Source of the DNA: a virus
Taxonomy: Duplodnaviria; Heunggongvirae; Uroviricota; Caudoviricetes
IMG/VR virus record: IMGVR_UViG_3300047392_000113
Span: 1 to 55,151 of that record
Reading direction: 5' to 3' (one strand)
Length of the DNA: 55,151 nucleotides
Position numbers and translations under genes: made by a program. Below are positions 1 through 55,151 of this stretch, one piece after another; positions within the stretch are counted from its first letter, which is position 1; each line of letters begins with the position of its first letter. The notes below the pieces were generated by a model that did no database searches, was not told where the DNA came from, and saw nothing but the letters and a program-made list of their open reading frames with translations.

Positions 1-2
1 AC

Positions 3-122
3 ACCTTGGGTGCATTTAGTGTCCTGATTGCAGACATCGCTGCAGACCTGCCTAAGCACAAGCAAGCCGAAGTGATTCGCCAGCTGGAATCTCTCAAGGC
101 TCGACTGGCCACTATCGAATAA
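3..122 (+). CDS. 3' end of a hypothetical protein, truncated by the window edge
   Basis: Frame 3 is open from the edge (TLGAFSVLIADIAADLPKHKQAEVIRQLESLKARLATIE) to TAA at 120-122. Confidence 0.5.
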   Translation, partial: TLGAFSVLIADIAADLPKHKQAEVIRQLESLKARLATIE

Positions 123-154
123 CCCCCACAGGTTAGGGGTCATCCAGAAAACCC

Positions 155-182
155 TTGTCTTTTTGCACCACTGATGTATAAT
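155..182 (+). promoter_or_regulatory. sigma70-type early promoter
   Basis: TTGTCT (155-160), 16-nt spacer, TATAAT (177-182); preceded by a weak ACCCC/GGGGT stem at 122-140. Confidence 0.7.
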
Positions 183-208
183 AGACTCATAGTTTGAAAG
201 GAAGCAAA

Positions 209-448
209 ATGTCAGTAGAAGGTTTGATGTTGGATCTGGGAATGGAATTGTCCTTTGAGGACACGGTGCTGAATGTGGTAGAGAGTGTTACCAGCACCCG
301 TGCTTACTTTTTCAGTGGTACACTGTTCTTGGAGACTGAAGACTCTAAGATTGCAACTGATGTGTTTACTGCCTTGTGTGACCGTGTGACCCCTGCCATC
401 TCCTACGGCTTGTGTGGTCAATCTGAAACCTCTTACGATTTTATCTAA
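209..448 (+). CDS. hypothetical early protein
   Basis: Start moved from 194 to ATG 209, which follows the RBS AAGGAAGCAAA. Confidence 0.7.
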   Translation: MSVEGLMLDLGMELSFEDTVLNVVESVTSTRAYFFSGTLFLETEDSKIATDVFTALCDRVTPAISYGLCGQSETSYDFI

Positions 449-457
449 GGAAGCAAA

Positions 458-667
458 ATGAACGTAGTATACAAGACCAAGTCGGAGCAGCGAGTAGAGA
501 CCTCCGAGGCTATCCAAGCATTCCTAGCTAAGGGTGGATCTATCCAAGTCGTGCCTGCAAAGAAGCAACGTGGACGCACTAAGCAAAAGATGGCTACAAA
601 GTCATCTCGTGGTTTTCAAACTGGAAGTGCTGGTTTTGCTGTAGGTTATCCCACTCGCTCACTCTAA
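458..667 (+). CDS. basic hypothetical early protein
   Basis: 69-aa ORF with the same AAGGAAGCAAAATG RBS. Confidence 0.7.
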   Translation: MNVVYKTKSEQRVETSEAIQAFLAKGGSIQVVPAKKQRGRTKQKMATKSSRGFQTGSAGFAVGYPTRSL

Positions 668-680
668 TGGAGATTGCAAT

Positions 681-842
681 ATGGTTGGTTCTATTCGTAC
701 TTTTCTTGGCTTTCTTATTTGCTGGGGCGCAGTTGGTGGCATTGATAATAATAATGCCCTTGTTCCTTGCATGGCATTTGCGCTGGTTGGTCTTGGGATT
801 ATGTATAATGGTGTACTTGCTATGAATAGGCTAAACTCATGA
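681..842 (+). CDS. small two-helix membrane protein (53 aa, not in ORF track)
   Basis: GGAG at 669-672, ATG 681; MVGSIRTFLGFLICWGAVGGIDNNNALVPCMAFALVGLGIMYNGVLAMNRLNS. Confidence 0.6.
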   Translation: MVGSIRTFLGFLICWGAVGGIDNNNALVPCMAFALVGLGIMYNGVLAMNRLNS

Positions 843-941
843 AAATGTATTGAAGGGACTCCTACCCTTCGATCCAAAACGGTATAAACCAACGAGACTC
901 TTTTTTACAAAGGGACTCCTCTAAGATACACGGGACTCCTT

Positions 942-1181
942 ATGAAAAAGAAACTAACTGTAATAGACCATGGAACGATGGTTTTTACGCTAAAAGAAAA
1001 CATGGTTAAATGCGAACTTTTCGAGGGATATCTCTCGAATAAACTTGCTGCAACATTCTATGTACCTAGGGACTCCTACGATAAAATTTCTGTTCCCTCG
1101 GACATTGTACGGTACAGACTAAAGCACGATTTTAATATCGAGATCGGGCACTATTCTGTAACCAACAAAATTGAACATTAA
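942..1181 (+). CDS. hypothetical protein
   Basis: 79-aa ORF bracketed by GGGACTCCT copies. Confidence 0.55.
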   Translation: MKKKLTVIDHGTMVFTLKENMVKCELFEGYLSNKLAATFYVPRDSYDKISVPSDIVRYRLKHDFNIEIGHYSVTNKIEH

Positions 1182-1208
1182 GGGACTCCTCCCTAAGAAA
1201 GGCGATAT

Positions 1209-1472
1209 ATGACAGGATTTAAATCTAAAGTTGCAATGGCAAATTCTCGGGCGGGGACTCCTGCTCCACATTACTCTAATACTGATAATCCAGTAGATTT
1301 TCCTGTAGGGACTCCTGAGGATATTAACAGTGAATACTACTCATATCTCGACGATCTTCGAGATTCGGGGGTTACTAATATGTTTGGGGCTGCACCGTAT
1401 CTGGAACGTGAATTTGGTCTAGACCGTCGGGAAGCTAGGGATATTCTTCGTCAATGGATGGATTCATTTTAA
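1209..1472 (+). CDS. conserved phage hypothetical protein
   Basis: C-terminal LDDLRDSGVTNMFGAAPYL motif recalled from small phage proteins. Confidence 0.7.
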   Translation: MTGFKSKVAMANSRAGTPAPHYSNTDNPVDFPVGTPEDINSEYYSYLDDLRDSGVTNMFGAAPYLEREFGLDRREARDILRQWMDSF

Positions 1473-1483
1473 GGGACTCCTCT

Positions 1484-1582
1484 ATGGATGATCGAGCATT
1501 CTTTGCAGCTATTATAGCAATTTGCTTAGTGTTTACTGGGCATCCTATATTAGCAGTGTTGTTATTTTTATTTGTAGCGTAG
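1484..1582 (+). CDS. 32-aa hydrophobic peptide (not in ORF track)
   Basis: MDDRAFFAAIIAICLVFTGHPILAVLLFLFVA fills the gap between two GGGACTCCT copies exactly. Confidence 0.5.
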   Translation: MDDRAFFAAIIAICLVFTGHPILAVLLFLFVA

Positions 1583-1590
1583 GGACTCCT

Positions 1591-1824
1591 ATGAGTGACG
1601 AGGATTTGGGGCTTGTCCCTAGACACAAGATCGATATTGTACTGTTGCGTGCTCAGATTGAGTTGCTGCAGCGAGTAAATAAGTTGGTAGAATTATTGGA
1701 GAGTGAATATGGCAAACGTAAAGCAAGGGAATCTGACCAAGAGCCCACAGTGGTGGCGTCATCTAAAGGATTGGAAGCGAGTGTTTTGGAAGACAGAACG
1801 CAAGGCACAAAAGCGAGACATTAG
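1591..1824 (+). CDS. hypothetical protein
   Basis: Start moved from 1522 to ATG 1591, directly after GGGACTCCT (MSDEDLGLVPRH...). Confidence 0.55.
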   Translation: MSDEDLGLVPRHKIDIVLLRAQIELLQRVNKLVELLESEYGKRKARESDQEPTVVASSKGLEASVLEDRTQGTKARH

Positions 1825-1835
1825 GGAGAGACAGA

Positions 1836-2189
1836 ATGAGTCTTGATATTGATTTAATGGTAGTAAAACCAGTGTCAGTTTATGACGCTAATATTACGCA
1901 CAATCTTGGTCGTATGGCTGAGGCAGTTAAAATTGGTGCAGACTTTGGTAGTGAACTAACTCTCTACGATGTGATGTGGCGACCAGATGAACATGGGTTT
2001 AAGTTTGCCCGAGAAATTGCAGATTGGTTGGACTACGGATTTAATATGTTGTTGGCTGAACCCGAGACGTATAAGCAGCACAATCCTAGCAACGGCTGGG
2101 GTTCATATGACGGACTAGTGGACTTTGTTTACAAGTATCGTAACGCATGCTGGGATAATCCAGATGCAGAATTGCGGGTGTCACGATGA
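1836..2189 (+). CDS. conserved phage hypothetical protein
   Basis: GGGAG RBS; ITHNL and NGWGSYDGLVDF motifs. Confidence 0.7.
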   Translation: MSLDIDLMVVKPVSVYDANITHNLGRMAEAVKIGADFGSELTLYDVMWRPDEHGFKFAREIADWLDYGFNMLLAEPETYKQHNPSNGWGSYDGLVDFVYKYRNACWDNPDAELRVSR

Positions 2190-2240
2190 GACGTGGAATA
2201 TTTCGGGGACTTCTCCGTGAATTTTTTAGAGGATATAAAG

Positions 2241-2441
2241 ATGGCAAAAGGTCTTGAACTTGACTTTGAGGTTGCAGATAAAATTGCATTGGCTTCTATG
2301 AAGGATCATCTAAAGTATCTTAATAAAGAAGTGCGTGATCATGAGACAAGGGGTTCATATATGCACCCAGAAGATTATGCTAATTCTAAGTTAAAATTGA
2401 TTCCTTCACTAGAGACTCTTATTTCATACTACGGTGGATAG
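2241..2441 (+). CDS. hypothetical protein
   Basis: Start moved to ATG 2241 after AGAGGA. Confidence 0.6.
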   Translation: MAKGLELDFEVADKIALASMKDHLKYLNKEVRDHETRGSYMHPEDYANSKLKLIPSLETLISYYGG

Positions 2442-2444
2442 TGC

Positions 2445-2473
2445 TTGACTTTTGTAAAGAGTTGAGGTATAAT
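2445..2473 (+). promoter_or_regulatory. sigma70-type promoter
   Basis: TTGACT, 17 nt, TATAAT. Confidence 0.85.
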
Positions 2474-2474
2474 A

Positions 2475-2594
2475 ATGACTTATAGAAAGTATTACTGGAC
2501 ACATGCTCGTCGTCAGATTAGCGTGGCTCTAGAAATGATTTGGTACGGGGTGATTCTTGATCGAGGTCACCACTCAACTTGGAAAAAGAAATGA
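2475..2594 (+). CDS. possible 39-aa peptide
   Basis: MTYRKYYWTHARRQISVALEMIWYGVILDRGHHSTWKKK; its stop overlaps the next ATG (ATGA), but its ATG sits only 1 nt after the -10 box. Confidence 0.35.
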   Translation: MTYRKYYWTHARRQISVALEMIWYGVILDRGHHSTWKKK

Positions 2595-2908
2595 ACATCG
2601 CTATTGATTTTGATGACACTTATACTCGTGACCCAGCAATGTGGGACAAGTTTATTGGCTTGGCTCAACTAAGTGGTCACAAGGTATATTGCGTAACTGC
2701 TCGTGCACAAGATTACGATGCAGAAGTTCTTGGATCGATTGGTCGAGTTGTTGGTGTAGGTAATTGTTACTTTACTGCAATGCAAGGCAAGCGTGCATAC
2801 ATGTACGCCAATAACATTAACATCCATGTGTGGATTGACGACACTCCAGATATGATTGTTCGTGGTATCGAAGTTGAACATAACGATGGACAGATTTATC
2901 TACCATGA
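2591..2908 (+). CDS. HAD-superfamily phosphatase-like protein
   Basis: IAIDFDDT (motif I), VTAR (motif II), WIDD (motif IV). Confidence 0.7.
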   Translation: MNIAIDFDDTYTRDPAMWDKFIGLAQLSGHKVYCVTARAQDYDAEVLGSIGRVVGVGNCYFTAMQGKRAYMYANNINIHVWIDDTPDMIVRGIEVEHNDGQIYLP

Positions 2909-3060
2909 GCGACGAAGAAGTAATTAAATTCTACAATGAACTAGAAGAACACTACGGTGATCGTCTAGTAAACTTTGAGCATCATCCAAGGCAATTTGCC
3001 CATCAGGTTCTACTTTATCGTTATTACATAAATAAAGAATCTAACACGGAGCAATCATGA
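2905..3060 (+). CDS. small hypothetical protein (51 aa, not in ORF track)
   Basis: MSDEEVIKFYNELEEHYGDRLVNFEHHPRQFAHQVLLYRYY...; ATGA overlaps at both ends. Confidence 0.6.
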   Translation: MSDEEVIKFYNELEEHYGDRLVNFEHHPRQFAHQVLLYRYYINKESNTEQS

Positions 3061-3314
3061 AGAGTTTAACCAGCTGGAAAGTATATGAGTACACTACGAA
3101 TACTGGCGTAGTAAATAGAGTTGTTGTGGGGCTTGATACCGACATTGGTGCAGGTATCGTTGAAGACGTAACTTCTAGTGGTGAAGGAACTATCAATGAC
3201 TATAAGTTGTATGGTGGAGCCAATCATTATTTTGAAGGCGCTCAACAGTTGTGGTTAGAATATTGCACCAAGCATGATGTTAATTCTATCAAGGATGTTT
3301 CCGATAATTATTAA
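3057..3314 (+). CDS. hypothetical protein
   Basis: 85-aa ORF coupled to the upstream ORF, GGAG RBS. Confidence 0.6.
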   Translation: MKSLTSWKVYEYTTNTGVVNRVVVGLDTDIGAGIVEDVTSSGEGTINDYKLYGGANHYFEGAQQLWLEYCTKHDVNSIKDVSDNY

Positions 3315-3330
3315 GTGAAAAGAGTTTGTT

Positions 3331-4263
3331 ATGAAAATTGGTGTTTGCTCAGATCTCCATCTAGAGTTTGGTGATCTGAATATAAAGAATGAAGATAATG
3401 TTGATGTTCTGATTCTGTCAGGTGACATCCTTGTCGAACGAGACCTGTCTATGTACGATCGTCGTCAGATGGAGATGGGTTTTATGCAGGCACGTTCAGT
3501 TCGTTTCCACGAATTCTTCCAACGTGTTTGTTTCCAATTCCCCCATGTAATCTACGTTGCTGGCAATCATGAGCATTACCATGGCGACTTCAAGTTCACA
3601 ATCAGCGAACTAAAGCGTAAGTTGGGTCATCATAAAAACCTACACATCTTGGATCGTGAAGTATTCGAACTTGATGATGTGCGTTTTATCGGCTCTACTC
3701 TTTGGACTGATATGAACAAAGAAGACCCATTGACGCTGCATGCGATGAAAAAGATGATGAACGATTTTCGTTGCGTTCAGAATTCTAACAAAGAAGTCAA
3801 CTTCAGAACAACTGAACCTGTTGATAAGCCTGTTGGAATGACTGACGCTGAATGGATTGCACAACCTCATGAGAAACGTGTCAAGACAGTCTTTAAAACA
3901 CGCACTGCTACATTCTCTCCAGAGGATGCAGTTGAAGAACACAAAAAGTGTCTTGGTTACATCAAGACTGTGTACGAAGACACGCCTCCTTGGAAGTCTA
4001 TTGTAGTTGTTGGTCACCATACTCCATCTCATACTTCTTGCCATCCACGTTACAAGGATGACCAGATTATGAATGGTGGATACCACAGCGACTTGTCTGA
4101 GTTTATCTTGGATCGTCCAGGAATCAAACTTTGGACACATGGTCATACACATGAGTTGTTTGACTACATGATTGGCAGTACTCGTGTTGTTTGCAACCCA
4201 CGTGGTTACGATGGTTACGAAGATATTGCTGATACTTTTAAATTGAAAGTGGTTGAATTATGA
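3331..4263 (+). CDS. calcineurin-like metallophosphoesterase
   Basis: SDLHLE, SGD, GNHE, GHH and HGHTH metal-binding motifs. Confidence 0.9.
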   Translation: MKIGVCSDLHLEFGDLNIKNEDNVDVLILSGDILVERDLSMYDRRQMEMGFMQARSVRFHEFFQRVCFQFPHVIYVAGNHEHYHGDFKFTISELKRKLGHHKNLHILDREVFELDDVRFIGSTLWTDMNKEDPLTLHAMKKMMNDFRCVQNSNKEVNFRTTEPVDKPVGMTDAEWIAQPHEKRVKTVFKTRTATFSPEDAVEEHKKCLGYIKTVYEDTPPWKSIVVVGHHTPSHTSCHPRYKDDQIMNGGYHSDLSEFILDRPGIKLWTHGHTHELFDYMIGSTRVVCNPRGYDGYEDIADTFKLKVVEL

Positions 4264-4604
4264 GTACATATACACCCGACAGTTGGGTTATGCTTAAGAT
4301 AACCTATAAAGGTGAACCTACCTACAAAATTCTTGCAGGATGGGGTGGTAGTTATCTTTATGGTGCATCTTGGAAATTAAACAGTGGAGTCACCCGAGTT
4401 GAAGACAACGGTGATTTCTACTCGTTCTATGGTTACAGTGGCAGCGTCTACGAATGTCGTAAAAATTCCTATGGTCTTTCTGGGTACACTGCTGGTATAT
4501 TAGATTCCTTCTATAAACAAGCAGAAGACAATGATGACGTCAAAATTGAGTGTCTGCACGAAGACCAGACCGATTTTATGAACATTCACTATGCCGACAA
4601 TTAA
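4260..4604 (+). CDS. conserved phage hypothetical protein
   Basis: YTPDSW...GWGGSYLYGASWKLNSG motif; coupled to the upstream gene. Confidence 0.7.
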   Translation: MSTYTPDSWVMLKITYKGEPTYKILAGWGGSYLYGASWKLNSGVTRVEDNGDFYSFYGYSGSVYECRKNSYGLSGYTAGILDSFYKQAEDNDDVKIECLHEDQTDFMNIHYADN

Positions 4605-4887
4605 ACTAGAGACTGATCCATCCACTGGAGATTTAATTTTACCACTTTCTGATGAATTAATGAAGGAAGTTGGTTGGAAAATCGGTGACACGATCCGTTG
4701 GACTGAAAAGAAAGACGGATCGTGGCATTTAACTAAGGTAAATGAGCAGTTAGATTTGTTTGATGAGAAAGATGAAGCTGTTTTAGAGTTGCTAAAAGAA
4801 AATCAGCGACTAAAAACACAAATTGAACACCTTAATAGTGAAATTACCGAATATAAAAAGACACTTGACATTGATGATTGGAAATAA
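4591..4887 (+). CDS. AbrB/MazE/SpoVT-type DNA-binding protein with C-terminal coiled coil
   Basis: GDLILPLSDELMKEVGWKIGDTIRW fits the swapped-hairpin AbrB signature. Confidence 0.65.
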   Translation: MPTIKLETDPSTGDLILPLSDELMKEVGWKIGDTIRWTEKKDGSWHLTKVNEQLDLFDEKDEAVLELLKENQRLKTQIEHLNSEITEYKKTLDIDDWK

Positions 4888-4888
4888 A

Positions 4889-5260
4889 ATGAGCAAAACA
4901 TTCACAGACGTATCAGTTTTTCTTACTGCAGTTGGTCAAAGCACCCCATCCAAGCCGATTGGTGAGACTGATCAGTCAAAATTGTATAAAAAACTGATTG
5001 ATGAGGAATATCAAGAGTTTTTAGAAGCATTTTACACTGCTGACACTGCTGAAGAGATTGATGCATGCTTCGATATGATGTGGGTTATCATTGGATATAT
5101 GAAATCACGTGGTTGGGATTGCGAAAATATCTGGGATGAGGGTGCAAAATCCAATTTATCCAAAATTGACCCCACTACTGGGCTTGTTCGTCGTCGTGAA
5201 GACGGTAAAATCCTGAAACCAGAAGGCTGGCAACCACCAAACTTCAAAAAATTCGTCTAA
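4889..5260 (+). CDS. MazG-like / PRA-PH family NTP pyrophosphohydrolase
   Basis: LIDEEYQEF...EEIDACFD acidic metal-binding helices; SNLSK...REDGKILKP; start moved to 4889. Confidence 0.8.
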   Translation: MSKTFTDVSVFLTAVGQSTPSKPIGETDQSKLYKKLIDEEYQEFLEAFYTADTAEEIDACFDMMWVIIGYMKSRGWDCENIWDEGAKSNLSKIDPTTGLVRRREDGKILKPEGWQPPNFKKFV

Positions 5261-5264
5261 GGTG

Positions 5265-5293
5265 TTGTCTTGCAAGATTTTACACGGTATAAT
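5265..5293 (+). promoter_or_regulatory. sigma70-type promoter, probably giving a leaderless mRNA
   Basis: TTGTCT, 17 nt, TATAAT; ATG 6 nt downstream. Confidence 0.8.
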
Positions 5294-5299
5294 TACCCT

Positions 5300-5788
5300 A
5301 TGATTACACTTTACCTTGATATGGACGGTGTCCTTGCTGACTTCAACAAGGAATACACCAAATTTGACCCCAAAAAAGAAGATCGAAAGAAATTTCGTGA
5401 CTCTGTTTTTACTCACAAAATCTTCGAAAAGCTGGATTTCATGCCAGATGCGCAAGAATTGCTTAATCACGTGTCAAAACTGCATGGAATTGACATTCAG
5501 ATTCTTACTTCGATGGGCACTCATGAGGCTCAACAAGCAAACGAAGCAAAAAGCCAAAAATTGGTTTGGTTGAATATGAAAAATATTCCCTACAAAGCCA
5601 ATTTTGTTCATAACAAAGAAGAAAAGGCGAAATACGCTACACCTACATCAATCCTTGTTGATGACTCTTCTGGTTGTATTGGTCCATTTATTGCTGCTGG
5701 TGGACATGGTATTCTACATTCCCATTCTAGCGAGACAATTCGTATTCTCGACTCTACCATTCTCCAACTGAAAGCAATTAATGCTTGA
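5300..5788 (+). CDS. HAD 5'(3')-deoxyribonucleotidase (NT5C-like)
   Basis: LYLDMDGVLADF and ILVDD motifs; start moved to ATG 5300. Confidence 0.8.
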   Translation: MITLYLDMDGVLADFNKEYTKFDPKKEDRKKFRDSVFTHKIFEKLDFMPDAQELLNHVSKLHGIDIQILTSMGTHEAQQANEAKSQKLVWLNMKNIPYKANFVHNKEEKAKYATPTSILVDDSSGCIGPFIAAGGHGILHSHSSETIRILDSTILQLKAINA

Positions 5789-6068
5789 TCTTTTTAAACC
5801 TACTTTTGACTGGATTCGTGATGATTTTAAGTCTAACCCAGTTCGCTTTGCTATTGAGTTGCTTGCTTGGGCTATTAGTATTGGATGTAGTATTACTATG
5901 GCGAGCACAGTCCCAAACCCACCGTTGCTTACTCTTTATCCTATTTGGATTACTGGTTGTGCCTTGTATGCTTGGGCTGCTTGGACTCGGAAATCTTTTG
6001 GCATGTTGGCTAACTACATTTTGTTGACAACTATTGATACTATCGGTTTGATTAGGATGTTATTCTGA
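5781..6068 (+). CDS. membrane protein
   Basis: Three hydrophobic segments. Confidence 0.7.
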   Translation: MLDLFKPTFDWIRDDFKSNPVRFAIELLAWAISIGCSITMASTVPNPPLLTLYPIWITGCALYAWAAWTRKSFGMLANYILLTTIDTIGLIRMLF

Positions 6069-6331
6069 TGCAATTAACTAGTAAAAAACTTTATCCATCT
6101 GTCCCACAACTGCAAGTGCCACTACCTGTGATTCCTGTTGACTTTGTTAAACCATTGTCATACGAATTTCGTGTAGCAGAAATTATTAACGATGAAGGTA
6201 AGATTGAAACTGTCAAGCTGCAAATGCAAATTTGGGAGCATGACGAATTTGGATCTGGTACAGTAAAACAATATTGGTCTGATGTGCCTCGACAAAAATT
6301 TGATAAAAATGGCGTGTTGTTAATGCCATGA
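6068..6331 (+). CDS. hypothetical protein
   Basis: TGATG stop/start overlap with the upstream gene. Confidence 0.6.
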   Translation: MQLTSKKLYPSVPQLQVPLPVIPVDFVKPLSYEFRVAEIINDEGKIETVKLQMQIWEHDEFGSGTVKQYWSDVPRQKFDKNGVLLMP

Positions 6332-6501
6332 ATAAGTGGTCCATATCTAAGTGGTGGAGATTGTGGGCAAAAGCGATAGGTGAGAAAAGTAGTTCCCACG
6401 ATTGGGAAGCAGATAAGATTGCTTATATTCGTACTGCTATTGTTCTCTGTTATATTATCACAAATTTTTTTATTATCGCAGGTGTTATACATCACTGGTA
6501 A
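6328..6501 (+). CDS. small conserved phage membrane protein (57 aa, not in ORF track)
   Basis: WRLWAKAIGEK...EADKIAYIRTAIVLCYIITNFFIIAGVIHHW. Confidence 0.7.
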   Translation: MNKWSISKWWRLWAKAIGEKSSSHDWEADKIAYIRTAIVLCYIITNFFIIAGVIHHW

Positions 6502-6508
6502 TTAGTCC

Positions 6509-6537
6509 TTGACTTTAATGCAATTTTCAGGTATAAT
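6509..6537 (+). promoter_or_regulatory. sigma70-type promoter, probably giving a leaderless uvsE mRNA
   Basis: TTGACT, 17 nt, TATAAT; ATG 6 nt downstream and no SD. Confidence 0.85.
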
Positions 6538-6543
6538 AAACCT

Positions 6544-7581
6544 ATGACTACATTACACACACCAAAAATCGGTTTTGCCTGCAAGTGGATTGATAACGCT
6601 ACTCAAGTTGATGGCATTGGTCCAAAAGATGACGCACGCAAATACAGCACTGGCACTACAACTATTGCGTGGCTCAATCGTCAAAGCGTAGACGTTGCTG
6701 AACAAAAACTCTGGGATTTGACCAAACAAAACCTTCAGAATGTATTGAACCTTGTACTCAAAGTTTCAACCTTGCCAGAAGGTTTACGCATGGTTCGCCT
6801 TTCCAGCGAAATTTTACCAGTCTACACCCATGCTGACTGGAGTTACTTTTACAAACGTCCAGATATCCTAAAACTTATGGAATACTGCTTTGCTAAAATT
6901 GGCGAAGTAGCACGCACGAACAATGTTCGTCTTTCTTTCCATCCTGGCCAGTTCACTGTGCTTGCTTCTGAAAATGCTGGTATTGTTAATAACTCTATTG
7001 ACGAATTCGAGTATCATGCAGACATGGCACGTATGATGGGTTACGGTAAAACATTTCAAGACTTTAAAATTAACGTTCACATTTCTGGTAAACTTGGTCC
7101 AGAAGGTATTCGTGCAGCTTACAAACGTCTTTCTCCAGAAGCACGCAATTGTATCACTATCGAAAACGAAGAAAATGCTTGGGGTCTTGATGATGCATTA
7201 TCTCTCAGCGATCTACTTCCTATTGTGTTAGATGTTCACCATCACTGGTGTCGTGAAGGTGAATACATTGCGCCTACCGACGATCGTGTTAAACGTGTTA
7301 TTGATTCTTGGCGTGGTGTACGTCCAACTATGCATTACAGCGTTAGTCGTGAGGATTATCTGGTCGGTCACAGCAAAGATGTTGAGCCTGACTATGCCTC
7401 TTTATTAGCTAGTGGTTATAAAAAAGCAAAGCTGCGTGCTCATAGTGACTTCTACTGGAACAATGAAGTAAATGCTTGGGTTCTTGGTTTCTTACCAACA
7501 CACGATATTATGTGCGAATCAAAAGCAAAAAATCTAGCTAGTTTTTCTTTGTATGAGGCATCAAAACAATTTTACGCATAA
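6544..7581 (+). CDS. uvsE: UV-damage endonuclease (UVDE family)
   Basis: RLSSE, RLSFHPGQFTVLAS, ITIENEE, VLDVHH, MHYS and AHSD motifs. Confidence 0.92.
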   Translation: MTTLHTPKIGFACKWIDNATQVDGIGPKDDARKYSTGTTTIAWLNRQSVDVAEQKLWDLTKQNLQNVLNLVLKVSTLPEGLRMVRLSSEILPVYTHADWSYFYKRPDILKLMEYCFAKIGEVARTNNVRLSFHPGQFTVLASENAGIVNNSIDEFEYHADMARMMGYGKTFQDFKINVHISGKLGPEGIRAAYKRLSPEARNCITIENEENAWGLDDALSLSDLLPIVLDVHHHWCREGEYIAPTDDRVKRVIDSWRGVRPTMHYSVSREDYLVGHSKDVEPDYASLLASGYKKAKLRAHSDFYWNNEVNAWVLGFLPTHDIMCESKAKNLASFSLYEASKQFYA

Positions 7582-7584
7582 ATA
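7577..7584 (+). promoter_or_regulatory. T4-type late promoter variant
   Basis: CATAAATA upstream of the 7602-9390 genes. Confidence 0.55.
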
Positions 7585-7601
7585 CAGTGTAAGGAGATAT
7601 T

Positions 7602-7844
7602 ATGCCGACGTATGAATTTCGTAACAAATTAACTGGCGAAGTCACAGAGCACTTTATGAAGATGAGTGCTAAGGATGATTTTCTCGCCACAAACCCCCAT
7701 CTTGAACAAACATTAACGCAAGCACCTGCGTTTGCGGGTGATCATATCACGCTCAAGAAAGATACAGGGTTTAAGGAGGTGCTACAAAAAATTAGTGAAA
7801 GAAACCCACGCAACGATTTACACAAAACTTCTTCTCAATTATAA
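7602..7844 (+). CDS. FmdB-like small protein (Cys-free variant)
   Basis: MPTYEFRNKLTGE N-terminus; AAGGAG RBS. Confidence 0.65.
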   Translation: MPTYEFRNKLTGEVTEHFMKMSAKDDFLATNPHLEQTLTQAPAFAGDHITLKKDTGFKEVLQKISERNPRNDLHKTSSQL

Positions 7845-7852
7845 GGAGTAGT

Positions 7853-7984
7853 ATGGCAGTTAATAAAAAAACTGGTAAGATAGTCCGACCAAAAACTCTT
7901 GGGCAGAAAATTAAAGCTGCTTCTACCAGAGCATCAAATAGAATCTCTGGTAAAACAAAACCAAGAAAACCAAAAACGAAATAA
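7853..7984 (+). CDS. 43-aa highly basic peptide (not in ORF track)
   Basis: AAGGAG RBS; MAVNKKTGKIVRPKTLGQKIKAASTRASNRISGKTKPRKPKTK. Confidence 0.65.
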   Translation: MAVNKKTGKIVRPKTLGQKIKAASTRASNRISGKTKPRKPKTK

Positions 7985-7993
7985 GGGGATTAA

Positions 7994-8773
7994 ATGGCTC
8001 GTAAAGCAGCAGCAGTGGCTGTAAAGGCAGTAAAAGATAATGAACAAAGTGAGCCAACAAGATTAAAGGCAGTTAACAATCATTTAAAATTAAGAATTGA
8101 TGATCTACTAACGTTTGATCCGTTAACTGAAAACCAACGATTATTTTTTGATGCGTATAAAAGAGGAGACTATTTTGTAGCACTCCATGGAGTAGCTGGA
8201 ACGGGTAAGACATTCTGTGCATTGTACAAAGCTATTGAAGAAGTCTTAGATAAATCAAATCCATTTAACAAAATTATCGTTGTTCGTTCAGCGGTACAAG
8301 GTCGTGAGATCGGACATCTTCCAGGTGATGTGAATGAGAAGATGGAAATTTATGAGCAACCATATCGTCAAATTTGCGAAACTTTATTTAAGCGCAAAGA
8401 TGCATGGGATAGATTAGAAGAACAAGGTCATATCCAATTCATTTCCACATCTTTTATTCGTGGTATGAGTTTCGATGATGCTATCATCATCGTTGATGAA
8501 ATGCAAAACTTGACCTATGAAGAGATTGATACCGTTATGACTCGTGTCGGTTATCGATCTAAGATTATTTGGTGTGGCGATTATCGTCAGACAGACTTGA
8601 ATAAAAGAAAGAACGATGTAACAGGAATCTTAAAATTCTTCGACATCGCTCAACACATGGGTGCTTTTACTCGTATTGAGTTTACTGTTGACGATATCGT
8701 GAGATCTTCTCTCGTTAGAGATTATATTTTGGCTAAACTTAAATATGAGGATTTCTATGAGAAGAAACAATGA
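7994..8773 (+). CDS. phoH: PhoH-family ATPase
   Basis: GVAGTGKT Walker A, IGHLPG, FIRGMSF, IVDEMQN and GDYRQTD motifs. Confidence 0.92.
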   Translation: MARKAAAVAVKAVKDNEQSEPTRLKAVNNHLKLRIDDLLTFDPLTENQRLFFDAYKRGDYFVALHGVAGTGKTFCALYKAIEEVLDKSNPFNKIIVVRSAVQGREIGHLPGDVNEKMEIYEQPYRQICETLFKRKDAWDRLEEQGHIQFISTSFIRGMSFDDAIIIVDEMQNLTYEEIDTVMTRVGYRSKIIWCGDYRQTDLNKRKNDVTGILKFFDIAQHMGAFTRIEFTVDDIVRSSLVRDYILAKLKYEDFYEKKQ

Positions 8774-9390
8774 TAACAGCGGAGCAATTTCACAAGCTAT
8801 TTCCACGTAATCCTGAGCCAGCTGTATGGGCAGAGGCAATGGCAAATGTTTTTCCAACTTATGATATTAACACACCACAACGTATTGCTGCTTTCTTAGC
8901 GCAATGTGGTCACGAATCAGGGGGTTGGACTACATTTGAAGAAAACTTGAACTATTCAGCGCAAGGATTGAGAAAGATTTTTGGTAAGTATTTCCCTAAC
9001 GATGAGTTAGCTTTAGCTTACCAGCGTCAACCTGAGAAGATTGCGAATCGTATCTATGCTAACCGTATGGGTAATGGACCAGAGGAATCTGGTGATGGAT
9101 TCAAATATCGTGGACGTGGACCAATTCAGTTAACTGGTAAATCAAACTATACATTATTCGCCAAGGATATGTTCGATGACTGGGAAAATGTAGTTGAGAA
9201 TCCAGATTGGGTTACGTATGACAAAGACTTCGCATTGATGTCTGCTATTTGGTTCTGGAATAAAAACAAACTGAACCATGAAGCTGATATTGGCGATATT
9301 AAAACTATGACTCGCAAGATCAACGGTGGTTACATCGGTCTTGAAGATCGTATCAAACATTATAATGAGTGCATTCACGAATTGACTTAA
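8770..9390 (+). CDS. GH19 (chitinase-fold) endolysin
   Basis: FLAQCGHESGG, ENLNYSA and YRGRGPIQLTGK motifs; TRKINGG C-terminus. Confidence 0.9.
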   Translation: MITAEQFHKLFPRNPEPAVWAEAMANVFPTYDINTPQRIAAFLAQCGHESGGWTTFEENLNYSAQGLRKIFGKYFPNDELALAYQRQPEKIANRIYANRMGNGPEESGDGFKYRGRGPIQLTGKSNYTLFAKDMFDDWENVVENPDWVTYDKDFALMSAIWFWNKNKLNHEADIGDIKTMTRKINGGYIGLEDRIKHYNECIHELT

Positions 9391-10043
9391 TGAAAACTTT
9401 TATACATCATGATTTTCCCAAACTGGAACGTGACACAAGCCCCGATGGCACAAGAGTCTACAAGACGCCATCGGGTCGAGCTTATCCAAGCGTTACAACC
9501 ATTACAGGGCAAGCCACCGCAGAAGGAATTAGAAAGTGGCGATTACGAGTCGGAGAAGAAGAAGCGAACCGAGTCTCAGGTAGAGCATCAGCACGTGGAA
9601 CGAGAATCCACCAGTACTGCGAAGACTACCTACGAGGAAACGTATTCGAAGCAGACATGTTCGACCTCGAAATGTTTAACTCGATCAAGTTCTTACTCGA
9701 CGACATCGACAATATTCACTGTTTGGAAACTCCGCTCTATTCTGATCACTTACAAGTTGCAGGAACAGTCGATTGCATCGCAGAGTTTCAAGGTAAACTT
9801 ACTGTTATAGATTTTAAGACAGCAAGTAAACCAAAAGACCGTGATGATATTTACCACTACTTTATGCAGTGTGCAGCTTATGCTGTTTCATTTGAAGAAC
9901 GTACTGGCATTCCTATCGGTAGGCTTGCAATTTTGATGGCAGTCGAGAACGACGATCCTCGTTGGTTTATCGAAAAACGTGATAATTGGATCGGTGGTTT
10001 TAGAAAATTGAGACTTGACTACAAGAACAAGTTTGGGATATAA
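9390..10043 (+). CDS. PD-(D/E)XK exonuclease (Cas4/RecB-like fold)
   Basis: YPSVTT, RGTRIH, AGTVDC, IDFKT and QCAAY motifs; TAATG overlap places the start at 9390. Confidence 0.85.
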   Translation: MKTFIHHDFPKLERDTSPDGTRVYKTPSGRAYPSVTTITGQATAEGIRKWRLRVGEEEANRVSGRASARGTRIHQYCEDYLRGNVFEADMFDLEMFNSIKFLLDDIDNIHCLETPLYSDHLQVAGTVDCIAEFQGKLTVIDFKTASKPKDRDDIYHYFMQCAAYAVSFEERTGIPIGRLAILMAVENDDPRWFIEKRDNWIGGFRKLRLDYKNKFGI

Positions 10044-10044
10044 T
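10015..10044 (+). promoter_or_regulatory. sigma70-type promoter for tmRNA
   Basis: TTGACT, 18 nt, TATAAT within the 3' end of the exonuclease gene. Confidence 0.7.
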
Positions 10045-10050
10045 TAGGTT

Positions 10051-10372
10051 ATGGTTGTATGAAGCAACTAGAAAAGTGTTCTGGACGGGAGTTCGATTCT
10101 CCCCACCTCCACCAAAAGCGTTAGTTCGGTAGCAATAGTGTGAGTAACTACATTCTTGTGCGAGTCAAGAGCGTTTTTGATGGGGGTGACTAGGTTTCGA
10201 CAGGGCAACAAGTACAGAAGTGGACAACTAGGCAATGCGAAAGCCTTTAGGATTGGGGTAACTCGGTCGAAGAAGCAAACAAAGTAAATGCAAACGACTC
10301 TGTCTACGCATTAGCAGCCTAAACGCTGCTTAGGGTTTCGGTTGGTTTCCTCGTAACAGAATAACCAACCAC
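10051..10372 (+). ncRNA. ssrA: circularly permuted (two-piece) tmRNA, tag ANDSVYALAA
   Basis: T-arm GGGAG-TTCGATT-CTCCC (10087-10103) and CACCTCC-A-CCA (10104-10114) come first. The 5' acceptor strand GGGGGTG (10182-10188, G3:U70 wobble) follows a 67-nt spacer. Tag frame 10290-10322; terminal hairpin GGTTGGTT/AACCAACC. Outer ends are approximate. Confidence 0.93.
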
Positions 10373-10390
10373 TTTTAACAAGGAGAAGTT

Positions 10391-10570
10391 ATGAAGACAT
10401 CTAGTTTAATTTTAGCAGCACTTTTAGCAACTGCTGGTGCTGTAAATGCAGCAGAACCTGCTAAAGCACCAGCTAAAGCTGAGAAGAAGGTTGAAAAGAA
10501 AGAAGTAAAGCCAAAAGCTCCACCTTCTGCCACAAAACCTACTCCGAAGAAAAAAGCAGAAGCTAAATAA
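10391..10570 (+). CDS. 59-aa secreted Lys/Ala/Pro-rich protein (not in ORF track)
   Basis: AAGGAG RBS; signal peptide MKTSSLILAALLATAGAVNA followed by a low-complexity K/A/P/E tail. Confidence 0.75.
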   Translation: MKTSSLILAALLATAGAVNAAEPAKAPAKAEKKVEKKEVKPKAPPSATKPTPKKKAEAK

Positions 10571-10573
10571 TAC

Positions 10574-10625
10574 AGAGGGTTGGAAGACCCCTAAAACTTC
10601 CATTTTACACACATCACAAAAGGAG
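10574..10625 (+). promoter_or_regulatory. candidate H-type RNA pseudoknot with an alternative SD-sequestering hairpin
   Basis: Stems AGGG/CCCT (or GGGT/ACCC) and GGAAG/CTTCC; TTCC-A-TTTT can instead pair with AAAAGGAG. Confidence 0.55.
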
Positions 10626-10631
10626 AAACCT

Positions 10632-10910
10632 ATGGCAAACTTAACGCCATTTGAAATCCGTCTTGAACTTCTCAAGATGGCAAAAGAAATGTTGGAGCAA
10701 GACTACTATGGTCTGCGAGAAAAGGTGAGCAACGAGTACGCATCTAAATGCGACTTTGCTAAATTGAATGGGCAACCCATTCCAGAACACCCAGGATTCC
10801 CAGCATTCCCAAATGAATCTGAAGTTATTGCGAAAGCAATTCAATTGAACGGATTCGTTTCACAAATCCCACAAACTACAATAGAAAAGACTAGCAAAAA
10901 GTCCACCTAA
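10632..10910 (+). CDS. conserved T4-like phage hypothetical protein
   Basis: TPFEIRLELLKMAK...HPGFPAFP...LNGFVSQ motif; AGGAG RBS. Confidence 0.8.
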   Translation: MANLTPFEIRLELLKMAKEMLEQDYYGLREKVSNEYASKCDFAKLNGQPIPEHPGFPAFPNESEVIAKAIQLNGFVSQIPQTTIEKTSKKST

Positions 10911-10918
10911 TGGGATTA

Positions 10919-10941
10919 GGGTGCATTCGTGCACCCTTCTT
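10919..10941 (+). terminator. intrinsic terminator with UUCG tetraloop
   Basis: GGGTGCA-TTCG-TGCACCC followed by TTCTT. Confidence 0.65.
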
Positions 10942-10957
10942 AACTCAAGGAGATATT

Positions 10958-11464
10958 ATGCGAAGTATATACTTACCTCTCATAACAATAGGTATTTGTT
11001 TGTTAACACTGTTAACTATAACAGAACAAACTGATAAACTATTAGAAATTCGTTATACACATTTAACAAAAGATACTCAAAAACAGATTGACTGTTTAGC
11101 TGATAACATTTATTATGAAGCTGGATTTGAACCATATAATGGACAAGTTGCTGTTGCTTTGGTTACGCTTAACAGAACGCAAGACCCACGTTTCCCAAAA
11201 GATATTTGCTCTGTAGTGAAACAAAAGGTAAAATCAACTTGTCAGTTTACTTGGTTCTGCGAAAACTTCAAAACAAAATCTAAGGAAGTATACGATAGAG
11301 CGAGGGAAATCGCCATTCATGTATATGTAAACTACGAGAAGTTACCAGATATCACTAATGGTGCGTTATTCTACCATGCTGATTATGTTAACCCTCGATG
11401 GAAACTGGAACGAACTGCTGTTATTGGCAGACATATTTTTTATAAAGACAAGGATCGTATATGA
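10958..11464 (+). CDS. SleB-like cell wall hydrolase with N-terminal membrane anchor
   Basis: IYYEA, VAVALVTLNR, CQFTW, GALFYHA and IGRHIFY motifs; start moved to ATG 10958 after AAGGAG. Confidence 0.88.
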   Translation: MRSIYLPLITIGICLLTLLTITEQTDKLLEIRYTHLTKDTQKQIDCLADNIYYEAGFEPYNGQVAVALVTLNRTQDPRFPKDICSVVKQKVKSTCQFTWFCENFKTKSKEVYDRAREIAIHVYVNYEKLPDITNGALFYHADYVNPRWKLERTAVIGRHIFYKDKDRI

Positions 11465-12018
11465 TGAACAAACTAAACCTCCAATTGAAAGAGGAATCTT
11501 CACGACACTCATTCATGCTGTTAATGGAGGAAATTAGTTTACAGTCAGTTAAAACTGCTGTTGAATGGATTTTCGAAGCTAACTTTACTGAAGAACGTCC
11601 AGAGATGCTTAACTTAGTTATTACATCTCCAGGTGGTGATCTAAATGCAGCATTTGCATTGATTGATGTTATGCGTGGTTCTGCCATCCCAATTCGTACA
11701 ATCGGGCTTGGACAAATTGCTTCAGCTGGTTTAATGATCTTTATCGCTGGAGATAAAGGTATGCGTATCTTAACGCCAAATACTTCTATTCTTTCTCACC
11801 AGTACTCATGGGGTGCTATTGGTAAAGAACACGAACTCTTTGCTACGGTTAAAGAGTTTGATTTGACAACTAAAAAGATGATTCAACATTATAAGAAATC
11901 AACTGGTCTTTCAGAGGCGAAGATTAGAGAGATTCTACTCCCACCACAGGATGTGTGGTTAAGCCCTCAAGAAGCTAAAAAACTAGGATTATGTGATGAT
12001 GTCAAGGATCTTACTTAA
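11461..12018 (+). CDS. clpP: ClpP-like protease subunit
   Basis: ITSPGG, GQIASAG (catalytic Ser), SHQ (His) and QDVW (Asp). Confidence 0.88.
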   Translation: MMNKLNLQLKEESSRHSFMLLMEEISLQSVKTAVEWIFEANFTEERPEMLNLVITSPGGDLNAAFALIDVMRGSAIPIRTIGLGQIASAGLMIFIAGDKGMRILTPNTSILSHQYSWGAIGKEHELFATVKEFDLTTKKMIQHYKKSTGLSEAKIREILLPPQDVWLSPQEAKKLGLCDDVKDLT

Positions 12019-12034
12019 ACTCAAGGAATATACT

Positions 12035-12250
12035 ATGAAGACTGAGAATATTTTTATTATTTCTGCAACTTTGTCTCTTCTTGCTATTGTTGGTGCAATT
12101 ACATATCATAATAGCAATGAATTGAAATCTATTGAGAGAAACGTGGAAAGTGCAATTGTAAAGGGAATTGATCCAATTGCAGTTAGGTGCGCTTATGAAA
12201 GCAACTCGACGAATGTCTGTGTTGCTTACGCCTCTAGCCCCAAGCGTTAA
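12035..12250 (+). CDS. hypothetical membrane-anchored protein
   Basis: AAGGA RBS, hydrophobic N-terminus; start moved to 12035. Confidence 0.65.
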   Translation: MKTENIFIISATLSLLAIVGAITYHNSNELKSIERNVESAIVKGIDPIAVRCAYESNSTNVCVAYASSPKR

Positions 12251-12255
12251 TAAAG

Positions 12256-12282
12256 ACCCCACCTAGAGTGGGGTTTCTTTTT
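12256..12282 (+). terminator. intrinsic terminator
   Basis: ACCCCAC-CTAGA-GTGGGGT followed by a T-run. Confidence 0.8.
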
Positions 12283-12287
12283 AGGTG

Positions 12288-12316
12288 TTGACTTTTTTCT
12301 CGTTTTGTTGTATAAT
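12288..12316 (+). promoter_or_regulatory. sigma70-type promoter, near-leaderless mRNA
   Basis: TTGACT, 17 nt, TATAAT; ATG 8 nt downstream. Confidence 0.85.
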
Positions 12317-12324
12317 TAAGTTCT

Positions 12325-12672
12325 ATGCAGATCTTACACACCTCTAGTCGTTCAAAGAAAAAGCGCAAGCCCAATGCAAAGCAACGTGAGTTGCAATCTG
12401 AGTGGGAAGCTATGCTTAAGAAGTATGAACCCAAGAAACCGATAGCGAAGGCTAAGGATGAGGGTTGGTCATACTCACTTGGATCACCTGCTCGTCGTGA
12501 GACGCCTAAGATTCCAAGTCATCCATTTACAGCTGGTGCCTGTACTAAAGCACCCGATAAAGTGTATACAGGTAATGCAATTAAGGGTATTGGAACTATG
12601 CACAAGTCTAATGCCATTCCAATTTTTACTGATGAACAAGCAATAGAAATTGCAACTATGAGGAGAGGATAA
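12325..12672 (+). CDS. conserved T4-like hypothetical protein
   Basis: KVYTG...GIGTMHKSNAIPIF motif. Confidence 0.8.
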   Translation: MQILHTSSRSKKKRKPNAKQRELQSEWEAMLKKYEPKKPIAKAKDEGWSYSLGSPARRETPKIPSHPFTAGACTKAPDKVYTGNAIKGIGTMHKSNAIPIFTDEQAIEIATMRRG

Positions 12673-12857
12673 TGCCACCTAAAAGTTATTATAGTAGCAT
12701 AAGTTATACATACACACTACCCAAAGATTCTGGATTTATTGAATTATCACCAAAACAATTTACTAGTCTTTATGAACCTGGAGTTGATATTGTTGAGAAA
12801 CTGTTGGAATACTCAGATTATAAAGATGCAAAAGAATTGATTGCGAGGATTAAATGA
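12672..12857 (+). CDS. hypothetical protein
   Basis: TAATG coupling, GGAG RBS. Confidence 0.6.
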   Translation: MPPKSYYSSISYTYTLPKDSGFIELSPKQFTSLYEPGVDIVEKLLEYSDYKDAKELIARIK

Positions 12858-13042
12858 GCGAGTTTTGTGATAAGTGCGTTGAAAAAGAAGCACAGATGGA
12901 AATCATTATGAAGAAATTCTCTGATGAGATTGCTGTTCTTAAAAAGCGCATCGAGAAATTAGATTCAGAGAATGAAGCATTAGTAATGGATGTTGCTTTT
13001 TATGGTGGCGGTGTGATTAACTTGTCTTGTGACGATAAATGA
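12854..13042 (+). CDS. hypothetical coiled-coil protein
   Basis: Coupled ORF with heptad pattern. Confidence 0.6.
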   Translation: MSEFCDKCVEKEAQMEIIMKKFSDEIAVLKKRIEKLDSENEALVMDVAFYGGGVINLSCDDK

Positions 13043-13275
13043 TGTATAATACTAATATGACCCTAATTGAAAAACGTAACTCTCTTTTCGCTGAACGTAT
13101 GAAGATGGACAAATTCTTCACTATGTTTTTAGATAAATTTGATCGCAAGATGGATCCAGAAAAACCAAACACACCCATTTGGAAATTGTATCGCCAAAAG
13201 CATGATGAATATTGTAAATTAACTAAAGAAATTAACTATGTGAATTATTGGATTGCAAAGGAATCTAATGTTTAA
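13039..13275 (+). CDS. hypothetical protein
   Basis: Coupled ORF. Confidence 0.6.
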   Translation: MMYNTNMTLIEKRNSLFAERMKMDKFFTMFLDKFDRKMDPEKPNTPIWKLYRQKHDEYCKLTKEINYVNYWIAKESNV

Positions 13276-13486
13276 GACAGCGAACGAATTCTCACTTCAT
13301 ATTGAGAAGATTGTTAAAGAAAAACGATTAAATTATATGGACGCAGTATTACATTACTGCAAAGAAAATTATCTTGATCCAGCGGATGTTTCTTCTCTCA
13401 TCAATAAGTCATTAAAAGATAAACTTGAAATGGATTTTCGTGAAGCGAATTATCTACCCAAACAAGCAAAGTTAGAAGATGTTTAA
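13268..13486 (+). CDS. gp33: late-promoter transcription co-activator
   Basis: FSLHIEKIV...YMDAVLHYC...INKSLKDKLE...NYLPK, next to gp59 and gp32. Confidence 0.85.
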   Translation: MFKTANEFSLHIEKIVKEKRLNYMDAVLHYCKENYLDPADVSSLINKSLKDKLEMDFREANYLPKQAKLEDV

Positions 13487-13667
13487 ACATATCTGGTTAA
13501 TTTTCCCTGTAGCTGTTTATATTATTATGATGGGTTCTCTTTTTTATGTTGTTGCTAAACAGGAAAATAGAACTGTTCGAATAGACTGTACATGGGTAGA
13601 AATATCTCCAGATATTCCTCCAAAAGCAAAAGAAGAATGTAGGAAAAAATTAAGTGGACGGCTATAA
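13479..13667 (+). CDS. small membrane protein
   Basis: Single hydrophobic helix. Confidence 0.55.
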   Translation: MFKHIWLIFPVAVYIIMMGSLFYVVAKQENRTVRIDCTWVEISPDIPPKAKEECRKKLSGRL

Positions 13668-14256
13668 AGCATATCGTTATTATCTTGCAATTAAACTGCA
13701 CTTTACTACCGAAAAGTTCAATGTCTTTGAAAATCGTGGAAATGTAAAGGGTACACGTGATACTTTTAATGCAAGAAATGACAGATACATTTTCGAAAAG
13801 TTAGCAAACAAATATGAAACCGACAGAGAGATTATTCAATTCTTTGTTGCAAATTTTGCGTATGGTAGTGATACCGCAATTTATGAAGGCAAAGAAGCTA
13901 CCGATAATTTCTTACTTTGGAATAAACGCAAACAAAGTATAACGCAAATTTTCATTGATGACTTAGCTAATATACTCAACTACATAGAAACAAATAAAAC
14001 ATCTGTGTTTGAATTTGTTGATGATAAATACCCTGCCCTTATGCAACTTTATATGGGCAATAAAATAACAATAGAAACTCTTAAAATTATTGATGAAATT
14101 CATCCATTTTTAGAATCATGGGCTAAGAATACTTCAGTTAAGTATATGTGGTCTGCAGAACTTTTGCGAATTAAAAAGTTGACTGGATTTGTTAAATACG
14201 ATAGAATTAAAATTCAAAAGATCTTCAATCACTTCTTAGAAGAAATTACAATTTAA
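13654..14256 (+). CDS. gp59: helicase loader
   Basis: GTG start; YLAIKLHFTT..., RNDRYIFEKLA; directly upstream of gp32. Confidence 0.85.
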   Translation: MDGYKAYRYYLAIKLHFTTEKFNVFENRGNVKGTRDTFNARNDRYIFEKLANKYETDREIIQFFVANFAYGSDTAIYEGKEATDNFLLWNKRKQSITQIFIDDLANILNYIETNKTSVFEFVDDKYPALMQLYMGNKITIETLKIIDEIHPFLESWAKNTSVKYMWSAELLRIKKLTGFVKYDRIKIQKIFNHFLEEITI

Positions 14257-14261
14257 GTATC

Positions 14262-14504
14262 ATGGGCAAGACCTTTCTAAAGAATTCTCGTCGCTTTGAC
14301 GATGAAAATCCCTCTGGTCGTTCAGGGAAATCTACCAAGCATGCAAACAACCGCAAAACTGGTGGAATGAGAACGCTAAATAGTTATGTTGAAGAAGATT
14401 ATGATGACTACGACTTGAACGATGATTCGTTCGATGACCAGTTTGAAGTTGGTGATGAGATTTCAATACAACGTAACAATACTACGCAATACAAAGGAAA
14501 ATAA
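14262..14504 (+). CDS. hypothetical protein with basic N-half and acidic C-half
   Basis: 80-aa ORF between gp59 and gp32. Confidence 0.6.
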   Translation: MGKTFLKNSRRFDDENPSGRSGKSTKHANNRKTGGMRTLNSYVEEDYDDYDLNDDSFDDQFEVGDEISIQRNNTTQYKGK

Positions 14505-14505
14505 A

Positions 14506-15423
14506 ATGGATATTCAAACACTACGTAAAATGCGCAACTCTGATTTCGGTAGCATCGCTAACGCATTCGAGAAAATCGCAAACCCGCAAACTGAATCTAA
14601 GTCATACAATGACGACCGCTTCTGGCGTCTTGAAGGTGACAAGGCTGGTAACGGCACTGCAACGATTCGTTTCCTCCCACGTGTAGAAGGTGATGAACTC
14701 CCATGGGTTCGTATCTTTTCACACGGCTTCCAAGGTCCAACTGGTAAATGGTACATCGAAAATTCTCTAACCACTCTTGGTGAGAATGATCCTGTCGGTG
14801 AACTTAACACTCAGCTATGGAACTCTGGTTCTGATGCCAACAAAGAAATTGCACGTAAACAAAAGCGTAAGCTGAGTTTCACTGCCAACATTCTTGTTGT
14901 TTCTGATCCAAAACATCCAGAGAACGAAGGCAAGGTATTCTTGTTTAAGTTTGGTAAGAAAATCTTTGATAAGATTATGGATAAAGCACGTCCTACTTTC
15001 GAAGATGAAAAGCCAGTCAACGTGTTTGACTTCTGGGAAGGTGCTAACTTCAAACTGCGTATGCGTAAGAAGGATGGTTATGCGAACTATGACGAATCTG
15101 CGTTCATGGAACCAGCAGCTATTACTGAAGACGACGATCGTCTTTTGAGTATTGCTAATGCTCAGTATAAATTGTCTGAGTTCTTGGATCGTAAGAACTT
15201 CAAGTCTTATGACGAATTGAAGAAAAAGCTAAATGATGTTCTGTCTGGTGACAGCTATGTTGGTAAGTCTGCTGCTCAAATGGCAGAATCTGAAGTAGAT
15301 GAACCTATTTCAAAACCAGCACCATCAATTAAGTCTGCTGCTGCACCTGCTCCAAAAGCAGTGAGCAATGACGACGACGATGATGTGTTGTCTTACTTCC
15401 AGAAGATTGCTAAGGAAGACTAA
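14506..15423 (+). CDS. gp32: single-stranded DNA-binding protein
   Basis: DDRFW, GNGTATIRFLP, HGFQGPTGKWYIENSLTTLG, FKFGKKIFDKI, FKSYDELK; acidic tail; start moved to 14506. Confidence 0.95.
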   Translation: MDIQTLRKMRNSDFGSIANAFEKIANPQTESKSYNDDRFWRLEGDKAGNGTATIRFLPRVEGDELPWVRIFSHGFQGPTGKWYIENSLTTLGENDPVGELNTQLWNSGSDANKEIARKQKRKLSFTANILVVSDPKHPENEGKVFLFKFGKKIFDKIMDKARPTFEDEKPVNVFDFWEGANFKLRMRKKDGYANYDESAFMEPAAITEDDDRLLSIANAQYKLSEFLDRKNFKSYDELKKKLNDVLSGDSYVGKSAAQMAESEVDEPISKPAPSIKSAAAPAPKAVSNDDDDDVLSYFQKIAKED

Positions 15424-15428
15424 AAGTT

Positions 15429-15455
15429 AAAGGGGACTGAAAAGTCCCCTTTTTT
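15429..15455. terminator. bidirectional intrinsic terminator
   Basis: AAAGGGGACT-GAAA-AGTCCCCTTTTTT between convergent blocks. Confidence 0.85.
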
Positions 15456-15456
15456 A

Positions 15457-17097
15457 TTATGTAGCGTATCTGCCTCGCATATAAGACCCAGCAGATGAGT
15501 CTTGATTTCTAATTGGTGCTCTAATGACTTGGTTCTGAGTCGTGTTGTTAACAACTGGTGCATTAACAACGTTAGTCTTATTACCACCAGTAGTTTCAGG
15601 AATCGCAGCAGCAGCGTTATCAGCAGATTTCTGCTCAACAGCAGATGCCGTTGTTGGAGCAGCTGCTTCAGGTTTTGCGCCAGAAGCGAGATCCTTAAAT
15701 GGATACCATGGACCAATCTTTTCTGGAACACCAGGAAGTTTTGATAGCGCACCCAATTTGATTTCTGGGATGCCAATGTTAGACAAGAGATTCAAGAAAC
15801 TGTTCTTCATTTCTGAGAAGAATCCACTGATAGGTTTAACAATATGATCGCCAACCCAATCAGCCATATTACCGATAACTTCTTTAATCTTTTCTTTATC
15901 GAATAGACCGAACGTTAAGAAATCAACGATACCAGCAAGACCAGCAACTAATGCTTTGCCAATATCACCAGTTGCCATAAATTCATCAAAGCCATCTTTG
16001 ATACCTTCCCACAACGCACCAACGATCGCACCAATAGCAAATACTTTTAGTAAACCTTTAAGTAATCTGGCAGGACTAAAAATACTTTTTAGTGTTTTCA
16101 TCAATCCTTCGCCCAAGAAACTAGTAATGGTATCAAGTAATCCACCACCCTCAGCTGGTTTTACTTTTTCTGGAGTTGCCCCACCCTTCTGCCCCACAGG
16201 TTTGGTATTTTCTGCAATTTTAGTCAGCAACTCTTTCATCTCACCTTGAGCACGAACACCTTCTAGTTGCGCTTCTTCATTTTGAGTTTCTTTTGCAGCA
16301 TTTGCAGTTGGTGTTTTTGCATTTGGGTTTACATTACCAACAACCGTTGGGTCAACACGTTGCGCACCACGATCGTACTTAGTTAGTTCATCACCTAATG
16401 CAGTTCGTTTATCTAATAAAGCAGCGCCAGCTGGAGTGCGACGCATTTCAGCTTCGTCAGTGATACCAGTTTTCTTTTGGAACTTTTCAACTTCTTTGCT
16501 GTGCTCTTGCATAGCTTTGCTTGCATTATATGCACCTTCAGCGTCCTCTTTAGATGGAGAGAATCCCATCGCTCTTTGTTTAGAAGACCATTCAGATTTA
16601 GCGATAGCTTTATTAAAAATGCCACCAACGTTCAATGAACCAAGAACAGTGCGCTTTAGACCACCATCTTTAATGCTAGTCTTTTCTTTAACACCTTGAA
16701 CTTTTTCCTTGAAAGACTTACCCATCTCTTGGAACATATTACCAGTTGTATTCATTGACTTGGCAATTTCTTCTAACTTCTTGGATTCACCGTCTGTTCG
16801 TTCAATTAGTTCTTTATATTGTTGTTCATCGCTCTTACGATGACGTTTTGCAGTCTCACCGTGTTCTTTAGCAACTCGTAATAGTTCCATTTGCATTTTA
16901 ACTGCATCAGCATTACCAGAAGATACCTGTTGGTTCTTTTGATACTCTTTGGATAACTCTAGAAGTTGTCTAATAGAAGACAGTTCTCCTAAGGACGCTT
17001 TTTGCGTTTCCAGCAGATTACCCAAACCCTCGTCATTAGACTTGGTCTGTTGTCTGATACTAGAATTAACTGAGCTATTACTGGTTCTTTTAGGCAT
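15457..17097 (-). CDS. baseplate hub / tail-length (tape-measure, gp29-like) protein
   Basis: 546 aa, helical low-complexity sequence; follows gp26 and gp51. Confidence 0.6.
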   Translation of the reverse strand: MPKRTSNSSVNSSIRQQTKSNDEGLGNLLETQKASLGELSSIRQLLELSKEYQKNQQVSSGNADAVKMQMELLRVAKEHGETAKRHRKSDEQQYKELIERTDGESKKLEEIAKSMNTTGNMFQEMGKSFKEKVQGVKEKTSIKDGGLKRTVLGSLNVGGIFNKAIAKSEWSSKQRAMGFSPSKEDAEGAYNASKAMQEHSKEVEKFQKKTGITDEAEMRRTPAGAALLDKRTALGDELTKYDRGAQRVDPTVVGNVNPNAKTPTANAAKETQNEEAQLEGVRAQGEMKELLTKIAENTKPVGQKGGATPEKVKPAEGGGLLDTITSFLGEGLMKTLKSIFSPARLLKGLLKVFAIGAIVGALWEGIKDGFDEFMATGDIGKALVAGLAGIVDFLTFGLFDKEKIKEVIGNMADWVGDHIVKPISGFFSEMKNSFLNLLSNIGIPEIKLGALSKLPGVPEKIGPWYPFKDLASGAKPEAAAPTTASAVEQKSADNAAAAIPETTGGNKTNVVNAPVVNNTTQNQVIRAPIRNQDSSAGSYMRGRYAT

Positions 17098-17098
17098 T

Positions 17099-17287
17099 TT
17101 ACATTCTCTTCTTAGATTCTAATCTTTGTTTTTCTTCTTCCAAATACTGAATCAACATATGGACATAAACTTCTCGTTCGAACGGAATCATGTCCTCTAA
17201 TTCCGAAAGAGAGTATTTGTGATACTGCATCAAAGCGAAATTCATTTTATAGTAATTCGCCAAACTCTCATGACACAGATTTATCAA
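17099..17287 (-). CDS. gp51: baseplate hub assembly catalyst
   Basis: NYYKMNFALMQYHKYSLSELEDMIPFEREVY motif. Confidence 0.8.
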   Translation of the reverse strand: MINLCHESLANYYKMNFALMQYHKYSLSELEDMIPFEREVYVHMLIQYLEEEKQRLESKKRM

Positions 17288-18006
17288 AAAAAACTTTGCA
17301 TTCCCTCCAACGTAACAGTATGGTGTTTAGCACAAACAGGGCAGTTGTATTCAACTGTCTTGGAGATCTTCGGCATCTTAGCGAAGAATGTCTGTAGCTT
17401 GTTAAACTGTTCGTTAGTTAGATTATACAAAAATTCTAATAATTCTTCTTTGGATTGTTCTTTTGCATAGTGTAGTTCTTCACCGTCATAAATGTATTCG
17501 ATTGATGTAGCGATAATATCAAAGATCGCCTCAACATTTTCTACATCTAAAGACTCCATCTTTGTTAACATTGCAAATGATGGATACTTCATAACTACAC
17601 CAACATCTCCAAACAGATCAATTTTCTTTGAGTGGTCTGCAGGAAATTCAACATCAATTTTAGTCAAGTCGATAGAAATTTTTAACTTGGCTTTTTCTTG
17701 ATCTTCTCCGTGATCTACATCACATGGGAATAGAAGTTCAATAATTTCACCAACAGACTTTGCACGGATTTGCGTGAAGATGTATTCGATATCGAAAATA
17801 GCTAGAGAGTCTACATCAATCTTATCTAATACACAACCACGGATAACTTGTTTTAAACTATCAACCATAACCTCGACATCTTCAGATTGTTGAGCGATCA
17901 ATAGTGCCTTTTCTTCTTTTACTAAGAAAGGACGGTATTTAATTTTTTCGCCAGTCGATGGAACTACAAGATTGTAGGTTGGCGTATTCATCATAGGTAA
18001 AGCCAT
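17284..18006 (-). CDS. gp26: baseplate hub subunit
   Basis: PSTGEKIKYRPFLVKEEKALL, DIEYIF..IRAKSVGE, CPVC. Confidence 0.88.
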   Translation of the reverse strand: MALPMMNTPTYNLVVPSTGEKIKYRPFLVKEEKALLIAQQSEDVEVMVDSLKQVIRGCVLDKIDVDSLAIFDIEYIFTQIRAKSVGEIIELLFPCDVDHGEDQEKAKLKISIDLTKIDVEFPADHSKKIDLFGDVGVVMKYPSFAMLTKMESLDVENVEAIFDIIATSIEYIYDGEELHYAKEQSKEELLEFLYNLTNEQFNKLQTFFAKMPKISKTVEYNCPVCAKHHTVTLEGMQSFF

Positions 18007-18008
18007 AA

Positions 18009-18428
18009 TTAATCTCCTTTAGTCATATTCTTTAACATTTTATTCAAATCAGCGGTGCTACCTGTAAAGATAACATTATTGTTCGTCACTTCTCTTTTCG
18101 CAACTTCCTTTGGTCCATCAAGTTTTTGTTTCTGGTGATGTACATCCATTAGTTGTTGGTTAACATCAGCTAGTTGTTTCATTAAGTTGCCAACAACCTC
18201 GAATGCTCGTGGGTGCTCGGAAGACTTTGCCACTTCTAGCGCATGCTCTAACGCAGCCTTACCTGTTGTTAGTAACTCACGAAGGTTTGTTCTTGCCATA
18301 TCGTAATCATTCTCCACCTTTTGATTTGGTGGAGTAATGATTTCGCCATCTTTAGTAATCACTTCAGTGTTATGGGCTGGAATAGTTTCCACCCCAAAAA
18401 CATTTGATAAAGAATCATCTACGTTCAT
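18009..18428 (-). CDS. gp16: terminase small subunit
   Basis: DYDMARTNL, SEHPRAFEV and TNNNVIFTGSTADL motifs. Confidence 0.85.
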   Translation of the reverse strand: MNVDDSLSNVFGVETIPAHNTEVITKDGEIITPPNQKVENDYDMARTNLRELLTTGKAALEHALEVAKSSEHPRAFEVVGNLMKQLADVNQQLMDVHHQKQKLDGPKEVAKREVTNNNVIFTGSTADLNKMLKNMTKGD

Positions 18429-18431
18429 TGT

Positions 18432-18926
18432 TTAGTCGTTTCTTGTATTTCTCACAGGTGGATCATCTGGATGTAATTCATCAGAACTCACTGTTGTTGA
18501 GATTGGTTTTGGGATTGGTTTAGCTGCTTGAGGTACGCTTCCAGTTGTAGCTGTACTAGCACCTGCTGTGGAGAATCCTGCTGGCGCAGATAAGCTAGGT
18601 GTTGGAGAGACGCTTGTTGGTATGTTTGCTCCGCCATTATTTGCTCCTGCTAGTTTTTCTTGTGTACGACCCATTGCTGCGATACCTAGAACTGCACCCA
18701 TTGCAATGTGATACAACCCAGCGCCTTGTAGCGTTAGTGGTTGCCATTGAGAAACAGGTTGTTTTAGTGCTGCTTGTAGTAAAGACCATAGAATTGGAAA
18801 TAGCACAAAATCGCACAGGCAAGTGCCCATGTAAATCCATCCCATCATAGGACGCCATTTACTGTTCATCCAGTCTTCTTTTTTCTTTTCACTTGTACTC
18901 ATTTTTTCATATTCTTCTTGTGCCAT
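18432..18926 (-). CDS. putative holin (3TM GTA-holin-like)
   Basis: WRPMMGWIY...DFVLFP...GAVLGIAAMGRTQEK with hydrophobic helices. Confidence 0.6.
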   Translation of the reverse strand: MAQEEYEKMSTSEKKKEDWMNSKWRPMMGWIYMGTCLCDFVLFPILWSLLQAALKQPVSQWQPLTLQGAGLYHIAMGAVLGIAAMGRTQEKLAGANNGGANIPTSVSPTPSLSAPAGFSTAGASTATTGSVPQAAKPIPKPISTTVSSDELHPDDPPVRNTRND

Positions 18927-18936
18927 CTCTATTCCT

Positions 18937-19665
18937 TTAAAATCTAATTCTTGGTATTTTAGATGTTAAAGAAGGGATCTGAGTCACAGCCCAGCTTCCA
19001 GCTGCACCGATGGCGAAATTCATTAATTTATCTTGTGGTGTAGCTTTTGGTATTGTACTAAATCCGTCTGGAGCAGTTGTCGTAGCGTCAAACCACTTAT
19101 ATGCAATGGAAACAGATAACTTCATAACATCTCTCGAAGCATAATCTAATTGCACCGCCCCTATACTCTTTGGATAGCATTCGTATAAGGTTACATAGTA
19201 ATGGGTTTTATCACTGACATCTTGTACTTTGATTCGAATGTCAGTTACATAATTGTTGTAGTAATTAAATGTTCTTGTTTGTGGGTTATACATATGTTCT
19301 TGCCACAAGTCGAACAAATTCTTTACCTGCATGTCTTTATCAACGTAGAAAGACATAGTGATGTCTTCATACAACTTTTCATAAGGTGCATCTCTAAATT
19401 CACCGAATGTTCTATTCTGAGTAGTTGAGAAATTTGTCCCTGGAAGCTGAACCTGATCACAGAACAATAACGCTTTGCGTTTTACATTGTCATTGAATGT
19501 GAACGGTAGATCCATAACTACAGAGTATCGATTGGTGCGTGCCAACCCACCACTCTTTACGTGAGACACGAATTCTTTAATTGGGTTACGTTTAACCTTG
19601 TCCACAGACTTAGGAGAAATAAGGTTTCCTACGTTTCCACCTAGCGGTAAGTTATTAAAATCCAT
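18937..19665 (-). CDS. gp54: baseplate tail-tube initiator
   Basis: GLARTNRY, VQLPG, PYEKLYEDITMSFYVD, YECYPKSIG. Confidence 0.7.
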   Translation of the reverse strand: MDFNNLPLGGNVGNLISPKSVDKVKRNPIKEFVSHVKSGGLARTNRYSVVMDLPFTFNDNVKRKALLFCDQVQLPGTNFSTTQNRTFGEFRDAPYEKLYEDITMSFYVDKDMQVKNLFDLWQEHMYNPQTRTFNYYNNYVTDIRIKVQDVSDKTHYYVTLYECYPKSIGAVQLDYASRDVMKLSVSIAYKWFDATTTAPDGFSTIPKATPQDKLMNFAIGAAGSWAVTQIPSLTSKIPRIRF

Positions 19666-19666
19666 T

Positions 19667-20275
19667 TTATGCTCTTCTTATTTTTCTTTGTGATTCTGTC
19701 CAAACTTCTTGTTTAGAAGCACCAACGAATCTCTCAACAGGAAGCATCATAGCAGTAACCCAGTCTTCAGAAGATACCTTTCTGAACTGAGTTTTTACGT
19801 GTCCTGTGAGATATTGTTTCACACAAGGAATGGCAGCATTAAATTTGGAGATACCGTCAATCGTCGCCCAAGAATATTTAAGGCGAGTTGTTTCATCCAT
19901 TCTATTGTTAGATCTAAACACCATCAATCTATCGAGCAGAGCGATTCTAAGATGGTATGGCAAATAGTGCATATTCAACCCAACGAATCCATCTTGAGTC
20001 TTTCTAAATGGAAAGACTAGAGGGAATTTGTCATAATATGGTAATTCCTTCTTCATTTTAGGATCATACCCGTATAGGTACAAGTTTCCTGGAATTAGGG
20101 TAGTTGTTAAATCAGATGGCACACCACCAATCACTTTTTGTGGAGTGAGGTTCTGCTTTGTCAGTAAAGCGACTTGTGTATCATACCACCCACGGGATTT
20201 CCTGATCGCAGTGGGAAGATCATACTGATTTCGTTCGAAAACGTCTTGCAGGGTTTTTGGTTTAGTTGTAGCCAT
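19667..20275 (-). CDS. gp2: DNA end protector protein
   Basis: YDPKMKKELPYYDKFPLV, GLNMHYLP, CVKQYL. Confidence 0.88.
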   Translation of the reverse strand: MATTKPKTLQDVFERNQYDLPTAIRKSRGWYDTQVALLTKQNLTPQKVIGGVPSDLTTTLIPGNLYLYGYDPKMKKELPYYDKFPLVFPFRKTQDGFVGLNMHYLPYHLRIALLDRLMVFRSNNRMDETTRLKYSWATIDGISKFNAAIPCVKQYLTGHVKTQFRKVSSEDWVTAMMLPVERFVGASKQEVWTESQRKIRRA

Positions 20276-20280
20276 TAAAT

Positions 20281-20287
20281 TATTTAG
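20281..20287 (-). promoter_or_regulatory. late promoter variant for gp2
   Basis: CTAAATA on the minus strand just upstream of gp2. Confidence 0.5.
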
Positions 20288-20712
20288 GACTTAAGACCAA
20301 GTTCGTATTCAGTTATAATCTTAAATTCCCAGCGTCTTTCCTTACAATATTCTCTAGCTGCAGCCCATTTTGCTTGATTTTTGATATAAGTCATGGACTC
20401 AGTTATATACCTTTGAGTATTTCGCCCTGGATACACTGGTGGCTCTGTTTGCTTGTGTGGTTTAACCTCGACCAGATAAGTCTTGTTATCAGCTGTAGTT
20501 ATCTTGAAGTCTACAAAATAACGATGGATTCTACCATCAGTCGGGCATCTATATGGAACAATGGTTTCTTCTGAATTCCACTTGATAATCGAAGGGTTTT
20601 TATCGCACCAATTTGCAAATGTGCGTTCCCAAGAAGACCTGCAAATGATATTAGTTGGGTCTCCTACATACTTTTCAGGGAATACAGGAACGAACTTTGA
20701 TTTATGGAACAT
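20284..20712 (-). CDS. gp4: head completion protein
   Basis: RSSWE, WCDKNP, WNSEE, HRYFVDF, VEVKP and NQAKW motifs. Confidence 0.92.
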   Translation of the reverse strand: MFHKSKFVPVFPEKYVGDPTNIICRSSWERTFANWCDKNPSIIKWNSEETIVPYRCPTDGRIHRYFVDFKITTADNKTYLVEVKPHKQTEPPVYPGRNTQRYITESMTYIKNQAKWAAAREYCKERRWEFKIITEYELGLKS

Positions 20713-20728
20713 AAATAAGTACTGGAAG

Positions 20729-20752
20729 TATAAATAACACCCACTTATTTAG
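20729..20752. promoter_or_regulatory. divergent T4-type late promoters
   Basis: TATAAATA on + (20729-20736) and CTAAATA on - (20746-20752). Confidence 0.75.
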
Positions 20753-20759
20753 AGAAACT

Positions 20760-21959
20760 ATGGGACTATTAGACACAATCTCCTCAGCGTATGGTAGCGC
20801 AAAATCAGCAGTAACTGGAGTCGTAGATCAGGTAAGATCTGATGTTAGCGCAGCCAAGTCGACTGTAAATCCACCAAACCTCTATACACCTAGAGGTAAA
20901 AATTCCCCCATGGATTCTGGTAAATATGACATCAAAAATCATTCTTATCCAAATGATCTAATGGCATCCGACGGTAGATATGGTGGAAGTTACGTTATGT
21001 TCTACATAAACGTATCTACTGCATCTAAACTTGTTAATGGAAAAAATGCAGCGGAGACTCTTGCTGTTGGAGATTATCCTGCAAGAGATCGTGGTGATCT
21101 TATTGGTATGAATATGTCTAAAACTGGTCTCGTCGCATCAGAGGCGGGTATTGCTGGAGTTGAGGCTCTTGTTGCTGGTGGTGTTTTATCTAGTGGTAAG
21201 GGTATTAAAGATGCTGCAAAAACTACAGGTAAACTTGTTGGAGCAGCAGCCGCTGCACCTGCAGTTGGATTGGGCATTACAGCTACTATGGCTCCAGACG
21301 CTAAACGATCTCAGAAGAGACTAAAGACAGCAATTGCCCTACATATTCCAAATCAGCTATCTGTTCGTTATGGAGTTCAGTGGTCTGAAGACGACACATC
21401 TGCTTTGGCTATGGTTAATGCTGGCGGTACTGAAATTTTGAAGGCTCTTTCTGGAGATAAAAAGTCAGACCCTGCAGGTACGGGTGCTGCTATTATTGCT
21501 AATCTTTCTCTTTCTAAACTGCCAGCAAATATGGCTGGTGGCGCTTCAGCTGCTCTTGGTTTAGCAGCAAACCCTAAAAAAGAACAAGTGTTTAAGGGTG
21601 TTGACTTTAGAACATTTAGTTTCGATTATCAATTTTTCCCAAGAAGTATAGATGAAGCTAACAATGTGTTGAGAATCATCGAAGAATTCAAATACCACAT
21701 GCATCCAGAGTTTAAGGATGCTAATAACTTTGTTTACTTGTACCCTTCTGAATTTGACATTATGTACTTTGCTAATGGTAAAGAAAACAAAAACCTACAT
21801 CGTCACACCTCTTGCGTATTAACTAGTATGAATGTAAACTATACGCCAAACGGTATGTTCACCACATTCGATAATGGTATGCCAACCCAAATCAATATCA
21901 CATTAGAATTCCGTGAATTGGCTCTATTGACAAAAGATAAAGTTAAGGACGGACTATAA
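20760..21959 (+). CDS. gp48: baseplate tail-tube cap
   Basis: NPKKEQVFKGVDFRTFSFDYQFFPRS...FKYHMHP...YPSEFDI. Confidence 0.85.
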   Translation: MGLLDTISSAYGSAKSAVTGVVDQVRSDVSAAKSTVNPPNLYTPRGKNSPMDSGKYDIKNHSYPNDLMASDGRYGGSYVMFYINVSTASKLVNGKNAAETLAVGDYPARDRGDLIGMNMSKTGLVASEAGIAGVEALVAGGVLSSGKGIKDAAKTTGKLVGAAAAAPAVGLGITATMAPDAKRSQKRLKTAIALHIPNQLSVRYGVQWSEDDTSALAMVNAGGTEILKALSGDKKSDPAGTGAAIIANLSLSKLPANMAGGASAALGLAANPKKEQVFKGVDFRTFSFDYQFFPRSIDEANNVLRIIEEFKYHMHPEFKDANNFVYLYPSEFDIMYFANGKENKNLHRHTSCVLTSMNVNYTPNGMFTTFDNGMPTQINITLEFRELALLTKDKVKDGL

Positions 21960-21960
21960 A

Positions 21961-22716
21961 ATGTACTTTAAAGAATTTCCTGCTATTCTTTATGACTTTG
22001 ATGTTAATGTTACATCAAGCAAAGGGGTTCAAGCTAAAGCAACTTCCAGTCTTTCTGCAGATGGTGTCGGTGCTGTAACTATTACAGATCAAGGATCTGG
22101 TTATACCACTGCCTCTGTTACCTTTTCTGAACCAGAGAATACTGGTGTTACAGCTTCTGCATATGCTGTTATTAGTAATGGTAAAATAACAAACATAATT
22201 ATGAAAAATGCTGGTGGAGGTTATATTCAGCCTCCATCAGTAGTTATTACCCCACCATACGGTAATCTGAAAAAAGAAACAAGAGCGTATGCATTAACTG
22301 ACATTAGTAGAAATATTCGTTTTCGTAAAGAACTTCTTTCTAATGTAACTGCATATGATGAATACGATATTGAAGATGGTGAGACTCCAGAAATTATCGC
22401 AGAAAAGATTTATGGTAATCCAGAGTATCATTGGATTATTATGCTTGCAAACGATATGTATGATTATAGAAAAGACTTTCCATTAACACAACTTCAATTA
22501 GAGAAATATGTTGATGATAAGTATGGTGTTAATGCAGACGCTATCCACCATTATGTAAATAGTAATGGTTTTGTTGTTAACTCTGACGCCACTGGTGCAG
22601 TATCTGTTTCTAATAGACAATATGAAGATATCGTCAATGAATCTAAACGCAGAATCAAAATTATTTCTAAAGACTTGGTTGGCGTAATTCTAAAGAACTT
22701 TAAAGAATTGTTATAA
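21961..22716 (+). CDS. gp53: baseplate wedge subunit with an N-proximal insertion
   Basis: MYFKEFP start; GETPEIIAEKIYGNPEYHWII LysM-like motif. Confidence 0.88.
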   Translation: MYFKEFPAILYDFDVNVTSSKGVQAKATSSLSADGVGAVTITDQGSGYTTASVTFSEPENTGVTASAYAVISNGKITNIIMKNAGGGYIQPPSVVITPPYGNLKKETRAYALTDISRNIRFRKELLSNVTAYDEYDIEDGETPEIIAEKIYGNPEYHWIIMLANDMYDYRKDFPLTQLQLEKYVDDKYGVNADAIHHYVNSNGFVVNSDATGAVSVSNRQYEDIVNESKRRIKIISKDLVGVILKNFKELL

Positions 22717-23990
22717 TGGAATCCTCTTCAAGAGCAGCCAGATTTGCTGGTGATGTATCAATCGATAAAGTAAAGATTATAACAAGAAGCGGTCTTGCTC
22801 AAGATATCGCTGCTCAAGTCATTGCAATTCAAATTTTTGAAGATATATTCTCACCTTTTATTAGTGGTTCATTAATTGTTAGAGAATCGTTAGATTTAAT
22901 TAACTTATTCCCATTTGCAGGCGAAGAAAGATTGGAGTTAGAGATTAGTACTCCATCTTTAGAAAAAGGAAACATAAAATGCAATTTTTATGTTTACAAG
23001 CTAACAGATAGAGAATTACTTGGTGATAAAAGTGTTGTTTATCAATTACACTTTATTTCTGAAGAAGCTGTTATTGATATGAATAAGAAAGTTAGTCGAG
23101 TATTTGGTGATAAGCCAGAAGCTGTTATCGAGTATCTTTCTAAAGATGATATTAATGGTCTACAGACTAAAAAGAAAGTTACTATCGAGCCAACTGCAAA
23201 GATAGTTAAGTTTATTTCTAATTTTTGGTCCCCATCAAAAGCTATTCAATATGCTACTGCACAAGCAGTGAATAATAACAACTCTCCGAGTTATCTTTTC
23301 TTCGAGAATAGAGATGGGTTTAATTTTGTTTCTTTAGAAACTCTCTATTCTAATCAAGTATATCAAGAATTTGTTTACGACAAATATACTCGTGACAAGA
23401 TGCAAAATGGTGGGGATGTAAAGAACGTTGGCGCAGACTATAAACGAATTGACCTTGTTAGCATTCCATTCGGTTTCGATTATATTGATAGAATTAAAAA
23501 TGGAATGTTTGCTTCAAAGATGATTTCTTACGATTTGACCAAGAAACAATACAACGTAAAATCTTTTAATATGTTTGACCATTACGATGGCGCTAAACAT
23601 TTAAATGCGCATAATATTGCTTCCAATAAATCTATCTTTAGAACTAACTCTACGCTGTTTAACTATCCACGAGCTAATTCGACATTTAGTGGTTTTAGTG
23701 ATGCCACTAATTATAGAAACGAGCAAAAACGAATATCTTTAATAAAAGCATCAGAAGCTAATAAGATTCAGATCGTTGTCCCTGGAAGATGCGATTATAC
23801 TGTTGGCCAGAAAGTCAATATCAGGCTGTATAAGATTGAACCACTCAGCGAAAAAGATGATGATAATTTGGATAAAATGTTCTCTGGTAATTATATTATT
23901 GCTGCTGTGAACCACTACATTAACAGAGAAAGACACGAATGTAATATGGAACTTATCAAAGATTCCTTAATGATGAAGGTTGGAGAATAA
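22716..23990 (+). CDS. baseplate hub-type structural protein (gp27-like)
   Basis: Lies between gp53 and gp5; IFEDIFSPF..G and FSGNYII..VNH patterns. Confidence 0.6.
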   Translation: MESSSRAARFAGDVSIDKVKIITRSGLAQDIAAQVIAIQIFEDIFSPFISGSLIVRESLDLINLFPFAGEERLELEISTPSLEKGNIKCNFYVYKLTDRELLGDKSVVYQLHFISEEAVIDMNKKVSRVFGDKPEAVIEYLSKDDINGLQTKKKVTIEPTAKIVKFISNFWSPSKAIQYATAQAVNNNNSPSYLFFENRDGFNFVSLETLYSNQVYQEFVYDKYTRDKMQNGGDVKNVGADYKRIDLVSIPFGFDYIDRIKNGMFASKMISYDLTKKQYNVKSFNMFDHYDGAKHLNAHNIASNKSIFRTNSTLFNYPRANSTFSGFSDATNYRNEQKRISLIKASEANKIQIVVPGRCDYTVGQKVNIRLYKIEPLSEKDDDNLDKMFSGNYIIAAVNHYINRERHECNMELIKDSLMMKVGE

Positions 23991-26900
23991 ATGTTTTATA
24001 CTGGTGTTGTTGAAAATAGAATAGATCCATTACAACTTGGAAGATGCCAAGTGCGTATCGTAGGATTACACACGCACGATAAAACTCAACTACCAACAGA
24101 ACAGTTGCCATGGGCAATGCCAGTGCAACCAGTTACATCTGCTGCGATGAATGGTATTGGTTTCACACCAATTGGTCCAGTTGAAGGTAGTACTGTTATT
24201 ATTATGTTCGCTGACCCAGATCAGCAACAACCAATTATGTTGGGTACTGTTGGTGGTATCCCATCAATCCCAAAGAATATTGAAGATGATGATAGTGTTC
24301 TGCCTATTGACGGTGAACCGAGAACTAAAGATATTGTTCTTAGAACAATCGTTGGACCAGTATCAGGTAAACAACTAACCTTTTATGATCCAGAAGAAGG
24401 TAAAACTAATTTAACCAGAAATTTAAAAGCCAATATGAGAATTGTTGGCTTTGGATTGACAGATAACTGTTACATCGTTAGTATTGATGGACCACTACAA
24501 ATCACTATTAGTGAATTTGTTGCTGGTTACGGTGAGAACATCTTAACATTCAAAGATGCGCCTTCTAACTTAGATGCAGTTAATCGTGGAAATTTGATCG
24601 GTGTTCTGACAGACGGTAGCGGTAAACCAGTAACAGACGGTAGCGGTAAACCAGTTAAAGCTGCAGCAGAACCAGCGTCCGAGAATACTGGGGCTACACC
24701 AGTCGCTTCTGGCACTAATACATCTATTCCTATTATTCCTCCACCAAAAGCAACATCAAACTCTTCCAAAGCAACAGAAGGTATCAAGGCACTAATTGCT
24801 GCGTGCGATAAAGTTGGTTTGACTACTAAAGAACAAAAGTGTGCATTGTTGGGTATTGCTGGTGGTGAATCAGGATGGATCCCACAGAACGAATCATACA
24901 ATTATTCTAAGTCACGCATTAAACAAATCTTCTCGTTCTTAACAGACGAGGAAGCTGAAAAATATTCTGATGCTTCTAAGAAAGGCATCACACGTGAACA
25001 GTTCTTCACTGTAATCTATGGACCATCAAAGCGTGGTAAAAACTTCTTAGGAAATCAGACAGACGAAGATGGTGGTAAGTACTACGGACGTGGATTCATC
25101 CAGCTGACTGGTAAAGCGAACTATAAAAAGTATCAAGATATGGCTAACAAACTGGGTCTTAACTTAGACTTAGTCAATAACCCAGATTCACTTGACACTG
25201 ACATTAATGTATCTGCTTTAGTTGCTGCTCTATACATTAAGGATCGTGTACCAAAGGGAACAAAGGAAACTGACCATCCTGGATACTTTTATTCTGCAAA
25301 GAAAGCTGTTGGCGTAAACTCACCAGATATTGCAGCAAGAAAGTTAGCGTATTACGAGTATTTCTATGGAACACAGGCAACAGGTTCTGTAGATAAAGAC
25401 GCATCTGCTCCTCCTGCATCTCCTCCACCAGAATTTAGTGGAACTCCTGGTCCATCATCAGAATCTGTTAAACGTGGAACAGACAATACAGGTTTCCGTG
25501 ATCCAAATAACAAATATCCACTAAAGGATTACATCAATGAACCAGACACAAATCGTTTGGCACGTGGTATTATTGATGGTACTGTTGTTGAGAAAAAAGA
25601 CGCCAATGTAAAGAAGGGTATCCCTAAAGCATATGATAGTGGGTCTTGGGATCAGCCAGCTCCACCATTTGGCGCAAAGTATCCATACAATAAAGTTTTT
25701 GAAACAGAATCTGGACACATTCAAGAATTTGATGATACTCCAGGACAAGAGCGTATCCACACTTATCATCGTTCTGGTACGTATACTGAAATTGATGCAA
25801 ACGGCACTCAAGTAAATTATATCGTCGGCGATAGCTTTACATTGATGGAGCGTAACGGATGTATCCACGTAGCTGGTGAATGTAATATTACCGTTGAAGG
25901 TAATACAAACATCTTTGCCAGAACAGACGCTAACATTGAAGTCTCTCAGAACGCAAACATTCGAGTTGGAAACAATGTTGATCTTGGTGTAGCGAATGAT
26001 ATGTATATTGCTGCTGGTGGAGACATTTTAGTCAAAGCTGGTGGTGATTTTAATGTACAGGCTGCAAATATCCATCAAAAGGCTGATTCAGCGTTTGCTG
26101 TACAAGGTGGAGAAGGTATCAGTGTTAAGGGTAACACAGTAAATATGGAGTCTGCTGGATCTATGGATCTTCTTGCAGGTGGCACATTCTCTGCTGATTA
26201 CTCTCAAGGACAGTTTGGTAATGGTGCTGCTGGCGCTTCTGATGTTGAACCTGTTGAGTTGACACCTCCTACTGCTGGTGATCCACAGAATCCTACTGTT
26301 CCATATCTAATTCCACCCGAGAGACAAGCAGAGGCTCTTGCAGCTAACGAAACTCCAGAAGATTATGATACGCCAGAAGGACGCAGAAATTCTAAAGAAC
26401 AAGAAATACAAGGTGTTCCGAATGCACCTGCTCCAGTTGCTAGTGAAGAAGCTATTCCATCTAAAGGTGCAGCTGGTAAAGAAGTTCCTGTTGACTGTAA
26501 GATTATCTACACTACTAAAAACTTCACCAACGACTACACTATTTCCAAGAATTTCTCTCTTGGTATGTTGATGGATGGTGGTGTTAATGGCAAACATAAG
26601 TTAGTTGATCAGATCCTTAAAGATGGACCAAGTTCTGCTGAACGTGTATTCACTGTTCAGGAAATTGTGTGTAACTTGGCGATGTCTGCTCAAAACATCT
26701 TGGAACCATACACAGAGATTATGCCAGGAGGTATCGGTGGCTTCCGCAAACAATGGATGATCTCATCTGGTTATCGTCTAAAGGGAGTTGTTCCTACTGA
26801 GTCTCCATTCTCAGATCACTGTAAGGGACACTGTTTTGACGTGGCGTTAATGTTACCAGACCGTAACAATAAGACATTCCAGCTAGTTCAACAACTAGAA

Positions 26901-27101
26901 AAGGCTGTTAAATACGACCAGATTATCTTAGAATACCGCAATCCCGATTCAGTTTGGATCCATACTGCATATAAACCACAAGGTAATCGTGGTATGGCGT
27001 TCACTATGGTTAACGACTCAACATACAAACGTGACGCAAAGGGGATGCCAGCTGGATTCTTCTTGCTTGATACTATTCCTCCGAAGGCTAAGAAGGTATA
27101 A
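23991..27101 (+). CDS. gp5: baseplate hub spike with GH19 lysozyme and C-terminal M15-like peptidase
   Basis: OB-fold FYTGVVENRIDPLQLGRCQVRI; GH19 YYGRGFIQLTG; YPYNKVFETESGH/EFDDTPGQERI spike start; SGYR...SDHCKGHCFD...WIH. Confidence 0.9.
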   Translation: MFYTGVVENRIDPLQLGRCQVRIVGLHTHDKTQLPTEQLPWAMPVQPVTSAAMNGIGFTPIGPVEGSTVIIMFADPDQQQPIMLGTVGGIPSIPKNIEDDDSVLPIDGEPRTKDIVLRTIVGPVSGKQLTFYDPEEGKTNLTRNLKANMRIVGFGLTDNCYIVSIDGPLQITISEFVAGYGENILTFKDAPSNLDAVNRGNLIGVLTDGSGKPVTDGSGKPVKAAAEPASENTGATPVASGTNTSIPIIPPPKATSNSSKATEGIKALIAACDKVGLTTKEQKCALLGIAGGESGWIPQNESYNYSKSRIKQIFSFLTDEEAEKYSDASKKGITREQFFTVIYGPSKRGKNFLGNQTDEDGGKYYGRGFIQLTGKANYKKYQDMANKLGLNLDLVNNPDSLDTDINVSALVAALYIKDRVPKGTKETDHPGYFYSAKKAVGVNSPDIAARKLAYYEYFYGTQATGSVDKDASAPPASPPPEFSGTPGPSSESVKRGTDNTGFRDPNNKYPLKDYINEPDTNRLARGIIDGTVVEKKDANVKKGIPKAYDSGSWDQPAPPFGAKYPYNKVFETESGHIQEFDDTPGQERIHTYHRSGTYTEIDANGTQVNYIVGDSFTLMERNGCIHVAGECNITVEGNTNIFARTDANIEVSQNANIRVGNNVDLGVANDMYIAAGGDILVKAGGDFNVQAANIHQKADSAFAVQGGEGISVKGNTVNMESAGSMDLLAGGTFSADYSQGQFGNGAAGASDVEPVELTPPTAGDPQNPTVPYLIPPERQAEALAANETPEDYDTPEGRRNSKEQEIQGVPNAPAPVASEEAIPSKGAAGKEVPVDCKIIYTTKNFTNDYTISKNFSLGMLMDGGVNGKHKLVDQILKDGPSSAERVFTVQEIVCNLAMSAQNILEPYTEIMPGGIGGFRKQWMISSGYRLKGVVPTESPFSDHCKGHCFDVALMLPDRNNKTFQLVQQLEKAVKYDQIILEYRNPDSVWIHTAYKPQGNRGMAFTMVNDSTYKRDAKGMPAGFFLLDTIPPKAKKV

Positions 27102-27400
27102 TGGCTAGTCTGGCGTATTATGGAATCCTTAGTAAAGGGCAGGATGGTGGTCCACCAACTGCTCTTACACATAAACTCCAGTGCACGAAGACGTTTTTAT
27201 CTGGTGGTTTGGTTGGTGTAGTTGGAGACCAATTCGAAGCTCATACAGTTGGTAGAACTGTACATCAAGAATCACAAAGACAAATTGTTAGTGGTTCAAC
27301 TAAAACATTCTTCGAAGGTTTTGCTGCAGCTAGAACTGGTGACCCGATTGCTGATGGTGACGCTGTTGGTGAAGGCGATGCAAAAACTAAGGTAGGATAA
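27101..27400 (+). CDS. gp5.4: PAAR-like spike tip protein
   Basis: 99 aa directly after gp5; AARTGDPI motif. Confidence 0.8.
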   Translation: MASLAYYGILSKGQDGGPPTALTHKLQCTKTFLSGGLVGVVGDQFEAHTVGRTVHQESQRQIVSGSTKTFFEGFAAARTGDPIADGDAVGEGDAKTKVG

Positions 27401-27401
27401 C

Positions 27402-27408
27402 CTAAATA
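27402..27408 (+). promoter_or_regulatory. late promoter variant
   Basis: CTAAATA upstream of gp25. Confidence 0.55.
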
Positions 27409-27414
27409 ACTAAT

Positions 27415-27807
27415 ATGGCAAGAAATACAAGAACATTCTCAGATCTAGACTTCAATTTCACCGCTCACCCTGTGACTGGAGATCTTGTTCGCCGATTTGA
27501 CGAGCAGTCTATCAAAAATGCTCTTAAAAACCTAATTTTAACGTCTAACTACGAAAGACCATTTCATAGCGAGATCGGTAGCCCTATTAAACGACTTCTA
27601 TTCGAGCCAGCGACTCCTATGTTGCAGGTTATGATGGAAAGAGCTATCACGGACACAGTAAATAACTTCGAGCCAAGAGTAGAGTTATTAAACGTAGAAG
27701 TTGTTGTGAGTGAGGATGATTATACTGTTTACGTAGGTATTGAATTTAGAATCATTAACACTTCCCAACCTCTAACTCTTGAATTAACTCTAGAGAGAAC
27801 ACGATAA
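27415..27807 (+). CDS. gp25: baseplate wedge subunit
   Basis: FSDLDFNF, SIKNALKNLILT..YERPF, NFEPRV. Confidence 0.92.
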   Translation: MARNTRTFSDLDFNFTAHPVTGDLVRRFDEQSIKNALKNLILTSNYERPFHSEIGSPIKRLLFEPATPMLQVMMERAITDTVNNFEPRVELLNVEVVVSEDDYTVYVGIEFRIINTSQPLTLELTLERTR

Positions 27808-29645
27808 TGGCAAACAATAAAAAGATCAATGTCACAGAGCTAGACTTTGATAACATTAAACAAAACCTTAAAGACTTTTTAAGCACACAAGATCAATTCC
27901 AGGACTATAATTTTGAAGGTTCTGCGATGTCTGTTATGTTGGATGTTCTAGCATATAACACCCACTATAATGCGCTGTATAACAATATGGCAATCAATGA
28001 GATGTTCTTGGACTCTGCTAGAAAGCGCAACAACATCGTTTCTTTGGCTAAGATGTTAGGATACACTCCACGTTCTGCTAAATGTGCACGTGCAGTAGTT
28101 AATCTGATTGTTTCTGGTGGTTCTTCTGCTCCATCTAATATTACAGTTCCTTCATTATCCCCATTCACAACTATCATTGACGGTAAACAGTACTCTTTCT
28201 ATAATACTGGTTCTCTAACAGTTAATCGTTCTTCCACTGCTGGAAGTTATTTGGTTTCTGATGTAGAATTGATTGAAGGTACTCCATTAAGTTTTAAATA
28301 TAATGTTACTGATGGTGCGAGATACATTATTCCAAATGCCAATGTAGACATTGACACACTAAAGGTTCGTGTTCAACAATCTGCTACATCTTCAGTTTAT
28401 GAGACGTGGACCAGATCAGACAGCATTGTTTCTGCTTCTGGCACAACCAAAGCATTTTGGGTTAAAGAAATCGATGATGGTTTATATGAAGTCACATTCG
28501 GTAACGACTTAGTTGGTCGTGCATTAGATAACGGTAACGTAGTTCACTTTGATTATTTTGTGACAAATATGGATGCAGCGAATGGTGCATCTAACTTTAT
28601 CTACAATGGACCAACGATTCTTTCTGGAGCTAACGTAGCAGTTGTTACTACTTTAGCAGCATCAAATGGAGACAATAAAGAATCTAATGATTCCATTCGT
28701 TTCAATGCTCCAAAATTCTATGCTGCACAAAACCGTGCAGTTACTCCAGATGATTATAAAGCTCTAATTTATGCTAACGTACCAGAAGCATACTCTGTTG
28801 CTGTATGGGGTGGCGAAGATAATAATCCACCAGTTTATGGTAAGACATACGTCTGCATTAAACCAAAGAGCGCATCAAAACTAACTACTGTTGAAAAAGC
28901 TAATATTATTTCTACAGTGCTATCTCAGCGAAATGTGGTTTCTGTTATTCCAGAACTTGTAGATCCAGAATATATTAACATCGCTTTAGAAGTTAACGTC
29001 TACTATAATGAACAAGAAACTACTAAGTCCACTTCTGACATCGCAACTCTAGTTCGTCAGTCTATTCTTTCTTATAACGACGCAGACCTGCAAAAGTTTG
29101 ATGGTATTTTCCGCTTCTCTAAGTTAAGTAAGATCATTGACGAAACAGATCCATCTATCGTTAGTAACATCACAAATGTGTTGTTGCGTCGAAACTTACA
29201 ACCAAGATATAACGTCTCAGCGCAATATCTGTTAAATATGATCAACCCGATTTATTATTCAGGTGTTGCAGAAGAAGCATTCACTAGCACTGGTTTTTAT
29301 ATCTCTGGTTCTCCAGATATTCATTACCTAGATGATGACGGTATACAATATGTTCGTTTGTTCAAATATGGAAGCAATGCTACTAAAATTTATGTAGATG
29401 AGCAGATAGGAACTATCGACTATGCTAAAGGTATTGTTGATATCAGAAATCTAAACATTGTTGCTCTTGCTGACGTTGACTTTGAAATCTCAATTAAGCC
29501 TCAATCTTATGATGTTGTTTCAGCATTAACTCAGATAGCTCAGATCGCAGTTGACCATTTGAAGGTTAATGCGATCGCAGACAAAACAGCATCTGGCGAC
29601 TTACGTGGCGGATATAACTTCGTATTCTCTAATAGCAGATCATAA
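27807..29645 (+). CDS. gp6: baseplate wedge subunit
   Basis: LDFDNIK, DYNFEGS, LAYNTHYNA, QNRAVTPDDY, WGGEDN. Confidence 0.93.
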   Translation: MANNKKINVTELDFDNIKQNLKDFLSTQDQFQDYNFEGSAMSVMLDVLAYNTHYNALYNNMAINEMFLDSARKRNNIVSLAKMLGYTPRSAKCARAVVNLIVSGGSSAPSNITVPSLSPFTTIIDGKQYSFYNTGSLTVNRSSTAGSYLVSDVELIEGTPLSFKYNVTDGARYIIPNANVDIDTLKVRVQQSATSSVYETWTRSDSIVSASGTTKAFWVKEIDDGLYEVTFGNDLVGRALDNGNVVHFDYFVTNMDAANGASNFIYNGPTILSGANVAVVTTLAASNGDNKESNDSIRFNAPKFYAAQNRAVTPDDYKALIYANVPEAYSVAVWGGEDNNPPVYGKTYVCIKPKSASKLTTVEKANIISTVLSQRNVVSVIPELVDPEYINIALEVNVYYNEQETTKSTSDIATLVRQSILSYNDADLQKFDGIFRFSKLSKIIDETDPSIVSNITNVLLRRNLQPRYNVSAQYLLNMINPIYYSGVAEEAFTSTGFYISGSPDIHYLDDDGIQYVRLFKYGSNATKIYVDEQIGTIDYAKGIVDIRNLNIVALADVDFEISIKPQSYDVVSALTQIAQIAVDHLKVNAIADKTASGDLRGGYNFVFSNSRS

Positions 29646-31891
29646 TGATTACCAAACCTAAGCTGTCTTCTTTAGTCGCTTCTCAGGTACCAGAGTTTGT
29701 TCGCTCTGACTACCAGAGTTTCGTTGCATTCTTAGAAGCGTATTATGAGTATCTGGATAGCACTCAACAAAACTTAGAAGATCTTAGAGATCTGGATAAA
29801 ACACTAGGTTCGTTTATTCGCTATTTCAAAGATGAAGTTGCGAATAAGATGCCATACACAGCTATGGACGAACGTTTCTTGATGGAACATATCAAGGAAC
29901 ACTATGGTGCTAAGGGTTCCGAATCTTCTTATAAACTTTTATTCCGCATTTTATTCGGTAAAGAAGTTTCTATTGATTATCCAGCCAAGCAGATGCTTCG
30001 TGCTTCTGATGGTAAATGGAATCAAGACGTTTCTATTTTCTGTAAGATTCTTACTGGTAATCCTAACGACCCTATCGGTAAGATGGTTGACGTTGTTACC
30101 CCAACTAAAATTATTCGTGTTTTAGTTGATAGACGCCAATATGTTGAGATTGAAGTAGATCGTGCAGTTAAGGTTATGGATGGAGTTTATGAATACTTCA
30201 TCGATCGTCGCTTCTTCGGTAATATTGCGGTAGGAGACAGAATCAGATACCGTGATGATGTTAATGGAATCTACTTCACTGCTGAAATTCTATCTACTAC
30301 TTCTACTCTCGAGGTTCAAAAGCCTGGATCTGGATTTAAAGTAGGTGGTCTATACAACATTAAAAACTTCGATGGATATGGTTCCATTATGAAAGTTGTA
30401 CGTGTTGATAGTAACGGTGGAATCTTACAAGCACAGTTTATTAAGTATGGTATCGGATATACCACGGACTTTACAACTACATTATCAGCATCTTCTGGAC
30501 AAGATGTTGCTGGAACTGCTGGTACTACAATTCAACGTATCGACCAACCAGTAGGTAATGGTAACTTTTTGGTTAATCTTTCTATCACAGATAGAATGGA
30601 CGGTTTTGCAGAATCTGGTACAATTAACATGACCGATTACTGGACAACATATGCTGATGGTTCTTATGTTGGTCAGGTTATGCGTGAATTTGGTATTAGT
30701 AACATCGATGCAACAGCTGTTCTAACAGATCCTGCTATTATTAAGTGCTCTCTTGGTCCATTGGCTAAGTATCCTGGATACTATGTTAACAATGATGGAT
30801 TCTTAGATGACGCAATTTATATCCAAGATAGTCGTTATTACCAATCATATTCATACGTTGTTAAGATCGATGAAGCACTAGACTCATATAAGACTGCAGT
30901 TAAGAATTTGATTCATCCTGCAGGTATGGCGATCTTCGGTGAATACGACATCCGCAACGAATTCGATATTAGTGAACAACTAGAGTGTTTGATTAAGATT
31001 CTAAACATCAACACTAAGGATTCTGTAACTACGCAAGAAATTGGTCTGGCTCTGGATTTGACCAGAACTATGCCATATTTTAACATTACTAAGTATTTCG
31101 ACGATCAGTCGTTGAATGCAGATGGTAACGTTGAGGGTCAATATGTAACAATGCAGGAAATTGGTATCGCTCTTGATAATACAAGAACTATGCCATATCT
31201 TGATATTACAAAACCTATCAATAACACGACTCTGAATTATGATGGTGTAGCAGAAGTTCACCAAATTTCATTGTCTGATGGTGGAGATGTGACTAATTCT
31301 ACAAGAACTATGCCATATCTTGATGTTACCAAAGTATTTGATACAAATCACGTTATCGCCGATGGAGTCACTACAGACTCTGAATCTGTATTTACATTAG
31401 ATGAAACTGGTTCTGGTTCTACTAGAACTATGCCTTATTTTAATCAATCTAAGACCCTTGGTTATGTCGATGGCGTTAACACCCACCTAAATTTTGATGG
31501 TGTATTTGATACAGATTCTGTTTCTCTTGTAGAGAACGCTATCGGTTATGGCTATGGAGGACTAGTTCGTACTGGTCTAGATACATGGTCGATGAATAAG
31601 AGTATTTCTGCTGGACATTTATTATTTGATAACGTTACAGCAGATCCAGAGAGCGTTATACCTCTCGATACAGATGCATCTAGTGCAACTGACCTAAATA
31701 GAACGACACCCGCAATTTCTTTAACCACGACATTTGGTGTGCTTCTAAATGATGGTGTGACACCCGACACCAACATCGCTACTGCTTCAGACAGTGGCGG
31801 TACTATGGATTTGAATCCATATGCAGAAGCTGGTTGGTTCTTGAACGACGGTGGGTTGTTTGTAGGCAACCCAATTACATTCTCGGGTTAA
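29645..31891 (+). CDS. gp7: baseplate wedge initiator
   Basis: YGAKGSESSYKLLFRILFG, QDSRYYQSYSY and HPAGM motifs. Confidence 0.8.
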   Translation: MITKPKLSSLVASQVPEFVRSDYQSFVAFLEAYYEYLDSTQQNLEDLRDLDKTLGSFIRYFKDEVANKMPYTAMDERFLMEHIKEHYGAKGSESSYKLLFRILFGKEVSIDYPAKQMLRASDGKWNQDVSIFCKILTGNPNDPIGKMVDVVTPTKIIRVLVDRRQYVEIEVDRAVKVMDGVYEYFIDRRFFGNIAVGDRIRYRDDVNGIYFTAEILSTTSTLEVQKPGSGFKVGGLYNIKNFDGYGSIMKVVRVDSNGGILQAQFIKYGIGYTTDFTTTLSASSGQDVAGTAGTTIQRIDQPVGNGNFLVNLSITDRMDGFAESGTINMTDYWTTYADGSYVGQVMREFGISNIDATAVLTDPAIIKCSLGPLAKYPGYYVNNDGFLDDAIYIQDSRYYQSYSYVVKIDEALDSYKTAVKNLIHPAGMAIFGEYDIRNEFDISEQLECLIKILNINTKDSVTTQEIGLALDLTRTMPYFNITKYFDDQSLNADGNVEGQYVTMQEIGIALDNTRTMPYLDITKPINNTTLNYDGVAEVHQISLSDGGDVTNSTRTMPYLDVTKVFDTNHVIADGVTTDSESVFTLDETGSGSTRTMPYFNQSKTLGYVDGVNTHLNFDGVFDTDSVSLVENAIGYGYGGLVRTGLDTWSMNKSISAGHLLFDNVTADPESVIPLDTDASSATDLNRTTPAISLTTTFGVLLNDGVTPDTNIATASDSGGTMDLNPYAEAGWFLNDGGLFVGNPITFSG
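31064..31440 (+). repeat. four in-frame 120-nt (40-aa) repeats in gp7
   Basis: AGAACTATGCC (RTMPY) at 31064, 31184, 31304 and 31424. Confidence 0.9.
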
Positions 31892-31914
31892 TTAAAAACG
31901 AATAGGAGATTTCT

Positions 31915-32376
31915 ATGGAACTTCAAGACAACAATATTAAAATGATCGGTGATGTTAATATCAAGATTTTTGCAGCTGATGGCTCTTTAAAAGAAGAGAA
32001 ACAGGTTAAAAATTTGGTAGTTACCGCTGGTAAAACTTATATCGCTAACCGCATGCAGTCAAATAGTTTGCAGAGTGTTATGAACACTATGGCTATTGGT
32101 ACTAGCTCTACCACTCCAGCAGTTGCCAATACAACTCTAGGTGTTGAAGCTGGTCGTGTTGCGTTGGCATCTTTCTCTGCTTCTGGTAACCAAGTTACTG
32201 CAACTGCGACTTTCCCTGCTGGTACAGGTACTGGCGCTATCACTGAAGCTGGTATTTTCAACCCAACTACTGCAGGTGGTTCTGGTGGTACTATGCTTTG
32301 CCGTACCACTTTCCCAACAGTTAACAAAGCAGCTGGTGACTCTATTGCTGTTACTTGGGTTATTACTGTAAGTTAA
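31915..32376 (+). CDS. virion structural protein
   Basis: KNLVVTAGK...AIGT...ITEAGIF...MLCRTTFP..NK...VTWVIT pattern; AGGAG RBS. Confidence 0.7.
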   Translation: MELQDNNIKMIGDVNIKIFAADGSLKEEKQVKNLVVTAGKTYIANRMQSNSLQSVMNTMAIGTSSTTPAVANTTLGVEAGRVALASFSASGNQVTATATFPAGTGTGAITEAGIFNPTTAGGSGGTMLCRTTFPTVNKAAGDSIAVTWVITVS

Positions 32377-32394
32377 TTTTCAGGGCTATTATAA

Positions 32395-34971
32395 ATGGCA
32401 ACTTCAGCGCTATTGAAGTCTCCTCTTCACAATTCTGTTGCTCAGGCGTTATACGATGAGATTCAGAATAGAAATGCGAGATACTACTACTTTTTAGGTA
32501 GAACATTGCAGTGGGATGATGACACATCCCCTCCATATCCTATCGATAGTTTTGCATACGAGGAAGCAACTCGTAACGAGATTATCACCCTAAAAGAAAT
32601 CAAATCAACCGATGTTGCATTCGTAACAAATCGTGTTGATTGGGTTTCTGGTCAAATTTGGGATATGTATGATGACCAATATAGCGATGAAGTTCAAGGT
32701 GTCAATTTAATTTCTGGTGGATATGGTTACTCAGATCCTCCTACTGTTACTATTTCTGGTGGCGGTGGTACTGGTGCTGTAGCTGTTCCAACCATTTCAG
32801 ATGGCGTTATTATTTCCATCGATATGGTTAATCGTGGCAGAGGATATACTTCTACACCAACAGTAACTATTTCTGGTGGTGGCGGTGAAGGTGCAAATGC
32901 AACAGCTAATGTTAAAATTGCATACTCTGGTGCACAAAGATCAGAAGATATTAGATGCTTAGTTATGACAGACGATTATAACGTCTATAAATGCTTGGAC
33001 AATAACAATAACGCAATCTCCACATATAAACCAATCGGTACTGTTGTAGATCCAGTTATTATGCCAGATGGATATATGTGGAAATACTTGTATAGTATTC
33101 CAATCGCTCTACGTAATAAATTCTTGACTGACGTTTACATGCCAGTTGTTAACTCTTTACGTGGACAGTTTTATTCTGGTGGTGAAATTCTTAACGTTGT
33201 TTTAGAAAATAATGGACAGAATTACACATATGCCAACATTATTGTTGCTGGTGATGGATATAGATCTAGCGATCCACTAGTTTTACAGAACGTGCAAATT
33301 AGTGCTGCTGGAACTGGCTATACTAGTGGTGCAACTTGCACTATTGAACCACCAGTTTCTGGTGCTAACGTATGGGTTAATGGTGTTGGTATTCTTGCAG
33401 GACAGCGAGTTGAATACAACAATAACTTATATGAAGCTACTATGTCTGGAACAATGGCTTCACCTGCTCCGACACACAAATCTGGAATCGTTGCAAACGG
33501 TACAGCTGCATTGAAATATGTTGGTACTCGTGCTACTGGTACAGTTGTTACTAGTGGTGGACAAGTTACAGGTATTACACTTAACGGATCAATTTATGAT
33601 ATTTTGATCACTAACCCTGGATCTGGATATACATCAGCACCTACGGTTTCCTTAAGTGGTGGCAGTGGTTCTAGTTTCGTTGGTGCATCTGTGATGCGTG
33701 GTACTGGTGTTGCTAGAGTTTCTATCTTAGATTCTGGTAACAACTACACTAGCGTTCCTACTGTTGTTTTTGGTACTCCATGGACAGCATCTACTGCATA
33801 TACGGTTGGTCAGCAAATTTATGCATCTAATCGTTTGTATACAGTTACAACTGCTGGAACGACTAGTGCTACTGCACCAACTCACGTAACTGGTGCTGCT
33901 ACAAATGGAACTGCAACTCTTACATATGTTGGTTCTCCAGCTACTGGCACAGCCTCTTTAAAATATGGTTCTGGTTACTCTGTTTTACCAGCAATCACTA
34001 TTGCAGCAACTTCTGGTGGATCTGGCGCTAAAGCATACTTCGTTGGTGTTAAGTCAGAAGCTAAGTTGATCCCAATTCTTTCAAATGGCCAAATTACTGG
34101 TGTTCAGATTGATGACGGTGGCACTGGATATACTTACGCTAACATCAGCGTTACTGGTGATGGTAATAGTGCATCTTTGAGAGCCGATCTTTCTCCAGGT
34201 GATATTAATACACTACAAGCTAATACAGAATTATTAACTGTAGATGGTAGAATTATGGCGTATGACGTCGTTTCTGGTGGTTACGGTTATGGCACAAACC
34301 CCACAGTGACTATTACTGGAGATGGCTCAGGAGCAACTGCTCATGCTGTTGTTGTTGGTGGTGCTATTAAGAAAATTGTAGTAGATACATACGGGCAAAA
34401 TTATCGTTGGGCTGATGTAACAGTAACTGGTGGTGGTTTTGGTGCTAAGGTTAGAGCCATTATGTCTCCTTATGGTGGCCATGGTAAAGACCCTATTGTT
34501 GGTTCTTTTGCAAGAACACTAATGTTCTACACTAATATTTCGAAAGATACAAATCAGGGATTTGATGTTAACAACGACTTCCGTCAGTTGGGTATTATTA
34601 AAAATCCTAGACAATATGGTTCATATGGAAACCTTAAGAGTTCTTTAGCGTCAGCTTGCTACGTTTTAATCGGCTCTGTTTCTGATTCGTTTACGCCTGA
34701 TATGTTAATTAGATTAGGTGATGCGAATGGACCACGCTTTAGAATTGTGTCAAAAACTAGCACAGGTATGTTAGTACAATCTATTGATAATGCTGTGCCG
34801 CAAACAGGTAACATTTTCTTAAATCCTAGCTCCGTGACATTCTCTGCTTCTGGAGTTACTCCTCCAACAGCAGATAAATATTCTGGTCATCTACTGTTTA
34901 TTGACAACAAACAAGCGTTTACACCAACAGCAGATCAGACAGTTACATTAAGAACTGTCATTAAGTTCTAA
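32395..34971 (+). CDS. gp8: baseplate wedge subunit with large decorative insertions
   Basis: YYYFLGR, VMTDDYNVYKCLDNN, DGYMWKYLYSI, NNDFRQLGIIKNP. Confidence 0.85.
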   Translation: MATSALLKSPLHNSVAQALYDEIQNRNARYYYFLGRTLQWDDDTSPPYPIDSFAYEEATRNEIITLKEIKSTDVAFVTNRVDWVSGQIWDMYDDQYSDEVQGVNLISGGYGYSDPPTVTISGGGGTGAVAVPTISDGVIISIDMVNRGRGYTSTPTVTISGGGGEGANATANVKIAYSGAQRSEDIRCLVMTDDYNVYKCLDNNNNAISTYKPIGTVVDPVIMPDGYMWKYLYSIPIALRNKFLTDVYMPVVNSLRGQFYSGGEILNVVLENNGQNYTYANIIVAGDGYRSSDPLVLQNVQISAAGTGYTSGATCTIEPPVSGANVWVNGVGILAGQRVEYNNNLYEATMSGTMASPAPTHKSGIVANGTAALKYVGTRATGTVVTSGGQVTGITLNGSIYDILITNPGSGYTSAPTVSLSGGSGSSFVGASVMRGTGVARVSILDSGNNYTSVPTVVFGTPWTASTAYTVGQQIYASNRLYTVTTAGTTSATAPTHVTGAATNGTATLTYVGSPATGTASLKYGSGYSVLPAITIAATSGGSGAKAYFVGVKSEAKLIPILSNGQITGVQIDDGGTGYTYANISVTGDGNSASLRADLSPGDINTLQANTELLTVDGRIMAYDVVSGGYGYGTNPTVTITGDGSGATAHAVVVGGAIKKIVVDTYGQNYRWADVTVTGGGFGAKVRAIMSPYGGHGKDPIVGSFARTLMFYTNISKDTNQGFDVNNDFRQLGIIKNPRQYGSYGNLKSSLASACYVLIGSVSDSFTPDMLIRLGDANGPRFRIVSKTSTGMLVQSIDNAVPQTGNIFLNPSSVTFSASGVTPPTADKYSGHLLFIDNKQAFTPTADQTVTLRTVIKF

Positions 34972-35002
34972 TAAATAAGAAATAACATAGAAGAGTAAAA
35001 GA

Positions 35003-38000
35003 ATGATTGATTTCAACACAGAACCGTATAATGACGACTACGACGAGAATAAAAAATTCTATCGTATTCTCTATCGTCCTTCGTTCGCTGTACAGGCTCG
35101 TGAACTTACTCAGATGCAGACTCTGCTACAAAAGCAGATTTCTCGTCATGGTAGCGCTGTATTCAAACAAGGCGCAATGGTTATCCCAGGACAGTGCTCT
35201 GTTGAGACAGTAACACAGCCAGGACAAGGTGCTGACTACGTTAAGCTACAAGTTAGCTATAATGGTGTAGCGGTTCAAACATTTATTTCTGCGCTGCAGG
35301 GTGCAACCATTATTAGTAGCAGTGGAGTAACTGCTACTATTATTAAAGCAGAGGACGCAGAGGGAACAGATCCTACTACTCTTTACGTTCGTTATACTAG
35401 TGGTGGCACTAATAACACAACTAAGACATTCTCTAATAACGAAGTTATCCATACTGCAGATGGAATCTATTATTTTCAAGCTGCTGCAACAGATGCGACT
35501 GGTAAGGGATCTCTAGCAACTATTCAGCGTGGTGTTTATTACATCAACGATCATTTCTGTTTGGTTGAAGATCAGGCTATCGTTCTAGACAAATACACCA
35601 ACACTCCTTCTTACCGTATTGGTTTATCTGTTAGTGAAGGTATTATTACTCCAGAACAAGACGAAACATTATTAGACAATGCACAAAATAGCTACAACTT
35701 TGCTGCTCCAGGTGCGCATCGTTACTATATTGAACTAACACTAACTAAACTTTCTCCAGATTCTACCAGCGACTTAAACTTCATCGAACTAATTCGTGTT
35801 GATGATGGTAGAATTAAGACTATCATCGACAAGACTGAATACTCTTTACTTGGAGATGAATTGGCTCGTCGTACATACGATGAATCTGGTGATTATACTG
35901 TTCGTGATTTCGCAATCGACATTCGTGAACACCGCAACAACAATCGTGGTCAATGGTTACAAAACACTGCGTATATTTCTGGTGATGTAGTGACTAACGG
36001 TGGTCAAATTTATGTTGCTAAAACTACAGGTTCTTCTGTAACAACTGCACCTGTTCATACTACAGGTACTGCATATGATGGTCCAGGTTCTACTGGTATT
36101 AAGTGGGAATGGACAGACTCTCCTGTATATAATCGTGGTATCTATCGCCCAGAAAATGGTGGAGATGAATCTAAACTTGCTATTGGTTTAGAGCCAGGAA
36201 AAGCATATGTGCGTGGTTATGAAATCCAGAAGGATTCTACTACATACATTGCTGTTGACAAGGCACGTGACTACGATCAACAAATAGCTGCAATTATTCA
36301 ACCTACTGCTGGTAACTATATCCTAGTTACCAACGTTAATAACTTGCCTCCAATCGATACATATGACACAGTTAAGTTATATGATCAAGTTACTAGCACT
36401 TCAGTTGGTACTGCGGTTGGTAACCAAGTTGGTACTGCTCGAATTCGTTTTATGGAATGGGCTAGTGGTGCGTCATATGGTTCTACTGCGGTTTATAAAT
36501 TAGGTTTGTTTGATATTCAAATGAATGCTGGTAAAGATTTTAACCGAACAGTTAAATCTTTCTATTACAACGTGAGTGGAGATTCAAACTTATCTTTCAC
36601 TGCAGACATTAACCCAGTTGCAACTGCATTAATCGGTTCTATTACTGCTGCTACTGGTACTGTTACTGGTACTGGTACATCATTCCAGACTGATCTAACT
36701 TCTGGAGATTATGTTCTTGTTGATGGAGTTATGTATCGTGTTACAGCTACACCGTCTTCACAGAACGCATTGACACTAAACACTGGTACATTTACTGGTA
36801 AAGCATACTCTCTAGCTACTACACAGCTAGTTGAGACACAAAATTCTGGTATGGTATTCTCATTACCAAATTATGCTATCCGTTCTAACAGATCAGCGGG
36901 AACATCTGGTGTCAACAATACAACTTATGTTTGCTACCAAAAGTTTACACAGAACGCTTCTGGTGTATCTTTATCTCTAAGCACTTCTGGCACATTTATG
37001 CCAGCTTCTGGTATCACAAACTATATTGTGGTAGATAACGACGTTGCAGTTGGTGGTGCTGTTATTCAGCCAGTTAGCATCGTACCGTTAGGTTCTTCTG
37101 TTACTATCACTCTACCATCAGCGCAATCTGGTCACTCAATGACAGTTATTGCAGCAGTTCAGCGTAATGGTTCTGGTTACGAGAAGAATAAGACCCTAAC
37201 TACTGTAACAGAACAGTTTAACACTGCTTCTCTTGCACAACAAACGTCATTGATTCTCGATAAGGCTGACGTATTCCGTATCACAAGTATTAAGATGGCG
37301 GGTGGTACTGCTTTCCAAGCAACTAATACTACTTTAGCTTCTAACCTATTCACGTTAGATATTTCTGATCGTTTCGATTTCGATAATGGTCAAAGAACTA
37401 CTCACTATGACTGGGGTCGTTTGAATCTAAAACCATCGTTCACAGTTCCAGCTGGTCCAGTTCAAGTAACATATGAATACTTTGAACACAGTGTTGGTGA
37501 CTATTTCGATGTAAACTCTTATAGCACTATTGACTATAACAAGATTCCAGCAGTACTGCGTGACTCTTTGGACTTCCGTCCTCGTGTTGCGAATAAATCT
37601 TCTGGTTCTACTAAAAATTTCATTGGAACAGGTTCTTCTTTAACTTGTGTACCAAAGCGTGGCGAAAACGTATCTTCTGACTACAGCTACTATTACGCTC
37701 GTAAAGATAAAATTGCCGTAGACTTCAACGGTAAGTTCTTCGACATTAAGGGCGTTCCTTCTATTGATCCAGGTGATCCACAAGACCCAGCATTAGGTAT
37801 GGTTCTTTACAGCCTAACACTAGAACCATACACTTACTCTACTAACTCAGTATCTGTTTCTAAAGTAGAAAATAAACGCTACACGATGCGTGATATTGGT
37901 AAACTAGAGAACAGAATTAACAACCTAGAATACTATACATCTCTTTCTCTTCTGGAACAAGAAACTCAGTCTCTGAAGATTACTGACACTAAAGGTCTAG

Positions 38001-41000
38001 ACAGAATGAAGAATGGTTTTATCGTTGATAACTTCAGCGGTAACAATATCGGTAACTCTAAGTCTGTAGATTATTTCTGTTCTGTTGATATGGAGAACAA
38101 CCAGCTTCGCCCATATTACACAATGCATAACGTTAACTTGATCGAGAAAAACTCGAACGATAGTCAACGTACATCTTCTAAGTATCAGTTAAATGGTGAT
38201 ATTATCACTTTACCTATCATTGATACTCCTGTTTTAATTAAACAAGATTACGCTTCTCGTTTAGAAAACATTAACCCATTTGCGATTTATACGTTCTTAG
38301 GTAACGTTTCTATCAACCCGCCTTCTGATGACTGGTTTGAAACTAATCGTTTACCAGATATCGTTCAGCAGTCAGAGGGTAACTACAGTATGATTCGTGA
38401 CTTGGCTATTCGCTCTGGTATTATCGGAGAGGGTGGTTATGGAACAGTTTGGAATCCATGGGAAACAGAATGGATCGGTAAACCAGTAACAGTCGGTAAC
38501 AACAGATATGAATCAGATCGTCGTTATGGCGATGGTGGTGCTGCTCTTGATAATGCTTTCGGTCTTGGACCAGAAGCTCCAGGTTGGGCACACCGTGTAG
38601 TTACAACTGAAGTGCAGGCAACTGCAATCGGACAGTCTCGTACTGGTGTTCGTTCTACTTTACAAACTAAGACTGATTACGAACAAGTTTCAGATCGTAC
38701 AGTTTCAACTGCAGTTATCCCTTACATCCGTTCTAGAAACGTTCTAGTTCAGATCAAAGGTCTAAAACCACAGACTCGTTTCTATGGTTATTTTGATGAT
38801 ATTGATGTTAACTCTTACATCACTCCAGCAACTAAGATTGTATACACTGCAGGAACTGGATCATTTAATACAGATACTAACGTTGGTGGTTCAGCATCTG
38901 AAACTAAGCGTCGTATCTCTGGCGATTCTCAAGTTTGTTTGAATCGTGGTGACGTTATCACTACTTCTAACAACTCTGGTTCTGCCGTTGTTGTAGGTAA
39001 ATCTGTTGATCCAGATACTGGTGCTACAACTCTAGATGTTGTTAACGTTATCGGAACTATCACTAGTGGTCAAACATTCACAGGTTCTATCTCTGGTGCA
39101 ACTGGTACAGCGATTTCTGTTACTACTGCTACTACTTTAGTTACAAATAAGCAGGGTTCGGTTAACTTCTTATTCTTTATTCCAAATACAGACTCTGTAC
39201 GCTTCCGTACTGGTTCTCGTGAATTAAAGTTGATCGATGCTTCTACTTCTACTGGGCAGTGGACTTCTCGTGGTCGTGGTATCTATCGTGCTGAAGGTAT
39301 TTTAGAAACTAAACAAGCTAATATCAACGCTGTTCGTAATGCGGAGATCGTTAAAGAAGTTATTGGTCCAAACGATGATCCAGCAGCTCGCCAAACAATC
39401 TACAGCACTTCTGAACGTGTTGTTTCTGATACAGGTTGGTATGACCCACTTGCTCAATCTTTCTTGGTTCAGCAAAAAGGTGGTGCGTTCTTAACTGGCG
39501 TTGATATTTTCTTTGCTACTAAAGACGATCGCATTCCTGTTACACTAGAAATCCGTGAAATGACGAACGGTACTCCAGGTAAGAATGTTCTTCCATTCAG
39601 CCGTGTTACTCTAGATCCATCTCAAGTTAGTTTGTCTACTAATATGGTAACTATTGGTGGAGATTCTACACAATATCCTAAGTTTGACACACCAACTCGT
39701 TTCAACTTCAAGACTCCAGTTTATGTTCAGGATAATGCTGAATACTGTTTCGTCTTGCAGTCTGACTCTAATAACTACAAGGTGTGGATCTCTCAAGTCG
39801 GCGATGATATTCCAGGAACTTCTGGAAGAACAATCTCTCAGCAACCATATGCTGGTGTAATGTTCAAGTCTCAGAACGCATCTACTTGGACACCAGATCA
39901 AAACCAAGATATTAAGTTTACTATCTACCGTGCGCAGTTCGACACTAGCGTTGTTGGTAATATTGAATTTGTTAATGACGTTCTACCATACGACAATATC
40001 GAACAAGATCCTGTTCAAACAGTTTCTGGTTCTAACACTGTTCGTATATGGCATTATGCCCACGGTATGTATGCAAGTTCTCGTGTAAACATCAAGGGAA
40101 TTTCTTCTGCGATTAATGGTATCCCAGCTGCAGAATTGAATGGTGAACATGTTATCGTTGCTATGGATGCAAACAGCTACACATTCACAACTACTACTAA
40201 TGCTACTTCTAGCGGTTATGGTGGTGGGTCTACTGTTTACGCAACTAGAAATATCACATACGATCTAGTTAACCCATCTATCCAGATGCAAACATTCTCT
40301 GATACTAAAGCTAGCTTTTCTATCAAGACTACTTCTGGTAAAGCTATCGATGGTTCACAGACACCATATGTTGCAGACACATCATTCACACCATGTTTGA
40401 TTAAACAGAACAACATGGTTCAGTCTCCAAGAGTTATCGCTTCTGAGATTAACGAAAACAACTCTATGGGTGGTTCTAAATCTGTAACATTCTCTGCTCA
40501 GATTTCTACTACTAATGATTCGGTGTCACCAGTTATCGATACTGCTCGTGCTAGCTTGGTTGCTGTTTCTAATAAATTGAACTGGCCAACTGAAAGCAAT
40601 ACAAATATTGCTGTGTTAGATCAGAAACAATTATTCACTGGCGCTTCTGGTGCATTTACGTTCACTTCTACTGGTTTCACTTCTACAAACTCTACAGTTC
40701 GTGGTTCTATGGCTGGTATCGGTATCGGACGTTATGTTACTATCGCTTCTGCTACAACAGCAGGTAACACTGGAACATTCCTAGTTACTGGTTATACAGA
40801 TGATGGTACTACTGGAACTATCATTCTTTCTGGATTCAGCGGAACAAGTGAATCTGCTGTTACTGCAACTACAGTCTCTGTTCGTGAACAATTCTTCGAC
40901 GAGATCACCCCAGAAGGTAGTTCTACTATCAGCAAGTACGTAACTGCTCCAGTTAAGTTTGCAAACCCATCTACATACCTACGTGTGAGATTTGCTGCAA

Positions 41001-41266
41001 ACATTCCTTCTGAGTCTGATATTCAAGTCTATTACAAGACTTCTTCTGGTGATACCAAGCAGTTGCAAACCACTAAATATACACTGTTGAACCCAGATTC
41101 TACTTTACCTAAAGTAGAGCTAGGTAATACAGCGTTCTCTGATGTCAACTATACTCTAACAGGTATGGCTGCGTTCGATGGCATTGTTGTTAAGATCGTA
41201 ATGCGTTCTACAAACAGCAGCGCTGTACCACTAATTAAAGACTTACGAATTATCGCTTGCCCGTAA
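35003..41266 (+). CDS. very large virion structural protein (DUF4815/VrlC-like)
   Basis: PYNDDYDENKKFYRILYRP..AVQARELTQMQ, APGAHRY, RRTYDESGDY, DPLAQSF, IKDLRIIA; AATAAATA upstream. Confidence 0.8.
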   Translation: MIDFNTEPYNDDYDENKKFYRILYRPSFAVQARELTQMQTLLQKQISRHGSAVFKQGAMVIPGQCSVETVTQPGQGADYVKLQVSYNGVAVQTFISALQGATIISSSGVTATIIKAEDAEGTDPTTLYVRYTSGGTNNTTKTFSNNEVIHTADGIYYFQAAATDATGKGSLATIQRGVYYINDHFCLVEDQAIVLDKYTNTPSYRIGLSVSEGIITPEQDETLLDNAQNSYNFAAPGAHRYYIELTLTKLSPDSTSDLNFIELIRVDDGRIKTIIDKTEYSLLGDELARRTYDESGDYTVRDFAIDIREHRNNNRGQWLQNTAYISGDVVTNGGQIYVAKTTGSSVTTAPVHTTGTAYDGPGSTGIKWEWTDSPVYNRGIYRPENGGDESKLAIGLEPGKAYVRGYEIQKDSTTYIAVDKARDYDQQIAAIIQPTAGNYILVTNVNNLPPIDTYDTVKLYDQVTSTSVGTAVGNQVGTARIRFMEWASGASYGSTAVYKLGLFDIQMNAGKDFNRTVKSFYYNVSGDSNLSFTADINPVATALIGSITAATGTVTGTGTSFQTDLTSGDYVLVDGVMYRVTATPSSQNALTLNTGTFTGKAYSLATTQLVETQNSGMVFSLPNYAIRSNRSAGTSGVNNTTYVCYQKFTQNASGVSLSLSTSGTFMPASGITNYIVVDNDVAVGGAVIQPVSIVPLGSSVTITLPSAQSGHSMTVIAAVQRNGSGYEKNKTLTTVTEQFNTASLAQQTSLILDKADVFRITSIKMAGGTAFQATNTTLASNLFTLDISDRFDFDNGQRTTHYDWGRLNLKPSFTVPAGPVQVTYEYFEHSVGDYFDVNSYSTIDYNKIPAVLRDSLDFRPRVANKSSGSTKNFIGTGSSLTCVPKRGENVSSDYSYYYARKDKIAVDFNGKFFDIKGVPSIDPGDPQDPALGMVLYSLTLEPYTYSTNSVSVSKVENKRYTMRDIGKLENRINNLEYYTSLSLLEQETQSLKITDTKGLDRMKNGFIVDNFSGNNIGNSKSVDYFCSVDMENNQLRPYYTMHNVNLIEKNSNDSQRTSSKYQLNGDIITLPIIDTPVLIKQDYASRLENINPFAIYTFLGNVSINPPSDDWFETNRLPDIVQQSEGNYSMIRDLAIRSGIIGEGGYGTVWNPWETEWIGKPVTVGNNRYESDRRYGDGGAALDNAFGLGPEAPGWAHRVVTTEVQATAIGQSRTGVRSTLQTKTDYEQVSDRTVSTAVIPYIRSRNVLVQIKGLKPQTRFYGYFDDIDVNSYITPATKIVYTAGTGSFNTDTNVGGSASETKRRISGDSQVCLNRGDVITTSNNSGSAVVVGKSVDPDTGATTLDVVNVIGTITSGQTFTGSISGATGTAISVTTATTLVTNKQGSVNFLFFIPNTDSVRFRTGSRELKLIDASTSTGQWTSRGRGIYRAEGILETKQANINAVRNAEIVKEVIGPNDDPAARQTIYSTSERVVSDTGWYDPLAQSFLVQQKGGAFLTGVDIFFATKDDRIPVTLEIREMTNGTPGKNVLPFSRVTLDPSQVSLSTNMVTIGGDSTQYPKFDTPTRFNFKTPVYVQDNAEYCFVLQSDSNNYKVWISQVGDDIPGTSGRTISQQPYAGVMFKSQNASTWTPDQNQDIKFTIYRAQFDTSVVGNIEFVNDVLPYDNIEQDPVQTVSGSNTVRIWHYAHGMYASSRVNIKGISSAINGIPAAELNGEHVIVAMDANSYTFTTTTNATSSGYGGGSTVYATRNITYDLVNPSIQMQTFSDTKASFSIKTTSGKAIDGSQTPYVADTSFTPCLIKQNNMVQSPRVIASEINENNSMGGSKSVTFSAQISTTNDSVSPVIDTARASLVAVSNKLNWPTESNTNIAVLDQKQLFTGASGAFTFTSTGFTSTNSTVRGSMAGIGIGRYVTIASATTAGNTGTFLVTGYTDDGTTGTIILSGFSGTSESAVTATTVSVREQFFDEITPEGSSTISKYVTAPVKFANPSTYLRVRFAANIPSESDIQVYYKTSSGDTKQLQTTKYTLLNPDSTLPKVELGNTAFSDVNYTLTGMAAFDGIVVKIVMRSTNSSAVPLIKDLRIIACP

Positions 41267-41490
41267 TGGAATATCTGAAGGTTCAAGGACATAGTGGCTT
41301 AGTTAGAGATATCTCTAGCGGAGCCATTATTAATACGAATAAAGCAGAATACCATGAATATATGGAGAGAGTAAGAGCGTCCGAAGAAAAGGAAGCCCTA
41401 CTTTCTCAACATACGGTTGAGATAAATAATATAAAGAATGAGTTGCAAGACATTAAAGTCTTACTACTACAACTCGTCAATAAAGGTTGA
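41266..41490 (+). CDS. small conserved protein with C-terminal coiled coil
   Basis: KVQGHSGLVRDISSGAIINTN; TAATG overlap sets the start at 41266. Confidence 0.7.
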   Translation: MEYLKVQGHSGLVRDISSGAIINTNKAEYHEYMERVRASEEKEALLSQHTVEINNIKNELQDIKVLLLQLVNKG

Positions 41491-41503
41491 CAAAGGATCC
41501 TAA

Positions 41504-42700
41504 ATGGCAAACATTTCAGCACCTTCAATCACGTTAAGAGCTACCAAAGGTAGTCCTTTAACGAATACAGAAGTTGATGCTAACTTTACTAATATTAGTA
41601 ATGCATTACAAACAGGCTTAACCGCAGCTTCTTACACTGCAGCCGACGTTTTAGCTAAACTTATTACTGTCGATGGTTCTGGCTCTGGTCTGGACGCTGA
41701 CCTATTAGACGGTTATACTCAAGATACAGCTAATACCGTTAGTACTATCGTTCGACGTGACGCATCTGGTAACTTTGCAGCGAATAACATCACTGCAGCT
41801 ACGTTTACTGGTACATTTTCTGGTACAGCTGCTATCACTAGCGGTTCTATTACACTAACAACTTCCCTAGCTATTGGTTCTGGCGGTACTGGCGCAACAA
41901 CTGCGGCAGGTGCTCGTTCTACTCTAGGTTTAGTTATTGGCACTGATGTACAGGCTTATGATAAAGAACTAGCTGCTCTAGCCAGCGTAACATCTGCTGC
42001 GGATAAAGTTCCATATTTTACTGGTGACGGAACAGCTGCAGTAGCAGCATATACTGCATACGGAAGAACATTAACTGGTCTTGCTGATGCAGCTGCAGGT
42101 CGTACAGCTCTTGCGTTAGTTATCGGTACGGATGTACAAGGTTATAGCGCTAACTTAACTGCCCTTTCTGGTCTAACTGCTACAACCGACAAAGGTTTGT
42201 ATACTAGAACTGGTGCTGGTACTGCCGTAGTTCGTTCTATTGCTGGTACAACTAGTCGTATCGTAGTGACTAACGGTGATGCGGTCGCAGGAAACCCAAC
42301 TATCGATTTGGGTGCTGACGTCCCTTCACTGTCTGCTAATAATACATTCGCTGGAACTTGTACATTTAACGGTGCAACTACTACCCTAAAAGCGGTTGTA
42401 GCTGATACATTTACACAGGCTTCTGATGCTCGTTTGAAACAAAACATTCAGACAATAAATAATGCGGTAGGCGTTGTTAATGGTCTTAGAGGGGTTTCTT
42501 ACACAAGAGATGGTAAAGAAGAAATTGGTCTTATCGCTCAAGAAGTCGAACTCATTTTACCTCAAGTCGTTTCTACCACAGAAAGCGGTATGAAAGGTAT
42601 CTCATATTCTAACATGGTCGGTTTGTTAGTTGAGGCTATTAAAGAACAACAAAAGACTATTGACGAGCTAAACGCTCGACTAATTAAACTGGAGAATTAA
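41504..42700 (+). CDS. tail fibre with C-terminal intramolecular chaperone (peptidase S74-like)
   Basis: LTNTEVDANF N-terminus; ASDARLKQNI...IGLIAQEVE...LLVEAIKEQQ. Confidence 0.85.
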   Translation: MANISAPSITLRATKGSPLTNTEVDANFTNISNALQTGLTAASYTAADVLAKLITVDGSGSGLDADLLDGYTQDTANTVSTIVRRDASGNFAANNITAATFTGTFSGTAAITSGSITLTTSLAIGSGGTGATTAAGARSTLGLVIGTDVQAYDKELAALASVTSAADKVPYFTGDGTAAVAAYTAYGRTLTGLADAAAGRTALALVIGTDVQGYSANLTALSGLTATTDKGLYTRTGAGTAVVRSIAGTTSRIVVTNGDAVAGNPTIDLGADVPSLSANNTFAGTCTFNGATTTLKAVVADTFTQASDARLKQNIQTINNAVGVVNGLRGVSYTRDGKEEIGLIAQEVELILPQVVSTTESGMKGISYSNMVGLLVEAIKEQQKTIDELNARLIKLEN

Positions 42701-42702
42701 AC

Positions 42703-43077
42703 ATGGCTATTCACGGAGCAACAGGACACAGACGTGCTGATGGAACAGACGTTGTAGACTTATTTTGGAATTACTACGACGCTGGTAACAGAGGTTATAC
42801 TGAACCTAACGCTAACTGCGCTTGGAACTGTGCATGTAACGGTGCTAACTGTAACTGCGGTAACTGCGACGCTGCTGACTTGGGTTGGGGTGCTACTACT
42901 GATCGTCGTATCAACATCTTCCGTAACACTTCTATCGGTGCTGCTGTTTCTGGTTCTACTGACGGTATCCGTCACGATAACCAAGATAACACAATGGGTG
43001 GTTTCCAGTGGTATAGAACAAACTGCAACTGTAACTGCGCTTGCAACTGCAACTGTAACTGCGCTTGCAACTGCTAA
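42703..43077 (+). CDS. Asn-Cys-repeat protein (15 Cys in 124 aa), candidate radical-SAM substrate
   Basis: GGAG RBS; NCAWNCACNGANCNCGNC internally and NCNCNCACNCNCNCACNC at the C-terminus. Confidence 0.85.
   Translation: MAIHGATGHRRADGTDVVDLFWNYYDAGNRGYTEPNANCAWNCACNGANCNCGNCDAADLGWGATTDRRINIFRNTSIGAAVSGSTDGIRHDNQDNTMGGFQWYRTNCNCNCACNCNCNCACNC
43021..43074 (+). repeat. 24-nt tandem repeat encoding NCNCNCAC
   Basis: AACTGCAACTGTAACTGCGCTTGC twice, then AACTGC. Confidence 0.9.
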
Positions 43078-43090
43078 TTGAGGAAACATA

Positions 43091-44260
43091 ATGTTAAAAC
43101 TATTTAAAAGCGTAATTAGACCAAACGAAGGTGCAGAGATGTACCACCGTGATTCTAAACATAGAGTCACTATGGGTTATGATGCCGAAGCTAAAGTTAT
43201 TAAAGTTAAGGTTGAAGAAGTTAGATCTCCAAATCCAGACCTAAGTGAAGATTTGCCAGAGAATACTCCAACTATTCTTAGAGATGTTCATACTACTGCA
43301 GATTATATTTTGGTAGCTGAGCGTGGCTTCACAGAAGCAGACTTCGAATCAAAAACAGATAATAATAAATGGATTGTTGAGTATAATTCTAAGACTAAAA
43401 CAATCAGCGATCCTATTGATGTTTATGATATTGCTATACAATATATCAATGGTAGCGATTCTCATACAAAGATTTATTACAATCTAAACGAGTATCGTTA
43501 TCAGAATGATCCAACTCTAACTCCGTGTTTCGTTTTAGATAAATTTTATAAATCTCTAGGTTTCGATGGATCTACTGTACAATTCTTTGTCGAAGACTTA
43601 CAGGTTGATTTGTTAGACAGTATTCTAGAAATCCCAGCGGAACAAGTGACTGAAGTTAGTTCTAAGGAATATGAATTCTGGGTTCAGTATAATATGAGAC
43701 TGGCGATGAGTTTTGAGATTTTAGATGTTACTGGAAAGGTAGTATCATCTCCACTACAGTCAGTTTCTGATGAAGCAAAAAGCTCTACAACATATCCAAT
43801 GACATCTTTGTTTCCTAGAGATGACACTGGTATTGCAGCAGGTTTGATTGGTCCTAAGAATCTTGGTGTTGGTGCTTCTGGAACTAGATTTAAAGTTGTT
43901 TTACCTTCTTCTGAGACATACTATGTTCGAGTTAATACTAGTTCTAGAATTTGGAGATTTGTTGGAACTAATCCTCAAGCAACGTTTGATATAGAAACCA
44001 TCAACGGAGTATGTAACAAGTCTCGTATTACGTTACCTAACTATACTCCAGGGCAAACCGCTACTCCTACATTAGCCACTCAACAATTTATTGATGAACA
44101 TCCACCTGCAGAAGTTCTTACTGGACCAAATTCTAATTTAGCTGGTTCTGAAGATGTGACATTGAAATTGTATGGTCTAAAATCTGGCGATTATATTAAG
44201 ATGAAAGTTAACTGTGGTAAGTTCATTTCTTATGCAGAACTTTGGATCGAAATTCAGTAA
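43091..44260 (+). CDS. hypothetical protein (389 aa) between the Cys-rich gene and the radical SAM gene
   Basis: GAGGA RBS, long ORF; no family recognised. Confidence 0.8.
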   Translation: MLKLFKSVIRPNEGAEMYHRDSKHRVTMGYDAEAKVIKVKVEEVRSPNPDLSEDLPENTPTILRDVHTTADYILVAERGFTEADFESKTDNNKWIVEYNSKTKTISDPIDVYDIAIQYINGSDSHTKIYYNLNEYRYQNDPTLTPCFVLDKFYKSLGFDGSTVQFFVEDLQVDLLDSILEIPAEQVTEVSSKEYEFWVQYNMRLAMSFEILDVTGKVVSSPLQSVSDEAKSSTTYPMTSLFPRDDTGIAAGLIGPKNLGVGASGTRFKVVLPSSETYYVRVNTSSRIWRFVGTNPQATFDIETINGVCNKSRITLPNYTPGQTATPTLATQQFIDEHPPAEVLTGPNSNLAGSEDVTLKLYGLKSGDYIKMKVNCGKFISYAELWIEIQ

Positions 44261-44261
44261 C

Positions 44262-44268
44262 CTAAATA
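44262..44268 (+). promoter_or_regulatory. late promoter variant for the radical SAM gene
   Basis: CTAAATA 33 nt before the ATG. Confidence 0.55.
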
Positions 44269-44300
44269 CTTTGATCTTCTCTATATTATAAGGATTTTTA

Positions 44301-45764
44301 ATGAGTAAATTTACGCTAGTCCTGCAAGGGGCTAATGATGTGAAAGTTAATATGGTTTATGACCCAATGACATCTGAGATGTATTGGGAACATAATCACG
44401 AAAGACCCTCGCTGGAACACGTCAGCAAGGGTCTTCAATACCAAATGAATGCAAAGGTGTGGGAGCCTGCAAATATTACAAACCCACACGACCCAGCACT
44501 CCACGGTAAGAAATCCCGCAAGCCAACTACACTTAAGATCACGATGGGTCTTAAGTGTAACTACGCATGTTCTTACTGTAACCAAGCCCACCAACCACAC
44601 GATCCAGTCGGCGGTCCAGATGACGCTGACGAATTAGTGCGCAAGATGCAAGAGAACTTCCAGTTCGGAATCTATGATAAATTTCGTCTTGAATTCTGGG
44701 GTGGGGAGCCAATGGTGTATTGGAAAACGTTGAAACCTCTTGCTGAAAAGGTCAAGAAGGTTTACCCAAATGCTCAGTTTATGATGGTTACCAACGGATC
44801 TCTATTAACAAGAGATAAGATTGATTGGTTCAATCGTATGGGGTTTTCTATCGGTATGTCTCACGACGGACCACTCCACGCACAGAATCGTGGACCAGAT
44901 CCATTAGATGAAGCACCAGCTAAAGATGCTGTTGTTTATGCTCTTAAGACTATGGGTGGTATGAGATTTACTTTTAACTGTGTATTGACTCGTGAGAACG
45001 TATCAATTCCATCAGTTAGAGAGTTTATTCTTAAGAAATTGAATAAATCTTTTACTGGGTATGAAAATCCAGGTGTAGATCAAAGAGAGATTCAAGTAAC
45101 TACAGAAGAGTTGATGCTTCCATATGATGATTCTGGTATGGCGCATTCTTTACAAACTACTGATGAGAAGAAAGAAATTCTTCACACATTGTTTGAAGAA
45201 ACTATCGACAATAAGAATCAGTTCAGCTGGACAGTATACCAAAAAGTTAAATCTTTCTACGAATCTATCGTATATGGTCGTCCAGCAGAAGCACTTGGCC
45301 AAAAGTGTGGTATGGATAAAGAAGACAACATTGCCATCGATATGAAAGGTAACGTTACCACTTGTCAGAATACTTCTTCCCTAACTAAACACAACATCGG
45401 TAATATCGAAGACTTCGATAATATCCGTCTAACTAATTCTTATCACTGGTCTACTCGTAAGGAATGTCCTTCTTGCCCAGTGGTTCAGTTGTGTCAGGGT
45501 GCTTGTTTGTTCCTAGAAGATAAACACTGGGAGCAGGCATGTGAAAACTTATTCTGGTATAATATGGCTATGCTCAGCGCTGCTCTGTTCAAAATGACCG
45601 ATGGACTGGTCTTGACTGAAATCCGTGGAGATCGTATTCGCTTCGATGGAGTTACAAGCATCCAAGTGATCGATAACGAATATATGAAAACTGGTGTAAA
45701 GTCTTGGAAAGTTCGTAAGCCTTTGAACATTCCAGTGGTGCAAGTTCCTGTGGAACCTAAATAA
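44301..45764 (+). CDS. radical SAM enzyme with SPASM domain
   Basis: CNYACSYC (CxxxCxxC, 44556-44579), FWGGEP, VTNGSLL, SHDG; C-terminal KCG...TCQ...CPSC...LCQGAC...ACEN (7 Cys). Confidence 0.95.
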   Translation: MSKFTLVLQGANDVKVNMVYDPMTSEMYWEHNHERPSLEHVSKGLQYQMNAKVWEPANITNPHDPALHGKKSRKPTTLKITMGLKCNYACSYCNQAHQPHDPVGGPDDADELVRKMQENFQFGIYDKFRLEFWGGEPMVYWKTLKPLAEKVKKVYPNAQFMMVTNGSLLTRDKIDWFNRMGFSIGMSHDGPLHAQNRGPDPLDEAPAKDAVVYALKTMGGMRFTFNCVLTRENVSIPSVREFILKKLNKSFTGYENPGVDQREIQVTTEELMLPYDDSGMAHSLQTTDEKKEILHTLFEETIDNKNQFSWTVYQKVKSFYESIVYGRPAEALGQKCGMDKEDNIAIDMKGNVTTCQNTSSLTKHNIGNIEDFDNIRLTNSYHWSTRKECPSCPVVQLCQGACLFLEDKHWEQACENLFWYNMAMLSAALFKMTDGLVLTEIRGDRIRFDGVTSIQVIDNEYMKTGVKSWKVRKPLNIPVVQVPVEPK

Positions 45765-45765
45765 A

Positions 45766-46098
45766 ATGAATGAAGCGTTTCTGGATTGTTATATCTGGGA
45801 TGTTAATAGATACCCGAGGTATGGGTCTATTACGGCGAAGCTGAATAAGAGAACTTTATCTGATGTTTTTCATCACAATTCTCTATCAGATTCCTTCCAA
45901 AATAATAACGTAAGTATACAAATTCCAGACTTTTTGTTGAATGCAACGCAGGAACAAAAAGAATTTGTTTATAAATATAAAGAGAGAATCATAAGATTAA
46001 AGCTCCCTATTATGGTCGTAGAAAAGACTGTTAATGGCGAAGAACGCTGGGGTTTAGATCTTAGATGTGCAGAACATCTTAAGTATTTAAGAAATTAA
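45766..46098 (+). CDS. hypothetical protein
   Basis: 110-aa ORF directly after the rSAM gene; CTAAATA at 45757-45763. Confidence 0.6.
   Translation: MNEAFLDCYIWDVNRYPRYGSITAKLNKRTLSDVFHHNSLSDSFQNNNVSIQIPDFLLNATQEQKEFVYKYKERIIRLKLPIMVVEKTVNGEERWGLDLRCAEHLKYLRN
45970..45977 (+). promoter_or_regulatory. T4-type late promoter for the DctP-like gene
   Basis: Perfect TATAAATA inside the upstream ORF. Confidence 0.6.
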
Positions 46099-46110
46099 GG
46101 AGAAATAAAA

Positions 46111-47058
46111 ATGCAAAAAAAGCATGTTAAATGGGTTATCGCTCACGAGCCAATCGGTCTATTCTTGAAGGTAGCTGAATCCTTCTCTAAAGAAGTGAAC
46201 GAGCAAACTGGTGGTATGTTCGACATCGAAGTTCTATCTTTGTCTGACTACTCTGCAAAGTACAATGATGGTAAGAAAATCACTAAGAATGAACTAATGG
46301 AATTGGTTGATTCTGGTGCTATCGAAATGAGCCACATCTATACTACTTGGTTGGCTGATTACAACAAAGACCTACATGCGTTAGATCTACCATTCTTGTT
46401 CGAGAATCATGATCACGCTGACCGTGTTTTAGAAGGCGAAATCGGCACTGAGTTGCTAGCTGGCGTTTCTAAGAATAGCAATATCAAAGCTATGTCTTTC
46501 ACATACTCTGGTGGCTACCGTGTAGTTCCAGCAAACTTCCGTGCTGACACTGTTGCATCTTGGGAAGGTCAAACAGTTCGTACTTCTCGCAGCCCAGTTG
46601 CTGTTGAGACTTTCAAACTTCTTGGCGCAGTTCCAAACAAGGACATCGCTCTTGAAGAAATGAATGAAGCAGCTGACGCTGGTGTTATCGCTGCTGGTGA
46701 ATCTACATACGTTCGTATTTTCCCACTAAATCAGAACGAATCTTTCAAAGTTGTTAACGATACTGCTCACAGCTTGTTCTTGACATCTATCATTGTTAAC
46801 CAAGACTTCATGAAGCAGTTTGACGAACAAACTCAAGAAATCATGGCTACTGCTGCATTTAACGCTGCTCGTAAAGAGCGTCGTGAATCTGTTGCTAACA
46901 TCCCAGAAATCTTGGCTGAGTGTGAAGCAAAGGGTGTTGAAGTTGTTAAGATGTCTGCTGAAGAACAAAGCAAATTCAAAGCTGTTACTTCTAAAGTATA
47001 TGAGAAGTTCGCTGATTACTTCACTCCAGGTTTGGTTCAGAAGATTCAGTTACACTAA
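46111..47058 (+). CDS. TRAP transporter DctP-like solute-binding protein lacking a signal peptide
   Basis: ELVDSGAIEM, ALDLPFLFEN..HADRV, GQTVRT (conserved Arg), IIVNQDF; strong AAGGAG RBS. Confidence 0.88.
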   Translation: MQKKHVKWVIAHEPIGLFLKVAESFSKEVNEQTGGMFDIEVLSLSDYSAKYNDGKKITKNELMELVDSGAIEMSHIYTTWLADYNKDLHALDLPFLFENHDHADRVLEGEIGTELLAGVSKNSNIKAMSFTYSGGYRVVPANFRADTVASWEGQTVRTSRSPVAVETFKLLGAVPNKDIALEEMNEAADAGVIAAGESTYVRIFPLNQNESFKVVNDTAHSLFLTSIIVNQDFMKQFDEQTQEIMATAAFNAARKERRESVANIPEILAECEAKGVEVVKMSAEEQSKFKAVTSKVYEKFADYFTPGLVQKIQLH

Positions 47059-47071
47059 TTAAAATTTAGTG

Positions 47072-47109
47072 CTAAATAAAAGGGAGCTCAGGCTCCCTTT
47101 TCATTTTTG
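47072..47109 (+). terminator. intrinsic terminator overlapped by a late promoter variant
   Basis: CTAAATA (47072-47078), then AAGGGAGC-TCAG-GCTCCCTT and T-rich sequence. Confidence 0.7.
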
Positions 47110-47117
47110 AGGATATT

Positions 47118-48221
47118 ATGAAACAACTGCTCTATTACAATATTGGTTTAATTAGATCACTAGACTTGATCAATAGTAAGCAAGAACCTATCGATGAGTA
47201 TCTTGCACCAAATCACAAAGAACTGTATGCGTTCTTTGAGAAACATAAAATGAACCTGAACGCTGTTTATGATAGAACAGGACAGACTCCCCATTTCTTA
47301 AACATCAAACCTGGTCTTTTACAGATTCCTAGTATTGATCCATCTTTCAATAAGTCTTTCAGACAGTGCGTCGAAGAAAGATGTAAAGAATTGGTTGCAC
47401 TAGATAAACCAATTACAGTTGTTTGGAGTGGTGGTATCGATAGTACGTTGGCGCTATTCGCCTTACTTCGCCATGTTAATGATCCAAGCCAGATTACTGT
47501 TTATGGCACATATAGTTCTATCTTAGAATCTGGTCCAATGTTCGATAAGAATATTAAAAACTCTGGCGTCAACTATAAGTTCAAAGTTTCTTCCACACGA
47601 GATTTTGACGATGGAGACCCAAACAGTATCTTCGTTACTGGATTTTATGGTAATCAGTTGTTTGGACCAGTAGACGATTTCATCACTGGTAAAATTAAGA
47701 CTCCAATTTCATTTTTCCACCACCAGTTTAATAACGATGATCCATTAATCGACTACACTAAGTGTATCGATGATGAACTTCACGAATTCTTACTACCTTC
47801 TATCAAGGCTAGCCCTAAGAAAATTGAGACTCTACGAGATCTCCGTTGGTGGTTAATTTTTAACTACGACTGGTATACTGCAGAATACTCTAGCCGTATC
47901 GCAACTAAACAGCAAGATAACCAGTATCACTTTTATAACACAGACGACTTCCAGCGTTATGTTATGACGACTAAAGAGCCGTTCACCAAAGACGTCGGTA
48001 AACCTCTAACTCATCGTTGGGTCATGAGAGAGTTGATTGAAGAGTATAGTGGAGACAGTTATTATGCTTGGAATAAACCAAAAGGGGTTTCCTCTCTTGG
48101 AAACCCCCTTGCTTCTTGGTTGTTTTTGCTAGATGACTATTCAGTCTACTATGCAAATAGAAACACTTTAAGTGATCATCAAGAAGTTTACTCTCACGTT
48201 GATGAGCACATGGGTTTCTGA
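47118..48221 (+). CDS. PP-loop (adenine nucleotide alpha hydrolase) protein, asparagine-synthetase C-domain-like
   Basis: VVWSGGIDST PP-loop and VTGFYGNQLFG; no glutaminase domain and no QueC Zn cysteines. Confidence 0.7.
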   Translation: MKQLLYYNIGLIRSLDLINSKQEPIDEYLAPNHKELYAFFEKHKMNLNAVYDRTGQTPHFLNIKPGLLQIPSIDPSFNKSFRQCVEERCKELVALDKPITVVWSGGIDSTLALFALLRHVNDPSQITVYGTYSSILESGPMFDKNIKNSGVNYKFKVSSTRDFDDGDPNSIFVTGFYGNQLFGPVDDFITGKIKTPISFFHHQFNNDDPLIDYTKCIDDELHEFLLPSIKASPKKIETLRDLRWWLIFNYDWYTAEYSSRIATKQQDNQYHFYNTDDFQRYVMTTKEPFTKDVGKPLTHRWVMRELIEEYSGDSYYAWNKPKGVSSLGNPLASWLFLLDDYSVYYANRNTLSDHQEVYSHVDEHMGF

Positions 48222-48827
48222 TTCTAGGTTAGTTTCAACATAACGCTGAGCATAACCTGGAGTTACATAGATTTCTCCAATGCGACTCTTAATACCAAAA
48301 CTTGTGCTAACTAGGTTTTGCGCAGCCATTTTACGAATAGCTTGAACACCACCACGTGGGTCTGGGAAATATGTCGTAGGAGAATTTTCACCACAGTTAG
48401 CGATGAAAGTAAACACTAGAGTAGAAAACTCATAGTTGTGTGGTGGGATGTGTTCGCCACCTTGTTGGAATAGAGTATTAGAACCAACAATAACTGGTGT
48501 TCTACCAGCGTCATCTTTTGAAAGCTGGATAGATTCACAGATCTCGTAAATCACTTCTTTTAAGCGATTAACTGCTGGGTGATCTAATTCCATAATATCT
48601 TTACCAGAATCTTCTTCGGCAACGTTCCATCCGTTGGAAAGATTGATAAGAGGTTGTGCTACCTGTTCCCAGTCAGTGAATTTGTAACTCGCAAAAAGAG
48701 TTGGAAATAGGTGTTGTTGGAAGGTTTCTTCAACTGGCGAATAGTCGAAATTGTATTCTTCTGTTTTAGTTTCGCCGATTAAAGGGGCAGGGATGTTCCC
48801 GTTTTGTGGTGGATTGGTATTTTCCAT
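48168..48827 (-). CDS. 2OG-Fe(II) oxygenase-fold protein (TIGR02466-like), degenerate active site
   Basis: HIPPHNY, TYFPDPRG, GEIYVTPGY..RYVETN; start moved to ATG 48827 after GGAG. Confidence 0.7.
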   Translation of the reverse strand: MENTNPPQNGNIPAPLIGETKTEEYNFDYSPVEETFQQHLFPTLFASYKFTDWEQVAQPLINLSNGWNVAEEDSGKDIMELDHPAVNRLKEVIYEICESIQLSKDDAGRTPVIVGSNTLFQQGGEHIPPHNYEFSTLVFTFIANCGENSPTTYFPDPRGGVQAIRKMAAQNLVSTSFGIKSRIGEIYVTPGYAQRYVETNLESETHVLINVRVNFLMIT

Positions 48828-48873
48828 ATTATCTCCATGAAATTGATTTATATATCGCTTCGCAGCTAAGAAG

Positions 48874-48925
48874 TATTTATACGCCATCTATTTCAGGAAA
48901 TCGCAAATCCCTTCGTTTATAAATA
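48874..48925. promoter_or_regulatory. back-to-back T4-type late promoters
   Basis: TATAAATA on - (48874-48881) and on + (48918-48925). Confidence 0.8.
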
Positions 48926-48956
48926 AGAAGTATAAAAATAGTTTTCGGGGAATTGG

Positions 48957-49292
48957 ATGGCAACTGTTAGTAACCTTTTTGTTGACGCTGGGGCTAGTTA
49001 TAGCAACATCATTTCAGTTGCAGCGACCAACGGACAGCCTTTAAATTTGACAGGATATAGCGTGGCTTCTCAGATGAGAAAGTCATACCAGTCAAGTACA
49101 GCCTATAACTTTACTGCATCTATCTACGATGCAAATAACGGTAAAGTGCGCCTACAACTCACCCCACAACAATCTGAAGTCATCCCTGCAGGAAGATGGC
49201 TTTATGATGTCGAAATCACATCACCTTCTGGCTCTAAAACTAGAGTCGTTGAGGGTGTAGTAACAGTAAATCCTCAGATTACCCAAATTTAA
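48957..49292 (+). CDS. tail-associated Ig-like protein
   Basis: PLNLTGY...QMRKSY...GRWLYDVEI...RVVEGVVTVNP. Confidence 0.7.
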   Translation: MATVSNLFVDAGASYSNIISVAATNGQPLNLTGYSVASQMRKSYQSSTAYNFTASIYDANNGKVRLQLTPQQSEVIPAGRWLYDVEITSPSGSKTRVVEGVVTVNPQITQI

Positions 49293-49293
49293 A

Positions 49294-49545
49294 ATGTCTG
49301 ATACAATTGCTATTGTACAAACCGATGAAGCTCTTCAGGTCGCAGTCGCCGAAGGTGTTCTTACACTTGCATCATCAACCGTGTCCAATCCTGCAGTGGT
49401 AGAATCTCTTGACAGCGTCGCAGACGTAGATACAGCTACTAATGGTAAGGTCGATGGGTCGATTTTAGTTTATAGAACAATAACAAATAGATGGACTTCC
49501 ACAACTACGCTCGATGCGCAGAACATGGAAGGTGGCGAATTTTAA
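49294..49545 (+). CDS. small tail-fibre-associated protein
   Basis: DSVADVD...DGSILVY...MEGGEF pattern. Confidence 0.65.
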   Translation: MSDTIAIVQTDEALQVAVAEGVLTLASSTVSNPAVVESLDSVADVDTATNGKVDGSILVYRTITNRWTSTTTLDAQNMEGGEF

Positions 49546-49557
49546 CGGAGAACATAG

Positions 49558-52056
49558 ATGGCTTCTATTATTAGAATTAAACGTTCTAGCACATCTGGCA
49601 ACCCAAGTACGCTTGGCGCTGGTGAGTTAGCTTATTCAGCATTAGCAGATAACGGCGCTAACGGTGGTGATCGCTTATACATTGGTATGGGCACAGAAAC
49701 TGCAGGTAATGCGGTTAACCACGTTATCATCGGTGGTAAATACTACACTGGTCTAGTCGACGCAGGTGGTGCAGGTGGTACACTTAACACTACTGCTAAG
49801 TCTGTCCCAGTCCTTTCTGCTACAGGTACAATCGATAAATGGTTGGTTGGTAACCTACAACTTACAAGTAGCACCCTTTCTTCTACCAATACCAACGGTG
49901 ATATTAACATCACTCCAAACGGTACTGGTAAGTTAATCCTTAGCAATACATACATCGGTGATAGTGCTACTTCTCTTGCAGAGTATATCTACGATACAGT
50001 TGGTGGTGCAGTAACTGGCACTTCAGGGCAAATTGTTGTTACCAACTCTGATGCTGGTAATACATCTACAATTTCTTTAGCGACTACTGCAGTTACTGCA
50101 GGTTCTTATGGTTCTGCGACTTCTATTCCAACATTCACTGTTGATTCTTATGGTCGTTTAACTGCTGCTGGTTCTGCTTCTCTTGCTACTACTTTAAACA
50201 TTGCTGGTGATACTGGAACTTCAGCGTTTGCTCTGTTGACAGACACCATGACTTTTGTTGGTGGCACTGGTATTGATTCCATTGTCAATAAAGTTGGTGC
50301 AGCAACCAGTGTAACATTTAACATTGATTCAACTGTTGCCACTTTAGCTGGCACACAGACATTAACTAACAAGACTATTAACTTAGGAAGCAACACTCTA
50401 GTTGCTACTTCTGCTCAGTTGGCTGCAGCTGTAACAGATGAAACAGGTTCTGGTTCTCTAGTTTTCGCTACTAGTCCAACTCTTGTAACTCCTATCCTTG
50501 GTGTTGCTTCTGCAACATCTATCAACAAGGTTGCGATTACTGCTCCAGCTACTGGTTCTACATTAACCATCGCTGACGGTAAGACTCTAACTGCAAGCAA
50601 CACTTTAACATTCACTGGTACTGATACTTCTTCAGTAGCATTTGGTGCTGGTGGTACTGTTGCTTATGTAGCAAATAAATTAAACGCATTTGCAACCACT
50701 ACTTCTGCTGAATTATTAAGCATTATTTCTGACGAGACTGGTTCTGGTTCTCTAGTATTTGCTACTAGCCCAACATTGGTAACACCAACTCTTGGCGCAG
50801 CACTTGCTACTAGCATTACTGCCACTTCTGGTAGTCTAGCTCTTAATGCTGCAGCTGGTAATAACAGTGTTAACTTAGTGCCAACTGGTACTGGTACTGT
50901 TGACGTTGCCAACAAACGTATTACTTCTGTTGCTGAACCTACTCAGTCTACTGATGCTGCAACTAAGAACTATGTTGATGCAGTTAAGACTGGTTTGGAT
51001 CCTAAAGATTCAGTTCGCATCGCTACTACTGGTGCACTAACTGTCACGTATAACAACGGTACTTCTGGTGTTGGTGCTACTTTAACTAATGCTGGCACTC
51101 AAGCTGCATTCACTGTTGACTCTATCGTTGGTGTTGTTGGCGATCGTGTTCTTGTTAAAGATCAAGCGTCTGCTCTACAAAACGGTATCTATACTATCAC
51201 CACTGTTGGTACTGCTTCTACAAACTGGGTATTGACACGTTCTATTGATGCTGACCAAAACCCAGAAGTAACTCCTGGAGCATTCACTTTCGTTGAAGAA
51301 GGTACAGTTAACGGTAGCAACGGTTTCGTCTGCACATCAACTGGCACTATCACAATTGGTACTAGCAACATTAACTGGGTTCAGTTCTCTGGTGCTGGAC
51401 AGATTATCGCTGGTGATGGTTTAACTAAGACTGGCAATACATTAAATGCAGTTGGTACTGCAAACCGCATTTCTATCTCTGCGGATGCTATTGATATTGC
51501 TGCCACTTATGTTGGTCAGACTTCTATCACAACTCTTGGTACTATTGGTACTGGTACTTGGCAAGGCACGGTTATTGCTGGCCAATATGGTGGTACTGGT
51601 GTAAACAACGCTGGTAAGACTATTACTCTTGGTGGTAACCTTGTCACTTCTGGTGCGTTCTCTACTACTTTAACTGCAACTGCCAATACAACACTAACAC
51701 TACCTGTAACTGGTACTCTTGCTACTTTAGCTGGTGCAGAAACATTAACAAACAAGACGTTAACTGCTCCAGTTATCGCTACTATTGTTAATACTGGTAC
51801 TTTAACTCTACCAACTTCTACTGACACATTGGTTGGTCGTGCCACTACTGATACATTGACAAACAAGACATTGTCTGGTGCTGTTATCTCTGGCGGTTCT
51901 ATTAACAATACCCCAATCGGTGCAACTACTGCTTCGACTGGTGCATTTACAACACTAAGCGCAAGCGGTACTATTACTGCTTCTGGTAACATTACTGGTG
52001 CAGGCGCTGCAACTTCTACTCTTGATGGATTCAACATCGATGGCGGAACGTACTAA
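49558..52056 (+). CDS. tail fibre protein
   Basis: IIRIKRSS..GELAYS N-terminus; Thr/Gly/Ala-rich repeats (TDETGSGSLVFATSPTLVTP twice); IDGGTY C-terminus. Confidence 0.8.
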   Translation: MASIIRIKRSSTSGNPSTLGAGELAYSALADNGANGGDRLYIGMGTETAGNAVNHVIIGGKYYTGLVDAGGAGGTLNTTAKSVPVLSATGTIDKWLVGNLQLTSSTLSSTNTNGDINITPNGTGKLILSNTYIGDSATSLAEYIYDTVGGAVTGTSGQIVVTNSDAGNTSTISLATTAVTAGSYGSATSIPTFTVDSYGRLTAAGSASLATTLNIAGDTGTSAFALLTDTMTFVGGTGIDSIVNKVGAATSVTFNIDSTVATLAGTQTLTNKTINLGSNTLVATSAQLAAAVTDETGSGSLVFATSPTLVTPILGVASATSINKVAITAPATGSTLTIADGKTLTASNTLTFTGTDTSSVAFGAGGTVAYVANKLNAFATTTSAELLSIISDETGSGSLVFATSPTLVTPTLGAALATSITATSGSLALNAAAGNNSVNLVPTGTGTVDVANKRITSVAEPTQSTDAATKNYVDAVKTGLDPKDSVRIATTGALTVTYNNGTSGVGATLTNAGTQAAFTVDSIVGVVGDRVLVKDQASALQNGIYTITTVGTASTNWVLTRSIDADQNPEVTPGAFTFVEEGTVNGSNGFVCTSTGTITIGTSNINWVQFSGAGQIIAGDGLTKTGNTLNAVGTANRISISADAIDIAATYVGQTSITTLGTIGTGTWQGTVIAGQYGGTGVNNAGKTITLGGNLVTSGAFSTTLTATANTTLTLPVTGTLATLAGAETLTNKTLTAPVIATIVNTGTLTLPTSTDTLVGRATTDTLTNKTLSGAVISGGSINNTPIGATTASTGAFTTLSASGTITASGNITGAGAATSTLDGFNIDGGTY

Positions 52057-52098
52057 ATAGATTACGATTAGTAATAACTGGGAGTTTTTACTCCCAGT
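52053..52098 (+). promoter_or_regulatory. late promoter variant followed by a perfect hairpin
   Basis: CTAAATA (52053-52059); ACTGGGAG-TTTTTA-CTCCCAGT (52077-52098). Confidence 0.55.
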
Positions 52099-52119
52099 CT
52101 AACCTTTTTAGGAAGATGA

Positions 52120-52791
52120 ATGAGTAATCAAATCATACTCAAGAAGTCATCAGTTGCGGCAAAAGTACCGCTTACTACTGACTTAGCATACGGTGAATTG
52201 GCATTAAACTATGCTGATGGCAAACTGTATTTCAAGAATTCTTCCAACACAGTCACTTCTTTCGGTTCTAACTCTGCAACCGAAACTCTCTCTAATAAAA
52301 CCCTCCAATCTCCATCTATTACTGGCACTGTTACTTTTAATGGTAGCACAGGTATTGCAGGACAGTTCTTAAAATCTACTGGAACTGGTCTAGAGTGGGG
52401 GTATCCTACAACTCTAGGTAACTCAGCTGGTAACAGTAGGCTGGAGTTTAGCGCTGATGTAAACAACAATCCGCTACTAAATATCATAATGAATAATGTT
52501 AGTGTCGCCACATTTGGTGGTGGACAGATAACATTTAACGTACCGTTGTCGATGAACGGCAACACAATCACAGGACTTGGTGCTCCACTAACGAACACTG
52601 ATGCAGTCACTAAAGCATACGCTGATGGTGCGACATCTTCAGGTTCTTATCCTAAGGGTGATTATGGCGGTTTAGATGCTGTTGCTGCATATGATGCGTT
52701 TGGTGTCTCTATCGTTCCGATTATCACATATGATAATATGACACCTGTTGGAATATTTTTAACTGCAGATTTTGGATCATCATTGACTTAA
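52120..52791 (+). CDS. short tail-fibre-type protein
   Basis: IILKKSS...GELALNYADGKLYFK N-terminus. Confidence 0.75.
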   Translation: MSNQIILKKSSVAAKVPLTTDLAYGELALNYADGKLYFKNSSNTVTSFGSNSATETLSNKTLQSPSITGTVTFNGSTGIAGQFLKSTGTGLEWGYPTTLGNSAGNSRLEFSADVNNNPLLNIIMNNVSVATFGGGQITFNVPLSMNGNTITGLGAPLTNTDAVTKAYADGATSSGSYPKGDYGGLDAVAAYDAFGVSIVPIITYDNMTPVGIFLTADFGSSLT

Positions 52792-52800
52792 GGAATAACG

Positions 52801-55151
52801 ATGCCAACACAAATACAATTAAGACGTGGTACATATACCCAGCACCAAGCATTTACTGGTGCAGTAGCTGAACCAACGTTTGATACTACCAACTTAGTCT
52901 TTAGAATCCATGACGGTTCTTCTGCTGGTGGTATGGAAATGGTTATGGGTAACTCTATTTACAAGGGAACCCCAGTTAAAGCTGTTGCCACTTCTAATTT
53001 AACACTTTATGGTACTCAGACTATTGATGGCGTTTCTTTAGTTGCTGGTGACCGTGTTTTAGTAACCTCACAATCTAGTGCATTTCAAAACGGTATTTAC
53101 AACGTTTCTACTACAGCATGGACTCGTGCGTTTGATAGCGATAAAATTTACAACTTAAACCAACACCAGTTCATCTATATTTCTGGTGGGTCTACATATG
53201 CACAGTCTGTTTGGAGACAAACTAGTGCTGCACCTACAACTATTGGTGTTGACTCTATCAGTTATGAATTGTGGATGAGTGTAGAATCTCGTGGTCTGGC
53301 GCAGAACACAGTTTCTGGTTTAGTTACTCGTACTGCAAAGGGCACTTATACTGGGCGTGCAGTTACTGTTTCTGGTCAAGGTATTTCTGTTTCTAACGGA
53401 GATGGTGTTTCTGGTAACCCACTGGTTTCTGTTAACTCTACACCGAACAATACTGCCAGTGCTATTATGGCACGTGACGCTAACGGTGACTTCTCATCAA
53501 ATAATGCAACTCTAGCTGGCGACATCGCAGTTAATGGTGGTGACGTTACTACCACAGCAACGACTGCTACTCTATTCAACTCCACCGCTACCACTTTAAA
53601 TATTGGTAATGCTGCAACTACAGTTTCTATCGGTGCTGCTACTGGTACAACAACTGTTCGTAACGACTTGGTTGTTACTGGTACATTTACTGTAAATGGT
53701 ACAACAGAAACGATTAATGCGGTAACTGTTTCTGTTGATGATAAAAATATTGAGTTGGGTTCTGTAGCAACACCAACTAACGCTACAGCTGATGGTGGTG
53801 GTATCACTCTTAAAGGTACTACAGATAAAACCATTATCTGGGATCAAACTAACACTAACTGGACTTCTTCAGAAAACTGGAACATTGCTACTGGTAAGAC
53901 ATTTAAGATTAATAACGTACCAGTATTAACTTCTACTTCTGTTCTAAGTGATGCATCTCAAACATCTATTACAGTTGGTGGATCTGCCACTGCTGTATCT
54001 TTGGGCGCAAGTACTGGTACTCTAACAGTCAATAACCCAACTATTGTTGGTGCTAATGCTACTCAAAACTTATACAATACAGTAGCGACAACAATCAACG
54101 CATATGGTGCTGCGACTTCTCTTAACATCGGTACTAGTGTTACTGCAGCTCAAACTACAAATATTGCAACTGGCGCTACTGCCACTGCAACAACCAAGAC
54201 ATTAAACCTAGCTACTGGTGGTCTAACAGGTTCTACAACTAACGTAAACATCGGCTCTACTGCTGGTGGATTGTTAACCATTAGTAACCCAAACGTAACA
54301 TTCGATAACGGTATCGTAACTTATACCAATACTACAGACGCAACTACTTCTGCTAACGGATCCGTTCGTTTCGCTGGTGGTATCAGCGTTGTTAAGAATA
54401 TTGTCTGCGACGGAACATTCTCTATTTTCGGAGATATCTCTGTTAACGGTGGTGACATTCTAACTAACCAGACTAACGTAACAGTATTCAATACTACAGC
54501 GACTACCGCTAACCTGTTGGGTGCTGCTTCCACAATTAACTTGGGTGCGACTTCTGGTATTTTAACAATCAACAACCCAACAGTTGTAGGTTCTCAGACT
54601 ACCCAAAACTTATACAATACTGTAGCCACTACTCTAAACATTGGTGGTGCAGCTACTGCTATTAACTTGGGTAATGCTACTGCTGCAACTCTAACAGTAC
54701 GTCCAGGAACTGTCGTTGGTGCGAATACAACACAAGCTGTATTTGATACTGTTGCAACTACTGTTAATGCTTTCGGTGCTGCCACTACTCTTACTCTAGG
54801 TAACGCTACTCTTGCTACTCTGACATTGCGCCCAGGGACTGTTGTTGGTTCTAATACCACACAGAACTTGTTTAACACTGTTGCCACCACAGTTAACTTT
54901 GCTGGCGCAGCTACTGTTGTTAGCATTGGTGCTGCTACTGGTACTACAACTGTAAACAACAACCTATCTGTGACTGGCACTTCTAGCCACACAGGTAACG
55001 CCACATTCTCTGGAACATTAGGTGTAACTGGTGCTACTACTCTTTCTAGCACTCTAGGTGTAACTGGCGATTTAGCTGTTAACACTAACAAGTTCAACGT
55101 AACTGCTGCTTCTGGTAATACTGCCATCGCAGGAACTTTGGGTGTTACTGG
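52801..55151 (+). CDS. long tail fibre with Mtd_N-like N-terminus, truncated by the window edge (absent from ORF track)
   Basis: AAGGA RBS, ATG 52801; MPTQIQLRRGT...IHDGSSAGG; frame appears open to the end with TQNLYNTVATT-type repeats. Confidence 0.85.
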   Translation, partial: MPTQIQLRRGTYTQHQAFTGAVAEPTFDTTNLVFRIHDGSSAGGMEMVMGNSIYKGTPVKAVATSNLTLYGTQTIDGVSLVAGDRVLVTSQSSAFQNGIYNVSTTAWTRAFDSDKIYNLNQHQFIYISGGSTYAQSVWRQTSAAPTTIGVDSISYELWMSVESRGLAQNTVSGLVTRTAKGTYTGRAVTVSGQGISVSNGDGVSGNPLVSVNSTPNNTASAIMARDANGDFSSNNATLAGDIAVNGGDVTTTATTATLFNSTATTLNIGNAATTVSIGAATGTTTVRNDLVVTGTFTVNGTTETINAVTVSVDDKNIELGSVATPTNATADGGGITLKGTTDKTIIWDQTNTNWTSSENWNIATGKTFKINNVPVLTSTSVLSDASQTSITVGGSATAVSLGASTGTLTVNNPTIVGANATQNLYNTVATTINAYGAATSLNIGTSVTAAQTTNIATGATATATTKTLNLATGGLTGSTTNVNIGSTAGGLLTISNPNVTFDNGIVTYTNTTDATTSANGSVRFAGGISVVKNIVCDGTFSIFGDISVNGGDILTNQTNVTVFNTTATTANLLGAASTINLGATSGILTINNPTVVGSQTTQNLYNTVATTLNIGGAATAINLGNATAATLTVRPGTVVGANTTQAVFDTVATTVNAFGAATTLTLGNATLATLTLRPGTVVGSNTTQNLFNTVATTVNFAGAATVVSIGAATGTTTVNNNLSVTGTSSHTGNATFSGTLGVTGATTLSSTLGVTGDLAVNTNKFNVTAASGNTAIAGTLGVT

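Follow-up and report, generated by a model that had tools for sequence, protein, structure and literature searches.

A co-oriented array of a nine-nucleotide word in an early locus of a T4-like phage and its recurrence in uncultured aquatic phages

Hyperplastic, ORFan-rich regions are where T4-like phages adapt to their hosts, and the signals that organise these regions are little known beyond the promoter-early stem-loop elements (PeSLs). A PeSL consists of a sigma-70 early promoter and a terminator; PeSLs span a series of hyperplastic regions per genome and differ between phage groups (Arbiol et al. 2010, PMC2839356; Comeau et al. 2014, PMC4122927). Another set of short elements, the cluster of 12-nt direct repeats in the early-promoter-dependent T4 origin oriE, is summarised in PMC3016281 (after Vaiskunaite et al. 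1999) as having an undefined role, and the same article cites work on origin-dependent T4 recombination hotspots (Genetics 2001, 157:1077).

Here, nine co-oriented copies of the 9-mer GGGACTCCT are described from a compact early locus of an uncultured T4-like phage. Like a PeSL, the array borders an insertion or replacement: a 328-bp insert lies between the copies at 1254 and 1582 where the closest relative, L066, has a single copy. As to stem-loops, copy 1 can form a 6-bp hairpin with its flanks and, in the array groups A and B/C described below, a GC hairpin follows the first box, most copies in the window being without one. The array contains no sigma-70 promoter and is not spread over hyperplastic regions. 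Iterons, to which the copies might also be compared, are evenly spaced and usually 12–22 bp, whereas the word here is 9–10 nt and its spacings are irregular.

The GGGACTCCT cluster in the source genome

The window is the whole stretch of DNA that was analysed, 55,151 nt at the start of the IMG/VR record IMGVR_UViG_3300047392_000113. The full record is 170,832 bp and has a 127-bp end overlap, giving a circular assembly. The source phage is a T4-like myovirus with baseplate, tail-fibre and gp17-type terminase genes, all genes being on the + strand, and its closest cultured relatives (~40% identity, gp6 homologue) are the Pelagibacter phages HTVC008M and Mosig and the Methylophilales phage Melnitz. 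The array lies in a series of small early-type genes between two sigma-70-type promoters. The features of the locus are as follows.

155–182, + strand: predicted sigma-70-type early promoter (TTGTCT-16-TATAAT), likely start of the transcription unit that crosses the array
855–863, + strand: GGGACTCCT copy 1, intergenic; 6-bp hairpin with its flanks (GAAGGG-ACTCCTA-CCCTTC)
894–901, + strand: variant GAGACTCT followed by a T run; the variant also lies between copies 1 and 2 in L066, L101 and L037
912–920, + strand: copy 2, intergenic
932–940, + strand: copy 3; the ATG of ORF 942–1181 starts 1 nt downstream
942–1181, + strand: 79-aa ORFan; nearest database homologue 96% identical, with only two homologues among 5.8 billion proteins
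1069–1077, + strand: copy 4, within ORF 942–1181, read as R-D-S, in a 12-codon stretch that is different and motif-free in the homologue L571
1182–1190, + strand: copy 5, immediately after the TAA of ORF 942–1181; in L066 an HNH_3 endonuclease ORF begins just after it
1209–1472, + strand: 87-aa chimeric ORF; N-terminus (MTGFKSKV...) homologous to the start of an intact L066 gene
1254–1262, + strand: copy 6, read in frame as G-T-P; bounds the 328-bp insert (relative to L066) on the left
1263–1590, + strand: 328-bp segment missing from the closest relative, L066, which has one motif copy there; bordered by direct copies, with two more inside
1308–1316, + strand: copy 7, in-frame G-T-P
1473–1481, + strand: copy 8, immediately after a TAA; the ATG of a 32-aa membrane ORF (1484–1582) follows 2 nt later; the junction is also found in L021
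1582–1590, + strand: copy 9, overlapping a TAG and adjoining the ATG at 1591; right border of the insert
1591–1824, + strand: 77-aa ORF; C-terminal part homologous to the 3' part of the intact L066 gene
2204–2217, + strand: terminator-like hairpin followed by a T run; contains a one-mismatch copy, GGGACTTCT, at 2206–2214
2445–2473, + strand: next predicted early promoter, downstream of the terminator-like hairpin

An exact search of the window found nine copies of GGGACTCCT on the + strand (starting at 855, 912, 932, 1069, 1182, 1254, 1308, 1473 and 1582) and no − strand copy; dinucleotide-shuffled versions of the window contain 0.14 copies on average and one at most. The complete 170,832-bp genome holds the identical nine copies only, all within a single cluster of 736 bp (855–1590). 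Both the reverse complement of the word and a control 9-mer, the motif read backwards, are absent from the whole genome, and at that scope the 8-mers GGGACTCC and GGACTCCT are likewise restricted to the cluster. The nine-copy observation is real and statistically robust. The original prediction, made from the letters of the window, had counted nine co-oriented copies and noticed no other, and both the exact search and the whole-genome count agree with it. The genome-wide count and strand bias that it proposed as a check gave no copy outside the cluster and none on the − strand, and the motif is not evenly spread through the genome.

The finer description of the copies was likewise accurate. 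The spacings are irregular, as listed in the prediction (57, 20, 137, 113, 72, 54, 165 and 109 nt), and an A precedes the word in seven of nine cases. Three copies touch a stop codon, TAA adjoining those at 1182 and 1473 and TAG overlapping that at 1582, and three are followed by an ATG after 0–2 nt (1 nt at 932, 2 nt at 1473 and 0 nt at 1582). The copies inside ORFs had been said to fall in different frames, and they are read as R-D-S at 1069 and as G-T-P at 1254 and 1308; taken together, the window copies lie partly in non-coding DNA and are spread over three codon phases. Only copies 1 and 5 are able to put the motif in a hairpin loop.

Occurrence of the array in uncultured phages

IMG/VR was scanned for pairs of GGGACTCCT copies 40–70 nt apart, which gave at least 119 loci, and the same scan with the control 9-mer gave at least 117. 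Three or more co-oriented copies within 1 kb were present at no fewer than 70 of the 119 loci listed. Irregular, frame-independent, co-oriented arrays were found at 52 of these 119 loci and, overall, in at least 54 viral contigs, as against 2 of the 117 control loci listed, and are therefore 26 times commoner among the loci listed for GGGACTCCT than among those for the control word, whose spacings are multiples of three in 98% of cases, i.e. coding tandem repeats. The consensus of 196 distinct contexts is (not G)-GGGACTCC-T-A, with G at −1 in 2%, T at +9 in 92% and A at +10 in 73%. Six array-bearing contigs were scanned whole (64–146 kb; G001–G004, G022 and G023), and in each the copies in array orientation all lie in one cluster of less than 1.7 kb; two of the six have a single stray copy on the opposite strand.

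These counts bear on whether the array could be a product of chance, a protein repeat or an assembly artefact. GGG-ACT-CCT encodes Gly-Thr-Pro, collagen-like tandem repeats occur in 6 of 150 ORFs neighbouring arrays, and every bacterial match is periodic: when one genome per bacterial species was searched for three copies close together, only periodic coding repeats came up, in high-GC taxa. Set against this, the shuffles yield at most one copy, the window copies fall in three frames and in non-coding DNA, irregular arrays show the 26-fold excess over the control word, and the array recurs in independent assemblies of relatives, which disposes of the assembly artefact that the original prediction had named as a danger to its claim. 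The probability left to such explanations is negligible; they are already refuted by the tests run.

The arrays occur in at least four T4-like genomic contexts, as defined by flanking genes, and in a fifth, podophage lineage. The source phage's own group comprises L021, L054, L066, L070 and L108. Group A has three copies in intergenic DNA between a tail gene and the gene-5 hub module and one copy in a PanD-like gene, and groups B and C have dense intergenic arrays, often next to an Hsp20 gene; the genes adjoining the arrays vary by lineage (Hsp20, tRNA, PanD-like and ORFans). In the fifth, unrelated lineage, whose terL is nearest to those of the Pelagibacter podophages HTVC027P and HTVC023P, two copies 63 nt apart lie in the terS-terL spacer and, in all 10 contigs of 10, run antisense to the two genes that flank them.

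The T4-like arrays have more in common than the word. They contain a module of box 1, a spacer often with a hairpin, box 2, about 20 nt and box 3, immediately upstream of a gene; the two box spacings are 57 and 20 nt in the source phage, 61 and 20 nt in group A, and 55–57 and 19–21 nt in groups B/C, and a GC hairpin follows box 1 in group A and in groups B/C. The variant GAGACTCT also recurs inside the arrays of other contigs. Since the T4-like groups share box spacings beyond the word itself, the arrangement points to a common, transferable module. It is present once per genome in several T4-like lineages, the podophage lineage having a distinct two-copy version. GGGACTCCT is a recurrent short DNA signal, in one cluster per genome, of several uncultured aquatic phage lineages.

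Among the relatives of the source phage the array is patchily distributed. It is present in the two closest relatives with long contigs, G004 (86% median protein identity) and G002 (67%). The complete relative G011 (64%) lacks it, as do G006 and G007, which are near-complete (~45%). The orthologue of the neighbouring gene 1836–2189 was found in 65 viral contigs, of which one (L021) has the array and 64 do not. The original prediction had staked its claim on the motif persisting in orthologous regions of close relatives; this holds for the two closest and does not hold for G011 or for the 64 contigs. The array is also absent in all eight cultured phages tested, including Pelagibacter, Methylophilales and Synechococcus phages, and BLAST searches of a phage collection with the first 6 kb of the window and three array regions of other contigs gave no match. 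In the literature GGGACTCCT was found in no phage context and appears only in unrelated primers; as far as found there, the array is undescribed.

Promoters, transcripts and the level of selection

In the PanD-like gene of group A, 17 nt over the motif are invariant in six diverged sequences, the longest such run in the gene, and third positions near the motif vary. ORF 942–1181 has a 66%-identical homologue without the motif inside or around it, and the 12-codon stretch that holds copy 1069 differs from the motif-free homologue L571 without a change in length. Together with the three reading frames, the invariant run and this same-length homologue sustain the proposal of the original prediction that selection is on nucleic acid and not on protein. 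As copy 1069 lies in a stretch that is of the same length and motif-free in a homologue, sites appear to arise where they are tolerated, and this argues for selection on the number of sites in the locus rather than for junction scars.

Three loci link copies to promoters. L101 and L107 each have a perfect TTGACA-N16/17-TATAAT promoter with a motif copy inside its spacer, the copy beginning 16 nt ahead of the −10 box at both loci, with more copies over or around the −35 side and, in L107, with the +1 position covered as well; in L108 two copies lie just upstream of the −35 box. These are the only loci, among 74 array-bearing loci scanned, with a strong promoter (11–12 of 12) and copies at most 60 nt from the −10 box. 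In several dense B/C arrays the last copy adjoins TATATAA, which resembles the T4 late-promoter core, and in most of the dense arrays examined a ribosome-binding site and ATG follow the last copy on the same strand, 10–70 nt further downstream. Within 855–1590 of the source genome the + strand has no predicted sigma-70 promoter, the nearest being those at 155–182 and 2445–2473, and thus sites there could act only as roadblocks or otherwise.

The signal might instead be read in RNA, as a motif (GGGACUCCU) of an early polycistronic transcript that serves as an endoribonuclease or RNA-binding site (RegB-, RegA- or CsrA-like) or as a ribosome-binding junction for translation coupling. All T4-like copies are on the sense strand of a one-directional genome, about 9 of the 31 copies in the source phage's own group lie 0–3 nt before a gene start and several come right after a stop, a hairpin often follows the first copy, and at the junction copies TAA and GGG together give a Shine-Dalgarno-like TAAGG, near this phage's usual ribosome-binding site TAAGGAG. 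Across all arrays, however, an ATG within 0–3 nt is barely enriched (27 of 337), the arrays have no Rfam match, and no fold shows covariation, including the predicted pairing of adjacent copies through the near-palindrome GGA-C-UCC. The copies of L101 and L107 that lie upstream of or within a promoter are outside that promoter's transcript. The antisense copies of the podophages, and an inverted form, GGAGTCCC, which in L045, L064 and L074 stands at the equivalent position instead of the direct copy, are evidence against a purely RNA-level role. An RNA signal is therefore considered unlikely, and selection, as far as comparison of sequences can tell, acts on DNA. The CsrA-type ANGGA sites suggested in the original prediction fare no better: CsrA/RsmA sites have an A(N)GGA core, typically in RNA hairpin loops, with little wider conservation, whereas conservation here spans 10 nt (GGGACTCC followed by T and A) and one lineage has its copies antisense to genes.

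Gene exchange, a candidate binding factor and related elements

The source window and L066 are collinear, and the L066 locus contains a single gene that reads MTGYRSKV..., then the motif, then ...VLRAQLELLQRVN. In the source phage this gene is split at the motif: the copy at 1254 closes the N-terminal part and the copy at 1582 precedes the C-terminal part, and the 328 bp between the two halves contain two further copies and two small genes. Both inserted genes, with their stop-motif-start junctions, are found in a different setting in L021, and the C-terminus of ORF 1209–1472 is a widespread small phage protein of the LRDSGVTNMFG type. Segment 911–1190 is 93% identical to L066, compared with 75–81% for its flanks, L050 and L085 have a common array followed by different downstream genes, and the homology of relatives breaks at or beside arrays. 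In the one case seen in full, that of the L066 gene, the direct repeats behave as short homologies at which genes are gained and lost.

A stronger claim would be that a dedicated system for recombination or insertion uses the word as its crossover or target site, so that small cassettes integrate and excise there and leave a copy at each junction. The exact split of the L066 gene with direct copies as borders of the insert, the stop-motif-start junctions that border consecutive small ORFs in the source phage and L021, the identity step at 911–1190, the divergence of L050 and L085 downstream of a shared array, and the HNH_3 endonuclease ORF that starts directly after one L066 copy would all be accounted for. 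Against this, no recombinase, transposase or shared nuclease was found, a resolvase being present in just 1 of 150 neighbouring ORFs; the word has no inverse-core or palindromic partner, its reverse complement being absent from the genome; dense arrays (10–20 nt spacing) contain no cassettes; the variable ORFs of group A are without flanking motifs; and the difference at copy 1069 is one of equal length and not a junction. Because the group A ORFs are unflanked, the dense arrays gene-free and a recombinase lacking, and because any 9-bp direct repeats would produce an equal insert pattern, a dedicated recombination system is not needed, and it is judged improbable. For the cassette shuffling put forward in the original prediction this means that the insertion between two copies, as against the one copy in L066, stands, and that a recombination system of its own is unnecessary. 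An HNH homing endonuclease was rejected as the acting enzyme, as the HNH_3 ORF adjoins a copy in L066 only and the source phage is without an HNH_3 match. Integron attC sites offer a similar picture of small, promoterless, co-oriented ORFs, each bordered by a short conserved sequence, with an insert flanked by direct copies; unlike them, the array has neither an integrase, none being found among the array neighbours, nor the imperfect-palindrome structure and inverse core of attC, and many arrays are cassette-free.

The protein that reads the word was sought among phage genes. Clustering of neighbouring ORFs and Pfam searches of 150 neighbours found no family common to the array neighbourhoods, and a comparison of gene content between motif-bearing and motif-free genomes across lineages found no protein that tracks the array. 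Hsp20 recurs solely in groups B/C, and relatives that lack arrays carry the LRDSGVTNMFG family equally. A Tet_JBP oxygenase gene, together with ADDT, P-loop kinase, GATase and 2OG-oxygenase genes at ~104–110 kb of the source genome, was seen in three genomes with the motif and was missing from two without it; a link with TET/JBP thymidine hypermodification was rejected because G011, which lacks the array, has a TET gene. The embedded GANTC as a target of CcrM-type methylation (five genomes contain no N6_N4 methyltransferase), a pac site (terL is 20–60 kb away from the arrays in T4-like genomes) and restriction avoidance (outside the cluster the motif's sub-words show no depletion) were rejected as well, as was the likeness of GACUCCUA to 16S rRNA positions about 336–343, which covers 8 nt only, does not extend into the flanks and is within chance. 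Given that unrelated phage types share the word and that no phage protein tracks the array, a host factor would be the simplest partner. An analogous example of an array of host-factor sites in such phages is the related contig L159, in which four tandem perfect DnaA boxes lie about 50 nt upstream of an early promoter.

Within the set of hypotheses listed in the original prediction, a protein-binding operator or iteron array fits best. We tentatively read the array as predicted sites for one sequence-specific DNA-binding factor, probably host-encoded, that acts on transcription of the accessory locus, the repeats also serving as breakpoints; this is possible rather than probable. The nine copies would be recognition sites ('GGGACTCCTA boxes') of a factor encoded away from the array and probably supplied by the host. 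The portable non-coding module seen across the T4-like groups (box 1, ~55–61 nt, box 2, ~20 nt and box 3 just upstream of a gene) would be their basic form, which in the source phage appears to have expanded into a compact early operon, with extra copies apparently only in tolerant places, at stop-start junctions or variable coding positions. The bound factor may then act on transcription into or through the locus, as an operator or a roadblock array, with gene gain and loss at the direct repeats as a side effect. Several observations weigh against an operator: no bacterial genome in the one-per-species search has arrays of the phage type; the spacing is irregular and not helically phased; the promoter geometry comes from two or three loci; the T4-like copies are all co-oriented with transcription, so that an RNA role is possible there; and the neighbouring genes differ across lineages, which speaks against a gene-specific operator and which a genome-level role, e.g. 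that of an accessory origin, fits at least equally.

Such an origin would use the copies as iterons, as in the T4 oriE direct-repeat cluster fired from an early promoter. Each genome has a single cluster of direct repeats, which lies behind an early promoter in a region transcribed early; the spacers of many dense arrays are AT-rich, and the group A array adjoins gene 5, the gene beside which T4 oriE (repEA/repEB) lies. The irregular spacing differs from the evenly spaced oriE repeats, copies also lie within coding sequence, and no initiator gene is nearby. The origin signal for which the original prediction proposed a GC-skew check did not appear, the cumulative skew being monotonic, which is a weak test as every gene is on one strand. 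An origin is rated a rather remote possibility.

The same low standing is given to an oriented DNA signal for a moving or strand-specific enzyme, such as a Chi-like site (RecBCD/AddAB) or a nick site of the kind found in T5 and phiKMV-like phages, where clustering would raise the chance of a response. The word is 8–10 nt, asymmetric and strictly on one strand, a phage-encoded partner is not required, and the signal is common to unrelated phage types; homology of relatives breaks at or beside the arrays, the podophage pair lies between terS and terL, near a possible packaging end, and ACTCC is part of the nick consensus of phiKMV. In no phage genome, however, is the motif dispersed, and the Chi-like sites of the original prediction, as elements distributed through the genome, are contradicted by the confinement of every copy to one cluster. 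In five arbitrary bacterial genomes of different phyla, GGGACTCCT is neither strongly over-represented nor strongly biased to one strand. Circular permutation is expected of T4-type genomes and is suggested here by the circular assembly, so that one cluster cannot guard random ends; the 20–60 kb between arrays and terL in T4-like genomes also tells against this explanation, and the placement of copies in promoter spacers is left unexplained by it.

Overall, an array of binding sites is the most likely reading, followed by the recombination system and the RNA signal, and then by the Chi-like or nick site and the iterons. More broadly, GGGACTCCTA may be the word of a novel factor, most simply a DNA-binding protein or enzyme of uncultured aquatic bacteria, that was recruited separately by T4-like myophages and HTVC023P-like podophages and that in the T4-like phages became a mobile, one-cluster module controlling and reshuffling accessory genes; we regard this as falling just short of an even prospect. 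If true, it would add a new and widespread class of phage cis-element and a sequence tag that ties uncultured phages to a common host. A single exact word of 10 nt is common to distant uncultured lineages, always clustered and absent from every cultured relative tested. It could be used as bait for its binding factor and, as a marker, to bring together phages that are likely to have a host in common or to exchange DNA, and the arrays are a natural test of how short repeats drive gene gain and loss. Should the factor be a host protein, the arrays could reveal phages that tap or titrate a host regulator.

Co-oriented site arrays are known from other systems, including the Cox boxes of phage P2 and the DnaA-box cluster datA, and the DnaA boxes of L159 are a further case. 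They share with the array sites of about 9 bp that are asymmetric, in one orientation, and at or near promoters, and they are read by a small or host protein; GGGACTCCT is not known to match any described site, and its copies extend into coding DNA. The T4 oriE iterons, as far as they are described in PMC3016281, resemble the array in being a direct-repeat cluster of a T4-type genome, among small early genes transcribed from an early promoter, and in being conserved only among close relatives; they are 12 nt and even, whereas the GGGACTCCT boxes are 8–10 nt, irregular and at several genomic locations across lineages. PeSLs are likewise short, conserved and non-coding, lie in T4-like hyperplastic regions at the borders of small ORFans that vary between relatives, and are thought to be exchange points (PMC2839356; PMC4122927). 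A hairpin combined with sequences that lie just before a gene is likewise part of the basic GGGACTCC module. The array differs from PeSLs in being one exact 8–10-nt, non-promoter word in one cluster per genome, identical across distant lineages including podophages, and present also in coding sequence. The PeSL cassettes and the unexplained T4 oriE repeats are the closest described elements, and the array departs from both in their defining properties; with no promoter, a single cluster and uneven spacing, it is classed here among short repeated cis-elements of phage hyperplastic regions.

Flanks of the array and its closest relatives

An ORF of 69 amino acids (window 458-667), conserved in the closest relative of the window, L066, lies just 5' of the array of GGGACTCC motifs. 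In a comparison with the SutA RNA-polymerase-binding domain it scored 24.9 bits, which is sub-threshold (cut-off 29.3). On the other side of the array, a one-mismatch copy of the motif, GGGACTTCT, makes the stem-loop of a terminator-like hairpin followed by a T run (window 2204-2217), which likely marks the end of the array-containing transcription unit.

In L066 a free-standing HNH_3 homing-endonuclease ORF of 139 amino acids (L066:1711-2130, minus strand of the locus) is inserted directly after a motif copy; no counterpart of this ORF was found in the window's genome. A relative without the array, L159, carries four co-oriented DnaA boxes (TTATCCACA) in tandem, perfect or nearly so and spaced 11-12 nt apart, with a TTGCCA-N17-TATAAT early promoter approximately 50 nt downstream (L159:1085-1200).

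Other contexts of the motif

Among the other T4-like contexts, group A contains a PanD-like aspartate decarboxylase gene (L026:5622-5996 and homologues; Pfam Asp_decarbox, E = 8.5e-35) within the baseplate module, just 5' of the gene-5 hub gene, and one motif copy is found inside it at a fixed position. In groups B and C (loci L036, L044, L078, L093 and L105) a TTGCAT/TTGACG-N17-TATAAT promoter precedes the gene that is divergent from the array. The -10 box of this promoter is only ~5-6 nt from the start codon, which suggests that the gene has a leaderless mRNA. A conserved element, CGGAAAA-N3-4-CGCG, is present just 5' of box 1, the first motif copy of the basic array module.

The HTVC023P/027P-like podophage contigs (L012, L014, L023, L025, L027, L041, L057, L084, L099 and L123) have a conserved GC-rich spacer of ~150-370 nt 5' of terL, exemplified by L014, where 230 nt separate terS from terL (L014:1243-1475). 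The spacer contains two motif copies, 63 nt apart, together with GCGCAT-N-ATGCGC palindromes, and is possibly a packaging or regulatory element.

Other genes of the window and its genome

Further genes were identified downstream of the array region and, outside the window, in the complete genome (G000).

Window 6544-7581 and 7994-8773: UvdE-type UV endonuclease and PhoH-like protein
G000 136,953-137,936 (locus L358): gene for a NifU-like scaffold, with two Fe-S assembly genes of the IscA/HesB type
G000 104,337-109,276 (locus L357): Tet_JBP oxygenase (454 aa), 2OG-Fe(II) oxygenase, glutamine amidotransferase, GNAT-like protein, amino acid:DNA transferase (ADDT) and P-loop nucleotide kinase 3

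The L358 genes are common to G000 and the array-bearing G001 and G004, and are not found in three motif-free relatives. TET homologues occur in more than 300 viral contig stretches. The L357 cluster resembles a thymidine-hypermodification pathway.

Follow-up and report, generated by a model that had tools for sequence, protein, structure and literature searches.

A circularly permuted tmRNA gene of betaproteobacterial type in a T4-like freshwater phage

In Caulobacter, a permuted tmRNA precursor is reportedly cut into cooperating acceptor and coding pieces, a result attributed to Keiler, Shapiro and Williams in 2000, and a betaproteobacterial two-piece tmRNA is said to have been described by Sharkady and Williams in 2004. 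Such genes are also known from phages. Buchholz et al. 2022 described the two-piece ssrA gene of phage Melnitz (PMC9004378). In the survey published there, 402 of 18,146 phage genomes had a tmRNA, and 53 of the 133 unique phage tmRNA forms were two-piece, 50 of those 53 being marine or aquatic; the Stenotrophomonas phages Mendera, Moby and YB07 are marked 'Permuted' in its Table S1 (PMC9004378). A 2025 tmRNA database holds 79 phage sequences (PMC11915505). An earlier note on the DNA studied here implied that a two-piece tmRNA is a rarity in phages, which is contradicted by the 53 already published from isolated phages (PMC9004378). Phage two-piece tmRNA is documented in aquatic and Stenotrophomonas phages, and the gene described here is a further example.

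The gene lies in a window of 55,151 nucleotides, the whole stretch of DNA that was analysed, which forms the first 55 kb of a viral record of 170,832 bp. The record is rated complete; its terminal repeat measures 127 bp and its G+C content is 40.3%. T4-type baseplate and tail-fibre proteins are encoded in the window, and the record is that of a lytic T4-like freshwater phage. The nearest isolates, judged by their gp6 baseplate wedge protein (39–40% amino acid identity), are the Pelagibacter phages Mosig and HTVC008M and the Methylophilales phage Melnitz. A megablast search of positions 9000–12000 against isolated phages gave no match, and the DNA recurs mainly in freshwater metagenomes. The record also contains 33 tRNA genes, clustered at 138–153 kb, approximately 128 kb from the tmRNA gene. 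At the end of this cluster (positions 145355–145429 of the record) is a tRNA with a CUA anticodon, an amber suppressor that ARAGORN labels Pyl.

A phage-encoded, circularly permuted, two-piece tmRNA had been proposed at positions 10051–10372 (+ strand), and ARAGORN, Rfam and the complete T4-like genome all agree with this proposal. The permuted tmRNA is the sole ARAGORN call in the 55-kb window and has the tag ANDSVYALAA. Comparison with the Rfam covariance models by Infernal had been suggested as a check, and two models, RF04321 and RF01850, exceeded their gathering scores. These are the only Rfam matches across the window, and both are at the tmRNA gene. The tmRNA_permuted model (RF04321) scored 121.9 bits (cut-off 47, E-value 2.3e-23), with an alignment that spans model positions 1–213 of 213 and window positions 10053–10322. 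The beta_tmRNA model (RF01850) scored 95.2 bits, a modest margin over its cut-off of 84 (E-value 1.2e-27). RF01850 was the top-scoring member of its clan, with a match that includes the 3' hairpin of the subtype; the alpha, cyano and standard models gave lower scores and were removed as overlapping matches. The subtype of this tmRNA is betaproteobacterial.

The order of the parts is permuted, as the T-arm, the 3' acceptor strand and the CCA all lie 5' of the GGGGGUG strand and the tag frame. The acceptor piece (10051–10114) is delimited by the RF04321 and RF01850 alignments, by compensatory changes in RNAalifold, by the covariation control and by its identity to a related locus, L011. It holds the 5' strands of P2 (10052–10058 and 10077–10083), the T-arm (10087–10103; stem GGGAG/CUCCC, loop UUCGAUU), the 3' acceptor strand CACCUCC (10104–10110), the discriminator A73 (10111) and an encoded CCA (10112–10114). 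Between this CCA and the 5' acceptor strand is a spacer of 67 nt (10115–10181), which is predicted to be excised from the precursor. The coding piece (10182–10372, its 3' end being approximate) is defined by the Rfam alignments, by RNAalifold and minimum free energy folds and by its near identity to L011. It begins with the 5' acceptor strand GGGGGUG (10182–10188) and continues with the 3' strands of P2 (10201–10207 and 10224–10230). The two acceptor strands, 10182–10188 and 10104–10110, form seven of seven pairs, among them the alanine determinant G3:U70 (G10184:U10108), which is accompanied by A73. Each element that the earlier note had named (T-arm and CCA before GGGGGTG, complete pairing, G3:U70, 67-nt spacer, ANDSVYALAA followed by a stop) was found in place.

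Between P2 and the tag there are one or two simple hairpins (10230–10246 and 10251–10268 in the folds), and no second PK1 stem was found by eye. The second of these hairpins is missing from many relatives (alignment A1). At three related loci (L029, L044 and L050), an additional 30–50 nt is found in or beside it (alignment A1, columns ~220–290), so the region 5' of the resume codon tolerates large additions. The tag frame called by ARAGORN (10290–10322) opens with the resume codon GCA and encodes ANDSVYALAA up to the stop codon UAA (10320–10322). It is preceded by GUAAAU, which places U and A at −5 and −4, the frame-setting positions of the E. coli tmRNA, and the upstream box GUAAA(C/U) is kept across relatives (alignment A1). 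An ALAA end is the canonical ClpXP/ClpAP degron. The stop codon falls in the loop of a hairpin (10313–10330). The 3' hairpin (10340–10370) has 8 bp and a 15-nt loop and is followed by ACUUUU. Its loop is nearly invariant and resembles the consensus loop of the beta model. The UCCU at the start of this loop could pair with AGGG at 10332–10335 as a candidate pseudoknot, in a stretch that shows no variation.

Relatives of this phage were retrieved with a pattern that combined the T-loop with both acceptor strands and the GGUUUCGAC box and allowed 35–65 nt for the spacer; at least 49 IMG/VR viral contigs match. That the acceptor stem, T-loop and GGUUUCGAC box are invariant among the retrieved relatives follows from their being fixed in the pattern. 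The same order of genes recurs (PhoH, lysozyme-like gene, nuclease, tmRNA, orf92, hydrolase, ClpP), with 40–95% amino acid identity. ARAGORN found an intact permuted tmRNA in 46 of the 49 contigs, in most cases with a tag that fits ANDxx(F/Y)ALAA, and the changes within the tag frame among these 46 are synonymous and conservative. At one related locus, L033, the acceptor piece, the spacer and the 5' part of the coding piece are present; no recognisable tag frame or 3' hairpin was found at the aligned position and no tmRNA by ARAGORN, so this may be a decayed or rearranged copy.

The complete phage genome gave no match to SmpB (PF01668), and the RNA would therefore depend on host SmpB; its place in the tmRNA family is unaffected by this. 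The need to bind host SmpB is also compatible with a different role, that of an inhibitory decoy, in which a tRNA-like mimic would compete with the host tmRNA for SmpB or AlaRS and block trans-translation. There is a precedent in mycobacteriophage DS6A, for which a tag-less tmRNA-like RNA has been reported to block trans-translation (cited in PMC11915505). Unlike the DS6A RNA, the present one keeps the full tag frame, with resume codon, upstream UA, stop codon and ALAA end, and the pattern of change in the 46 relatives indicates that this frame is conserved. We therefore regard the decoy as very improbable.

RNAalifold, applied to 39 distinct sequences, recovered both parts of P2, the T- and acceptor stems, a closing stem for the spacer, the stop-codon helix and the 3' hairpin, with compensatory changes at 32 of 54 pairs. 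The five helices that lie outside the search pattern are 93–100% paired, and none of 500 shuffles was as good. When the partner strand was slid by 1–3 columns, pairing fell to 21–91%, the T-stem dropping least. P2a is 93% paired, with double changes at 5 pairs, and P2d is 100% paired, with double changes at 4 pairs (0/500 shuffles as good in each case). The 3' hairpin, 93% paired, has double changes at seven of seven pairs. Two open reading frames that overlap the RNA, 10068–10235 (−) and 10156–10287 (+), were taken to have arisen by chance, since substitutions in this region follow the pattern of paired RNA.

The comparison with L011 separates the mature parts of the RNA from everything around them. 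The flanking genes are 72–81% identical at the DNA level, the acceptor piece is identical at all 64 bases, and the coding piece is identical at 189 of 191, where a single compensatory pair in the 3' hairpin accounts for both differences. The two spacers have no real alignment. The mature parts are thus under strong selection, and the spacer is free to change except at its ends and closing stem. These data also bear on the possibility that the gene is a passenger without a role in the phage, a copy or fragment of a host ssrA acquired when a prophage was wrongly excised, or retained as an attachment site. Integration at tmRNA genes is common, and fragments of ssrA are found in prophages (PMC9004378, PMC11915505). 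The gene studied here is complete, sits in a lytic T4-like genome and occupies a fixed slot in dozens of diverged relatives, with compensatory changes and with conservation far above that of its flanks. Furthermore, when the tmRNA was compared by BLAST with 401 Burkholderiales genomes, no near-identical host copy and no close full-length relative was found; the matches covered only 30–46 nt in the T-arm/acceptor region. A passenger origin is thus extremely improbable, and the tmRNA gene is real and, from its sequence, most likely functional.

The spacer had been described as structured, which holds for the precursor but not for the spacer by itself. When folded with both acceptor strands it reaches −32.9 kcal/mol (z −4.4) and its closing stem covaries, whereas the isolated spacer has a stability like that of shuffled sequence (z −0.5). 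The closing stem, which extends the acceptor stem, is 95% paired, with double changes at 7 of 8 pairs and 0/500 shuffles as good. In the window the spacer has AAAG at its start and UUUUUGAU at its end, and there is no open reading frame within its 67 nt (10115–10181). All phage copies have a spacer that opens with (A/G)AAG or a covarying equivalent and closes with the complementary bases and then an invariant UGAU before G1. Three of the four UGAU bases could form pairs with the ACCA end, which would extend the acceptor helix into the spacer stem. Among 38 sequences there are 17 types of spacer, compared with only 6 for the P2 5' strand and 7 for the tag. The relatives are mosaics, with all four combinations present for several segment pairs in this set, and the spacer type of the window is unique within it.

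The gene had also been credited with its own σ70 promoter. A σ70-type promoter is predicted at 10015–10044 (+), with −35 TTGACT (10015–10020), 18 nt, and −10 TATAAT (10039–10044), matching the consensus at 11 of 12 positions. It runs over the stop codon of the preceding nuclease gene; its −10 element ends 7 nt before 10051, and transcription is predicted to start at ~10051, where P2 begins. The evidence for it comes from the quality of the match and from its position, not from the number of sites, as promoter-like sites in the region are no commoner than in shuffles (4 versus 5.4). In approximately two-thirds of the relatives a TTGAC(A/T)-17-TATAAT element, often TGTATAAT, is found at the matching offset from the RNA. 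The remaining third have no promoter at that offset, and an open reading frame runs up to the RNA; those RNAs would need 5' processing. No second promoter for the coding piece was found inside the spacer by the criteria of the promoter scan.

At the other end of the gene, the 3' hairpin is followed by just four U, with a ribosome-binding site (AAGGAG, 10379–10384) and the next gene directly after it, so read-through past the tmRNA is possible. This next gene has 59 codons (10391–10570, +) and starts 20 nt past the hairpin, behind its strong AAGGAG site; a signal-peptide-like start and a Lys/Pro/Ala-rich tail predict a secreted, lysine-rich product. A small gene starting MKK... occupies the same place in many relatives, suggesting that the tmRNA transcript may continue into a messenger. 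Two freshwater metatranscriptomes contain contigs over small parts of a 3-kb stretch, mainly over the coding piece (10172–10372). These contigs come from relatives (90–99% alike), their depths are summed over organisms and RNA ends cannot be read from them. One contig continues into a different spacer, and a DNA run has similar peaks. As the contigs belong to relatives and the DNA run peaks alike, we rejected this cover as a sign of expression or processing.

The neighbouring genes place the tmRNA in a recognisable slot. Upstream are genes for PhoH, a glycoside hydrolase and a PD-(D/E)XK nuclease (9369–10043, +; Pfam PF12705, phrog_298), the last forming the left flank of the slot; in Melnitz, Mosig and the related contigs, a homologue of this nuclease directly precedes the tmRNA. 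Downstream are the 59-codon gene, orf92 (92 codons, 10632–10910, +; no function assigned from sequence), a cell-wall hydrolase and a ClpP homologue. We considered orf92 as a relative of the Melnitz late-transcription coactivator and dropped the idea, as there is no similarity. The ClpP homologue (11461–12018, +; Pfam CLP_protease, 103 bits) is 1.1 kb 3' of the tmRNA, and its Ser-His-Asp triad aligns with solved ClpP structures. It is suggestive that a phage ClpP lies beside a gene encoding a ClpXP degron tag. ClpP is kept at the locus in most freshwater relatives; since it is absent from Melnitz, Mosig, Marzo and some freshwater relatives, we rejected it as an obligate partner of the tmRNA.

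Taken together, the ARAGORN and Rfam scores, the alanine determinants, the covariation, the conservation relative to L011, the spread among relatives, the promoter and the phage context support a functional reading. We conclude that this is very probably a functional ssrA gene, circularly permuted and of betaproteobacterial type, in a lytic T4-like freshwater phage. The best reading of its purpose is that the phage would supply ribosome rescue. In the mechanism that we propose, host RNA polymerase would start at the early-type σ70 promoter at ~10051, so that the 5' end of the transcript would be the start of the acceptor piece. The covariation indicates that in the precursor the acceptor strands pair and the closing stem of the spacer stacks on that helix. 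By analogy with the two-piece tmRNA of Caulobacter, host RNase P would then cut before G10182, host 3' nucleases would trim to the encoded CCA at 10114, removing the 67-nt spacer, and the two RNAs would stay joined via helix P2 and the acceptor stem. Host AlaRS would charge the RNA through G3:U70 and A73, and host SmpB and EF-Tu would bring the charged RNA to stalled ribosomes, where translation would resume at GCA 10290 and add ANDSVYALAA. We conjecture that the phage would benefit from ribosomes being kept free and truncated proteins being recycled, perhaps while host mRNA is destroyed and host transcription, including that of the host ssrA, is shut off. In the literature surveyed there is no experimental demonstration of a role in infection for any phage tmRNA.

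A more specific purpose would give the RNA the same anatomy. The gene could work as a tmRNA that substitutes for a host tmRNA lost to decay after transcription shut-off or to host defence or, in a variant of this idea, could free ribosomes stalled by mRNA-cutting abortive-infection toxins. The early-type promoter suits a need early in infection, and the phage invests heavily in translation RNAs, with 33 tRNAs that include the CUA suppressor. However, no defence or anti-defence gene is tied to the locus, where the neighbours are the nuclease, the small secreted protein, the hydrolase and ClpP, and the sequence offers nothing that separates such a purpose from general rescue. We consider replacement or counter-defence, in either form, rather unlikely, and ribosome rescue in general remains our preferred reading.

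The gene had also been put forward as a clue to host range. An exact search for the tRNA-like core with a 35–65-nt spacer gave 11 matches among 185,579 species genomes; 10 were Herbaspirillum, Noviherbaspirillum, Herminiimonas or Duganella, and one was an unclassified proteobacterial metagenome-assembled genome. Together with the match to the beta model, these Oxalobacteraceae-like core matches point to Burkholderiales as the source lineage. However, the type of tmRNA is not a reliable marker of the host, because the search pattern biases the result, because the 401 Burkholderiales genomes contain no close full-length match, because Marzo, with a Stenotrophomonas host, has a beta-type tmRNA and because Melnitz, with a Methylophilales host, has an alpha-type one (PMC9004378). 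The gene may thus serve weakly as a host-range clue.

A further, tentative idea is possible but on balance doubtful. The tmRNA slot 3' of the PD-(D/E)XK nuclease may be an exchange point at which alleles and, separately, spacers are swapped by recombination. The swaps would run through the invariant tRNA-like boxes, possibly with host ssrA, giving alpha alleles in marine relatives and the beta allele here. If this is true, the tmRNA allele would record a recent host lineage, and the ClpP 1.1 kb downstream could form a phage-owned tag-and-degrade pair with the tag.

The locus adds a clean and complete freshwater case to the published phage two-piece tmRNAs and leaves general knowledge of tmRNA or of phages unchanged. 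New here are the subtype, the alpha/beta contrast with Melnitz in a syntenic slot and the covariation support for the precursor fold, as well as the positionally conserved promoter and a pair of loci with near-identical RNA (99–100%) but different spacers. The L011 pair is a natural experiment on which parts of the precursor are held by selection. A beta allele where Melnitz and Mosig hold alpha alleles bears on the published idea that the type of a phage tmRNA records host history.

Melnitz and Mosig resemble the window in having a permuted ssrA gene in an aquatic T4-like myophage, with all scores above the RF04321 cut-off and with the tmRNA slot downstream of PhoH and the PD-(D/E)XK nuclease. 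In Melnitz, the tmRNA in this slot precedes replication genes. Their tmRNA is of alpha type by Rfam (RF01849), whereas that of the window is of beta type (RF01850). Melnitz also has a glutamine riboswitch directly 3' of its tmRNA; in the window, neither a riboswitch nor any other family was found at 9950–10650 with Rfam at a permissive threshold. The window phage differs from both in being a freshwater phage with a larger genome (171 kb, 33 tRNAs). We know of no experimental test of the Melnitz or Mosig tmRNA.

The Menderavirus phages (Marzo, Mendera, Moby, YB07 and IME-SM1) share the beta type with the window, having a permuted tmRNA of that type (RF01850, 94.6 bits; RF04321, 119 bits) in T4-like genomes of ~160 kb. 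Stenotrophomonas, their gammaproteobacterial host, probably has a one-piece tmRNA. The Menderavirus acceptor piece is 80.6% identical to that of the window over 72 nt, and the spacer is a 57-nt hairpin that ends in UGAU. In Marzo, the tmRNA gene lies within the tRNA array, between tRNA-Leu and tRNA-Thr, whereas in the window phage it is far from the tRNA cluster. The Menderavirus tag is longer and ends in IAA (ARAGORN), in contrast to the ALAA end in the window.

Among bacteria, the beta-type genes of Herbaspirillum, Herminiimonas, Duganella and Noviherbaspirillum are like the window in the order of their parts, in the tRNA-like core and in the loop of the 3' hairpin. Their spacers are of a similar design to those of the phages, a hairpin that ends in CUGA and one further base before G1, but are shorter (35–49 nt, compared with 53–67 nt in phages). 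Outside the tRNA-like core, DNA similarity is too low for BLAST. The bacterial tags end in YGT or LAA (ARAGORN), whereas phage tags end in ALAA. In several Herbaspirillum genomes (Oxalobacteraceae; loci L052–L062) ARAGORN gives tags ending in YGT in place of the usual LAA, such as ANDSQFLAYGT, which would be either an unusual Herbaspirillum degron or a wrong frame call. The Caulobacter two-piece tmRNA, from which the mechanism proposed here is taken, differs from the window's gene in being of alpha type and encoded by a bacterial chromosomal gene.

Follow-up and report, generated by a model that had tools for sequence, protein, structure and literature searches.

An Asn-Cys repeat protein of a T4-like aquatic myovirus as a candidate substrate of a radical SAM/SPASM enzyme at the tail-fibre tip

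Radical SAM enzymes that cross-link Cys residues are known from small antibiotic-like peptides and from very few proteins. Here, we find the same enzyme type tied to the end of the receptor-binding fibre in many unrelated phages and prophages, including the cultured Achromobacter phage JWF and Ralstonia phage RSP15 and prophage-like loci in isolates of Limnohabitans and Rhodoplanes. The starting point was a stretch of 55,151 nucleotides, referred to as the window, that represents IMG/VR record IMGVR_UViG_3300047392_000113 and belongs to a T4-like aquatic myovirus. It encodes a protein of 124 amino acids that ends in a run of Asn-Cys (NC) pairs. Taken as a whole, the data make it probable that this is a fibre-tip protein, the NC tail of which is matured by the phage's own radical SAM enzyme through thioethers, and that the genes form a three-part cassette. 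The parts of this reading differ in strength. That the NC tail is a substrate of the enzyme is well supported and likely to be correct, and Cys-to-Asn thioethers are put forward as a tentative assignment of the chemistry. We also suggest, with some reservation, that a radical SAM/SPASM enzyme and an Ig-like companion protein may install non-reducible cross-links, perhaps between chains, in the NC tails of fibre tips in many lineages, as a portable module with a repeat that can be tuned by slippage.

The Asn-Cys repeat gene and the tail fibre

The genes and segments of the window that are discussed below are:

41504..42700, + strand: tail fibre of 398 aa, the C-terminus of which is a self-cleaving intramolecular chaperone of the Peptidase_S74 type (PF13884, E 7e-13)
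42703..43077, + strand: Asn-Cys repeat protein of 124 aa, as translated; proposed fibre-tip protein and radical SAM substrate
42808..42867, + strand: internal Cys/Asn cluster of this protein, residues 36-55, with six Cys; near-invariant columns in the clade alignment
43021..43074, + strand: C-terminal (N/A)C x 9 tail of the same protein, a 24-nt tandem repeat; proposed core modification site
43091..44260, + strand: companion protein of 389 aa, 'P3-like' by model and profile links; candidate substrate-docking accessory or structural partner
44301..45764, + strand: radical SAM/SPASM enzyme of 487 aa from an unnamed subfamily (PF04055, TIGR04085); proposed maturase of the NC tail
45766..46098, + strand: ORF of 110 aa directly after the enzyme gene; uncertain member of the cassette

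The ORF at 42703-43077 is a real gene. It is intact in nine protein relatives and in 14 of 15 close viral loci, the fifteenth of which is cut upstream. The ATG at position 42703 has a GGAG motif 8 nt on its 5' side, and the gap to the stop codon of the S74 fibre gene, which ends at 42700, is 2 nt, as given in the preliminary description. The translation also bears out the two Cys clusters, mostly of NC pairs, that were described there: residues 39-55 contain six of the 15 Cys and residues 108-124 the other nine, with Asn as the preceding residue at 12 sites and Ala at three. The protein terminates in NCNCNCACNCNCNCACNC followed by the stop codon. The tail was thought to be encoded by a 24-nt tandem duplication, and Tandem Repeats Finder identifies a repeat at 43021-43074 with a period of 24, 2.2 copies and 100% matches. 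The comparison of repeat numbers among homologs that had been called for showed that the tails differ in length, from 6 to 11 xC units. The internal Cys cluster is partly coded by short tandem repeats with periods of 15 and 9 nt (42835-42868), and slippage may have been the route by which both Cys regions grew.

Both clusters are invariant or nearly so in alignments of the homologs. The invariant columns of the internal cluster in the clade alignment are N36, N38, C39, W41, C43, A44, C45, N46, N49, C50, C52, G53, N54 and C55. This cluster (42808..42867) is a possible second modification site or a possible metal site. The protein has no match in Pfam, PHROG or NCBIfam, and its AlphaFold model is of low confidence (pLDDT 41). 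Neither a Megablast search with the region nor a tblastn search with the 124-aa protein gave a match among isolated phages, the latter probably because the repeat is masked by the low-complexity filter. The tail contains the NxxC motif as defined for the NxxcB system (PMC9389541), in that NCNC corresponds to overlapping N-x-x-C units. The CxC spacing is also present, together with several Trp, Tyr and Phe residues, and there is no match to a metallothionein in Pfam or NCBIfam.

The fibre encoded immediately upstream (41504..42700) matches many PHROG tail-fibre families. Its residues 1-279 are 66% identical to a fibre of 391 aa at the viral locus L070, which has no S74 domain and ends with RAHNCNCNCNC and a stop codon. 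This identity suggests that the same shaft can end either in an NC tail or in a self-removing chaperone that is followed by a separate NC protein. The C-terminal domain of the L070 fibre gave no BLASTP match to the 124-aa protein, and longer, fused homologs of the complete protein were sought without success; it is the NC tail alone, not the body of the protein, that is common to the existing fibre fusions. The fusions, and above all the one at L070, assign the NC run to the distal fibre tip. The adhesin gp38 of phages T2 and S16 is a small protein that caps the tip of gp37, and it is encoded after the long-fibre gene, which has a cleaved C-terminal chaperone. Since the end of the window fibre is removed by the S74 chaperone, a separate small protein would cap this fibre in much the way that gp38 caps gp37. 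Gene order and the fusions in other phages thus point to the 124-aa protein as a putative virion component that may dock on the cleaved fibre.

Fusions to fibre C-termini had been proposed as something to look for, and they turned out to be present in many lineages. According to PHROG matches, NC tails are carried by tail fibres from several N-terminal families that are unrelated to one another; these include collagen-like fibres. One collagen-like fibre with a Gly-Pro-Gln repeat ends with NCNCACDCGNN and adjoins the companion and enzyme genes (L186:2321-2785). Other carriers are small proteins of 68-140 aa directly after an S74-chaperoned fibre, a layout that was seen in at least four lineages (the window clade, L024/L025, L028 and L153). 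The fibre gp028 of phage JWF contains NCNCDCNCNCSC. A Hom_end Hint domain starts with the final Cys of this NC run as its residue 1, so that self-cleavage would leave the run at the C-terminus. At another locus, L049:44-934 (- strand), which is the only one with an internal NC run and an enzyme among the matches listed, about 170 residues without a Pfam match follow the run, and these may represent another self-removing C-terminal domain like the Hint domain of JWF. The side fibre of phage RSP15 ends with NTNCQCGN. The tails of some cassette members, such as RSP15 and L155, contain one or two Cys only, which argues that a ladder of cross-links is not essential.

Variant tails were observed beside the same enzyme family. 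One consists of a (Ser-Tyr-Cys)n run followed by NCNCDC and another of a (Tyr-Asn-Cys)n run in a protein of 143 aa with 23 Cys, located after an S74 fibre (among L178, L180, L181 and L153:3578-4009), and thus the repeat is not strictly alternating in every case. Two further classes of small proteins carry NCNCNCNC near the C-terminal end (L042, L050, L094, L110 and L136; L065, L106, L133 and L149), one of which has an HTH.F.DDY motif before the run and the other a QxC-rich body. A more distant radical SAM gene, with 23-27% identity to the window enzyme, is found at six of these nine loci, and none was seen at L065, L110 and L136.

Co-occurrence of the tail with the enzyme and the companion

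The NC gene is located two genes upstream of the radical SAM/SPASM gene, and the gene order in 15 close viral contigs, and likewise in three look-ups by protein identity, is a DUF4815 giant, a small virion protein, the S74 fibre, the NC protein, the companion, the enzyme and a small ORF. Close relatives share descent, and their synteny alone therefore proves little. The association was studied in three independent samplings, namely distant viral relatives of the enzyme, a blind scan for a DNA pattern, and bacterial genomes. The preliminary description viewed the NC repeat as the target of the neighbouring radical SAM enzyme, and the sequence data strongly support this link through the co-occurrence of tail and enzyme in very distant phages and prophages. 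A tblastn search with the enzyme against isolated phages identified relatives with 32-37% identity in Ralstonia phage RSP15 and in Achromobacter phages JWF and 2-1, and in the two that were inspected, RSP15 and JWF, the relative adjoins the tail-fibre genes. In ten distant viral contigs with an enzyme of 33-38% identity, an upstream ORF on the same strand with a terminal NC or xC run is present wherever the upstream DNA suffices, and the same holds for RSP15 and JWF.

The blind scan of IMG/VR for DNA that encodes NCNCNCNC yielded at least 120 loci. We defined an NC-tail locus as one with no more than 12 aa between the run and the stop codon of an ORF that encodes 60 aa or more, which gave 70 such loci among the matches listed, with 48 non-redundant tails. 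A strong relative of the enzyme (E < 1e-30) was present at 47 of these 70 loci, in each case 22-5329 nt downstream of the run and in the same orientation, and a weak or more distant radical SAM match was found at eight more. All but one of the 15 NC-tail loci without the enzyme have less than 3 kb of downstream DNA. The 50 other occurrences among the matches listed represent short spurious ORFs, internal runs and low-complexity DNA of giant viruses, and the enzyme was found at one of these (47/70 versus 1/50; Fisher p = 1e-14, odds ratio 100, for loci that are partly redundant and some of which are incomplete). Asn precedes 270 of the 327 Cys (83%) in the tails among the matches listed, and Asp is the next most frequent residue.

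For the bacterial sampling, an alignment of 29 diverse enzyme representatives was compared with one genome per bacterial species. A total of 222 relatives were identified, mostly in Alpha- and Betaproteobacteria, with isolates of Limnohabitans and Rhodoplanes tepidamans DSM 9987 among the carriers; a scan of the bacterial genomes with a single enzyme sequence found no relative. Eighty bacterial loci were found via the enzyme, and at least 2.5 kb of upstream sequence was available for 60. An upstream ORF of at least 100 aa on the same strand, with at least three xC units in its last 25 residues, was present in 49 of these 60 loci, as compared to an xC tail in 2 of 2113 control ORFs on the opposite strand or downstream. 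Neither the viral nor the bacterial samplings showed homologs that commonly occur without any radical SAM gene, which had been named as the observation that would speak against the proposal. The anatomy of the genes, the co-occurrence across lineages, the order on the same strand and the C-terminal position of the tail are shown by the sequence data. The co-occurrence fits equally well with a situation in which the enzyme acts on the companion protein and the NC tail is a partner.

The companion in the window (43091..44260) has no family match. Its AlphaFold model is confident (pLDDT 81) and suggests that the C-terminal half is an Ig-like sandwich (VIA-align Z 6-7) and that the N-terminal half is weakly similar to SPP1 gp22 (Z 6.3); apart from this weak SPP1 gp22 match, VIA-align and Atlas returned generic sandwiches of the Ig-like type. 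A Foldseek search against viral models identified uncharacterised phage proteins of 250-315 aa with E-values down to 1e-13, the top match of which is as long as RSP15 ORF047 and may correspond to it, and a search against PDB gave no match at E <= 0.001. Pairwise BLASTP of the companion against its JWF and RSP15 counterparts gave no match, and the link to these is seen by profile and structure methods only. An hhalign comparison of the window-clade companions with the distant family gave an E-value of 3.8e-4. Moreover, an HMM of 43 distant members, none from the window clade, matches the C-terminal domain of the window-clade homologs with E-values of 2.6e-6 to 7e-4, and the window's own companion sequence was not matched by this HMM. 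A similar C-terminal motif is found in the gene after the NC gene across lineages, and JWF gp029 is without it. Members of the companion family were identified at 47 of the 70 NC-tail loci and at none of the 50 others, among the matches listed, and for about 30 of 50 same-strand family hits, also among the matches listed, the companion starts no more than about 30 nt from the stop of the NC gene. The predicted complex of the companion and the NC protein obtained a score of 0.00 ('no answer'), which is neutral with respect to binding. Sequence profiles and models thus suggest that the gene next to the NC gene is usually a member of this family and the third conserved part of the cassette.

The window contains each of these parts, an xC C-terminus, a P3-like companion and a downstream enzyme on the same strand. 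In the close viral contigs, the protein at the companion position has a length of 309-389 aa. The 110-aa ORF after the enzyme gene (45766..46098) has no family match in Pfam, PHROG or NCBIfam; small genes for 103-114 aa are found at the same place in L003-L006, and none was called in L007. Several cassettes have added genes for 2OG-Fe(II) oxygenases (PF13759, PF13640) or additional radical SAM genes. At L024:3372-4013 and L029:8063-9854, the companion gene is separated from the radical SAM gene by one to three genes for such oxygenases, and side-chain hydroxylation may take place alongside the Cys chemistry in such cassettes. A second radical SAM gene is present in some cassettes (L032:1672-2694; L154:877-5608), and one contig has three radical SAM genes in tandem, one of which encodes 800 aa.

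Downstream of the enzyme gene, the window encodes a DctP-type solute-binding protein (46111-47058, Pfam E 6e-43) and a protein with a weak match to asparagine synthase/PP-loop proteins (47118-48221). Both positions are retained in L003-L005 and L007, and since the DctP gene is absent from L006 and the distant cassettes, these two genes are probably not part of the core. The antisense ORF at 48168-48887 has no Pfam family. Further downstream, parts of a fibre-like protein of 832 aa (49558-52056) are 48-58% identical to the tail fibres of Methylophilales phage Melnitz, Limnohabitans phage DC31 and Pelagibacter phage Mosig, and this sequence likeness hints at the group to which the phage belongs and at a possible freshwater or marine host.

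The enzyme and the proposed maturation of the tail

The enzyme (44301..45764) matches Radical_SAM (PF04055) with 39 bits versus a cut-off of 29.5, SPASM (TIGR04085) with 37.3 bits versus a cut-off of 27, and phrog_1802 with an E-value of 1e-62. The subfamily has 248 representatives at E <= 1e-30 in a library clustered at 50% identity. The SAM-cluster motif CxxxCxxC is CNYACSYC at residues 86-93 and is invariant in 29 diverse members, as are the SPASM residues C336, C355, C389, C392, C398 and C414, while C402 is nearly so. When aligned to PDB entries, the enzyme has its SPASM Cys at the positions of those in the thioether synthase CteB (5wgg), and the alignment to 4k37 shows that the extra ligand Cys after the CGM motif of anSME is absent. 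Seven SPASM Cys without the extra Cys represent what we take to be the pattern of enzymes, such as CteB, that bind a substrate Cys on auxiliary cluster I.

In NCBIfam, every named family among the best 25 of 48 matches falls far below its cut-off. The first of the named matches is the PapB ranthipeptide maturase (NF047865, 73.9 bits versus 340), and it is accompanied by DynA (66.8 versus 450), the Geopeptide maturase (64.3 versus 400), anSME (TIGR03942, 61 versus 349), CcpM (59.4 versus 500) and QhpD (TIGR03906, 55.5 versus 453). The reaction can therefore not be read from homology. The best named matches, weak as they are, are peptide cross-linkers among the matches listed. An identity as anSME was rejected, as the score is below the TIGR03942 cut-off, the extra Cys is absent and the NC protein contains no C/S-x-P/A-x-R motif.

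The mechanism that we propose is as follows. The 124-aa product would be a small virion protein at the tip of the tail fibre, and its C-terminal (Asn-Cys)n tail, perhaps along with the internal Cys cluster, would be modified by the radical SAM/SPASM enzyme that the phage itself encodes. The genes would belong to a mobile three-part cassette that consists of an NC-run protein, an Ig-like companion of 240-390 aa and a same-strand radical SAM/SPASM enzyme. The fibre itself ends with the NC run in many phages, and in JWF the run directly precedes the self-cleaving Hint domain. Late in infection, the enzyme would bind a tail Cys on its open auxiliary cluster and abstract a hydrogen from a side-chain carbon of the neighbouring Asn (or Asp), with a non-reducible Cys-to-Asn thioether as the product, and NCNC would be read as overlapping NxxC units. 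The outcome would be a rigid fibre tip that resists proteases and redox changes. The Cys-to-Asn thioether is a best guess from the CteB-like, seven-Cys SPASM domain and the bias for Asn or Asp before Cys in the sequences. The spacing of adjacent Asn and Cys is tighter here than in every characterised thioether motif, which counts against this reading.

It is conceivable, although we find it unlikely, that the radical SAM enzyme modifies the NC tail by another reaction, such as the formation of alpha-carbon thioethers (sactionines), D-epimerisation, formylglycine oxidation or inter-chain links in a trimer. The enzyme is below all named cut-offs, and its weak matches include DynA, anSME, cyclophane formers and sactisynthases among the matches listed, which is compatible with such reactions, as is the occurrence of single-Cys tails. 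The strict alternation of the repeat would suit a chemistry at every second residue. PoyD and YydG are epimerases that convert alternate residues to D-amino acids, and a similar reaction here would turn the alternating repeat into a beta-helix-like rod; however, no epimerase family is among the NCBIfam matches listed. As for formylglycine, the SPASM domain is without the extra Cys of anSME and the tails are without a sulfatase motif of the CxPxR type. More generally, the invariant Cys and the Asn/Asp bias best suit the roles of donor and acceptor in a ranthionine.

A metallothionein-like or Fe-S metal-binding tip was the alternative named in the preliminary description, and we consider it quite improbable that the NC runs are metal or Fe-S sites without any covalent change, with another target or an assembly role for the enzyme. 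T4 gp37 has His-x-His iron sites, metallothioneins have CxC motifs, and trimeric fibre tips such as those of T4 gp37 and gp12 hold metal ions. The CxCxC spacing is typical of thiolate metal sites, and a role for metals has also been discussed for the Cys-rich protein CrpA (PMC13692751). A metal site would nevertheless leave unexplained both the tight tie of the tail to one enzyme family and one gene order and the fact that the spacer is Asn in 83% among the matches listed rather than variable, and the protein matches no metallothionein or other family in Pfam and NCBIfam. The metal-binding alternative is thus weakened by the tie between tail and enzyme and by the Asn bias, and retains a small share of the probability. 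A reading of the 124-aa protein as a RiPP-like product that is released, for example a toxin, a signal or a factor in superinfection, rather than as a part of the virion, is very improbable. Its size, its richness in Cys and the adjacent SPASM gene do resemble precursors of Cys-rich natural products, and maturases of such products are among the weak NCBIfam matches of the enzyme, but the protein has no leader or signal peptide, there is no gene for a protease or exporter nearby, the gene is located 2 nt after the fibre gene within the late structural block, and the same tail is the terminus of bona fide fibres in many phages.

Comparison with known systems

We found no paper on radical SAM enzymes, phage fibres and Cys repeats together, nor on a virion maturation of this kind; radical SAM genes are mentioned only in passing in papers on pelagimyophages and cyanophages. 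If the proposal is correct, it would add a new class of post-translational maturation of virions, explain the orphan radical SAM genes in genomes of aquatic myophages, and offer RiPP enzymology a great many natural protein substrates that carry a simple repeat of two residues. The heterologous production or engineering of such fibres might then need the enzyme for folding or function.

Like the NC protein, gp38 of T2 and S16 is encoded right after the fibre gene and contains short repeats. It uses glycine-rich motifs, however, and needs no modifying enzyme, and there is no sequence similarity between the two, as the NC protein does not match the GP38 family in Pfam. The CXXX-repeat system (TIGR04114/TIGR04115) also combines a Cys repeat with a dedicated radical SAM maturase. 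However, Cys recurs there at every fourth residue instead of every second, and the enzyme belongs to a different family, TIGR04115 not being among the best 25 of the 48 NCBIfam matches.

The pairs PapB/freyrasin, CteB/SCIFF and NxxcB/NxxC resemble the system described here in that a seven-Cys SPASM enzyme is encoded beside a substrate with a C-terminal Cys core. They differ in that their substrates are short exported peptides, as compared to a fibre or fibre-tip protein of the virion. Furthermore, no leader or RRE logic was detected here, and Cys is found at every second residue. NxxcB links Cys to the beta-carbon of Asn and tolerates Asp, Ala and Gln (PMC9389541), and QhpD and PapB use Asp and Glu as thioether acceptors, as cited in a second study (PMC13692751); the beta-carbons of Asn and Asp are both known to accept ranthionine links. 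The NxxcA precursor is short, bears a leader and belongs to a streptococcal quorum-sensing operon, in contrast to the structural operon of a phage.

The most recent precedent, from 2026, is CrpC, a SPASM enzyme that installs ranthionines on the 29-kDa Cys-rich protein CrpA (PMC13692751). Both QhpD/QhpC and CrpC/CrpA are similar to the proposed phage system in that a SPASM enzyme modifies a large or folded Cys-rich protein encoded nearby (PMC13692751). These enzymes act on a dehydrogenase subunit and on an archaeal protein, respectively, and neither system has a known phage or fibre context. The system described here would work like the maturation of ranthipeptides or like that by QhpD or CrpC, yet it falls outside each of the named families. 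What appears to be new is that a known enzyme logic would be directed to a new and widespread target, the tip of the receptor-binding fibre.
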